64,000 nucleotides of DNA from assembly GCA_950097015.1 (NCBI GenBank), contig CATNEN010000024.1, forward strand, positions 3,844,001 to 3,908,000. The letters are read 5' to 3'. Below are positions 1 through 64,000 of the stretch, in pieces. This stretch comes from Macrostomum hystrix (taxonomy: Eukaryota; Animalia; Platyhelminthes). The first letter of the stretch is position 1. Every line of letters begins with the position of its first letter. The translations under genes were made by a program, and so were the position numbers. The notes beneath the pieces are model-generated. The model did not search any database, was not told where the DNA came from, and saw only the letters and a program-made list of their open reading frames with translations.

Positions 1-237
1 GAAGCCGCCCAGATCGGCAAGTCCGGGCGCGGCCAGGTCCAGCCACTGGCCGGGACGGAAGCTCAACGGCGCTGGCGTCGAGGCCGGCGAGATCTGGAGG
101 GTCACGTGACGCACGCTGGGCGTGATCATGCGGACCGCGGCCACTACAGCCGGGTGGAACCGGCCGGCCTTGGCTGACATGGATTCCTCGGTGGGCGGAG
201 CTTCGCCTGGCTGCAACGGTTCAGCTGAACTGTCATT
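1..237 (-). CDS. OXNAD1: Oxidoreductase NAD-binding domain protein 1-like (FNR-family FAD-binding N-terminus), 5' exon; gene runs off the window start
   Basis: Manual translation from ATG at 180: MSAKAGRFHPAVVAAVRMITPSVRHVTLQISPASTPAPLSFRPGQWLDLAAPGLADLGGF, matching the OXNAD1 'FSFKAGQWVDFFIPG...GGFS' motif. The frame stays open to an acceptor-like ttattctaAG at 238-239. Confidence 0.7.
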
Positions 238-305
238 CTTAGAATAAGCCGATTACCCACATCTTGAAGCATCTCACAATCTCTGAACTGTGAGATAACC
301 CATTC

Positions 306-965
306 ATGAAATCTTGGAATCCATTTATCAAATCATTGAATCAATTAATCAAATCATTAAATCCATTTATCAAATCATTGAATCAATTAATCAAATCATT
401 AAATCCATTTATCAAATCATTGAATCAATTAATCAAATCATTAAATCCATTTATCAAATCATTGAATCCGTTTATCAAATCAATGAACCCGTTTATCAAA
501 CCATTTAACCCGTTTATCAAACCATTGAACCCGTTTATCAAATCTTTAAATCCATATTCATCAAATCATCGAATCCTTTTATCAAATCATTTAACCCATT
601 TATCAAATCTTGGAATCCATTTATCAAATCATTGAATCCGTTTATCAAATCGTTGAATCCGTTTATCAAATCATTTAACCCATTTATCAAATCACTGAAT
701 CCGTTTATCAAACCGTTAAACCCTTTTATCAAACCATTGAACCCGTTTATCAAACCATTGAACCCGTTTATCAAACCATTTAACCCGTTTATCAAACCAT
801 TGAACCCGTTTATCAAATCTTTAAATCCATATTCATCAAATCATCGAATCCTTTTATCAAATCATTTAACCCATTTATCAAATCTTGGAATCCATTTATC
901 AATTCATTGAAACCGTTTATCAAATCATTGAACCCATTTATCAAATCATTGAATCAATTTATCAA
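306..965. repeat. 21-bp minisatellite (TTGAATCCGTTTATCAAATCA), about 30 diverged copies
   Basis: Direct reading; the ORF track shows a 7-aa period (SLNPFIK). Confidence 0.95.
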
Positions 966-1849
966 ATCATTCAATCTATTTTTTAATCACTGAATTTTTA
1001 ACGTCATTTTATGACACCGTCAAATCTTCGTTTTTATTCTTCCGTCAAACTCCATAATTTCATAGATTCCTCACACACGAATTCGAACTCGGGACCAAAA
1101 AGAATTGAATCTTTGGATGACAATAGCATGGCAACTATATGTCATTTAGCAGAGGCTTTTTCGAGAAAGATTAGATAAAAATCATAAGAGCGTACAAAAT
1201 AGTATTAGGCAAATTGACGGTAAGGCAATGCTGAGGCGTACGAAATCCTTTAAATAGCAGGTAATAAAAAAAAGCGGCAAAAATATATCGTATCATAAAG
1301 CCATATCAATCGATTCAGGCAAATGCATAGAATGAAAAAATCTACCTAAACAGGCCTATTTGATTCGCCAATCTACACTGGGCAATCAGACCAGGCAGTC
1401 TTAGAGCGGAAAACCAAGTCGATATTGCATCAAACAGACAAGCGCATCTTTGTATGCTATTAATATTCCTTTGATAAATTAATCTGGTATTTAAATTACA
1501 CTGCCAAAGAAGGCGCGGCTCAAGCGTATGAAAAGGATACGCGCAATTAAAATAAAAGAATTCGACTAACGGTAAAACAAGTCCAGGATCCTACAAAAGA
1601 GTACCCGCGTGATTGCATGACTTCACGTCTTAGTTTGAGGAAGAAGGAAGACATAGCTTTGAACTAAAAATAACTCAATTCAAATGAGTTCTCAGAATTT
1701 TGTCCGTAAAACAATTTCCTTTGGCGTCTTTAAGCTGAAAAAAGAACTGCCTCAGTTTAAGGATGCACCGTTGAGAATGGGAGCGATTGAATAGAATCGG
1801 CTCAAATTAACAATAGGACTACCAAGCCAATTTGCCGCCCGTTTGTATA

Positions 1850-2405
1850 CTAAGGGGGGATTCCGCCTCCTGAAATTTTTTGGCAGTGCCCGAATGCTAA
1901 CAGCGTTGGGTGGTGACTGATTGGTTGACAGACTAGACGATGGTGTACACTGTAATGTGGTGGAGCTGCGCCTAATATTTTGGCTTGATCAGTGAAATTA
2001 GAGAAATTCGCTTCAGGGTGTCCATAGTGGCCTTGTTCCACCTGCTGTAGCCCTTGAAGGTCCAGCAAGCCCGTCTAGATAAAGGCAGATGACCACCGAA
2101 GACGGAGATGATGCAGGCACATTCGGGAGGCATGCTGATAAACTTTGAAGGCCTAGCAAGGCCTCACTGAGGCGCAGTGCTAATTTGTGTATAGGGGTGT
2201 ATGAAATACACTAGCGCTAATGGGAAACTGACCTTCGGCCAGAACCATTGAATATCTCGACGGTCTGAAAAGCTGGCGAATTGATTATTGCTTCAGAAGA
2301 TGCGCAATAAAAATTTGGCCCGTGTTCTTGAGTTTCGTGTGCTTGCATTGCTCCGTTCACGCGCAGCACAAAAAATTATCAGGGGGAAGGAAATCCCCCT
2401 TGGTA
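1850..2405. mobile_element. Probable MITE-like element with imperfect terminal inverted repeats; its interior is shared with 40230-40620
   Basis: Left end TAAGGGGGGATTCCGCCTCCTGAAATTTTTTG versus reverse complement of right end CAAGGGGGATTTCCTTCCCCCTGATAATTTTTTG. Interior block ..CACTGAGGCGCAGTGC(T/A)AATTTGTGTATA..GTGTATGAAATACACTAGC recurs at about 40345-40390. Confidence 0.45.
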
Positions 2406-2414
2406 GTTTTACTG

Positions 2415-5130
2415 TTAAGAATCGCCTTAAATTGAGAATCGCCTCAAGCTAAGAATCGAATTGAGAATCGCCTCAAACTGAGAATCGAATTGAGAATTGC
2501 CTCAATCTGAGAATCGAATTAAGAATCGCCTCAAACTGAGAATCGCATTAAATTGAGAATCGCCTTAAACTGAGAATCGAATTGAGAATCGCCTCAAACT
2601 GAGAATCGAATTGAGAATCGCCTCAAACTAAGAATCGAATTGAGAATCGCCTCAAACTGAGAATCGAATTGAGAATTGCCTCAATCTGAGAATCGAATTA
2701 AGAATCGCCTCAAACTGAGAATCGAATTGAGAATCGCCTCAAGCAAAGAATCGAATTGAGAATCGCCTCAAACTGAGAATCAAATTGAGAATCGCCTCAA
2801 ACTGAGAATCGAATTGAGAATCGCCTCAAACTGAGAATCCAATTGAGAATCGCCTCAAACTGAGAATCGAATTGAGAATCGCCTCAACCTAAGAATCGAA
2901 TTGAGAATCGCCTCAAACTGAGAATCGAATTGAGAATCGCCTCAAACTGAGAATCGAATTGAGAATCGCCTCAAACTGAGAATCGAATTGAGAATCGCAT
3001 TAAATTGAGAATCGCCTGAAACTGAGAATCGCATTAAATTGAGAATCGCCTTAAACTGAGAATCGAATTGAGAATCGCCTCAAACTGAAAATCGAATTGA
3101 GAATCCAATTGAGAATCGCCTCAAACTGAGAATCAAATTGAGAATCGCCTCAAACTGAGAATCGAATTGAGAATCGCCTCAAACTGAGAATCGAATTGAG
3201 AATCGCCTCAAACTGAGAATCGAATTGAGAATCGCCTCAAACTGAGAATCGAATTGAGAATCGCCTCAAACTGAGAATCGAATTGAGAATCGCATTAAAT
3301 TGAGAATCGCCTCAAACTGAGAATCGAATTAAGAATCGCCTCAAACTGAGAATCGAATTAAGAATCGCCTCAAACTGAGAATCGCATTAAATTGAGAATC
3401 GCCTCAAACTGAGAATCGCATTAAATTGAGAATCGCCTCAAACTGAGAATCGAATTAAGAATCGCCTCAAACTGAGAATCGAATTAAGAATTGCCTCAAA
3501 CTGAGAATCGCATTAAATTGAGAATCGCCTCAAACTGAGAATCGCATTAAATTGAGAATCGCCTCAAACTGAGAATCGAATTAAATTGAGAATCGCCTCA
3601 AACTGAGAATCGCATTAAATTGAGAATCGCCTCAAACTGAGAATCGAATTAAGAATCGCCTCAAACTGAGAATCGAATTAAGAATCGCCTAAAACTGAGA
3701 ATCGAATTAAGAATTGCCTCAAACTGAGAATCGCATTAAATTGAGAATCGCCTCAAACTGAGAATCGAATTAAATTGAGAATCGCCTCAAACTGAGAATC
3801 GAATTAAGAATCGCCTTAAACTGAGAGTCGAATTGAGAATCGCATTAAATTGAGAATCGCCTGAAATTGAGAATCGCATTAAATTGAGAATCGCCTTAAA
3901 CTGAGAATCGCATTAAGAATCGCCTCAAACTGAGAATCGCATTAAATTGAGAATCGCCTCAAACTGAGAATCGAATTAAATTGAAAATCGCCTCAAACTG
4001 AGAATCGCATTAAATTGAGAATCGCCTCAAACTGAGAATCGAATTAAATTGAGAATCGCCTCAAACTGAGAATCGCATTAAATTGAGAATCGCCTCAAAC
4101 TGAGAATCGAATTAAATTGAAAATCGCCTCAAACTGAGAATCGCATTAAATTGAGAATCGCCTCAAACTGAGAATCGAATTAAGAATCGCCTCAAACTGA
4201 GAATCGAATTGAGAATCGCCTCAAACTGAGAATCGAATTGAGAATCGCCTCAATCTAAGAATCGAGCTGAGAATCGCCTCAAACTGAGAATCGAATTGAG
4301 AATCGCCTCAAACTGAGAATCGAATTGAGAATCGCATTAAATTGAGAATCGCCTGAAACTGAGAATCGCATTGAGAATCGCCTCAAACTGAGAATCGAAT
4401 TGAGAATCGCCTCAATCTAAGAATCGAGCTGAGAATCGCCTCAAACTGAGAATCGAATTGAGAATCGCATTAAATTGAGAATCGCCTGAAACTGAGAATC
4501 GCATTGAGAATCGCCTCAAACTGAGAATCGAATAAAGAATCGCCTCAAACTGAGAATCGAATTGAGAATCGCCTCAAACTGAGAATCGAATTGAGAATCG
4601 CCTCAATCTAAGAATCGAGCTGAGAATCGCCTCAAACTGAGAATCGAATTGAGAATCGCCTCAAACTGAGAATCGAATTGAGAATCGCATTAAATTGAGA
4701 ATCGCCTGAAACTGAGAATCGCATTAAATTGAGAATCGCCTCAAACTGAGAATCGCATTAAATTGAGAATCGCCTCAAACTGAGAATCGCATTAAATTGA
4801 GAATCGCCTCAAACTGAGAATCGAATTAAGAATCGCCTCAAACTGAGAATCGAATTAAGAATTGCCTCAAACTGAGAATCGCATTAAATTGAGAATCGAA
4901 TTAAGAATCGCCTCAAACTGAGAATCGCATTAAATTGAGAATCGCCTCAAACTGAGAATCGCCTCAAACTGAGAATCGGATTAAGAATCGCCTCAAACTG
5001 AGAATCGAATTAAGAATTGCCTCAAACTGAGAATCGCATTAAATTGAGAATCGAATTAAGAATCGCCTCAAACTGAGAATCGAATTAAGAATTGCCTCAA
5101 ACTGAGAATCGCATTAAATTGAGAATCGTC
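2415..5130. repeat. Modular satellite built from 17-bp (GAGAATCGCCTCAAACT), 12-bp (GAGAATCGAATT) and 17-bp (GAGAATCGCATTAAATT) modules, about 2.7 kb
   Basis: Direct reading; the dominant period is 29 bp (17+12). Confidence 0.95.
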
Positions 5131-6013
5131 CTGAATAAAGACTTGTATTAAACAGAGAATCGAATCAACATTAAGATAAAAATGAAATTCGTCTTATGTG
5201 AGAAAGACCTCAAATCCTTCTAATCTCAAGAAAGAACGCGAAACAAAAAGAAGACAAAAACACGATTTTTATTTATTTATTTGTAATAAAAAGACAGAAT
5301 ACACAAAGGTTTTGTTTATTTTTTGTTAATAAGAAACCAATCTACATAAAAATTGTCATCTCTTATTTCTTCTCAATAAAATCTCGAACAGCTAATATAA
5401 AATTACCAGCTTTGATGTAATTTTTAGTGTAAAATGTAACCATATAAGAACAGATTGGCACAAAACGCATGTTAAAGCAGAGAATAGTGTGTACGAGAAT
5501 AACAAATTGGTTACAAATTGGGCAAGGCAAGGAAATAGAAAAAAATTAATAGGAAACATAAGATTATTGAGAACAATAAATTCCTTCTCCGTGTATTTCA
5601 CTAACTTAAGAAAACAGCAAAACAACAGACGGTTTTCGATTCGATAAAATCAATTCTTGAAGTCTGTTTTAAATGAAGAAGAAACAATATTTCTCATAAA
5701 GACACTGATTGAAAACCAAAGACAGCAGCAAAAGGCCTGAAAAAAACAGTACAGAAAAGAGTGCATGAAATCGGATTTATTTTATAAAAATCTATAAAAA
5801 ACGAAAAGAATACCTACCAGCAGGTGATGCCGAAATATATGACGGAAAAAATAGTGTTTTGACATTAACAATGATCTATAAAAACTGGAAAGTTCTTCTG
5901 TACCGTATGGAATGAAGAATAATGAAAAAGCGAATAACTGGGTGGAGGTCGCTAAACATCTTGAATATCATTAACAAATCGCGCAACATCACATACTCGT
6001 AAACATACTCCGT

Positions 6014-6278
6014 GCTACCCGAACCCTGACAGGATGTGGTGTGGGGTACCCGAACCCTGACAGGATGTGGTGTGGGCTACCCGAACCCTGACAGGATGTG
6101 GTGTGGGCTACCCGAACCCTGACAGGATGTGGTGTGGGCTACCCGAACCCTGACAGGATGTGGTGTGGGCTACCCGAACCCTGACAGGATGTGGTGTGGG
6201 CTACCCGAACCCTGACAGGATGTGGTGTGGGGTACCCGAACCCTGACAGGATGTGGTGTGGGCTACCCGAACCCTGAC
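6014..6278. repeat. 31-bp minisatellite (CTACCCGAACCCTGACAGGATGTGGTGTGGG), about 8.5 copies
   Basis: Direct reading; GAACCCTGAC recurs every 31 nt. Confidence 0.95.
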
Positions 6279-6444
6279 GAGGAAGTTTGAATCCATAACT
6301 AAAAAAACAAAGGCTGAGTACATGAGTATGCTAAACTCCGTAAGTTTCATAAAAAACGCGCTAAAAAACTCGTAGTAGTTATTTTTATGGTTCTCAAATG
6401 GCATGAATGGTTGTCCAAATCTGTCAAATCAATCAACAGACAAA

Positions 6445-9075
6445 TCAATCAACAGACATATCTTCAGCGCGATCGAATAGGTTGATCAAGTCCCCCAGCG
6501 TACTGAACAGCTGAGAGCCCGCCCCGACTTCATTGCGCAGCCACTTAAAGAGGTTACGCAGGTCCAAGGCGTTTACCGGCGGCACCGAGTGTCTGAAATC
6601 GTACAGCCTAGTTTTGAGTCGGGGACAATCGAGCAGCTGTATGAGCAGTTTGACAGCGGAGTCGCCTTGAGCTTGCAGCAGGTGCAGATAAGGCAACAGG
6701 TTAAGCTTGTTGCACATCAGCTTGCACACCTCCGGCCGCTGGCTAATAGCAGTAAGGATCTCTAGTGCGGATTCGCGCATCGCAACCGGCTCTTTGAGGT
6801 ACTTCACAGAGAGGTCCAGCACAATGGGCATCTGCAGGAAGCGGACGCTGTGGGCCCGGCCGAAGTCGCCTTCGGCCTTGTTCATGGCGCAGCCGAGCCG
6901 GTAAGCGGAGACAAGGAGGATTGACCGTTCGCGGTGCAAGTCATCCTGATGATCTGCGTGCTTCATCACCTGCATAGCGGTGGGCAGGGCTCGGTGCTTT
7001 GTTAGCAGATCGAAGCCACCGTCCTTCAAAAAGTTGGCGACGTCGCCAGCGGCGGCCGGGTCGCTTGCGGCCCTGGTCAGGGCTAGCAGAGCTCCGGAGA
7101 AGAGCAGCAGCGGAGAGTCAGCCCACTCTGGCTGGCGCAGCGAGTTCATCAGCTTCTTGAAGTTTGGCGAGCCGTCGCTGTTTAGGTCGCCTGGATGGCG
7201 GGCATTGTCTGATTTTGAGACTTAAATTTACTTTGTCACACTCCACCCTGCCTACAGGCACTATTTGTCACTCACTCCGACACGGCCTACAGGCACTATT
7301 TGTCACCCACTCCGACACGGCCTACAGGCACTATTTGTCACCCACTCCGACACGGCCTACAGGCACTATTTGTCACCCACTCCGACACGGCCTACAGGCA
7401 CTATTTGTCACCCACTCCGACACGGCCTACAGGCACTATTTGTCACTCACTCCGACACGGCCTACAGGCACTATTTGTCACCCACTCCGACACGGCCTAC
7501 AGGCACTATTTGTCACCCACTCCGACACGGCCTACAGGCACTATTTGTCACTCACTCTGACACTGCCTACAGGCACTATTTGTCACCCACTCTGACACTG
7601 CCTACAGGCACTATTTGTCACCCACTGTGACTTCTTACAGGCACTATTTGTCACCCACTCCGACACGGCCTACAGGCACTACGGCCTATTTGTCACCAAC
7701 TGTCACTGCCTACTGTCACTGTCTGGTAAATGTGTGGCCAAGTATCGCACGATAGCAATCAAACTATTAATGTTTAGCTTGGATAAATTTAAAAGCCGGG
7801 CTTACTAGAATAAGCGCTTTTGTAAATCTGCGTAAATAGCTGCTCGCACGGATGCAAGTCACAATCAACCAGTTCCCGAAGCAATTGGTCTACATTAGCA
7901 GAGCTCAATTGCTTGGCGCAACGGACAATGCGCAGCCTGTTAGCTACGTCGGGTCGACCAGACTCCGGCAGTTCTAGATTATCCAGCTGGCCAACTTGCT
8001 CTTTGACATCTGGCGGCTCAACTAGAGACATAGCCAGTATGCGGGCCGCTTTGTCAGACAGATCAGGCTGATCCTCGCGGCAGATTAGCTGGATCAGGCT
8101 CCGCAGCAGCTCCGGACAGCGCCTAGCCGAGGCGCGAAACGCCGACAAGCCGGACAGTCGAACTAAAGAGGTGACAAAATCGCCAGACACGCCAACAGTG
8201 AGATGAAGGGCGGCCTCTTTAACCAAACTGTCCATCGCGATGACCGGATTGGCTATCTTAGCGGCCGCATTGGCTACTTCTTTCTGCATCTTGGCGATCG
8301 CCTCGCTGTCGTCCGGCATAGCATCGTCGGCACGATTCGGCTTCTTCGGAGGCGGGCGTTGAATGTCGCACAGGCGGCGCTGCAGCCGGGGACAGCAGGC
8401 CAGGTTGGCCAGCACCCGGGCGCAGGCGTCGCGCACAGGAGCCGCCTCGGTGGTGGGTCGGCACAGGCAGGCCAGGGAGCACACAGTGGAAATTTGGTTA
8501 TTACTGAATTCATTCTTATATAGGCCATCGTCGGTGACAAAATTCATCCGATTGCACAGCAGCTTGCAAATGCTGCCGTCCTCTGTTAGGCGCTCCAGTA
8601 GGCGCAGGCCGGCTACGCGCAGCGACTTCTCGGGATCGTCCTTGGCATCGTCAGCTTCGGCGTAGCGCGAATCGGAGGCCACGTGCAGGGCGTATTCGGC
8701 CACGCCGCGAATCTGAAGAGAGCGGACCCGATTGTCCCGACTTCCGGTCTGGGTGACCTTTCCCGGCTGCTGATCGTGCTCCTCTTCGGCGATGCTGCCG
8801 GCACCGTAGCAGAGGCGGAAGACGCCGAGCAACAGGAGGAGCTCAGTGCCGTGGGCTTCGTCCGGGTGTTTGTCCAGCACGGGGCAGACAGACCGATGCC
8901 TGGTTAGCAGCTCGTAGCCTTGGGCGTCGCGGAACGCAGCTCTGGCGGGCTCGCCTTTTTCAGTTAGGAGCTTGCCAAAGCCGCGAAACTCGTCCGCTAG
9001 TTTAGCCACGTCGTTGATCGTGTTGATGCGCTCGATTTCCTCTTTGATTTCTTTTTCAATATTGCTATCCGTCAT
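6445..9075 (-). CDS. Uncharacterised two-exon helical-repeat (ARM/HEAT-like) protein, about 677 aa; exons 9075-7806 and 7208(or 7220)-6445
   Basis: Long GC-rich ORFs 7789-9201 and 6445-7149 join in phase 1 through a GTAAGC donor (7805) and a CAG acceptor (7209-7211). Sequence is Leu/Ala-rich and helical. ATG at 9075 is preceded by acceptor-like gtgCAG|aaatCAG|ccATG. Confidence 0.7.
7250..7685. repeat. 35-bp intronic minisatellite (CACCCACTCCGACACGGCCTACAGGCACTATTTGT), about 12 copies
   Basis: Direct reading; lies inside intron 7209-7805. Confidence 0.95.
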
Positions 9076-9204
9076 GGCTGATTTCTGCACAACAAGATAA
9101 CATATTGTATTGAAATATTGGCTTTCTATCAGCTTACGGTTGCATTGGTGAAAAATACTACATGCTACATTAAGTGGATGGGACGTGAAAATTGGCGACA
9201 CCTC

Positions 9205-9925
9205 TACAATTAAAGGGGCTGTGATAATTGGCGGCCAATTCCACTATTAAAGGGGCTGTGATAATTGGCGGCTAATTCCACAATAAAAGGGGCTGTGATA
9301 ATTGGCGGCTAATTACACAATTACAGGGGCTGTGATAATTGGCGGCTAATTACACAATTAAAGGGGCTGTGATAATGGGCGGCTAATTACACAATTAAAG
9401 GGGCTGTGATAATGGGCGGCCAATTCCACTATTAAAGGGGCTGTGATAATTGGCGGCCAATTCCACTATTAAAGGGGCTGTGATAATTGGCGGCCAATTC
9501 CACTATTAAAGGGGCTGTGATAATTGGCGGCCAATTCCACTATTAAAGGGGCTGTGATAATTGGCGGCCAATTCCACAATTAAAGGGGCTGTGATAATGG
9601 GCGGCCAATTACACAATTAAAGGGGCTGTGATAATGGGCGGCTAATTCCACAATTAAAGGGGCTGTGATAATGGGCGGCCAATTCCACAATTAAAGGGGC
9701 TGTGATAATTGGCGGCTAATTCCACAATTAAAGGGGCTGTGATAATGGGCGGCCAATTCCACAATTAAAGGGGCTGTGATAATGGGCGGCCAATTCCACA
9801 ATTAAAGGGGCTGTGATAATGGGCGGCCAATTCCACAATTAAAGGCGCTGTGATAATGGACGGCTACTTCCACTATTAAAGGGGCTGTGATAATGGGCGG
9901 CCAATTCCACAATTTAAGGGGCCGT
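9205..9925. repeat. 37-bp minisatellite (AATTAAAGGGGCTGTGATAATGGGCGGCCAATTCCAC), about 19 copies
   Basis: Direct reading. Confidence 0.95.
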
Positions 9926-10797
9926 GGTTACAGCTAGCTGGAGGTAAAATGGTGTCTGGAGGACCCAAATAGAATGAGAGTTAGCTAGCTGATAATGGTT
10001 ATGCTGGATAACTCATGTATATCAATCTTAGGCATTCATATATATTTTTATAGACAAAATCACAAAAACCACCAACAACAATAGCCATACGGCTTTAATT
10101 GGACTGTAGGGTCCATTGCAAGCATTAGTGATCAGTTTTTTATATTACGCGGGGCATTATGACAGACTAAGATTTACATATCATATAATACATACACATT
10201 TATGTAGCAATTGTAAATTAAAACAATAAAATAAGAGCAATAATACACCTCACATAGTATAATGTCAAAACATGTCGATTAGGAACACAGCAGAAGAGAA
10301 GCTAGTGTAAACAACCCAAACCTAAAAAAGGTGACACAGAAAGAAAAGTGCAATTCAAATGGAAACAGCATTTCAATGCATTATAAAAACTGTAGTCGAT
10401 AACAGAGCTCTCTCTACAAAAAATCATTTACTGGCAGCTGACTAGATAAAACAAAAGAACCCGAGCGTTACGTCTATCAAATTGAGCCATAATTGAAGAA
10501 GCAAAAGGTGCGACCAAAGTAATATAATTTTTTTATAATATATTCGAGGTTCATAGCAACTTGACTTAATGAACTAGATTGTCCCGAACTTGAAATATAT
10601 AAAATCATGTCTTGTCTTCTAATGTGATAGTCATACTATAAAAATACTCAGTGAATAATCTAGGAATTGTTGTTGCTAACAGCTAACAACTAACAACCAA
10701 ATTAAAGTACTTTTATAGTTTAAAGTGCATTGAGACATGAAAATTAATCAAGGAGTGTTATGCAAAAAAGGAAATGGGGCCATTAAAAATTAGGGAC

Positions 10798-11850
10798 ATG
10801 CACACCAATATGGGATCTGGGAGCTGCGGAAATGGCGCACCAATATGGGATCTGGGAGCTGTGGAAATGGCACACCAATATGGGATCTGGGAGCTGTGGA
10901 AATGGCACACCAATATGGGATCTGGGAGCTGCGGAAATGGCACACCAATATGGGATCTGGGAGCTGTGGAAATGGCACACCAATATGGGATCTGGGAGCT
11001 GTGGAAATGGCACACCAATATGGGATCTGGGAGCTGCGGAAATGGCGCACCAATATGGGATCTGGGAGCTGTGGAAATGGCACACCAATATGGGATCTGG
11101 GAGCTGTGGAAATGGCACACCAATATGGGATCTGGGAGCTGTGGAAATGGCACACCAATATGGGATCTGGGAGCTGTGGAAATGGCACACCAATATGGGA
11201 TCTGGGAGCTGCGGAAATGGCACACCAATATGGGATCTGGGAGCTGCGGAAATGGCGCACCAATATGGGATCTGGGAGCTGTGGAAATGGCACACCAATA
11301 TGGGATCTGGGAGCTGCGGAAATGGCACACCAATATGGGATCTGGGAGCTGTGGAAATGGCACACCAATATGGGATCTGGGAGCTGCGGAAATGGCACAC
11401 CAATATGGGATCTGGGAGCTGTGGAAATGGCACACCAATATGGGATCTGGGAGCTGTGGAAATGGCACACCAATATGGGATCTGGGAGCTGTGGAAATGG
11501 CACACCAATATGGGATCTGGGAGCTGTGGAAATGGCACACCAATATGGGATCTGGGAGCTGTGGAAATGGCACACCAATATGGGATCTGGGAGCTGTGGA
11601 AATGGCACACCAATATGGGATCTGGGAGCTGTGGAAATGGCACACCAATATGGGATCTGGGAGCTGTGGAAATGGCGCACCAATATGGGATCTGGGAGCT
11701 GTGGAAATGGCGCACCAATATGGGATCTGGGAGCTGTGGAAATGGCACACCAATATGGGATCTGGGAGCTGTGGAAATGGCGCACCAATATGGGATCTGG
11801 GAGCTGTGGAAATGGCACACCAATATGGGATCTGGGAGCTATGGAAATGG
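10798..11850. repeat. 35-bp minisatellite (ATGGCACACCAATATGGGATCTGGGAGCTGTGGAA), about 30 highly homogeneous copies
   Basis: Direct reading; the unit has no stop codon on either strand, which explains the six overlapping ORFs. Confidence 0.97.
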
Positions 11851-12046
11851 CTAAAATGAGACCTAGAATGTGGTTAACTGGAATGAAACTGTGAGATGGT
11901 AACATTGAACTTGTAGCAGTGAATTATCCAGTGAGGTTCACAAGATTAGCAGTGGAAAATCGCACTTTAAAGAAGAGGAATTAGTGATCAGTGAACAGGA
12001 TAATTGGAATATAATCAAATCAATTAATGGGTTTTTGTACATGCTT

Positions 12047-15000
12047 TCACAGACCCAATTCGGACAGCATGTAAAAGAACAAATACACAATGATGACGGC
12101 ACCGATAAGCGGCCAGAAGCAAGAGTAGGCCGCTCTAGTAGGGCCGCGGTGCCAGCGCATCAGACAGTCGGCTGACACGGACAGCAGCTCCCAGTCGTTG
12201 CCGGCGTTGACAGACCGCAGAGGCGGCATGAACACCAGATCGGTGAGAAATACCGAATGCGCCTGCGGCAGTCGATACAGACGCTGCAAGCTGAAAGCGG
12301 CGTACACCGACACTGTGCCATCAAGAGTGCCCAGGCCGATGAACCTGCCTTCGTCACTGAGACGTAGCGCGCTGGTAAGCTCAGGACCTTCAGTGGCGGC
12401 GGTTATGAAAATAGAGTGAAAATATTTTAGAGATTTATTGAAAAGTTGAGATTCTTGCCTGTCTATGATCCTGGGCAGAAGGGATGATTTTTTGGGATTA
12501 TTATTGCCAGTCTTTGATCCTGGGAAAAGGAATGATTTTTTATTTGTTGGGATTATTATTGCCGGTCTTTGATCCTGGGCAGAAGGGATGCTTTTGATTT
12601 TTTGGGATTATTATTGCCAGTTTTTGATCCTGGGCAGAAGGGATGCTTTTTATTTGTTGGGATTATTATTGCCAGTCTTTGATCCTGGGCAGAAAGGAAT
12701 GATTTTTTATTTGTTGGGATTATTATTGCCGGTCTTTGATCCTGGGCAGAAGGGATGCTTTTGATTTTTTGGGATTATTATTGCCGGTCTTTGATCCTGG
12801 GCAGATGGGATGATTTTTTGGGATTATTATTGCCAGTCTTTGATCCTGGGAAAAGGAATGATTTTTTATTTGTTGGGATTATTATTGCCAGTCTTTGGTC
12901 CTGGGCAGAAGGGATGCTTTTGATTTGTTGGGATTATTATTGCCAGTCTATGATCCTGGGAAAAGGGATGCTTTTGATTTTTTGGGATTATTATTGCCAG
13001 TCTTTGGTCCTGGGCAGAAGGGATGCTTTTGATTTTTTGGGATTATTATTGCCAGTCTTTGGTCCTGGGAAGAAGGGATGCTTTTGATTTTTTGGGATTA
13101 TTATTGCCAGTCTTTGGTCCTGGGCAGAAGGGATGCTTTTGATTTTTTGGGATTATTATTGCCTGTCTTTGATCCTGGGAAAAGGGATGCTTTTGATTTT
13201 TTGGGATTATTATTGCCTGTCTTTGATCCTGGGAAAAGGGATGCTTTTGATTTTTTGGGATTATTATTGCCGGTCTTTGATCCTGGGAAAAGGGATGCTT
13301 TTGATTTTTTGGGATTATTATTGCCTGTCTTTGATCCTGGGAAAAGGGATGCTTTTGATTTGTTGGGATTATTATTGCCGGTCTTTGATCCTGGGAAAAG
13401 GGATGCTTTTGATTTGTTGGGATTATTATTGCCGGTCTTTGATCCTGGGAAAAGGGATGCTTTTGATTTTTTGGGATTATTATTGCCAGTCTTTGATCCT
13501 GGGAAAAGGGATGCTTTTGATTTGTTGGGATTATTATTGCCAGTCTTTGATCCTGGGAAAAGGGATGCTTTTGATTTGTTGGGATTATTATTGCCAGTCT
13601 ATGATCCTGGGAAAAGGGATGCTTTTGATTTGTTGGGATTATTATTGCCGGTCTATGATCCTGGGAAAAGGGATGCCTTTGATTTGTTGGGATTATTATT
13701 GCCGGTCTTTGATCCTGGGAAAAGGGATGATTTTGATTTGTTGGGATTATTATTGCCAGTCTTTGATCCTGGGAAAAGGGATGATTTTGATTTGTTGGGA
13801 TTATTATTGTCTGTCTATGATCGTGGGCAGAAGGGATGCCTTTGATTTTTTGGGATTATTATTGCCAGTCTTTGGTCCTGGGCAGAAGGGATGCTTTTGA
13901 TTTTTTGGGATTATTATTGCCGGTCTTTGATCCTGGGAAAAGGGATGCTTTTGATTTTTTGGGATTATTATTGCCTGTCTTTGATCCTGGGAAAAGGGAT
14001 GCTTTTGATTTGTTGGGATTATCATTGCCAGTCTTTGATCCTGGGAAAAGGGATGCTTTTGATTTGTTGGGATTATTATTGCCGGTCTTTGGTCCTGGGA
14101 AAAGGGATGCTTTTGATTTGTTGGGATTATTATTGCCAGTCTTTGATCCTGGGAAAAGGGATGCTTTTGATTTGTTGGGATTATTATTGCCAGTCTTTGA
14201 TCCTGGGAAAAGGGATGCTTTTGATTTGTTGGGATTATTATTGCCAGTCTTTGATCCTGGGAAAAGGGATGCTTTTGATTTGTTGGGATTATTATTGCCA
14301 GTCTTTGATCCTGGGAAAAGGGATGCTTTTGATTTGTTGGGATTATTATTGCCGGTCTTTGGTCCTGGGAAAAGGGATGCTTTTGATTTGTTGGGATTAT
14401 TATTGCCAGTCTTTGATCCTGGGAAAAGGGATGCTTTTGATTTGTTGGGATTATTATTGCCGGTCTTTGATCCTGGGAAAAGGGATGCTTTTGATTTGTT
14501 GGGATTATTATTGCCGGTCTTTGATCCTGGGCAGAAGGGATGCTTTTGATTTGTTGGGATTATTATTGCCAGTCTTTGATCCTGGGAAAAGGGATGATTT
14601 TGATTTGTTGGGATTATTATTGTCTGTCTATGATCCTGGGAAGAAGGAATGCTTTTGATTTTTTGGGATTATTATTGCCAGTCTTTGATCCTGGGCAGAA
14701 AGGATTCTTTTCATTTGTTGGGATTATTGCCTGTCTATGATCCTAGGAGAAACGGAATCCTGTCCAGTTCTGATCCTAAGTAAATCAAAAAATTTTAGAT
14801 CATCTCCATAGATCCATAGACCATCCGGCGCTGACCTGTTGGAATGCAGGCACGGAGGCGGTAGCCGGCTGTGAGATCCCACACGGCCAGGTGGCAGGGG
14901 GCCTTGCCCCTAGCCCGCCCGGTTGGCAGCAGGCTGGCGAAGGCGGCCTCGCTGTCGCCGGTGTCTGGTCGGCCCAGCAGGCAGTGCCTGAAGGCCACCT

Positions 15001-16066
15001 GGCCAAGGAGGCGGTCGGGCGGTGCCAGCTCAGTGACTTTGCTGCCGTCCTGGCGCCACAGCCGTGCGGCCGGTTCTCCAGGACCGCCGGCGGTGGCCAC
15101 TCGCCGGAAGCCGACGGTGGCGTCAAGACAGGCCACTTCGGAGTCGTGAGCGCGGAATTCGGCGATTAGGCTGAAGTCGGCTAGTGTGTGCAGCCGTACG
15201 ACACCATTAGACAGGCCGAGAGCAACGCCGGCGCCATCGGGGCTGACGCGGACGGCGTTGATGCCAGCCGGACAGCGGATTGAGCGGCCTTTGGCAAACT
15301 TTCGGTTGGCGTCCACCTAGTAGGGAGTGGTGGATCCATGCTTCAATAGAGGGTCAGTGGCAGAGCGGTTGACGCGTTCGCCTCTCGCACCAAGGTCCCT
15401 GAGTTCGATTCCGCGGCCAGGCCGCATTCATTTGGGGCGCAGCCGCAGAGAGAAGGCTTGGGGGCTTGTCGTGCAATTTACGCCATTGAGGGCCAACCTC
15501 CAAGGCACAGTGAAAGTGTGAACTGCCTGACGATGAGAAAGTCAGTGCAGATGTGCACACCTGTGTGAGTGTGCGCCTTAGTACAGGATCTGTGCGCGCG
15601 TGTGCTCAGGAGTCAGCGACATGGGCAGAATTGCCTCCTCGAGCTGGCTGCGGGTCTACCATGACCAAATGATGTGCCATTGCCCACAGCCCACATGCAG
15701 TTATGATTATCGTCCGTATCAATCAGTCAGTCAAGCGGATCAATTATAAAAAATGTAATTGAAACTCACCTGATACTCTTGACAAACGGATCCTTCCGCT
15801 GCCATGACAACGGCCAACGGTCCGGCGCCCAGCACACCAGCGCACATGACCGCCTCCGTGCCGGTGCTGGTCTGACCCAACGAGCGCACCTCTGGCAGGG
15901 GGCCCTGGCCTTTCTCCAGGCGGACCACCTCCAGCTGGTTTGGCACGCCAGTCTTTGACGCGCCGCCGCCGCCGCAGACGAGAATTTCGTCAAGACCGAC
16001 TGTTTCCATGCGATAAGGCGGATAGGCGAACCTGTGCAATAGGCCGATGTCCCGCTTCTTAGTCAT
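12047..16066 (-). CDS. PREB: Prolactin regulatory element-binding protein / SEC12 (Sar1 GEF; WD40 propeller plus C-terminal TM), 372 aa; exons 16066-15770, 15316-14836, 12387-12047
   Basis: K-loop [14 protein letters not shown] repeats, '[39 protein letters not shown]' and a C-terminal hydrophobic helix match PREB/Sec12. Splice phases 0 and 1 are consistent, and the CDS totals 1119 nt. Confidence 0.9.
12460..14750. repeat. 54-bp intronic minisatellite (GGGAAAAGGGATGCTTTTGATTTGTTGGGATTATTATTGCCAGTCTTTGATCCT), about 42 copies
   Basis: GATCCT recurs every 54 nt (18-aa period in the ORF track). Fills most of PREB intron 12388-14835. Confidence 0.97.
15351..15735 (+). mobile_element. tRNA-derived SINE in PREB intron 1 (a different family from the CORE-like SINE)
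   Basis: Pol III A box TGGCAGAGCGG and B box GAGTTCGATTC, followed by a non-tRNA body and a TCAATCAGTCAGTCAA simple-repeat tail. Confidence 0.7.
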
Positions 16067-16399
16067 GTTTCGGCTGGGCTGAAACATATTAGCGCATTTT
16101 GAAAACCGGAGGACATCGTTCTTCGCAATAGGAAAATATCTAAAAGAAATGTCATTAACGCTGAGCTTTTTACCTACACAAAATTTAATCCTTCAAAGGC
16201 AACATGTGCCTAACCTTTAGAAAGAATCGACTTATTTTATCCAGAATCCTTTGAGAGTAAAATGCGTAACACTTTATAGAAACATATAATTGATTACTTC
16301 GCTATCATGTTTAAGTGTTCGCTATAATAGCGAGACTTCAAAGGAAAATTTCCGGAAAGAGCGGTTGCAGATTTAGGTGAGGAAAAAGCTTTTAATAGA

Positions 16400-17090
16400 A
16401 AGTGACGATACCAAGAAAGAAAACTAGCAAGAGAAACTACCGATACTGGGAAAGGAAACTATCTAAAGAAGGCGACGATACCGGGAAAGGAAACAGCCGG
16501 GAGGAAGTGACGATAACAGGAAACGAAACTACTGAGAGAAGGTGACGATACCAGGAAAGGAAACTAGCGGTAGGAAGTGACGATACCGGGAAAGGAAACT
16601 ACCGATAGGAAGTGACGATAACAGGAAAGGAAACAACTGAGAGAAGGTGACGATACCAGGAAAGGAAACTACTGAGAGAAGGTGACGATACCAGGAAAGG
16701 AAAATAGCGGTAGGAAGTGACGATACCGGGAAAGGAAACTACCGATAGGAAGTGACGATAACAGGAAAGGAAACTACCGATAGGAAGTGACGATAACAGG
16801 AAAGGAAACTACCGATAGGAAGTGACGATAACAGGAAAGGAAACTACTGATAGGAAGTGACGATACCAGGAAAGGAAACTACTGATAGGAAGTGACGATA
16901 CCAGGAAAGGAAACAACTGAGAGAAGGTGACGATACAAGGAATGGAAACTACCGGGAGGAAGCGACGATACCTGGAATGGAAACTACCGAGAGAAAGCGA
17001 CGATACCGGGAATGGAAACTACCGGGAGGAAGCGACGATACCGGGAAAGGAAACTACCGAGAGAAAGCGACGATACCGGGAAAGGAAACT
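16400..17090. repeat. About 35-bp minisatellite (GTGACGATACCAGGAAAGGAAACTACTGAGAGAAG), array 1
   Basis: Direct reading. Confidence 0.9.
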
Positions 17091-17949
17091 AAGGATTAAA
17101 GGCGGTTATTCTGAGAGTAAAAGCAGAAACACATTTACATCCGAAAGAATGAACAAGCTTTAATTCGAAGAAAAATAGGAAAATGATTAGGGATCTCCTG
17201 GCTTGAAAGAAAATTATTGTTAGTGGAAGCCTTAAAAACTTGTTGACAAATGAGGCCACGTGAAAAAAACATAGATAACCTTAAACGGAACTTATTTATG
17301 AGAAAAATGAGCTTTAGGTTGGACGACCTTTTCATTCCCACTTAGATTAGAAGCCAGATTCTGCAGAGCAAGAAAGCTGTAAACAGGTCCTGTAGCCGAT
17401 GCTCTTTCATTTATGAATTTGTGTAGCAAAAGACCGCAGCAATTGCGAATGTGGATTTCTGTCTTTACCCAACCGCTAATCTTAAAACAACCACCCAGAA
17501 TTTGTTTACCCTATCAAGCTTTAGAAAAAAGCGAAAGCAGCGAACCAAGGGACCATGCTTTGAAGTCCCACAGATTTAAACCGAAGATGTTGTTGAGAAG
17601 CTGGCTATACTACCCTCCCACGCAAAATTAAGAGACTATTAATTGATAGAGAGAGTTAGTTACATAATTACAGATGAAGAAAAGCAGTGCTCACAGATCT
17701 ATTGCGCATCACTTTCTAACATCATTTTAGATCCTCTATAAAACACAAGCCCCGCCTGCACTGGTACTAGTAAACAGGTGACACTGTGTTACCTTTCAGA
17801 GCTAGTAAATATGAGTATATATGAAGCTGTCTAACAAAGCATGGACCCCATGAATTAAAGTGCACCTGGACAGGAGAAATAATTATTGCTACAATACTGA
17901 GATCCATGATTATTTAATAACCGTTTGCATCGGATTTCTGACCGAGGAG

Positions 17950-18025
17950 GCGAGAGTTCGAATCTTAGGCCTAAGAAAGATAATTCGCTTCAGTTCACCC
18001 AACTGTAAAATGGGTACCGCTATAG
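17950..18025 (+). mobile_element. Degenerate fragment of the CORE-like SINE
   Basis: B box GAGTTCGAATC plus GCTTCAGTTCACCCAACTGTAAAATGGGTACC, similar to the copies at 27445 and 37196. Confidence 0.45.
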
Positions 18026-18444
18026 CTGCGGTTTTGCCACTAGTTGCACACCTGGCCAAACTGGACTGCATCTCATTTGCATATATTTCGTCATCAATTT
18101 AATCTCATAAACTTGTCTTGCAATGAGAGAAATTCACGGGCAAACGTCGCGAATGTAACAACACCAAAACAAGTTTCAACAGCTGGAAAAATATCTAACT
18201 GGCTTAGAAAAAAGCAGTGTATTTTTTGTTAAAAAATATTGTAAATACAGTGGAGGAAAAGGAACAGGAAAATATGCACACTAAATCAGAGACAAACTTA
18301 TAAAGGCTTCACAAGCTTCTTGAAGAATTGCTAAGCATATGCTAAGCATAATCAGAGAAATTCAGATGATCACTGCTAGATTGTTGCCACAAAGAATGAT
18401 AGCCACTACTTTGAACTGAGACAATTAATCAAACGAACGGAAAG

Positions 18445-19105
18445 TGAGGAAGTGACGATACCGGGAAACGAAACTACTGAGAGAAGGTGACGATACCAGG
18501 AAAGGAAACTACCGGGAGGAAGTGACGATACCAGGAAAGGAAACTACTGAGAGAAGGTGACGATACCAGGAAAGGACACTACTGAGAGGTGACGATACCA
18601 GGAAAGGAAACTACCGAGAGGTGACGATACCAGGAAAGGACACTACTGAGAGGTGACGATACCAGGAAAGGAAACTACCGAGAGGTGACGATACCAGGAA
18701 AGGACACTACTGAGAGGTGACGATACCAGGAAAGGACACTACTGAGAGGTGACGATACCAGGAAAGGACACTACTGAGAGGTGACGATACCGGGAAAGGA
18801 AACTACTGAGAGAAGGTGACGATACCAGGAAAGGAAACTACTGAGAGGTGACGATACCAGGAAAGGAAACTACCGGGAGGAAGTGACGATACCAGGAAAG
18901 GAAACTACCGAGAGAAAGCGACGATACCGGGAAAGGAAACTACCGGGAGGAAGCGACGATACCGGGAAAGGAAACTACCGGGATGAAGCGACGATACCGG
19001 GAAAGGAAACTACCGGGAGGAAGCGACGATACCGGGAAAGGAAACTACCGGGATGAAGCGACGATACCAGGAAAGGAAACTACCGGGAGGAAGTGACGAT
19101 ACCAG
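18445..19105. repeat. Same 33-35-bp minisatellite, array 2, flanked by 162-bp direct repeats (18278-18439 and 19108-19269)
   Basis: Direct reading; the flanks ACACTAAATCAGAGAC...CAAACGAACG are identical except for one substitution that I found. Confidence 0.9.
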
Positions 19106-20198
19106 AGACACTAAATCAGAGACAAACTTATAAAGGCTACACAAGCTTCTTGAAGAATTGCTAAGCATATGCTAAGCATAATCAGAGAAATTCAGATGAT
19201 CACTGCTAGATTGTTGCCACAAAGAATGATAGCCACTACTTTGAACTGAGACAATTAATCAAACGAACGCTATGACATTAGATTCCTTATCGTAAATGGG
19301 GGCACGCTATTGAAGTAACGAAACCGTGTCTCATTTCAGCAATCCTTTGCATTAACAATCCAGCCTGATATAAATTTGAAAAAAAATTAAGTATGCATTT
19401 TCTCGTCTTCTTTGGTTCTAAAGCTACATCACACGAATAGGAGTGAATCACTCAATTATAATAGCAAACCTATTTCTAACTGAAAATCGGCGATGATAAT
19501 TCTACACTCGACTTCAAAAGTCAAAGGGGTCACACGCATGAAACAAAACACAGGTAATTGCACCACAATAAAGGCTGAACAAATAAAAAAACAACTAATT
19601 TTAAGAAACGAGGGGCACATTGAAAATACTAAGCCACTAGTTGTAGAACGATTTAATATTACTAAATTTTTATTGACAGATAACCAGCACCTTAATGCAT
19701 TTCTATGCAGGTGATTTAAAAAATCCGTCCTTGACGCAAAATAGTCAATTCCCACCCTGTAAAAAATTCGACTGCTTCTTCGGCGGGTTTTTTGTGCAAA
19801 ATAGGAGTGGAATCTACCAAAATGCCCCTTATCTCGCAAGAGTTAAAGAAACCACCTAGGAAGCAGCCGATGTAACCGTAAATTGTGCGGAAACCGCCGA
19901 AGAATCACCCGAACCAGTGGCCCATGGGACAACCAGAGAATTATTTACGGGTGATTCCTCGGCGGTTTCTGAGCATGGAATCTTCCAAACTGGAGGATTC
20001 TTTGGGTGATTCGATTTCGCCACCAAGAAGCACCGAGAAAACGCCCAGTTGGGTAGATTCTAAGCATGGAATCATCCGATTGGTATGTTTCCAGCGTTTG
20101 GCTGTTTTTTTTCTGGAAACACCGCAGATTCCAACTGGAATCACCCAAAGAAACATCCCTATTTTTTAGCGGGACAGAAACGGAAAGTTTATTATCGA

Positions 20199-23100
20199 TC
20201 AGGATTCTTCAACAAATTTTCCTTCGAAATGAAAAGCGGTATCGCCAAACTGGCAATGCCGCAGATAGTTCCTAGTCATGGCTCTCTCATCGTTAGCGTC
20301 GTCGTCCAAAATGGGATTAGTCGGCCGCTGGCCCATGTCCAGGTCCGAATCGTCGGACATGCTGCCGCTACGACTTTCCGAGTCGCCATCGCCGTCCAGC
20401 TCGCCAGACAGGCCGTAAGAATTTTGGCGCTTTGAGCGTCGCTCGCGATGCCTGGCGCCTAGTTGGAGAATTCGGTCCAGACTGCGCAGGCTGGCCATGT
20501 CGGAGGCGTCCTCGTCGGCGTCGCTCAGCTCGGCCTCTTGATCTTCTTCGGCAGCGTCGCCGGTGGGGACAAACTTGCGCAGGCCTGGCAGTTTAGGCCA
20601 ATAGCCACGCTCGCGCTTGTATAGAGCCACAACGATGGTGCCGCTGGTGAGGCGGCACACTGTACGCCTGGGCACAATGGGATGCGGCAGCGGTAGCCAC
20701 AGCTGGCAGTGGGAGGTGCGGAATAGCAAGCGCTGCTCGTCAATGGTTATGGGATAAGGCTGAACAAGCTGCGAAAGCGAGTTGGAGGCCTGCTGTACCA
20801 GGCAGTTGCAGCCGAACTCTATCTGGAAGCGTCGGCCGGTCTGTGCGTAGAGGACGTCACGCGGAGTCGGCAGGCCCTCAACTAGAAGCAACTGCGGCAG
20901 CAGAACCGGCTGCATATCTGGTCTGAAATCGAATGAGACAACGGGCTCCGACAGAAGCATGGCTTGCAGATCGCGCAGCGAGCGTTGGTTAGCGCCGGCT
21001 GGTACAAGGCTGCAGAACCTGTCGAGCGAGATGGCCCTGAATGTGGCCTTGTCGACTAGACTATCGCGCCAGAGCCGGGCCAGCGCGATTGAAATAACGT
21101 CGATAGCGGGCGGACAGGCCGGCCCGCCAGCTCGGCCAAGAAGCTGCAGCAGGCGCTTCATGAGGGCGTCGAAAGCGTCGGCTCGCCGGAGGGCGCGCCA
21201 GTGGCCGCGGTGCCTGGCCAGAATGTTGATGGCGCAGGCGGCATGGGCTAGATGATTGTCAGGCGCATCAGCAGTGCCAGAGTCGGAGCGGACTCGCTGT
21301 ACCAGGGGTTCAACCAGTGGTCTAAATCGCGCAAGGTCATTATCGCTAGGCAGAAGGTAAGCGCAGCAACGGCAGAAGTCGGCCGCTGCGGCAGATGGCT
21401 GTCCTCTGAGCTCCCTGACTAGCAGGGCAACCAGATCCCGACGAGAGCGCATAGCCAGAACCAGCTGGGCGGAGGTGGACAAAGCCAGGCGAAGAACCCG
21501 AGCAGCGGGCGCGTGAGCGGGCCCGCCATCCTGATTGCGATCTAGGCAGGCTACAAGCAAGGCTAGAAATTCGTCGGCGTCGCCGCTGTTCGCCGACAAA
21601 AGCGGAGCGAACTCGTCCGGCCGGCCTTCCAGCAGTTCAGCCAAAGCGTCTAGAATGCTGGCAACTTCCGCTTCGACAGTGAGATGAGACAGCAGGAGAA
21701 GCAGAGCAATGCGAGCATCGGCCAGATCATCGACGTTGATGTTGGCAGCGATTCGCTTGGCAGAGTCTTTTAATCTCAGAAGCAGCAGTTGGTTATCGCT
21801 CCTGTCAAGCAGAATCCGGAAAGCCAGTTCGCGCAGCCCGTCGCTGCCTGTTGGCTGCCAGTCAGTAGGCAGGCGGAGCTTGTTCTGAATGTAGACATTG
21901 TGCAGACTGGCAAAGCCTAGCCTTGCCAACTCGGCAGCCGGGTCTAAACGAGCCTGCTGGCCTTCAATGACAGCAGAGGTAAGCTGAATGCTGTAGCGAG
22001 GACGAAAAATGCTGGATGATGCCGCCGAGGACTGGGGCTCATGCTGCGGAGTCACTTGAATAATCTGATGGAACAATGGACATGCGTGGGGGCGAAGATT
22101 AGGATTGTTTTCTTTTAACTGGCAGATAGTACAATACTGCGTTAACGGCTAGATAGATCTAATGAAACTGACTGCTAGCTGGATCTAATGTACTAAATGC
22201 TAGCTGTATCTAATGTACTGACTGCTAGACGGATCTAATGAACTGACTGCTAGACGGATCTAATGAACTGACTGCTAGACGGATCTAATGTACTGACTGC
22301 TAGACGGATCTAATGAACTGACTGCTAGACGGATCTAATGAACTGACTGCTAGACGGATCTAATGAACTGACTGCTAGACGGATCTAATAAACTGACTGC
22401 TAGACGGATCTAATGTACTGACTGCTAGACGGATCTAATGAACTGACTGCTAGACGGATCTAATAAACTGACTGCTAGACGGATCTAATGAACTGACTGC
22501 TAGACGGATCTAATGTACTGACTGCTAGACGGATCTAATGTACTGACTGCTAGACGGATCTAATGAACTGACTGCTAGACGGATCTAATGAACTGACTGC
22601 TAGACGGATCTAATGAACTGACTGCTAGACGGATCTAATGAACTGACTGCTAGACGGATCTAATGAACTGACTGCTAGACGGATCTAATGAACTGACTGC
22701 TAGACGGATCTAATGAACTGACTGCTAGACGGATCTAATGAACTGACTGCTAGACGGATCTAATGAACTGACTGCTAGACGGATCTAATGAACTGACTGC
22801 TTACCCGAGCAAAGAAGCTTCGCCTAGTCGGAGGCTCAGAATCGCTAAAAAACAGGTCCGCGAAGTGCGTAATGGCCTGGTCGGTCCAGCCGGCTGTGGG
22901 GTCGGCCGGCGAGCAATGCGCCAGACAGCAGGTGATTGCGTGAGCAGGCAAGTGCCTGTACTCATTAGGTAGCTGGCGCAGCTGTTCCAACGCCACGCGT
23001 TGACGATCGCCAAAGTCGACAAAGTTAACAGTGCACATGGCCGGCTGGTCCGAGTCGATAGAAACAATGCTTGCCCGATTTAAAGTTGGCAATCTAGAAC

Positions 23101-26100
23101 AATGTGTTGGATTCCCGTCAAAAAATTCGCCCGGAAACTTGGCCCGGAAATTTTTGTCTTCACCCGGAAATTTTTCCTATTCTGTAATGTATTGTGATCC
23201 GGTAAATTGGCTCGAAAAAGTGACGAAAGTTTACAATGTACTCCGGATTTCGTTCGTGATCCGGCCGTTCATACTTTTTTCGTTCCGAAACTGGTAGCCG
23301 GATCAGCTAAAAACGTTCCGGGACGAAACACCGGATCGGAGAACACAGATTACCGGAAGTTTGACCCGAAAAGTACTGAATGCTCTGGGCTCTCTATCCG
23401 GATCAGTTTCCGGGCGAAGAGTACGGATTGGTGTCCAATCCGGGTCAGTTTCCGGGCGAAGAGTACGGATTGGTGTCCAATCCGGGTCAGTTTCCGTGCA
23501 AAGAGTACGGGTTGGTGTCCAATCCGGGTAACCGAATAAAAGGAAAGAAATTATTGTGTTAGACTTTTCACAGAAATGTTTTCATAATCAAACCAGAAGT
23601 TTTAAGCAAATTAGGATTGACTTCAAGTCGTTTACTACTTGTAGTAAGGTGAATAAAAATACTGTAAATTAGAATTAGGCTGAATTGGAAAAATAAAAGA
23701 CTAAGGAAATACGAACTGGCGAATAATGGCAGCTAGGACAGTTCGACAAAATGGGAATAGCATTGGGTCTGGCACGCATGCACACACTCTGAATTGAGCA
23801 AAGATACATTTGTAATTAGTTGACGGCTAGCATTTAGAAAAAACAGCTGAAAAATTGGGACTAAAATTGGGATTAGATTTGTACTAGCTGCCTTCGCTAC
23901 CCTCTGGGTAGCCTCCCTGTGAGTTCTTATCAGTACGCGTGCGTTATCAAAACTGCAGGCTCTGATGCAATCATTAAAATTGGCACTGGAGGCCTCACTG
24001 TGCACAAGCTGAAAACAAGAATGCATTAGAAAAGCCTATTTAAAACTGTTTTTCGAATATTTAATCCCCTTGGCAATGGAATTAAGCTTAATAAAAATAC
24101 GTATACCGATTCGGGCCCATTTGTGATCTTTTGGCGAAGGAATTGCAAAAATCGGTTGAGCCGTTCGGGAGCTAGTCGATTGCAAACATACAAACATACA
24201 AGATTTTCATTTTTAGTATATCAGAAGAAGAAAGAAGAAGAAGAAAATAAAAATCGCAATGGAAAAAATACGAACAGTCGGTTTCAAAATACTAATGCCA
24301 CTACTAGGTAAGTAGGCACAATGGGATCGGTTTTCTCCTGTCCGAAGACAGGAAGAAATGGCCGCAGAAAAACGCGCCTACTGCTCAACGCACTGTACCA
24401 GCTCAAACATATCCGTCGGCAATTTGTAAAGTTTATCTCGCTGAAGAATTTTACAGAAACGAAGAGGCAGCTCAAGTAAAAAAACGCACTGGAACCAAGA
24501 AAATAATAGTTTAAAAAGTTAGAAAATAAACACGGCAGTGCCTAGTACTCTCAGAGTGTGCTCAAGAGTATAACTAATTGGTAAAAGAATTCGCACATGT
24601 AGTACAGTACGCACACGGACAAAATTAAATTCGATTTCCTCACGGGAAAATGGAAATAAAATAAAATAATGCTGCCAGAGTCCACACAATCTGGAAAAAG
24701 AGCAATGGGGAGAGAATCGAGTGGGGAGAAAATGGAGAGTGGGGAGAAAATGGAGAGTGGGGAGAAAATGGAGAGTGGGGAGAGAATGGAGTGGGGAGAG
24801 AAGAAAGAGTGGGGAGAAAATGGAGAGTGGGGAGAGAATGGAGTGGGGAGAGAAGAAAGAGTGGGGAGAAAATGGAGAGTGGGGAGAAAATGGAGAGTGG
24901 GGAGAGAATGGAGTGGGGAGAGAATGGAGTGGGGAGAGAATAAAGAGTGGGGAGAGAATGGGGTGGGGAGAGAATAAAGAGTGGGTTTTATATAATATAT
25001 ATGGCCAGCAGAGTGATTCTTCCTAATCCCGTATACGGGTTCATTGTGCTTTTTTATAATTCATTATTAATTGTCCAGAGGGGCGGTTGCCGCATCTAAA
25101 TCAGTTGGCAAATTGTCGCCTTCTTCTAGGAAATTGCCGCCGGAGTCGATTAAGGCGGGACCAGCATCGCCTTGGATGGGTGGGGCAATTTCTTCTCGAT
25201 TTAACTTACTGCTACACTTGCTACTAATACACTTGCTAAACAACAAAGACTAGTCCTACAGCAGTAGTAACCAAACTAGCAATGCCATCATGAACTGGTA
25301 AGAGAATTAAAGCATAAAGACTGTCGAACATCTTGACCAAAGAATTCGTTTCATTTACACTTATGAATGCATCAGCTATGTGGGAACAAAAAACAGCAGA
25401 ATGTACGCGACTAGACGAGTACAAAGATTCATAATTCCAAGATTAATTTCGACATGACGCACATGCCTTTCACTGCCTCTCGTAGGTCAGCGTAGCGGCT
25501 GCCTTTAGCCTCAACAGTTGCGAGGATTGATTGCCCCTCGTAGGTCAGCTGCGTAGCGGCTGCCTTTAGCCTCAACAGGTGCGAGGCTGTATTGCCCCTC
25601 GCTGATGTATACTCTGTGAGTACTTTATTCCTCAACAGGGCAGGCCTTATTTCCTCTCACCTCAATGAAGCATAGTCACTTAAGAAATTGAAAACTCCCG
25701 ATCAAAATATGCCTCTGCGTCAAGGAATCCACTTCGCCCAAAAATATTGAATAATCCAGGCGAAATCGTCCGGAACAGTGCTAGTTTCCGTGTCCTGTTC
25801 ACCCGGATCAGAGATGGTTTCCATGTGAAGCCCCGGATCATCGCCCGGATCAGGTTTTCCCGGAAATAGGTGTTAATCTGGGTGAGAAAGACAAGATCTG
25901 GGTGCATTTCCCGGAAACTGTGACCCCGGATCAGATTTGGTTTCAGGGATACATCCAGGAACATTTCTGATTTCCGGGCCAACCTGATCCGGGCAGAGAT
26001 CCGGGCTTCACACGGAAACCACCGCTGATCCGGGGTCACAGTTTCCGGGAAATTCACCCAGATCTTGTCTTTCTCACCCAGATTAACACCTATTTCTGGG

Positions 26101-29100
26101 CAAACCTGATCCGGGCATTGATCTGGGACTTCACACGGAAACCACCACTGATCCGGGGTCACAGTTTCCGGGAAATGCACCCAGATCTTGTCTTTCTCAC
26201 CCAGATTAACACCTATTTCCGGGAAAACCTGATCCGGGCGATGATCCGGGGCTTCACATGGAAACCATCTCTGATCCGGGTGAACTGGACCGGGAAATTG
26301 GCACGTATCGAGACTTTTTTGGCCGAATTGAGTTCTTTTTCCGGGAAATAAAAATCATGTAATTCCCCGGATCATAGTCCCGGAAAAAAGAGGGTGATCC
26401 GGGTCAAATTTTCTGATCCGGGCCTTCACCCGGAAATGTGAGTGTTTCCGAACCCGGATCACTAATTTCCGGGTCAAGTTTCCGGGTGAATTTTTTGACG
26501 GGTTAATGATATCTGATTATGAGGTAGCCAACTGATCTAAAGAGCGGAAGCAAAAGTCATAAAACAAACCGGGGTAAATAAAAAACTACCTGTTTCTACT
26601 TTCATAAACTATATGTTTATATATAGGTAATATAATTAACAAAGACCTTCAATGACGAACAATGACTTACTCGCCATCAACGTCGCTCTCGTAGGGCGCC
26701 AGCACCAGCAAGCCGGGACGGACGCTTTCAGCTGGCAGAGCTTTGAACACGCCGGCGAAGCTTTGAATTTCGTCCTGCATCGCCCAGAGGCCGTCCCAGT
26801 CGATGTCGCGACAGACATGAAACTGGTCTGGTCGTATTGGCGAGCCAACAATCATCACAGGCTCGCCGTCGGTTAGTTCAGCTACTGGCAGCTCTGGTGG
26901 ACTATCGGTGTAGATGAATCGGCGGCTAAGCCAGGCGCGATCGGGCTCGGGACCTCGAACATCCAGCTGGCCTTGGCATAGACGCAGCAGGGCGGCTGTG
27001 TGTTGCGAGTTGGCGCGAGCTCCGCCGGCTTCAATCATCTTCTGACTGAGGGAGAAGCCGCTGCAGAGGCCGCTGGCGGACAACACCTCATAGTGCTCAA
27101 TGTCTGTTAAAAACAGAATGCTGCCAATTGCGAAAGCGACTCGACCGGCCAGCTCGATGCCATCTGTCAGCGTTTTCAAATAGTTCAAACTGGGCAGCTC
27201 CCAGCTGAAGTCGCGATTGCCGTCCACACCGCTGCCGCTGCTAGGCGCCAGGTTGAGGATGACAGCTTCAACGCTCATTGGCGGCCGGTTGCGCAGGCTG
27301 AGCGACTCCGGCAGGACCAGCAGGTCGCTGGCCGGGTAGGAGCTCACATAGTCGCCAGCGTCAACGAGACGGAGCGACACTGTGCAGCACTCGCTCGGCT
27401 TAGTGGGCAGGTGAACCTGGTAGTGAGGGGAGGGGTTGAGTTACGCTGTTCAGTCCATGGACTGGGGGACACCACACCCACCCTCAATTACCCCAGCTAA
27501 TGCTGGTACCCATTTAACAGCTGGGTTAGCTGAAGCAATGTAGAGCTAAGCGTCTTGCTAAAGACACAAACTGTTCCAGTGGAGTCAGGAATCGAACCCC
27601 CGACATTCAAGTCGTAAGCCCGACGCTCTTACCACTGGGCTACAACCCACATCAAACACGGATGCAAGTTTTTAACAATATTGAACAATTGCGGTGCCTT
27701 TATGCCTACTGGCTATTGACTAATCAACAAGACTCGTATATCTTCGCCGTCTTTAGCAGCCAATATTTTCGTCATATCGGACGATTAGCATTCGAAGCCT
27801 CTTAATCACATAAACGACATATCATAATATCCTTTGTTGATTTCTAAAGCCTAGCCTGAGCCGCTGTGATGTCTTGACCATGCCTTTGTGATTGTATAAA
27901 TTTAATAAACTCTGACGGCTTCCCACAAATTTAATTCTCGCGATTTTAATGCCCGATTTTTCGGGCATATCCACTACGCATTAAAGGAGATTTTTGCAAT
28001 GCAGTAGAAACCATCAAGCTACTGTTTTTGTCGGCGTTTAAAAAGCTGCTTTCAGTGCAGTTAATCAGCTCAAGCCAGGTAGAAATTTTAAGCTTTTGGA
28101 TACACGAAAAGCCCATAAAATCTTAGGGTAAAAGTTTCTTGCTAACATGTAGCGCAATCAATGCGCGGTATCCTAGGGCCTGATTACTAGCATCCCATCT
28201 ACTCCCAGACAGACCCACAGGCTGAGTTAAGCGGATAAGTGCACGCAAGCAAGCAAATACTCGAACGCATAAGCGTGCCAGACTAGTATTATTCGAGTGT
28301 CTAAGGAGTGATAATCCGAGAGTGTAAGAAAGTTCAGAAGAATTTCATTTCCAGTTGTGCAACTGATGCAACATTGCGAATTAACTAAAAAAGAATAAGT
28401 AGACCTACCTACACTAGCTCAGTACTAAGTTGAGTATATTTTCATTGCGCACACGGAAATCTGAATGACATCCACGCCCTCCAGGGCGACCTCTGAGAGT
28501 GAATTCTGCCCTTTATGGTAGCTAGTACAACAGCAAAGATGCTATGCACTTTGTCTCCCCTTACCGCCCTTTCTTTAACAGAGACCGACAACGCTACATC
28601 TGGGCTAGAGTTGTTTGAATCGACTCTATAATAAGGGCTTGTCGAGGTACTTCATATATGCTTCCGTTTTATGCAATTGAAAAGCTGAAAGAATGAAATC
28701 ACTAAGCGGAGCTATTCGCTACGCACTGAAAGGTTCTTGATGCAACTTTTGGATGCACCCGACCATGTTGCTATTGGACGAAAGAGCTGTCACGTGACAG
28801 GCTAGGATAGCCAATGGAAACGGCCGGGTGATTCCCCAAGGTTGTCTTCATACAAGCGCCATATATAGAGCTTCTAAAGCCCAAGTTAAAGACAAAAAAA
28901 GTTTACAAAAATTTTAGATGATTAAATGAAAGTTTTACCTTGTCAATAATTGCTCGATGATAGCCACTGCTCACTAGATAGGCGGCGCACAATTCACCCA
29001 CCTTCGGCGGGCCGGACTTGCCAGCCTGAGCATTTTTCTCATTGGCAAAGTGCATAGCAACGTCCATCTGATGGAGCAGGTGGGACTGGCCCAGCAGCTG

Positions 29101-32100
29101 TATGATTAGCGCGTTGCCGCTAAGTGTCTGGAGTACTTTGAAGCGCACAGTACCGCTGGTGGGCAGGTGCTTAGACGGCCAGTCGCGCTCCCACAGGATG
29201 AAGTGGCGCAGGTTTCGGCAGGTCAGCCGACTGCAACGGCCCTGGGCCAGCAGTCTGCGGCACAAAGGGCGCGAAGACTCGTCGACTTCGACGGGCAGTT
29301 GAAGTAGCTCACGCAGCTCCGGTCCGGGCACGGACTGCGGCGAAAATGTTCGACAGGTACTTAGAAAATCGTAGAGTTTGTTCAACTGTTTAGGTGACGG
29401 CTGTCGCAGCTCTGAGGACCAGGTGTAAAAACAGCGCGGCGGCTTCGGCTGACGCCCGGCCGGCATGCCGGGATCGAATCGGCGCATAGCGGCGCCTAGA
29501 AGGCAGAACCGGCCGGTGAACACTTGGCCAGCTAGCGGCAGGTCCAGCATGATGATTGCGTCGGCGTCGTTTAACAGGTGCTGATTTACGAGGCTATCCG
29601 GCATGATCAGAACCTGATTATATTGGAGTATAGAAATCGGTGGATCAATTATGGGACAAAAAAGTTCCAGTTAAAAAATCGCAAGCAAAAGAAGAAAAGG
29701 GAAACAGTATGATCTGACGAAATTTGGTACAACAGGTAAGGAGCTAATCTAACAGTTGAAGAAATAGCGCTCACCTTCACACTCTTTGTACGCATAGTCT
29801 TCCAGGCGCTAATCTGTAGATTAATCTCGTCCACATTCAGATCAGAGTGAATATGCTGTGCGTAGATAGCCGGGTTGTTCTTGAGACGGTCGCACAGACT
29901 CTTGGCAAATGATTCGTTCTCGTCGTCCAGGCAGATGGCCACGCGCAGGCCGGGCTCAAGGCTGCTTAGGGTATCTATTAGAGAGTTTGGCGGCTGCACC
30001 AGGTGCATGACGCGACACCGTACGACAGCCGCTGAGCGACTCTCAAAGATTTCAACCGCTGAGCGCATTGGCGACTGGCTGGCGCCAACAAAGTTGTCGA
30101 GCTCCGGCGTCCAGCTGGAGAAAGTGAGGTTCAAGGCTTGTCTAATTGAGGGATGAGACCATGAGGCGATACTAGCGAGTCGGTTTAAAGGCTGTGGGAT
30201 ACTAGCGAGTCAGTGAGGGCCTGTGGGATACTGGCGAGTCAGTGAGGGCCTGTGTGATACTAGCGAGTCAGTGAGGGCCTGTGGGATACTAGCGAGTCAG
30301 TGAGGGCCTGTGGGATACTAGCGAGTCAGTTAAAGGCCTGTGGGATACTAGCGAGTCAGTGAGGGCCTGTGGGATACTAGCGAGTCAGTGAGGGCCTGTG
30401 GGATACTAGCGAGTCAGTTGAAGGCCAGTGGGATACTAGCGAGTCAGTTGAAGGCCTGTGGGATACTAGCGAGTCAGTTGAGGGTCTGTGGGATACTAGC
30501 GAGTCAGTTAAAGGCCTGTGGGATACTAGCGAGTCAGTTGAAGGCCAGTGGGATACTAGCGAGACAGTTGAAGGCCTGTGGGATACTAGCGAGTCAGTTG
30601 AAGGCCTTTGGGATACTAGCGAGACAGTTGAAGGCATGTGGGATACTAGCGAGTCAGTTGAAGGCCTTTGGGATACTAGCGAGTCAGTTGAAGGCCTGTG
30701 GGATACTAACTATAAGTGTACGTAGTTATTTAATTATATAGTGTGCGTACATTTCTGCCGTGGCGATAACCTGACGCGGCAGTCCATGCGAGCTCTTGCC
30801 TTCGCCTCGCAACTCCATAATGGCCAACTTGTGGGCCAGGATAAGCTGTTTAAGATCTTCTTTGCTATCCCTGAGCATTAAGTCCAGATCATCTATAATA
30901 AGGTAGCATATGTTGCGTAGCGGGGTGACCACTTCAGAATTGATCAATCGAACGAGAGGCTTGATAGCGGCAACGAGAAGTTGACAGCCCTTAGCAGCTA
31001 AAGCGATTTCCGCCGAAGGAATGCAATCAGTGTCAACAAGAGGCGTCACTTGCAACCGATTCGCGTCGCCCTTAATTTTTTCGTAGGCATTTGTAGCTGA
31101 AAGCCAATTGTGACATACAAGAATGCAAGGCGGGTAAGTCTGGCTAGGCAGGTTCCTCGGCCGCTGCTCAGTTAAAATCAGTGCAGCCATTTCGCAGGCC
31201 ATCGACTTGCCATGGTTCTTGCCGGCTAGCAGTATAGTGTTGGCGCCGCGAGACACAGCCGAAGCGAAATAGGCTTGGCCACTAGTAAGACTGCAGACTC
31301 CACGGGTGCTTAATGCATCGGCGTACTCAGTTTTAAGGCCAGCTTCAGCCAAGGTTAGCGTCGGCTGCAGCGGCGGATTGAGATTTGACACGATCAGCAC
31401 CAAGAACTCTAATAATTTAGCATTCAAAGGTGAGGCGCAGTCGTGTAAGTAGAACGTCTCATAATTCTGGATAGCGGCGCGACGGGCCACGTCTGTATCG
31501 GAGCTGGCCAGTTGAGCAGGGTGGTTCTGTTGGATCGCTGATAGCATTGTTGAATTTAAACTAGATTGAGAAGCTGCTGCTGCTGCTGGTTGAACAAGAC
31601 TGGACGCTGCAGCCAAAGGATTCTGGCGCAATAGATCTAATAGGTCACTTGCATCGCGAAATTCTCGACTGCCTTTGCTGCGTTTGGACTTAGCTGGTTT
31701 GGCAGCAGCTTTTTCTTTGCTTTTACACAGGCTGCCCCTATCGCTATCGCCAGCTGCATCACCGCTGCCCCCATTTAAGCTACTTCGTAAATTGACACTG
31801 TCTTGCCTGATGCCGCATCCGACATCACTGTTACTCACTTTGGTAACCACACCAATGCCGCCTCCACCGCCGCTCCTGCCGCTGCCGACGCTAGAAGTTG
31901 GCGAACCGGTACCTCCAGTTGAACGATTGCTAACAGAAGATACAGGCACCAGGACTCGCTGACCACTAGGCAAGATAATCTGCTGCTTCAATGGGCTCTG
32001 CTGCGCTACACCGCCACTGCCGCATGCACCAACTGGGCTGCTCTTCTCGGCAGCCGAATGAGAAACTGCATCAGCTATGCACACCGGGGCAGCCTGTCGA

Positions 32101-32702
32101 GAAGCGGTGGAAGGAGCGGCGCAATTATTATCAATAAGCAATTGGGCCAGAGATAGAGCTGGACTGCAAGGCAGCCAGGCGTCAACAACGAATCGACCGT
32201 CCGTTGCTCCGTGCAGCTGTGGATGGGCAATTAGAATGTGCGATTGCGTTTGCTTTAAAGCGCCGCGACAAACTTCGACACTGTAGGGCGTCCAATTGTT
32301 TGGCTGATTGTAATCTGGCAAATTCTCTGTGCGCATAGAGACCAGATCTGTAACTCGTCGGATCAGCGGTACAACGCCGCGCAGAGCGAAGCGGCACAGA
32401 CAGACAGGCAATTGTTCAACATTGAATCTTTGAGGCAGGTTGTATAATTGATTAGTGCGCACCGATAGTTCCTCTTCGCCAGTGTCTATTAGGGTTAATT
32501 CTACCAGGCCGGAGCCCATTGTGACAGACACGGCCGCACGGTAAAACCCGCCGTTCCGGCAGAACACTGCCCGCTGGCCAACAGCCGGATAGGTGTGGGT
32601 AAAGCGCGACAATTCGCCATTGAACTGAGCCATCTGCAGCTTCTTGCTGACGTCGGCCACTTTTTCCGGTTGATAGCATGAGAAATCGCTTGGACTGTTG
32701 AA
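20199..32702 (-). CDS. TDRD12: TDRD12/Yb-family piRNA-pathway protein (extended Tudor, degenerate DEAD-box helicase, further Tudor domains, ARM-like region, CS domain, acidic tail), about 1980 aa; exons 32702-30751, 30114-29775, 29613-28939, 27416-26671, 23093-22805, 22136(or 22148)-20199
   Basis: Every junction is GT..AG with matching phase, and the CDS sums to 5940 nt. Features matching TDRD12: N-terminal Tudor (FNSPSDF..FYRAAV..LIDTG), helicase with degenerate motifs (AGKNHGKS, LIIDDLD, QVIATAEIWTP), LCRRLLAQGRC..C..RHF motif, Tudor LNRASIV..VNFVDFGD, and CS domain (VLYAQTGRRFQIEF..VVALYKRERGYWPKL). Confidence 0.85.
22155..22800. repeat. 25-bp minisatellite (AACTGACTGCTAGACGGATCTAATG), about 26 copies, filling the last TDRD12 intron
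   Basis: TAATG recurs every 25 nt. Confidence 0.97.
23884..24225 (-). mobile_element. Short non-autonomous Helitron
   Basis: Minus-strand 3' end has a perfect GCTACCC-AGA-GGGTAGC hairpin, then CTAG|T. The 5' end reads TCTGATATACTAAAAATGAAAATCTTGTATGTTTGTATG..AACGGCTCAACCGATTTT, typical of DINE/Lep1-like Helitrons. Confidence 0.65.
24715..24985. repeat. Purine-rich 16-18-bp tandem repeat (GGAGAGTGGGGAGAAAAT / GGAGTGGGGAGAGAAT)
   Basis: Direct reading. Confidence 0.9.
27445..27644 (-). mobile_element. tRNA-headed SINE with CORE-like domain, 3'-truncated copy
   Basis: A box TAGCCCAGTGG and B box GGTTCGATTCC, then TGTGTCTTTAGCAAGACGCTTAGCTCT..CTGTTAAATGGG. Homologous to 37196-37490. Confidence 0.8.
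30165..30710. repeat. 29-30-bp intronic minisatellite (GGCCTGTGGGATACTAGCGAGTCAGTGAG / ..TTGAA), about 18 copies
   Basis: Direct reading; inside TDRD12 intron 30115-30750. Confidence 0.95.
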
Positions 32703-34119
32703 CTGCGAATGTATTTGCGAGTGACCGTATAAGAACTACTAAGTAGTAGTAGTTCAATACATAGGCTTTCTAGCGAATGTTAAAAGTAGAAAGACCATAT
32801 TTCAAATGCCCACAGTTCCCCATTTCAGTATCTCCCAAAATATCCGACCAATCGCCATAAAAATCCAGAACTTTGGTTAAACTACTTGTACTTCGATCAC
32901 AAAACATCGGCATCGTCGAGATATTCAACCGTTTCTATGTTGCAAATATGCAAATAACGCAGTTCAAGTGCGACATATTCAAGTCAAGTGGCAACAAGCC
33001 AAATCAAGTTGCAAATTGTCTATTCAGAGTTACCAAAAGAGCAAGTCAAGTGCAACATAGTCAATTCAAGAAGCAACTCATTCGTTTCTATGTGTATTTC
33101 AAATGAATCCTCGCAATTCTCGCTCAAATGATTCTATCAGTCGCTGCTTGTCCCCAGCGGGTATTCTGGCTCGTGCGGCAGCCATTTGCTGTTGAGTTGG
33201 CTTTGTCGCACTTGGTTTGGCCTTTTCTCTCTGTCGTCGTCATTGCGCAACAGTGGGGGTATATAGAGAAGCGCTCTGATTGGCTAATTTGCACTTGAAC
33301 TGGCGTTTGCACTTGACTTGACTTGACACTGCACTTGCTATTTTGGCAGATCAACTGACTTTCATGCACTTGAGATTACTATGTGGCACTTGAGTAAGGC
33401 TAGTCTGCTACTTGACCGGAAAAAACTATAAAAATATTTTCTCTCTGCAAGCCACGCTGATTTCATTACAGTCGGGGTGTCTGGAGGCTAAGAATTTCTA
33501 TTGTTAATAAAATCAAGTATACAGAATACGACAGTGTTAATAGGCAATGTTAACTATTTTACGAGTAGATACTTACATTTGATACAATCATTTGCAAAGT
33601 CATGATTGCTGTTCAGAGCTCTCCAAAGCTGAAAGTTGGATAGGTAAAAATAGTTAAATAGGCTAAACACGTATATACATCTACTCGAAACGGGTATGTG
33701 TTAAGTAAGGGTATATTTTACTTATTACTTTATTTAACTATACCATATACTGTACTTTACTTCATACAAAATTAATTTGCAATTTCGCTACATCTTCGTA
33801 TTAATCTGGATCACTTAATGTAGTAATAGTACTTAAAATGTAGTTTAGAACCAAAACGTTCTAAATTAATTAGAAAAAAACGAATAAAAAACAGCACTCA
33901 GAAATTTGCATTTTATAGCAGCGTTTAATTTTTCCGTAAAACCCAGATTACAAGCAGAATAAGCAGAAGAAGAAATGCACAACAACTAGTATTAGTCACT
34001 ACACAGCGTAGATCTCATAATTCAAAGGAAAATTGGCTGGGCAATGAAAAGCAGGTCAGTGTAATTTATTTCAACATTTAAGGACTGCAACTAAACCGAA
34101 GTTCCACAAGCCGATATTG

Positions 34120-34835
34120 CAGGACTGGGTGTGAAATGGCGGAGGGCGACCCAACATGGCAGAACTGGGTGTGAAGGGCAGAGGGCAACCCAACATTGCA
34201 GGACTGGGTGTTAAGGGCAGAGGGCAACCCAACATTGCAGGACTGGGTGTTAAGGGCAGAGGGCAACCCAACACTGCAGGACTGGGTGTTAAGGGCAGAG
34301 GGCAACCCAACATTACAGGACTGGGTGTTAAGGACAGAGGGCAACCCAACATTGCAGGACTGGGTGTGAAGGGCAGAGGGCAACCCAACATTGCAGGACT
34401 AGGTGTTAAGGACAAAGGGCAACCCAACATTGCAGGACTGGGTGTTAAGGGCAGAGGGCAACCCAACATTGCAGGACTGGGTGTTAAGGGCAGAGGGCAA
34501 CCCAACATTGCAGGACTGGGTGTTAAGGACAGAGGGCAACCCAACATTGCAGGACTAGGTGTGAAGGGCAGAGGGCAACCCAACATTGCAGGACTAGGTG
34601 TGAAGGGCAGAGGGCAACCCAACATTGCAGGACTAGGTGTGAAGGGCAGAGGGCAACCCAACATTGCAGGACTGGGTGTTAAGGACAGAGGGCAAACCAA
34701 CATTGCAGGACTAGGTGTGAAGGGCAGAGGGCAACCCAACATTACAGGACTGGGTGTTAAGGGCAGAGGGCAAACCAACATTGCAGGACTGGGTGTTAAG
34801 GGTAGAGGGCAATCCAACATTGCAGGACTGAATGT
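34120..34835. repeat. 39-bp minisatellite (GCAGGACTGGGTGTTAAGGGCAGAGGGCAACCCAACATT), about 18 copies
   Basis: Direct reading; 13-aa period in the ORF track. Confidence 0.95.
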
Positions 34836-34957
34836 TAAGGCTGCAACCCGACACATTGCACCGGGAGCACGCGGAAGGAATTGTGTTCGGGCGGGCTGGG
34901 CGATTCTGAGACCGCATCTTGCGAAACGAATGAGCGGCGAAGAGCAGCAAATGTGGA

Positions 34958-35527
34958 CTACATTTCTCCGCACTGGGCAATGAGCACCTGAACTTTGGGC
35001 TTGTTGTTAGCCCCAATAGGTACATTCTCAATCTTTCTAAGCACAAGTTGACCATCAACCAGCTGGCCAAATACCACGTGCTTTTTGTCAAGAAAGTCGC
35101 AGGCGTCGCAGGTAATAAAAAACTGGCAGCCGTTGCTGTCCCGGCCAGAATTAGCCATAGACAGCATGCCGGCGCAGGAATGTGCGCAGCTGAAATTCTC
35201 GTCGGCGAAAGCGCCGCCGTAGATGCTGCAGACCCCGGTGCCGTCGCCATTGATGAAGTCGCCGCCTTGCACCATGAAGCCTTTGATGACGCGATGAAAT
35301 GCCGAGCCTTTGTAGCCCAGGGGGACGCCATCTTTGCAGAACTCGCCGGTGCAGAATTGGCGAAAATTTTCAGCCGTCTTCGGCACTACATCGGCAAAGA
35401 GTTCAAACTGCATGCGACCAATCTCTTGGCCACCGACTGTGATGTCAAAGAACACAACAGGATTCTTCGGATTGTTCATGCGCTCCGCCACAGCGGGCAG
35501 CGGAAAGTCGCTGCCGGAACCGGACAT
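34958..35527 (-). CDS. PPIH: Peptidyl-prolyl cis-trans isomerase H (cyclophilin H, U4/U6 snRNP), 189 aa, intronless CDS
   Basis: [68 protein letters not shown]...QCGEM is the PPIH signature. ATG at 35527. Confidence 0.95.
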
Positions 35528-35654
35528 GGCAGCTGCTGGCAGGGGAAATTTAGGAGCAAATTTTACGGAATCACTATAGTATTCACAAAATTTCACTATT
35601 GCTAATTACATCATAGAGGCTGAAGGAGGGGACTATTTCGGAGCCGTTGATGAA

Positions 35655-36290
35655 TTGGAGAGGATAATGGCAGAGCCATGGAAGGATAATGGCAGAGCCG
35701 CTGAAGGATATTGGCAGAGCCGCTGAAGGATATTGGCAGAGCCGCTGAAGGATATTGGCAGAGCCGCTGAAGGATAATGGCAGAGCCGCTGAAGGATATT
35801 GGCAGAGCCGCTGAAGGATAATGGCAGAGCCAAGGAAGGATATTGGCAGAGCCGCTGAAGGATAATGGCAGAGCCATGGAAGGATATTGGCAGAGCCGCT
35901 GAAGGATAATGGCAGAGCCGCTGAAGGATAATGGCAGAGTCGCTGAAGGACATTGGCAGAGCCATGGAAGGATATTGGCAGAGCCGCTGAAAGATAATGG
36001 CAGAGCCATGGAAGGATAATGGCAGAGCCGCTGAAGGATAATGGCAGAGCCGCTGAAGGATAATGGCAGAGCCGCTGAAGGATAATGGCAGAGCCATGGA
36101 AGGATATTGGCAGAGCCGCTGAAGGATAATGGCAGAGCCGCTGAAGGATAATGGCAGAGCCGCTGAAGGATAATGGCAGAGCTGCTGAAGTATATTGGCA
36201 GAGCCGCTGAAGGATAATGGCAGAGCCATGGAAGGATATTGGCAGAGCCGCTGAAGGATATTGGCAGAGCCATGGAAGGATATTGGCAGT
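35655..36290. repeat. 22-bp minisatellite (GAAGGATAATGGCAGAGCCGCT), about 28 copies
   Basis: Direct reading. Confidence 0.95.
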
Positions 36291-36909
36291 CTAATGGCAC
36301 AGCCGCTATAACGGATATTGGCACAGCCATTATAATGGACTGGGGTGATAATTGCAGAGCCGCTGAAGGACTGGAGAAAAAAGCGAAAAGAATAAAAATG
36401 TTCACCAGAAAACATGGGATAAATATACTTGGCTTACAAGTGGGATCAATAATGTGCGAAAATGCGAGTTGATTACAATTATTTAAGCAAAAAAATAAAC
36501 TACGAGCTTACTAATTTAATATCGATTATTTATTGACAACAAAAGCCGACCGAACATTCTAATTTGGATCGACTGCTGAACAGATACTTTTTGATCAAGT
36601 TGAATACGAGTAAAATAAACAACCATGGTGTAGATTGCAAATTGAACACACTAAGGACAGTAAAAGCGAAAATGCATTGAATACATGTAACGCAGCAAAT
36701 GCCATAAAATGGTTACAAAATTATTTTCACATGCATTTTAAGCCCCCTGTAAATACACCAATAATAGATGCAGCTGTATTAAGAGTACATAAACATCAAG
36801 CCGCCACACAAAAAGAACCATTGCTTGAACACTTTGAACAAACAAAGTTTAAAAATAAAAAAACATGCATTTTTGTGGAGTCAGTGCTCAGAACTTCAGT
36901 TCAAACGCC

Positions 36910-38206
<1,297 letters not shown>

Positions 38207-38745
38207 TCAGAAAATATTAATAATGAATCATGCCAATGAACTCACTGGCACGAATTTGTTCATCTATCCTCACCAATAATCACCGAAGGCTCTAAAATGA
38301 TTAATAACAGAACGGTGCGCAGATTGCAAGCCGAGACGATTAACACGCGTTGTGGTATTTATTTTTTATAGAAAAATAGACCGGGACACGATATGGGCGA
38401 CACCAGGTAAGTCGGGATTTTTTTAGTCACTGCTGATCACTTTTTAGTGACTAATATGAATAAAAAGTAAAAAATAGTTTTGTTTACTACTCAAATACGA
38501 GTAGTATTAGTAAACAGTAATAATTGCTTGAGGAGACGTTAGCCCGATTAGAAAAATGCGTATATCATGATCATTACTACTATTTAGGTTATAAAAATAG
38601 TTTGGGTTCAGGTAGGCGGGCGGGTGGCTCAGGGCAGCGGCACAACACAGAAGACTGGCCAAAAGTTCATCATTCATGCGATAACTAAGTCTGGCCAGAT
38701 GTCAAGCTTCGGCACCAAGCTGGAAGCCCTGACATTGCTAATGCC

Positions 38746-41922
<3,177 letters not shown>

Positions 41923-42623
41923 TCATGCCGATTTCGATTTCGATTTCGAAGTTCGATTTCGGCTCGTTTATAGCTATCCACGAAAGATATTGCGAGTTTA
42001 TGTGCACTTATTCGGAACAGAATATAAGAAAACAGTCAACAAGACTTGTATAATAATTGTACAAGAATAATTATTCCAAATAGTTATTTAGGTGTTTTCA
42101 TAAATATATATTCCAGCATTTAGGAGAAAGTACAAAGTAATGAATGAATCGATGCTGTAATCAAACATGTTTACATAGTTCGAGCTTATTCTCAATAAGT
42201 GACTACTACGAGTAATCAGGAATGAGATGGGATGTTAGGAAGTAGGATCTAAGCTGTTTTATATCGTAAGTAATCCAAGTGGCATTCCTAAATACCTGCC
42301 TATAGTTGCGTATCTAAATACTAGATAACTATGAGTAATATGAAATGGAAATTGAGACTCTGAATGGAAACGGAATTTAATAATTCGCCGCAGGTCTATA
42401 AATATTCATTATTTAGTAAACTAGTTTTTACACAATTAACTATCTTTACAGCGAAAAATCATAAAATATTCAATGAAACTCTTTACCTAAAAATAAACTT
42501 TAGTAAAAATTTATAATCCACTGCTCTAGGCACGGTCCTCTTCCCGATGTTTGTTTAGTCTAGTCGGCCACTTAGCCAAAATGAACGGTGGAATTCAAGT
42601 AAAATTTGTCAAACAATCGCAAT

Positions 42624-44272
42624 CTACTCCACATCGGCCAGCGGCTTGTAATTCTTCAGCTCCGGATAGTGACTGGCCTCAGACTCCAGATGCCGCTTGG
42701 TCTCCTCCATCTGGCTCTGTAGTCGGGGCGGCATCCGGGCCCAGACGTCGCTGAACATCTCCAACGGATTTGGCTTCGGTCGTTTCTCAGCCTGGGCAAA
42801 TTTCTGCAGCACACGCTTCCTAATAGCCTGCTTCGCTGCCGTCTCCTGCTCATCATTCCACCAGCCTCGTTTGGTGAGAAATTTGCGCATTCGCAGTATG
42901 GGATTATCCTCGCGATCCCAGAAGCTCAGCTCGTCGATGGAACTGTTTAGGAAAATGCAGTGGGAAAAAGCACCTATGATTATAGCTGAACTGTAAATAA
43001 CTATAAACTTATTTGTGGGTACACACAATGTATAATTATAATACTCGAAGTGGGCTGTGGGTACTGAAGGGCATTGGCGACAGTCTACCCGAAGCCAGCG
43101 AGGAAACAATTCTGCCCCGTTTGGCTGTCCTATGTGTACATTGGAACAAGTAAGTAATGACTAGATGACGAGGCATTAACTGATACACTCAGAGGTACAT
43201 GGATACTAGAGGTTTACCCCAAACTTTATCTATATTTTATATATAAATTAAGCACGCACCGATATGCTGAGCTATCATCAGAGGTGCTGTGATGCCCCAG
43301 TCGGTAGGTCATCATCTCAATCAGGGTGGGTCGCATCTCGGACAAACACAACTGTCTAGCGCGTTGCGTGACTTCAAACAGAGCAAAAACATCGTTGCCA
43401 TCGACTCGGACTGTCGGTATGCCAAAAGCCGGCCCCCGAATGGCGATACCATCACCGCGGTACTGATCTGATGTTGGCGTAGATATAGCGTAGCCATTGT
43501 TGCGACAGACAAACATCACCGGACAGTCCAAGGTGGCGGCAAAATTCAAAGCGGCATGAGCGTCGCCCTCCGAAGCGGAGCCATCGCCAAAGTAGCAGAC
43601 AACGCACAGGCCGTTTTGCATTCGTTTGAAAGCGTAGGCGGCGCCGCTAGCCTGAGGCATTTGGGTAGCTAATGGCGAAGACACTGTCACAAAACTGTGA
43701 TCCTTGCTGCCATAATGTACAGGCATCTGGCGGCCACGATTTATGTCGTTATCGTTTGAGTAGCACTGGTCCATGAATTTTTCTAGCTCCATGCCGCGTT
43801 GCATTAGAACGCCAGACTCGCGATACTGGCAGAATACTAGGTCGTTCGGATTAAGCGCGGCGGCGTGGGCCACAATGCCCTCCTCGCCAAAACTAGTCAT
43901 ATAGAAACTGATGCGCCCCTGGCGCTGCGAGTCGTAAAGAATCTTGTCCATTGTGTTCAACTGAAGCATGTTGTCGTAGACTTTTAAACAGAGTTCCTTG
44001 TCTTTAGCTAGGGTCGGTTCCGGCGCGCCTTGGACAAGATCGCCACGCCGATTGACCAGCCGAAATACTGGGATGCCTTCGAAGTTTTCCGGATGAATGA
44101 AGTCCAGCTGGGCGGTAAAGCTGGATCTCGAGCCAGGAAACATTGGCTTTTCATCGTCTGGTGAGGTACTGGCAGCTAAAGGTGGCGGATTTGAAAGAAG
44201 TTGTCGAGTGCTGGCCAGGCTAGGGAGCCGGCGCAGCAGACTCTGCTGCAGGCGACAGGCAAAAGTTAAAGC
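42624..44272 (-). CDS. BCKDHA: Branched-chain 2-oxo acid dehydrogenase E1 alpha; exons 44272-43260 and 42942-42624 (443 codons, no in-frame ATG at the 5' end)
   Basis: [29 protein letters not shown], ThDP motif [18 protein letters not shown], and phospho-loop [12 protein letters not shown]. Arg/Leu/Ser-rich transit peptide at the N-terminus. Confidence 0.95.
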
Positions 44273-45349
44273 CTGCAAAAAAAATTGGCATGAGCTTGAG
44301 CTTTCTATTTTGCCTCCCTAAACTCCAAACATATCCTAGCAGACAATGTTTGTCATTGTCTAGATTCTTGGATATTTGCATTTTTAAATAATAAAACTAT
44401 CGCTGATCCATCTTTCTAACAGAAGCTAAAATAAAACACTAAAACTAAAAACAAATAAAGCAGTTATAAAACGCCACTAAATTAAACTGAATAAATTTTG
44501 TTTTAATTTTGTTAGACAACAATTAACTGTCTTATATACAACACTTCAACTACATTAAATAGAATTGTAAGTTGAATAACACATTGTATTATATTAAATT
44601 TCTTTTCATTAAATGTTTTAATAAAAGCTCTGTTTGATTAACAACATACACAATTAGTAATGCATTATCTCACCAGACTATCCTATGCATTGATTGCTAT
44701 TCTCATTTCATCCTTTTTTATATATCACTGCTGCTTGTAATTTCTTTAGTATGCATGCATCTTGGTCAAGTGTATATATGTTTTCCAGATATTAATGTAT
44801 CCAGTGCTCAACTATTTCACAATACTGATTAAGACTCACATATGACACTTAAAAACTGTGTTAATTTAATATTTAATATTTAATAATTGAATTTAACAAT
44901 TCACTATTACCTTTGTCCTAGTGCAAAAACAAAAAAATTATAATGTAGTTTACTATTCTATTCTATGAGTATTTCCAGAGGCCATTGTAGAACATTGATC
45001 TTTTATTTTCTGTGTGCACAGCAGTAGCAAAAAAGGCAAACGTAGGGTAAGCCTAGGTTAAAAGGGTAACCAACCTAGAGCTTTAAATGAGTCTGTAGAG
45101 GATATGCCTTGTGCTGTCACTTTTGCACAACTTCATGCTTGTAATGTCCAGTGGATTGCATATTGGCCATGCAATCCACTGGACATTTGCATCATTCTTC
45201 ACCTACTAATTATTTCAGGCAGCATTGTTCATACATAAGACAAGTAATTGATATACTGGACAATCAATAAATGTGATTAATAACTTAATAACTTAATAGC
45301 TTAACTTAATAACTTAATAACTAAATTAATCCATCTGGACCCCTGGAAA

Positions 45350-45460
45350 CAGGCACCTCACACACAGCAGCAAGCCAAGCAGGGAAGGGGGTGGCAGCTG
45401 GAGTGCCACTTACCTCAGGCCCACACACGCACAGAGCAGACCAAACCAGGGGAGGACTTA
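45350..45460 (+). repeat. Interspersed repeat, also present at about 62175-62285
   Basis: Shared blocks GCACC..CACACAGCAGCA..CCAGGGA and CCCACACGCACAGAGCAGACCAA(A/G)CC(A/G)GGG. Confidence 0.5.
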
Positions 45461-46787
45461 GATGCCTGGGTAGGGACGAGAGGACCAAGCCACGCGCGCA
45501 GACAACTGGTGAAACCTCACCACTCAGAGCATGCATGGCTGGTGCACACCTGCCCCACCCAAGCCCCAAACAAGCAGGCATGCCGAAGGCAAGGGTTAAG
45601 CTATTTTAAATTAGCTTTGGTTGCACATAATAAGGTGCATCTCCGCAAGTCACTATTTCGTAGACCCCCAACTAAGCCCAGAAATAATCGTGACTTGGAG
45701 AGAGAAACGAACCAGCAAACATTGGAAAGTGAGGCAGCGACATTAGCCACTGACCCACTTACCCCCTTCTGATAGACCACAGTTGGTGCATTGACAGACC
45801 ACAGTCAAAGCACGGATAGCGCAGTTTGTCCCCTTAAAATTTCTTTCTGGACAGACTATGCCACTTTCATGGTATGCTAATTTGTTAGGTTTACAACTTT
45901 GGGATAATTGCATGGTTATTTGTCAGCATACAAAAGCATTTTCTTGGCATACCTAGCACACAAATGGATTGATCCAGACTAGCTATAGATTGTTGCTTAC
46001 TGATTTTGACCCAATGCACGTGTTTCTGCATGGCATTCTAGCATACACTAGTGTGCAATTTGAAAAACTTTCTAAGTTTGGTGTGCAAAACTAATTTTCC
46101 CTATTTTCTTTTAATTATGCACTAACCTGTTATAGACTATGGGTATGCTTTAGTGTTATACTGTTGGGCAAATTATTTGAAAAACAGTAGCTTACATTAC
46201 TGTAGCTTTAGTCACTGCTTTTTTAATAGCTTACATGGGACTGGTAACTCTCTATTAAAACATAGTAAGTAACCTTACTTCTGCTACTCATGATTTTCAC
46301 AGGTGCCTAGGAAAAATGCTAATTATTGCAAAACTTAGTGAATAATATTGCAAGTCTGTCATAAACTGAAATTTGAGTAACTCTATTACATTTAACAAAT
46401 GGCCATTTCTGATAATAATAAATAAAACTGAAATTTTAAAACTTTAAAGGCAAAGCACATTTTTAATAAAACATAACAACTTAACAAGTATTGTCGGGCT
46501 TAATATATAAGCATAAGACAAGCAGTTATGCAAGCTTTAGTTAGTTAATACAATAGGTTAGTTGAATGGATATACAAGTTTTTTTTTGTTTTTATTACAA
46601 ATATATATTGCCAACATAAACTTTTCTATACAGTAAATCTATGCATCAAAAATCTAACTTCAATTAACTTTCCTACTTTTCTTTAGTATAGAAAAAATGC
46701 AAATTATTTGACAACAACAAATGGACTCTAACTTTTACAATTCCTATATTTTTTCCTCAATCTTGAATCTACAGATGTTAAATATAG

Positions 46788-47355
46788 TCCATAGTCCGGA
46801 TCATGTCGTTTACGCCGGAGATCTCCGGCGTAAATCTGGTTTGGGATCGGAGGCTGGCGTAAGTGCTTGGCGTAAGTATAGGCCAAAATGTGCCTTGGCG
46901 TAAGTGCTTGGCGTAAGTACATGGCATAAATCAAGTGGCGTAAATGTTAGCACAAATGAGATCATTCACGATCAAATGTATCACTATAGAACATAACACA
47001 TTTGCGTTAATTATGATGTTTGCGTTAATTAGGAGCAGCATTAAAACAAAGTTCATTAAAATATTGCAGTTCGTATAAATGAGATATCAGAATATCTATT
47101 GTAGGATAGCAAAAGTTTTTTTAGCTTTAAGATGCTTACTTTGATACTTGATTCAGAATTTGCAACTTGTAAGATTTTTAAACAGTTGCAACTTCTGAAT
47201 TTAATTAATCACCGATTAACATGATTTGTGAAGGATTTTTTTTTGGGTGGCGTAAGTCAGAGGGACCTTTTTTTGGTTGGCTCAAGTCTGGCGTAAGTGC
47301 CAAAAAATGTTGGATTTTTCCTCCGGCGTAAGTCCTGCATGATCCGGACTATGGA
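46788..47355. mobile_element. MITE with TIRs TCCATAGTCCGGATCATG..TTACGCCGGAG and internal GGCGTAAG repeats
   Basis: 17-bp perfect terminal inverted repeat, extended imperfectly; TATA on both outer sides. Confidence 0.75.
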
Positions 47356-49416
47356 ATATAGTATATATATGAAGTGCAATACAATCTTAACTTTTGTATT
47401 ACACTTCTAATTGTTCATTTTCCATTGTCCTTTGTGCAGGGTTAGGGTCTTATGCTAGGATCATACATGCGCAACCTTAGCCGGCCAAGCGACTAAGTTT
47501 TTGCTCTATTTACAACTTAGTTTGCTCTCATTTGCTCTCTTTTTCTCTCCCCTTTTTTCTTTTCTTCATGTCTTCCTTTTTTGTCCCTTGGTCCCCCCTT
47601 TGACTTTTTTGCACTTGGTTGATTGGTTTTTGTGACTTACCTTGCTTGGCCCTTGTTTTACCTGGTTTGGCCGGGTTGGCCGGGTGTTGCAAATGTATGG
47701 CTAGGATTAGGGGACACAGACAGTGCACAGACAGCACACAGATGGTGCACATTTCTTGTCAAAAAACTATTATGGTGGACATTGTGCCACTTTACTGACT
47801 TATGGCTCCTATGCATGTACTCCTATGGTATCAGGTGTGTTTGATGTCAGTAGGCCCCTAAAACTGATTGGCTAAAGTTATATACATTGCATTAACATTT
47901 GTAAGCTACTAAGTAATGGGGATGCCCAACACTGGCTATAGAAACAAAAATTAAATTATACCAAGGCAAAATATATTTTAAATATAAGTTGCAAATTGTG
48001 CTTTACATAGCTTTTTATAAAAGTTGAAAACCTAAAACATTAAAGTGCTAAATTATACTAATTATTTTTAGGTCTAAATTAGCTAATTAAATACCATACC
48101 TAGCTGTACTAGGCTTCTACTATAGCATCTAACTCATATAAGGCATTCTGTTGTATCAACAAACATAGAAAAGTTATAAAAATGGTAGTTGTTATTTGTC
48201 CGGTTAACCGGTTAACCGGACAAATAACAACTGCCTATAAAAATAGCATATTACCATAACCATAAGGCATAACATGGTTATTTATAATACTACAAAAATT
48301 AAAAAATACGAGCTACACAGTAACAAGTCGTCAATAGCGATTATGACCGACAAATAGTCGGACATCTTACAAGCAGACAACTAAAACAAGGAACAGGGAA
48401 CAAAAATGGCGGCCAAAGTCGCGGGTGGCGACGACAGCGCGTTGAGCTTGACGAGTAACGTTTTGAAATTTAGGCTTTAGTTTTGCCTACTTTAACAAAG
48501 CGTTTTCTTCTTATCGTCGATTAATTATATGTTTAACTTACATTGGCGTATCGAAGAAACAGCAGGATTCTAATTGCAGAATTTTTTAAAATAAGGATTG
48601 CGTATGCGTCTACATCGTGGTTTGACTCATTGGAAGTCAGTGGCCAAGTGTAGCCACTGTCCCGATAGTCGGGCATTTTTCTACATATATAGTTCACTCT
48701 AAGTAATCTTTTTTTCAAGGCGGTAGAGACCTCATCTATAAATATCAGGTAGAGAAGTTTGAGAAGACGCTCTTCCTTATGTCAACTCAATTCTGCAATT
48801 TTCAGACTGCAAGTACATGTAAATAACGTCAACACTCAAACAATACTCGTAATCATAAGATGATTTGAATTGTGCTAGCTTGGTCTAGCAATACAAAATT
48901 CTTGCCTGAAAATGTTCATCTCGTTAACTGTTAAGTGTAAATTATGCTGATATAATGCGAGTTACACCATAAATTATTAATTCATAATCTATAGTTGAAT
49001 GCTAAATAAATAGTGAGTGTTTTAAGAAGATCATTCGGTCGAATAATGCGTCAGTTGTACTAAATTAAAAAGTCATTTGTGGAGGTGAACAGCTCTCGCA
49101 TAAAAGAAATTGATTTACGACGATGCTGAAAATGTAAATCTACAGTTTGAACAACAGAATAGCATAGAATACAATATTACTAGCTTTTTTTGCCCGTTGT
49201 TTTTGGGGCAGAAATTTAAAGCAAAGCAGTAAGCAATTCACGTCTCTGTATTAACTTTATAGTGAAGGTCACCATTTATTTATTTACTGCATTAATGAAA
49301 AGTGAAGAGTTTGTTTAAGGGCGTTTTAAGTAAAAAATAAGTGAAAAGTTTGTCCAAACAGCCCCCTCTTGATTACTTCTTTAGAAACATGTCTCTTAGC
49401 CACTCCTCTATACAGT

Positions 49417-49655
49417 CAGTGGCAGATCCAGGAATTTTGTTTTGGGGCGGTCTGTCAGGGGAGCGCCATGAGAATCACAGAGGGGGTGCCAGCGGCCGAA
49501 AAAGGGCGCCAGGAGCCAAGAAAGGGCGCCAGCGGCTGAAAAACGGGAGCCAGCGGCTGAAAAAGGTGCGCCAGCGGCTGGTGGGGGCATCTTATTCCCA
49601 TGATTAAAATTTAGGGGGGCGACTGCCCCCCCGCCCCCCCCTAAATCTGCCTCTG
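49417..49655. mobile_element. hAT-type MITE (239 bp) nested in the Helitron
   Basis: TIRs CAGTGGCAGATCCA / (rc) CAGAGGCAGATTTA; exact 8-bp TSD TATACAGT at 49409-49416 and 49656-49663. Confidence 0.9.
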
Positions 49656-49807
49656 TATACAGTATGCATGTACACGCGTATACATAAGGAAAATAGCCAT
49701 GGCATAACAATAACAATGTCAAAGAAACAAAATTAAACTGTTTCAGAGTTCAGAGTTAGACAGGTCAAGGTCAATTCGTGACTACTTTTCTATTAATTGC
49801 TTGCGAG

Positions 49808-50760
49808 TCAACTCAAGGCCTGGGGATACACCACATTCTTCGTTCTTCCCCTTGGTGCGAAAATGAATAGGCCAGCTGGAGTTCCAACACGGGAGCAGGC
49901 GACATAAAGCTGCCCATGCGAGAAGCAAGGAGTCTCCAGGTTGATGCCAGCCACCTTCAGCGACTGTCCCTGAGCCTTGTTAATAGTCATCGCAAAGCAC
50001 ACTCTCACAGGGAACTGCAGTCGCTTGAACTGAAATGGCAGGTCCGTGGGGATAATTGGAATCCGGGGAATGAACACAGACTCTCCTCTGCCAGATCCAG
50101 TCATTATCGTGGCCTCAATCACGTGTGGGAAGAGCCGCCTGACTATCAGTCGGGTGCCGTTACACAGCCTTGGCGCATTCAGGTTGCGGAGGAGCATAAT
50201 TGGTGCCCCAACTTTCAGCTGCAAGTTGTGCGATGGAGTTCCAGGAGGATCTAGAGAGTTCAGAAACTCAACAGGATACTCCACAGCGGTGTCATCAGTC
50301 AACGTTGTATCAATTGACTTGTAGGTGAAAACTGCACCTGGCAACTCCTGAAGCAGTTGGTAGTTAATTTCGTTGGCGGCATCATTTCTAGGACACAGAA
50401 TTGCCCTCTCTGACAGCCAGTCAACGTCAGCATATCGAACCATCAGGTTCGGGTAAACTTTTGCCTTGAGCTCCTGCACTGACTGCACAATGGTTCCGAT
50501 TGTAGCGATCGATGACTGCCCATCCTCGGTGCTAATCTCCAGCAGACCATTGCCGATTCGCAATAGATTGGCAGAGAACTCATGAGCTGTTTCGTCTCCT
50601 TGAATTGTAGCTCTCATGTTTGTTCGTAGGTGCAACTTCACAACCGATGGCCACAGGTGAGATGATTTTAGGCAAGCATTAATCTCATCAGCAGGAGTGC
50701 CACGCGGAATCACAGGCAGCGTCTGTCTAAAGTCTCCAGACAGCAGCAGAGTGACACCAC
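49808..50760 (-). pseudogene. Helitron PIF1-like helicase C-terminal fragment
   Basis: MGGVTLLLSGDFRQTLPVIPRGT..RAILCPRN..LKVGAPIMLLRNLN..LCNGTRL..RLQFPVRVCFAMTINKAQGQSL..FSHGQLYVACSRV. Lacks Walker A/B and the Rep domain. Confidence 0.9.
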
Positions 50761-51366
50761 CCATCAGTTGATCGCCAGCCTCTCTCTTTCTTCTATCCCA
50801 GGCTGGCTGGAGAGAAATATAGACCGGAGAGCCCTGCGCACTGGGACGCCACCGCACTCACCGCACTCAGTCTCAGTGCTGCTTGGGGGCCAGTAGACAG
50901 TCTAGGGGTTTGGGCTGTGTACATTCACGTCTTAAAATACAATGTACAGTCTGGGGCTTCGGCGCCCGGGGAAGGGAGGGGGTGGCTGTAATAAAATTTG
51001 GCCCGCAGAGTGGCGGAGGGGAGTTGGGGTGGCTGTCCTCGGAAAACAAAAAGTGACTCACTTTGAGATGATGCAGCTTTGCTCTGGATTGAGTAGAGAT
51101 GTTCAAAATTGACAGCATTGTTGGAAAACATGTAAAGTGTAAGTGGATCAAATTTGGAGAAAATCTGACAAAGTGGGGCGACGATATGTCGAATTGAGTG
51201 ATTTTTTGACGATTTTTGAGCAGTTTTTTGCACTTTTGAGCAGGAAGGAAATGATTTTTCGGGAATTTGAGTAGCCTATTGCACTCAGCGTAGGTGGTTT
51301 TAGGTATGTGCAAAGTTTGGTGCGATTTGGTTGAGCGGTTTCGGCGTCTATAAAGACAAAAGGTTG

Positions 51367-51398
<32 letters not shown>

Positions 51399-51952
51399 GA
51401 CAGACAGACAGAGTTTTCACTTTTATATATATAGATATGCTTTAAACGCAATATATTTGACGCTGACTGCGAAGGGTAAATAAACGTTATCAATATTGAG
51501 GAATACTGCATAATCACAAAATCGACACGCAAAAAGGCAATGCTACGTAAAAGTATGTTTTAAAATAGCTTCTATGCTCAAAGAAAACCCCATTTAGATT
51601 TACTTCAATCTAACCTCAATATATACAAAAATTGGACGATAATACGCAAGCTCGTATCGTGACAGCTACCAGAGTTGGTTACGGTAAAATTAAATAATAA
51701 TAAAATAATAATAAAATTAAATTTATTTTTAATGCCCGAATGTAACGAAGCAACACATAAATTTTACAAACTTGTGTTATATGTACTATATGTAAGTATC
51801 TAGCTTTCATAAGACACGGAAGAACTCTTTGAAATTTAGCCCAAATTTAGTATATATATATAAATAAATATATAAAAACACTATATATAAAACACTTAAT
51901 GTTTAAATAACTTTTCGATTCCTCGCTTAGCGTCTATAGCCTGCTGAGTTAA

Positions 51953-52330
51953 TCAGCAGGTAGAATGAAACACGCCGGCAACCCGAAGACCTTCGCGCAC
52001 CAGTTCGTTGTATTTGAAGACCGCCTCCTCTGTCTGTAAAACAAATACTTGGGAGCAGCGCTCGGTGGCGTACTGGACGGTACTATCGGGAACCTGCAAG
52101 GCCAGTTCCATGCCGCGCGAGATAACGACAGCGTCCAGATGGTGGCTCTTTTCGAAAAGCTCGTCTAGGTCGGCCGGCTGTACGCCGGGATTGTGCGATG
52201 TACCAGTCTCGTTCCAATTCCAGGCACGACTGCCTGTTGGCCACACCTTGGCGTCCTTGAATGGCCGGTCTTTGCCGCTGACCTGGATTGAGCCCCACTG
52301 CACTTTAGTGATGATCGGTCCCGCCGACAT
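51953..52330 (-). CDS. AAMDC: Mth938 domain-containing protein (AAMDC/C11orf67), 125 aa, intronless
   Basis: FKDAKVWPTGSRAWNWNETGTSHNPGVQPADL..ISRGM..LQV..LQTEEAV..YN..RVAGVFHSTC matches AAMDC. ATG at 52330 is preceded by ttCAG|cctgcc. Confidence 0.95.
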   Translation of the reverse strand: MSAGPIITKVQWGSIQVSGKDRPFKDAKVWPTGSRAWNWNETGTSHNPGVQPADLDELFEKSHHLDAVVISRGMELALQVPDSTVQYATERCSQVFVLQTEEAVFKYNELVREGLRVAGVFHSTC

Positions 52331-53188
52331 GGCAGGCTGAAGGATGTGATTCATAAAATAAAGTTTGGCCACCAAAAATTAGACGATCTCGCTAATCTGC
52401 CAGGATTGGACTTACTAAGTTATTCACTTTTGTTAATCTAGAATCACAGTGGTCAGAGCTACGAACTTCTGACATAGTGGGTCGGAAGTTTGTGTTTTAT
52501 CCCATATGGAAACTTTGTGTTGCTGAGAAGGACATGCAATTTCCGTTGAGTCAGTTCGCACAACTATAGAATGGATAGCAGCATTAGCGGGGCAGAAATT
52601 CTGGTGGGTGTACACATCCTTTGGGGGGCTGCAATAGCTTTGTATAATAAGCTGGTACAACTGGGTGCGCTTCATCTATCTTCTTTCTTAAATCTAAATG
52701 GGAAGGTGTTAAAAAATCTGCGACAATAATTGATGATGACAAATAGTGAGTATATTACAAGAAAATCTCTGTCAAAAAGAGACGTAGCTAAAAATTAGCA
52801 AAAGTGCTACTTTCGAAGGCAAATTATTTAATTTTACGGTCAAGACACAGCGAAGTCCTACTCTTGCACCCACTGCCATATATTCAGTTGGATCTGGTTG
52901 TTGTACCAGATGTATTCAAAATAAGCTTGACAAAAATTAGGGACGATTGCCAAATCATATTTTGCGAGGTACCAGGTACAATTGTAAGTATTGACCAAGG
53001 ACCACTAGTACTTTAGTAGTCGTACTTGCTGACTACAGTATTTTTTATAAACTAAACAAGCCCGATGATTTTGAATAAAGTCAGACGGAAAGCCTAATTT
53101 AAAAAATGCACAACTTAAAATTAGCAGGAAAAGAACAAAGAAAATTAGCTGTTGAATTTACAATTACATTAGACATCATGGCGAGCCC

Positions 53189-53658
53189 AGGCGCGTTTCA
53201 CAAACCCGAAATCTCACATCGTGGAACGGCACTCTCTTTCATAAGCTCGAAATTTCACAACGCCGAAAATCTTACGAGAATCTCGTACCAAGCCTTATCA
53301 AAGTTCAAACGCCGAAATTGCAGTGCGGAGACTTGAAAAAATTGATAAAAAGTGGAAGCGGGGGCAACTTAAACCAGGGCCTAAGACCAATTGCTATTTT
53401 CTATACTGGCTAGGCAGTTTTGGGCCAGTGGCAGGTCGAATATCGCACTACCAAAGCCTCCTATCTCAGCAGTGTAATTGGGCATGGTGACAGTTCGAGA
53501 TTATAACATTTCTGGTTTATGAAATTTCGACGATGTGATAATTCGGTTTTGTAAAATTTCGGCGATGCGAAGTATGCTAGAATTTAAGATTTTCGGCATT
53601 GCTAAGCTTTGGGTTTATGAAATTTTGATGTAAAATTTCGGGTTTTTAAAAGCACCCC
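53189..53658. mobile_element. MITE with imperfect TIRs and inverted CCGAAA/TTTCGG subterminal repeats
   Basis: GGCGCGTTTCACAAACCCGAAATCTCACATC versus (rc) GGTGCTTTTAAAAACCCGAAATTTTACATC. GCGAGCCC at 53181-53188 and 53659-53666 may be an 8-bp TSD. Confidence 0.6.
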
Positions 53659-53714
53659 GCGAGCCCCACTAAAAGAGACCAGAGAAACAATCAACGAACA
53701 GTTAAACGACGTCA

Positions 53715-55381
53715 TCAAGGATTCGATTGGGATAATTCCTGCGTGTCGTAGTACCGGTAGGCTAGAAGCTGTAAGAATGGCTGCTGACGCTGCGTCACAT
53801 CCGCATCTGTTGTTGCCGCTGCTAAGGCGGAGGACTGGAGGCTGACTAAGAGTTGCAGTTGGACGAGCAGCAGTCGGTGACGCATGGCCGAAATGTCATC
53901 TGGAGTGAATCGGCGAAGCTCAGCTGTGGTGGCAGCGCCACAAAGATCCAGCACGACCTGCAGCAGAATCAAGGGTAAACAGGATTACAGAACCTATTAA
54001 ATATTAACATTAATGTCAAGGACTTCAATAGCTGAGGAAGTACCACTGGCAATATACATCAGGCCTAACGGGATCAGGTATAACCAATTGTTACATTTAT
54101 TATTACTTGCTTAGGGTATAATTTTTTCTTTTCATTTAAACTACCTTAAGATCCCTAAATACAATAGTACAGTTCTCTAACGTGTTTATAAAATTCCTGT
54201 CTTCGCTGTTGTGAAAGTGAGAGTCTCAAAGCAACACATTCAATGGCATTGCACTCAAACATATGCAAAAACATGCTAGGTGAATACTTGATACGCACCT
54301 GTCCTAGAGCTCGAATTCGCACGGACCCCGTTTGATCCGAGGCTTCCAAAACTGCGAAAGCCATCTCTCTTGGCAATTGAGCTGCTCTAGCTCCTGCTGC
54401 TTCAACAAGCTGCGGATTGCCAGCAACAGCCTCAGCGGCTTCAATCTGCAACTGGGTGCAGCGCGCGTCCCAACCTGTCAGGGGCATGCTCTCTGGTGGC
54501 CAGTCAACAACGCCAATGTCGAAACCGGTCAGGCAGCCGAGCATGACGGCGTATTCCACAACAGCGTTATGTGGCCAACTCGACAGTTGACATGCGGACA
54601 CCTGGATAGTGTTAGCGCTGTGTAACAGAGCCAGTGTATCAGGCTCCAAGCACAGGTGGTCAGTCATCACAGAATTATCCACGGCTTCAACCTTGATTAG
54701 ATCAGCTTTAACTTTGACACCAGAATTAGAAAACAAGCCCGCAGTGCTAATTATCTTATTGAGGCGCCTCTTATGGTCCACTGGTGCAACGAAGGAAGCA
54801 TTACGGACGCTGTCAATGGCGCTTCGCTCTAGCTGGAGCTCGGCATCGTTCTCGTACTCCAGGTCCTCTGGTGTCAAGTACCAGCGGCTTAATAAGCTAG
54901 TTGAGGCCTCGCTATAGCCAGCGTCGTTGGTGACGGCGAGATCGACATCGTTGCCATTAAAATCTGTGGAAAAGACGAGTAGTGGTATAAGAATTTTGCT
55001 AGCGGAAATCTGCTAGCCGAAGTTTGCCAGCGAGGATTTCGCTTTTAGGCAAGCAAACTTCAGCTAGCAGATTTCTTGCTAGCAAATCTCGAGGGCTTAA
55101 AAAGCAATACACTAAAAGATTAGCAAAATTCGGTATTAAAAATCAAACAACTGAAAGCGGGGATTATGAACACGACCCGATTATGAACTCACAATGATCC
55201 GTGCACTCGTCAGTAGCATTAACTCCTTCAGCGCAAGCAACTCTACTAAGTAGCTCCTGTGAAGGTTGACTTAAAGCGGATGACTGTTTTGCTAGCTTAT
55301 TACTGCGACAGTATGGCCTCTTAAATTGAGTTTCACATTGCTTCTGAGCATTTTTAGTCTTCCGTCTTGGTTGCTTCCGAC
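53715..55381 (-). CDS. 3' exons of an OB-fold protein resembling the MEIOB/RPA1 C-terminal DBD-C; exons 55381-55193, 54963-54299, 53957-53715; 5' exon(s) not found
   Basis: Junction phases 1, 1 and 0 are consistent. 'YAVMLGCLTGFDIG...AVLEASDQTGSVRIRALGQVVLDLCGAATTAELRRFTPDDISAMRHRLLL' resembles MEIOB 'YGILYAYISTLNID...IDLTDHTGTL...[25 protein letters not shown]' (recalled from memory, aligned by eye). Confidence 0.55.
54996..55085. mobile_element. Tiny foldback element (about 32-bp arms) in an intron
   Basis: TTGCTAGCGGAAATCTGCTAGCCGAAGTTTGC versus (rc) TTGCTAGCAAGAAATCTGCTAGCTGAAGTTTGC. Confidence 0.6.
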
Positions 55382-55910
55382 CTAAAAAGCAAATTTCAAA
55401 GCAGACAGTTAAACAATAAAGCATTTTCTCTTAAGAAACATGCACATTTTTGAAAAAGCAAGTGCCTCAGCAATTAAACAGCCAGAACACGAGTCTGAAG
55501 AAAACAATCGAAAACCACAGACCCTTACTCAAAGTCAATCTGCCAAACTAAATAAAAACAATGTCAAATACTTTGTCAGACACAATTATTAAGTCATGGT
55601 GTTATTGCTTAGTGCTTAGATAGTTTAGATCAGAACAGTTCTAACTGAAGACAGCAGACGACATAGACGACACGTGCCAAAGCGCTTGGATTTTTGGCTG
55701 CAATATCTCGCTCTGAGTTTGTAGTGTGCATGATTTTGCTAAAGCACGTATTTAGTCATTGAAAGAGTTACTTCTGGTTGTGTGCAAATGTTGTCAAACA
55801 GGGCAAGAGAGAGAGAGAGAGAGAGAGGGTGCTACAGGGCTCATGGACATTTTGTCATGACTAAGACAATCAAACAGAATGACAACATACAAAACCTTTA
55901 ATACATTTTT

Positions 55911-55980
55911 CTACAATACAATACAAATACAATACAATACAAAACAATACAATACAATACAACAATACAATACAATACAA
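55911..55980. repeat. (CAATA)n microsatellite; a (GA)n tract lies at about 55806-55826
   Basis: Direct reading. Confidence 0.9.
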
Positions 55981-56019
55981 AACTTTTTTCTTTTTCATAT
56001 TTGCTTTAATATTACCCCA

Positions 56020-57666
56020 TATATTTATTTCATCTTCGAATCTGCAACAAAGATAAAACCCAGCTTAAGCTGCTATGTGCATCTACTCTCCATGAATTGA
56101 AAATCCGAGGATGCGAAAAGCTGGGAATCGAATATTCTGCCCCAATTCGTCTCGTGACACCAGGTGGACACGACATCGACGATGACGAATTTTTGCCAAC
56201 TCTGTCTGCAGAAAAGTCTGAAATCATCTTTCTTCTGCCGGAGGAGTCCATTCGAGAAAATTTAAGGGAAGTCAATAGCAGCAACATTAGTTTTGACAAT
56301 CAAGCAATGGCAGCAGCAAGCGAGCCGCAAGATCCTGAAAGACCGTTGCTTAAAAAATGGCCAACTGTTTACTCGCTTCCATCCATGCCCATACTAATAA
56401 TCAAAAAGTCTACAAGAAGTCCGCCAGAACTGCAGTAGCACAGATGTCGGGCCAAAGTATAAAACGAATGCAACCTTCGTCAACAATTTTTTGCGCTATA
56501 TTATTAAGGATGTCTACGACAATTATAAGAACTGCGACGACCCGTATCTCACGTGCAGCCAAATAGAGGACATTTGCAAGGCCATTGTAACGACGTACCC
56601 AGCGCTGAGCGATGCAACAGCTGATGGCACAGCATTTTGGCGTCAAAGGATCTGTCGCCGATTGAAGGAGTTCAGGTCTAAAATAGTCCCAGCCTGCAGC
56701 AGCCCACTTGTGCAGCAAATGCGGATGAAGCATGGCAGGAAGCGAAGGCATGCCGAGGCCGCTACAGCTGATGCTGCTAATTATTCGGCAGCCACTGACG
56801 TCAATGATGACTCTGAAAACTCAGATGACTCTGACAACCCTGATGAAAATCAGAATCCCAAGTCTAAAAAACGACGGCAAAATGAGGACGCCGATGAGTG
56901 TGGGTCAGTTGTGAGCCTAGCAAAAAGTTGTAATTTTAATTTTGCCGACTGTGAAAACATCCCCGAGACCCACGAGACAGCTCGTCTGCTGCTAAACGCA
57001 AATTTTCGCCAGCCTGACGTTTCCATGCCGTCCGTGCTTGAACGCATGCGAGACACATTTACGATGCGAATTGCTCGCTGTCAAAACCTAACCGTCGCAG
57101 AGGAAATTGAGCTGTATCAGCCATTAGTTCTTGCACCTGTCATTGAGCAAAAAGCATGGCTAATGATCGAGGCTTATAATGCCAACGAGAAAAACGATTA
57201 TTATCTCCCAGATGGTCCTACTGACATCGGCAAAAACATTCGTGTAGCGCTAATTCGCATCTGGGACAAGCGCGATAGTTTTCGACGACATCGGCTGTGC
57301 ACACCAATTATTTTGAAAGCCGACAATGGAGACGTTAGCGCGGAGGAGAAGCTCACCGGGGCAGTCTGCATCCTCCTTGGCCGCCTAAAAGTAGATCCCA
57401 CCGAAATATTTTCTCCGGATCTGCCTGTGCACGTGATCAAAGCGGAGGAAACCTGGTGGGGCGTGTCAGTCAACGGCGCAAGTCTTCAATTTAATTCGGT
57501 GACAGATACCATTATCGTTTTTATCTGCTGCTTTATTGCTTTTAATTTGCAGCATCTGCCTAAGCTGGAAGCTTTTCTTGAAGCTATTGAAGTCCTCGCG
57601 CGCCTACGCAAGCGATGTGCAGTGTCTAGAAAGCCGGCTGCCTCGCTAGTTGATAGTTTTCGTTAG
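56020..57666 (+). pseudogene. CIDE-N-like plus SAMD3-like ORF typical of animal EnSpm/CMC transposon accessory genes, with a +1 frameshift at 56403-56407
   Basis: LRICNKDKTQLKLLCASTLHELKIRGCEKLGI..IRLVTPGGHDIDDDEFLPTL (CIDE-N-like), then KWPTVYSLP. After one extra A the frame continues KSLQEVRQ..FLRYIIKDVY..ICKAIVTTYPALSD..WRQRICRRLKEFR..FICCFIAFNLQH..LEAFLE. Confidence 0.6.
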
Positions 57667-58849
57667 TTGACTGTTTATGTGACTCCGATGCAGATCCTCA
57701 TTTGCCTGGCCTCGTCTCTTGACCACACTTGACCACACTAAACCTGCAGATGCTCAGTTGCTGGGCCAGCACCCCCTCCCATATTATTTCAGGTACACCT
57801 TATAACGAATATAGTGCAGGACTCCACCCAACTGGGGTCTATCCCATGGCTTACGCCTGCGTCTATCCCTTATTCTATTTCTAGCTAAATGTCCAGCCAG
57901 TCACTCTACAGATTAACTGGGCCTGCATGCCTCCCTTCTCCCTTCTTGCAGATGCGACCTGCTCTCAAAGCGTGCTGTTTTCTCTTTCCCTTCTGTTTCA
58001 TTGCCCTACTCTTATATTATAAATTATTGTGCGATGTTTAACATAGGTCAACATAAAGTAAGTTCGTTTTTTATGTTATGTTCTTAATACTGCTATTTTT
58101 CAGAAGAGGGGACATTTGTAATAGTTATTGTAAGACGCATTTTTTATTTTTTACTTCGAGTTTTACATTTTTTTGCAATGTAAGTCGGTTGTGTACATTA
58201 CAATATTGTGTTAAATATTGCCCCAGGTATACATAATGCCACGAGTAAGTATTTTCTGCCAATATGGATTATTAAACCGGGTATTGTAAAACCTGGAATT
58301 TCAGTTTAAAAATTGCGCGGACACCCCGTAGTTGTCTCAAAATTTGTGTATTTTCAAATTCGTTTTTTCAACCCTTGTTGTGCTTCATTGACTTATTATT
58401 TTTCAATGTTTGCTCTTTCGCGTTAAAGAAACTAGCAATTTCCGCTTTATTTCTTTCCAGTTTGATCGAAATGTACCATTAGTCATGCGTTGCTCATCAA
58501 TGAAGAAAAATTGATGTTCAACCCTTTTGCTTTATTTACTACCAAGTTTGCCATGTAATTTCCTTTTTCCGTTATTCATGTATTACATAATCGGCTTTGT
58601 CATTAATATTTGATTCAGTAAAGCTCCAATCTAAACATGCATGGTAATAATGCTTGATAAAAAATACATTTTTATTTTTATCCATCTTTATGGAAACTAT
58701 CGTTCTATGCAATGCACATCAGTTTAATGAACATCTTATAGCTTCACTGGAATCAGGATCTTGCATGGTTTTTTTAAACGGGTATTTTCCACTGAGGCAT
58801 GTCAGCTATATAGGGCCACGCTCAGGCAGAAAAATGCGACATCCGTGCC

Positions 58850-59074
58850 TATTGTGGACCTATACTTTCGGACCTTCCATACATTTGGACCTTCACGGTC
58901 CGTATATATGTACGGTGCTGACCTTCTCATACGGACCTTTAGCGGACCTTTATACGGTCCTCTACTTTCGGACCTTATGTGCATTCGGACCTGAAGGTCC
59001 CTATATGTGTACGGTGCGGACCTCCTCATTCGGACCCTCAGTGGACCTTTTTCGGACCTTTATGCATAACAGTG
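58850..59074. mobile_element. Right end of a CACTG-terminal (EnSpm/CACTA-like) element with (T/C)GGACC subterminal repeats
   Basis: Dense CGGACC/GGTCC motifs ending in TATGCATAACAGTG (reverse complement CACTGTTATGCATA). Confidence 0.65.
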
Positions 59075-60047
59075 CACTGTTAGAACTCCACAAAATTGCC
59101 TTAAAACAAATAAACTAAGAAAAAGTACTGAACTAATGAAATAGAGACTCTTTCATAGAAATTGTACTCAGCAAAAATAAATACTTCAATGTTTAAATGC
59201 ACTACACTTGTTTTAATGAACCACTTTTGTTTTAATGCACCGATGCACCGAATTTATAAGTTTTAATGAAGTAGAAAAACTGGAGGAGGACGTGAAGAGC
59301 AGGTAGAAATTATGCATGTTTGAGAGGGAGTAATAAGTTAACGTTTTGTCATGTGTGAACAACGTTCAGAATAAGAAAGTCGGAAATAGTGAAGTGTTTG
59401 TCTTAAAAGTTATTTCAAGAAACATTGAGAAAGAGGAGTGAATAAAGTGAAAGAAGGAGAGAGCTGTAACACCAGATCCACTGGTAAGCCCAAGACGGAC
59501 TGACGAATAACGTAAAAAGTTATCGAAGAGTGATAAGACTTAATTAAGATTGATAATGAGGATAAAGAAGGATAAAGACGGAAAATAGTGATAAAGACTG
59601 ATAGAGTACTTACGAAATAATACAATAAAGTTATAAGTGCAAGTAAATACAAAATATAAATATCGGCCATATTGAACGTATAACATATATAAGGCTACCA
59701 ATTAGAATTAATGATAATAAGTACATAAAGTAAATAACTAAAGACACTCAAAAGTTAGTAATAAGACTATTTCTGAATTAAAAGTCTTCGAAAACATATT
59801 ATTAAACAAGTCTTCGAAAACATATTTTTAAACAAAGTCTTCGAACAGCCCTAAAACTCTTAATGTAGCCAAAAATACAAGTTATAGCCGACATACGAAC
59901 ACATGCGAGCTATTACCTAAATGTTTTATCTGTAAATTTATAGTTAAAAACTCATCAAAACCACATTACCTAATTTCTGCAAATACAGATGAAATTCATA
60001 ACAAGGACTAAGTGCAGTAGTAAATTTATTTTATTTTAGACACTTAC

Positions 60048-60432
60048 AAGGTACTGTAAGATGCTGTGACCTGGTGGGATTTGATGGAAATAAACTTGGT
60101 GGGTCAGCCGGCCGCAAAAATCTCTTTATCTTAACCATGCGAACATCTGAAGGCCAATGCTTGGCGCAGACTCCCATGAACTTGCTAATCCTCTGAAAAG
60201 TATATATTATGTGCAGAATTAAAAATAGCATCAGTATTCGATATGCAATATTGTTGTTATTAATATATGAAGATTTAGAAAAATCAACTGTGATTACCTT
60301 AATTGGTGTTGGCAATGCTTCACACCACATTTCCCATTCTGCTTTTGGTTTAGGAAAACCAAATATAGTTGTTCTTTCACCAGCTGTATCATAGTTACTT
60401 TTGCAGTGTGCTATGCAACACTTCATTGGCAT
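60048..60432 (-). CDS. Spliced THAP zinc-finger N-terminus (exons 60432-60298 and 60192-60048), probably a transposon-derived gene fragment
   Basis: MPMKCCIAHCKSNYD..IFGFPK..WEMWCEALP|RISKFMGVCAKHWP..RPADPPSLFP shows the C2CH THAP signature. GTAATC..TTTCAG intron of 105 nt, then a GTAAGT donor at 60047. Confidence 0.7.
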
Positions 60433-61159
60433 TTTATGAACATTTAGGCTTGTTAGGTTGTTTTCTGAAATATATATTTTTGTTAACAAGTGGCTTACTT
60501 AATATCAAGTAAATTTTTTACCTAACAAAAACAAGACAGTAGCTCTTTTACATCCCAAGTATTTTATATTTTAATATAAGTAAACTTAGAATAGGCCTAT
60601 GCCTCAAAATGGCAAATAACTTAAAGTAGTTCATAAGTACAGCTAACCCTATTGTATTGAAGTGAAGAGCCAGTTTGATTGTGTTACCATGAAAAATTCA
60701 ACTTAAGGAGTTATAGGTCAAAGTGAAAAAGAAAATATTGCAAAAATATGTATCTAATTTTTTATATGTTTAACTTTAGCATATTTGGTACCTAAGAGAA
60801 AAAAGTTATTAAACTTCAGTAGATATTATAGGTCTTTTACTACACATTATGTCTACTTGAAATAACTAGGCCTATAAAAATAGCAATATAGCTAACAAAA
60901 TTTTTGCTTTATCGAGGTGCATTATTCACATTATTTTTTAATAATAATGTATTTTAATAATTTATACTAAGATAGATAGAGTATGCTATAAATTTAGTGA
61001 AGCCAATGTTTAGCCAGCTTCCTGCTAGCTAATTACTAACCTAATAAAACTAAAGTAATAATGATATAATAATAAAGTAATTGAGATAAGACAGGTAGGC
61101 CTCCAATACATATTGCCAGCTGCAGCTACTTTGCAGCACATCTGAAAGCTGCATATGGC

Positions 61160-61215
61160 TGTCCAGTCTGTCAACAGGGGGGACACCACACCCACTCTTA
61201 ATTACCCTCTAAACT
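61160..61215 (-). mobile_element. Short 3' fragment of the CORE-like SINE
   Basis: GGGGGACACCACACCCAC..TAATTACCC matches 27465-27495. Confidence 0.45.
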
Positions 61216-62599
61216 CGTACTTTAAACCCTCTATACATGTACTTCAGGTGCAGTCACCAATGCCCAATATATATTTCAGCAGAGAGCTTAAATCCAAATG
61301 TTTGAGCAAAATAAAAGGCAGTATATTCTTAAATCTCTGAATGCCAATTATTTTGATAAATAATTAGTTGCACACAAAGATAGTCAGGAACCCAATGAGC
61401 TCCCCCAATGAGACTTCTAAGTTACCCTTTAGAGGGTAAAGATGAGTTTTTGGACATGGACTAAAGTTAAAAATTACCATTCCAAGTATTTATTTAGTTT
61501 GTAGAATAAATACTAACTGTTACAGTAAAGTTATAGAAACTCAATTCTAAAACTCACCACCAGCATTGTAACAGTCCCTAATTTCTGTCAGATCTAAAAC
61601 TGCACTCCCTGTAGCAATATTCAATGACTCAAACAGATGGGTATATGCAGATTATCTGAAGTGCTTAGTGATTCTGACAAATTAACTAAAGCAGCATTCT
61701 CAGCAGGCATAAATTTCCCAAACAACTGGGTACTTCTTTTTTACAACTTAGCACTTTATATTTGGTTGCTTTTGCTGGCTATGCATACTATATTCTTGCA
61801 ATCTGGTTTTAGTAGCACTGAAATTGCTCACTGATTCTGTTAGACTGATTGTCTTAGAGTACTGATGGCTTTTTAGGCTGGCCTATTTTGCATACAATTT
61901 TCTCAACAAAATGGGGGCTCCTGTATTCTGCTGTTAGCTGAGTCTGACAGTTCAGTTTTAGCAGCACTGGTATTGCTCCCTGACAGTGTTACACTGGTTT
62001 GGGCATAGTTTTTTGTCCAAATCTTCTTTTTAGGCTGCCAACTGTCTATCCATCTATTCTATCTATTTGCAGGGGGGCCCGGGTTATTGTTGCACAAGCA
62101 ACGGAGTGGCACACCCCCGGACCAGCAAACTAGGCTAGGCGCTTTTGTGCCTATCGGGCCACCTCCCCTCAGCAGGCACCACACACAGCAGCACAGACCA
62201 GCCAGGGAGGGCAGGAATCACTCAGAATAGGCAGCAGTGTCCCCCACCCCAGCCCCACACGCACAGAGCAGACCAAGCCGGGGCGGAAGGCTGATAAGAA
62301 ATCACTCATAAGAAACCAAGTGGGTTTAAGGGGCAAGTGGGTTTCATAAGAATGAAACCCACTTGCCCCCTAAATATTGCCAACTGCTGTTTGCTAATTG
62401 GAACTGATGGATTTCAGCAAAATTAGTTGTTTTTGTTGACTCTAGCAGTCTAGTTTCACCATCACTAGTGTAGCTTGCTAATTCTTTCAGATAGGCCTAT
62501 ATTTGGGCAGCAGATGTGTGGTTTGCTGATTTTGTTATAGTGGTTTGGACACAGTTTTCTGTCTAAATCTTCATTAGCAAACAGCACTGATGTTGTTTG

Positions 62600-62860
62600 C
62601 GAATTCTAGCAGTCTAGTTCCACTATTAAAGGTGCTTTTTGCTGATTCTGGACATCTAGTTCTACCATCACAGGTGCTTTTTGCTGATTCTGGCAGTCTA
62701 GTTCCTCTATCACATGTGCTTTTTGCTGATTCTGGAAGTCTAATTCCACCATCACAGGCGCTTTTTGCTGATTCTGGCAGTCAAGTTTCACCATCACATG
62801 TGCTTTTTGCTGATTCTGGAAGTCTAGTTCCACCATCACATGTGCTTTTTGCTGATAGAT
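62600..62860. repeat. 42-bp minisatellite (GTCTAGTTCCACCATCACATGTGCTTTTTGCTGATTCTGGAA), about 6 copies
   Basis: Direct reading; 14-aa period in the ORF track. Confidence 0.9.
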
Positions 62861-64000
62861 AGTAAGATAGTAAATATGCTACCTAGACTAACTAAAGAAA
62901 ATACTCAGAATAACTAAATACGCTATCAGACTAAATACGCTACCTTATAATAAATAGTCAGACCCCCGTATAATAAATAGGATTATTCTTCAATAGGTCC
63001 CCATGCCTCCATTGAAGTTAAAACCTTTTTATTATTCTTTAAACAGTCCAACCCAAAACACTTTAATCACTATGTCCCACTTAGTATGCTTTATTGCTGT
63101 ATGGTATTCCAAAAATAATTATACCCTACCAACAAAAGCCCTGTTTAGGAGCAAAATAGTTTCTCTTTTAACTCACAGTTAAAACTTTTTCTGACTTAGA
63201 TTTTTGTGAACTTACTAAAACTGATTCTATTATATTATATACGACTAAAGTTCGAGAAACCAGATTTCCCGAAGGACCACTAGAAAAAGAAACGTTCAAT
63301 TAAAGTGTCGTTAAAGCTTACGAACGCACACGAACAAATGAACAGTAAAAGCTTCTAAAAAAACAAATACAAATAAAAACTTTACATGATTATCTTAAAA
63401 TACAACGCCAAAAATCCTTTTTGATGATTTTCGTTTTACTGATTACAAAAAAAGGATAAGATTTTTAAATCGTAGTTTTTTATATTTTAGCAGGCCTGCT
63501 GTTCTGTTCTGCTATCTCAATTTTGTTCCGCTATCCTCTTTTGCATATTGTCTCGCGTTTTTCTTTGTTCTTTCTTTCCTTTACACATAATTGAAATCTA
63601 CTGAAATAAAAAATAGAGCCTCGTATCTTGCGATTATTGTTTTCTTTTTTTGTTCCTGTCTCGCACTTTTTCACTCGTCAGCTACAATAGGCTTTACACA
63701 GTCAAACGTACGTACTAGCCTATACTGTTCGTTTTTAGTTTTAGCATTAAAAAGCTAGCTATTTACAATACAATTGTACTTTTTGTCTTTTTTGATTAAT
63801 TGAGACTTTGTTTCTCAATCCCTTGTTCGGTTATAAAGCAAGTAGGGGGCCTAGTTCATCTTGCCTGCCAAAAGCCTAAAATAATTGTCTGTAATGTAGA
63901 TACATTATAAATATGTACTCATATACTTAACATACATATCTAGTACAAGTTATATTTGTATGTTTATTTAAGTATGTATGTATATAGTATATGTGTATGT

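What the first reader, a model, noticed from the sequence alone, without database searches (positions are those of the whole stretch)
44230..44300. BCKDHA appears to lack its own start codon: SL-donated AUG would complete the mitochondrial transit peptide
Seen: the CDS opens at a strong acceptor TTTTTTTTGCAG|GCT TTA ACT in phase 0. The nearest upstream ATG (44291) is out of frame. From the acceptor to the stop there are 443 codons, essentially full length for this family (human is 445 aa). Adding one Met gives [28 protein letters not shown], a typical presequence. Established: flatworm SL RNAs end in AUG usable for initiation. Inference: translation of this enzyme depends on trans-splicing. 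This is the strongest single sign of the SL system in the window.
Basis: partly seen in the sequence, partly recalled or inferred. Interest (0 to 1): 0.7.

Follow-up and report, generated by a model that had tools for sequence, protein, structure and literature searches.

The report
Start codon borrowed from spliced leader
In this Macrostomum flatworm the gene for a mitochondrial enzyme subunit (BCKDH E1-alpha) has no start codon of its own and most likely takes it from the AUG that ends the trans-spliced leader; this habit has been known in flatworms since 2006, so it is one more, nicely documented, case.

Summary
On the minus strand, a two-exon BCKDHA (E1-alpha) gene of 443 codons opens at T8-GCAG|GCT (44273/44272). 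An in-frame stop lies 16 codons upstream and there is no in-frame ATG.

The evidence for an SL-donated AUG is indirect but consistent:
- All four Macrostomum lignano copies carry a genomic ATG on the three bases where this genome has the acceptor's CAG (MASAFACRL vs [M]ALTFACRL). The missing Met therefore belongs immediately before 44272.
- The first genomic Met (codon 44) lies inside the mature enzyme.
- The 39 codons before the mature part look like a mitochondrial presequence and are under purifying selection.
- The genus SL ends in ATG, and its trans-acceptor motif [T/C]TNCAG is matched here.
- No ATG|GT exists within 3.8 kb upstream.

No RNA evidence could be obtained. A cis-spliced upstream exon therefore remains a rival (about 15%).

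The mechanism is already known (Cheng et al. 2006). This scan has already reported the same thing for other genes of this genome (LTV1, TAF10, ADCK1, OTUD6B, mitochondrial TyrRS). The small new point is start-codon turnover between congeners at the same three nucleotides.

The parts
44273..44284 (-). 3' splice acceptor: T8 polypyrimidine run (44284-44277) followed by GCAG (44276-44273). Proposed SL trans-splice site; the exon starts at 44272.
   Evidence: Sequence read. Matches the M. lignano trans-acceptor motif [T/C]TNCAG (PMC8629364). T6+NCAG occurs only 3 times on both strands of the window.
43260..44272 (-). BCKDHA exon 1 (337 codons + 2 nt), beginning with GCT (Ala), which would be codon 2 of the protein.
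   Evidence: Translation. 90% identity to M. lignano PAA51911.1. Pfam E1_dh 2e-75. PDB 1DTW chain A E=6e-127.
44156..44272 (-). Mitochondrial presequence region (39 codons upstream of the part that aligns with the mature human enzyme).
   Evidence: Four Arg, no Asp/Glu, rich in Leu/Ser/Ala, amphipathic [11 protein letters not shown]. Mature human residue 4 aligns with ORF residue 40. dN 0.245 vs dS 1.08 against M. lignano, with one in-frame 9-nt indel.
44141..44143 (-). First in-frame genomic ATG (codon 44 of the ORF), inside the mature protein (EKP-M-FPG).
   Evidence: It aligns with Gln-8 of the mature human chain.
44318..44320 (-). In-frame stop TAG, 16 codons upstream of the acceptor. It closes the frame with no ATG in between.
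   Evidence: in-frame codon list.
44289..44291 (-). Nearest upstream ATG, out of frame (+1). It gives a 23-codon dead-end ORF.
44276..44278 (-). In-frame TTG inside the acceptor. It is the only near-cognate alternative start if the RNA were not spliced.
   Evidence: Poor context; 10 upstream ATGs lie in the 400 nt before it.
42943..43259 (-). Single intron (317 nt, GT..AG, phase 2) after SSAY-R.
   Evidence: tblastn blocks 44254-43244 and 42941-42627.
42624..42942 (-). BCKDHA exon 2 with stop TAG at 42626-42624.
   Evidence: Pfam E1_dh C-terminal part.
45320..45800 (-). GC-rich dispersed-repeat fragment. It holds the best-looking alternative cis donor (GAG|GTAAGT, exon end 45414) with an in-frame ATG at 45581. 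Judged not to be part of the gene.
   Evidence: candidate. (second diverged copy at about 62170-62290, where the donor-like string is not kept). No Pfam hit for its ORF. No counterpart upstream of the M. lignano gene.

Best explanation
The BCKDHA (branched-chain keto-acid dehydrogenase E1-alpha) pre-mRNA of this Macrostomum species is SL trans-spliced at the acceptor 44273/44272. The spliced leader of the genus ends in ...UUGCAUG, so the mature mRNA reads ...GCAUG|GCU UUA ACU. The leader's terminal AUG becomes codon 1, with G at +4. Translation from it gives a 444-residue precursor, [28 protein letters not shown]..., whose first ~37-39 residues are the mitochondrial presequence.

Without trans-splicing no AUG is in frame upstream of the mature protein, so production of an importable enzyme depends on the leader.

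Shown: the genomic anatomy, the position of the missing Met from the orthologue, and the coding nature of the presequence.

Inferred: that the SL, rather than a cis exon, is what is joined at 44272.
For: (1) There is no in-frame ATG between the stop at 44320 and codon 44, and the ORF starts exactly at a T8-GCAG acceptor.

(2) All four M. lignano genomic copies read caattaATG|GCT..., and MASAFACRLRQ aligns without gaps to [10 protein letters not shown]. The ATG falls on the window's CAG. An in-frame TAA four codons upstream fixes the M. lignano N-terminus.

(3) Mature human E1-alpha (PDB 1DTW, 400 aa) residue 4 aligns with ORF residue 40, so Met-44 lies inside the mature enzyme.

(4) The presequence has 4 Arg and 0 acidic residues in 39 aa, and an amphipathic stretch. 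Its dN/dS against M. lignano is about 0.23 at dS about 1.1, with one in-frame 9-nt indel. It is therefore translated.

(5) The M. lignano SL is 35 nt and ends TTGCATG. 30% of genes are trans-spliced and the acceptor motif is [T/C]TNCAG (PMC8629364). SLs of M. lignano, M. cliftonense and M. hystrix are identical where they overlap and are taken to end in the start codon (PMC10468722).

(6) Precedent: Cheng et al. 2006, as summarised in PMC9851317 and PMC12582326.

(7) There is no ATG|GT within 3.8 kb upstream. The two GTRAG donor-like sites within 1.1 kb (44674, 44840) cannot deliver an in-frame ATG.

(8) Ten upstream ATGs in the last 400 nt all lead to dead ends, so an unprocessed leader would be a poor mRNA.

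(9) Lead only, not tested here: earlier notes of this scan report SL-AUG junctions seen in transcripts for other genes of the same genome.
Against: The protein collection holds no transcript-derived protein of this species. A metagenome scan for the exon start was blank.

The SL RNA gene of this genome is not in the window, so its 3' AUG rests on published data for the genus.

In-frame ATG-to-GT combinations with good donors exist further upstream (45581/45414, 46036/46001, 46291/46235). In parasitic flatworms, acceptors are often shared between cis- and trans-splicing (PMC12582326). One similar claim in this genome was reported as refuted by a tiny upstream exon.
Confidence: 0.78

Rival explanations
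1. A cis-spliced upstream exon supplies the start codon. This would be either a micro-exon ending exactly in ATG or a longer exon giving an N-terminal extension, spliced to the same acceptor at 44273.
For: Phase-0 ATG..GT candidates exist: ATG 45581 with GAG|GTAAGT at 45414 (56 codons), ATG 46036 with GTAAGC at 46001, ATG 46291 with GTAAGC at 46235, and ATG|GT at 48097, 48257 and 48263.
Against: The orthologue shows Met directly before the Ala codon, so extensions of 12-56 residues have no counterpart. An exact ATG|GT needs an intron of at least 3.8 kb, where published mean introns in the genus are 0.56-1.1 kb. The best donor lies in a dispersed GC-rich repeat whose second copy does not keep the donor. 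There is no conserved upstream block with M. lignano.
Confidence: 0.15
2. Translation starts at the first genomic AUG (codon 44, 44143-44141). The upstream 43 codons would then be 5' UTR, giving an enzyme without a presequence.
For: It is the first in-frame ATG in the genome sequence.
Against: Met-44 aligns with residue 8 of the mature human protein, so no targeting signal would be left for a matrix enzyme. The 43 upstream codons stay open in two species at dS about 1.1, with dN/dS about 0.23 and one in-frame indel. M. lignano starts its ORF at the aligned upstream ATG.
Confidence: 0.03
3. Non-AUG initiation takes place on an unspliced transcript at the in-frame UUG (44278-44276), two codons upstream of the exon.
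For: UUG is in frame and is the start picked by the mechanical ORF finder.
Against: UUG is a weak near-cognate start in eukaryotes (established knowledge). Its context is U-rich. It sits inside a strong acceptor that would be removed by splicing. Ten upstream AUGs precede it within 400 nt.
Confidence: 0.03

Closest known systems
Flatworm SL 3'-terminal AUG used as initiator methionine (Cheng, Cohen, Ndegwa and Davis 2006, J Biol Chem 281:733; 'slORFs' of PMC9851317)
   Same: The SL ends in AUG. The recipient ORF starts at the trans-splice acceptor in phase 0 and has no AUG of its own, so the leader's AUG completes the protein. In Schistosoma mansoni the SL AUG is in frame in 28% of trans-spliced mRNAs, and more than 40 cDNAs need it.
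   Different: This is a free-living macrostomorph, not a parasite. For this gene the junction was not seen in RNA here. A congener (M. lignano) still has the genomic ATG at the same three bases, which gives a before/after pair.
Macrostomum SL trans-splicing system (Ustyantsev and Berezikov 2021, PMC8629364; Wiberg et al. 2023, PMC10468722)
   Same: The acceptor fits [T/C]TNCAG. The SL of the genus ends ...TTGCATG. 20-30% of genes are trans-spliced. The G3 paper already notes that the SL probably contains the start codon.
   Different: Those papers do not, in the text read here, list genes that depend on the SL AUG. No SL RNA gene lies in this window.
Human/animal BCKDHA (2-oxoisovalerate dehydrogenase subunit alpha, mitochondrial; PDB 1DTW)
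   Same: E1_dh domain, the GDG..NN thiamine-diphosphate motif, the [13 protein letters not shown] phosphorylation loop, about 445 residues, and a cleavable N-terminal presequence.
   Different: Other animals encode their own ATG. Here the genome stops one codon short.

Membership tests
SL-donated initiator AUG (flatworm slORF class) | The organism has an SL whose last three bases are AUG. | not testable with these tools
   There is no SL gene in the window and no reads. Published for the genus: the M. lignano SL ends TTGCATG, and the SLs of three Macrostomum species are identical where they overlap.
SL-donated initiator AUG (flatworm slORF class) | A splice acceptor lies directly at the 5' end of the ORF, in phase 0, with no stop after the junction. 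| tested here: met
   T8-GCAG|GCT at 44273/44272, followed by 443 open codons over two exons.
SL-donated initiator AUG (flatworm slORF class) | No genomic in-frame AUG can give the conserved N-terminus. | tested here: met
   The in-frame stop at 44320 is followed by no ATG until codon 44, which lies inside the mature protein. The orthologue's Met aligns with the acceptor's CAG.
SL-donated initiator AUG (flatworm slORF class) | Transcripts carry the SL joined to the first codon of the exon. | not testable with these tools
No transcript-derived protein of this species is in the collection. The metagenome scan was blank.
SL-donated initiator AUG (flatworm slORF class) | No cis exon supplies the AUG. 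| tested here: inconclusive
   There is no ATG|GT within 3.8 kb. Longer-extension candidates exist but are unsupported by the orthologue and by repeat analysis. Only RNA can close this.
BCKDH E1-alpha (2-oxoisovalerate dehydrogenase alpha subunit) | E1_dh domain with the thiamine-diphosphate motif, and full-length similarity to characterised E1-alpha. | tested here: met
   Pfam PF00676 at 2e-75 on exon 1 and 2e-8 on exon 2. Human E1-alpha structures at E=6e-127 over residues 40-337. Best hits are all named 2-oxoisovalerate dehydrogenase alpha.
BCKDH E1-alpha (2-oxoisovalerate dehydrogenase alpha subunit) | N-terminal mitochondrial presequence. | tested here: inconclusive
   Composition and amphipathicity fit (4 R, 0 D/E, muH 0.70 over [11 protein letters not shown]), but the shuffle test is only suggestive (0.07-0.10). 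TargetP and MitoFates were not available.

The most novel reading that the evidence does not exclude
Start-codon turnover between congeners at the same three nucleotides. M. lignano keeps a genomic ATG where this species has the acceptor's CAG, so the initiator codon was either handed over to the spliced leader or taken back from it.

A single T-to-A change (ATG to AAG) would destroy the start codon. In the same step it would create an AG acceptor exactly at the codon boundary, where the SL's AUG restores the same Met. That gives a one-step, nearly neutral route by which genes in SL-AUG organisms can become dependent on trans-splicing.

The direction of the change and the one-step route are inference.
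Probability: 0.55. Interest if true: 0.45.

Novelty: new member of a known kind. Interest (0 to 1): 0.3.

Why it matters
For annotation: gene finders that demand a genomic ATG will call this essential mitochondrial enzyme partial, or will start it at Met-44 and lose its targeting signal. The M. lignano models of the same gene are all flagged 'partial'.

For biology: it adds a metabolic, mitochondrial enzyme to the genes whose expression depends on trans-splicing in a free-living flatworm. The contrast with M. lignano offers a clean pair for asking how start codons move between gene and leader.

It does not open a new mechanism.

Tried and rejected
Neither tool was tried again.
- Transcript-derived proteins: searches with exon 1 and with the first 100 codons, to catch short fragments, found only M. 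lignano genome models and no protein of this species.
- Exact scan of metagenome contigs for the first 30 nt of the exon: blank, as expected. This says nothing.
- SL RNA gene in the window: none within 3 mismatches.
- Rfam on 44200-48200: only sub-threshold miRNA-like noise.
- The GC-rich island at 45320-45800 as a 5' exon: rejected as a dispersed repeat. My guess that it is a tRNA-derived SINE was not confirmed, as ARAGORN found nothing.
- Upstream non-coding homology with M. lignano: none.
- Supplement of PMC8629364, to see whether the M. lignano orthologue is trans-spliced: not held.
- The joined two-exon protein was never built or searched.

Full report
**Observation**

The feature lies on the minus strand. 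Reading 44700 down to 41800 gives ...gctcATGccaaTTTTTTTTGCAG|GCT TTA ACT TTT GCC.... The acceptor AG is at 44274-44273 and the first codon at 44272-44270.

Translation from 44272 starts [27 protein letters not shown]. It runs open for 337 codons to a donor CG|GTGCGT (exon 1 ends at 43260). A 317-nt intron (43259-42943) ends in ...ctaaacAG, and exon 2 (42942-42624) ends with TAG. tblastn with the M. lignano protein finds exactly these two blocks and no other copy in the window. 1013 + 319 nt gives 443 codons plus the stop.

Upstream, the in-frame codons run back 16 codons from 44272 to a TAG at 44320-44318, with no ATG among them. The ATG at 44291 is in the +1 frame and ends after 23 codons.

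**What the gene is and whose genome this is**

Exon 1 hits 2-oxoisovalerate dehydrogenase alpha subunits of many animals at 60-69% identity. Its best hit, at 90%, is a Macrostomum lignano protein flagged 'partial'. Pfam gives E1_dh on both exons. Human E1-alpha structures match at E=6e-127.

The M. lignano loci show the same neighbour, PCNA, downstream on the same strand, as in the window (PCNA at 41883). Synonymous divergence from M. lignano is saturated (dS 1.1-1.8). The window therefore comes from another, clearly separate Macrostomum species. Earlier notes of the scan also call it a Macrostomum.

**Where the protein must begin**

The PDB chain of mature human E1-alpha (400 residues) aligns from its residue 4 to ORF residue 40. 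The first genomic in-frame Met (codon 44, ATG at 44143-44141) therefore lies inside the mature enzyme, and a start there would leave no targeting signal.

The 39 residues before the mature part have four Arg, no acidic residue, many Leu/Ser/Ala, and an amphipathic stretch [11 protein letters not shown]. This is the usual make-up of a matrix presequence. The shuffle test is only suggestive, and TargetP/MitoFates were not available.

Against M. lignano these codons show dN 0.245 versus dS 1.08, and the only length difference is an in-frame 9-nt indel. At that divergence an untranslated stretch would not stay open, so the presequence is translated and initiation must lie upstream of it.

**The key comparison**

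All four M. lignano genomic copies (L001-L004) read ...caattaATG|GCT TCC GCC TTT GCC TGT CGT..., with an in-frame TAA four codons upstream. Its protein therefore starts MASAFACRLRQ, which aligns without a gap to [10 protein letters not shown]. In the DNA alignment the ATG of M. lignano falls on the CAG of the window's acceptor. Upstream of that point the two species share no detectable similarity.

This fixes the missing Met of the window's protein to the position immediately before 44272. That is exactly where a spliced leader ending in AUG would put it. An acceptor-like Y6-N-CAG occurs at 5e-4 per position in this window, so the coincidence is not expected by chance.

**The SL system**

For M. 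lignano, PMC8629364 reports:
- a 35-nt SL ending TTGCATG;
- 30% of genes trans-spliced;
- [T/C]TNCAG as the top motif at trans-acceptors.

The window has TTGCAG after eight T.

- SL sequences identical to that of M. lignano wherever they overlap;

PMC12582326 and PMC9851317 summarise the precedent of Cheng et al. 2006. All flatworm SLs end in AUG. In S. mansoni that AUG is in frame in 28% of trans-spliced mRNAs, and more than 40 cDNAs need it.

The joined message here would read ...GCAUG|GCU, with G at +4.

**Rivals**

(a) A cis exon.
- No ATG|GT exists in the 3.8 kb upstream of the acceptor. The nearest are at 48097, 48257 and 48263.
- Two GTRAG donor-like sites lie within 1.1 kb (exon ends 44674 and 44840). 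Neither can carry an in-frame ATG to the junction.
- Longer exons in phase 0 are possible on paper: ATG 45581 to GAG|GTAAGT at 45414, ATG 46036 to 46001, and ATG 46291 to 46235. Each would add 12-56 residues that M. lignano lacks.
- The best of them sits in a GC-rich dispersed repeat. Its second, diverged copy near 62170-62290 does not keep the donor string, and its ORF has no Pfam match.

I keep this rival at about 15%.

(b) A start at Met-44. This is rejected by the presequence evidence above.

(c) UUG at 44278 on unspliced RNA. This is a weak codon in a poor context, inside the acceptor, and it is preceded by ten dead-end AUGs within 400 nt.

**What could not be done**

- The protein collection holds no transcript-derived protein of this species, either full length or as N-terminal fragments.
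- An exact scan of metagenome contigs was blank.
- The spliced two-exon protein was not joined or searched; the exons were handled separately by reference.

**Comparison with what is known, and novelty**

This works like, and by all testable criteria belongs to, the class of flatworm genes that use the SL's 3'-terminal AUG as initiator. The one untested criterion is the SL-bearing transcript itself.

The scan has already reported the same thing on other DNA of this genome: LTV1, TAF10, ADCK1, OTUD6B, mitochondrial TyrRS and a peptidase. Transcript support was claimed for several of them. I did not re-test those, and they are leads, not support.

The finding is therefore a new member of a known kind. 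The modestly new point is the congener contrast: a genomic ATG in M. lignano and an acceptor CAG on the same three bases here. A single T-to-A change (ATG to AAG) would at once remove the start and create an AG acceptor at the codon boundary, where the SL restores the Met. This route, and the direction of change, are inference and need further Macrostomum genomes.

**Verdict**

- Observation: confirmed.
- Interpretation: supported on indirect evidence, with confidence about 0.78.
- Interest: low to moderate (0.3).

Noticed in passing
window 37589-38188 and 41248-41883 (minus strand): PCNA is present twice, 3695 nt apart, at 99% identity over the first exon. The copy next to BCKDHA has an acceptor ...caattgCAG|CCATAGCCATCATG. 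An SL AUG joined there would read AUG CCA UAG and stop, so PCNA uses its own ATG at 41883. BCKDHA followed by PCNA on one strand is conserved in M. lignano.
   Followed up: partly
L001:5980-6003 (M. lignano), P0128, P0129: All NCBI M. lignano models of this gene are 'partial' and start at RLRQ (L001:6001). That point lies just after a genomic TTGCCTG, which differs by one base from the SL end TTGCATG, so SL trimming by the annotators may have cut too far. Two UniRef models start exactly at Ala-2 (ASAFACRL), although the genome has ATG and no AG before it. Unexplained.
   Followed up: partly
window 46769-47374: Short element bounded by 37-nt inverted repeats (81% complementary, 532 nt apart), with many internal 'acttacgcc' repeats. 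It looks MITE-like.
   Followed up: no
window 45320-45800 and about 62170-62290: GC-rich dispersed repeat in otherwise AT-rich intergenic DNA, followed by a (TTATTAAG)n tail at about 45290-45335. It has A/B-box-like strings, but ARAGORN finds no tRNA. Earlier notes mention abundant tRNA-derived SINEs in this genome.
   Followed up: partly
window 49808-50857 (minus strand): ORF with PIF1 helicase and Pif1 2B domains. It is probably the helicase part of a Helitron-type transposon, 5.5 kb upstream of BCKDHA.
   Followed up: partly
window 34018-34980 and 35529-36422: Two long tandem arrays, with periods of 39 nt and 22 nt.
   Followed up: no
window 44531-44538 (minus strand): TATATAAG lies about 260 nt upstream of the acceptor. 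If it is the promoter's TATA box, the outron would be about 230 nt. The surrounding DNA is AT-rich, so this may be chance.
   Followed up: no
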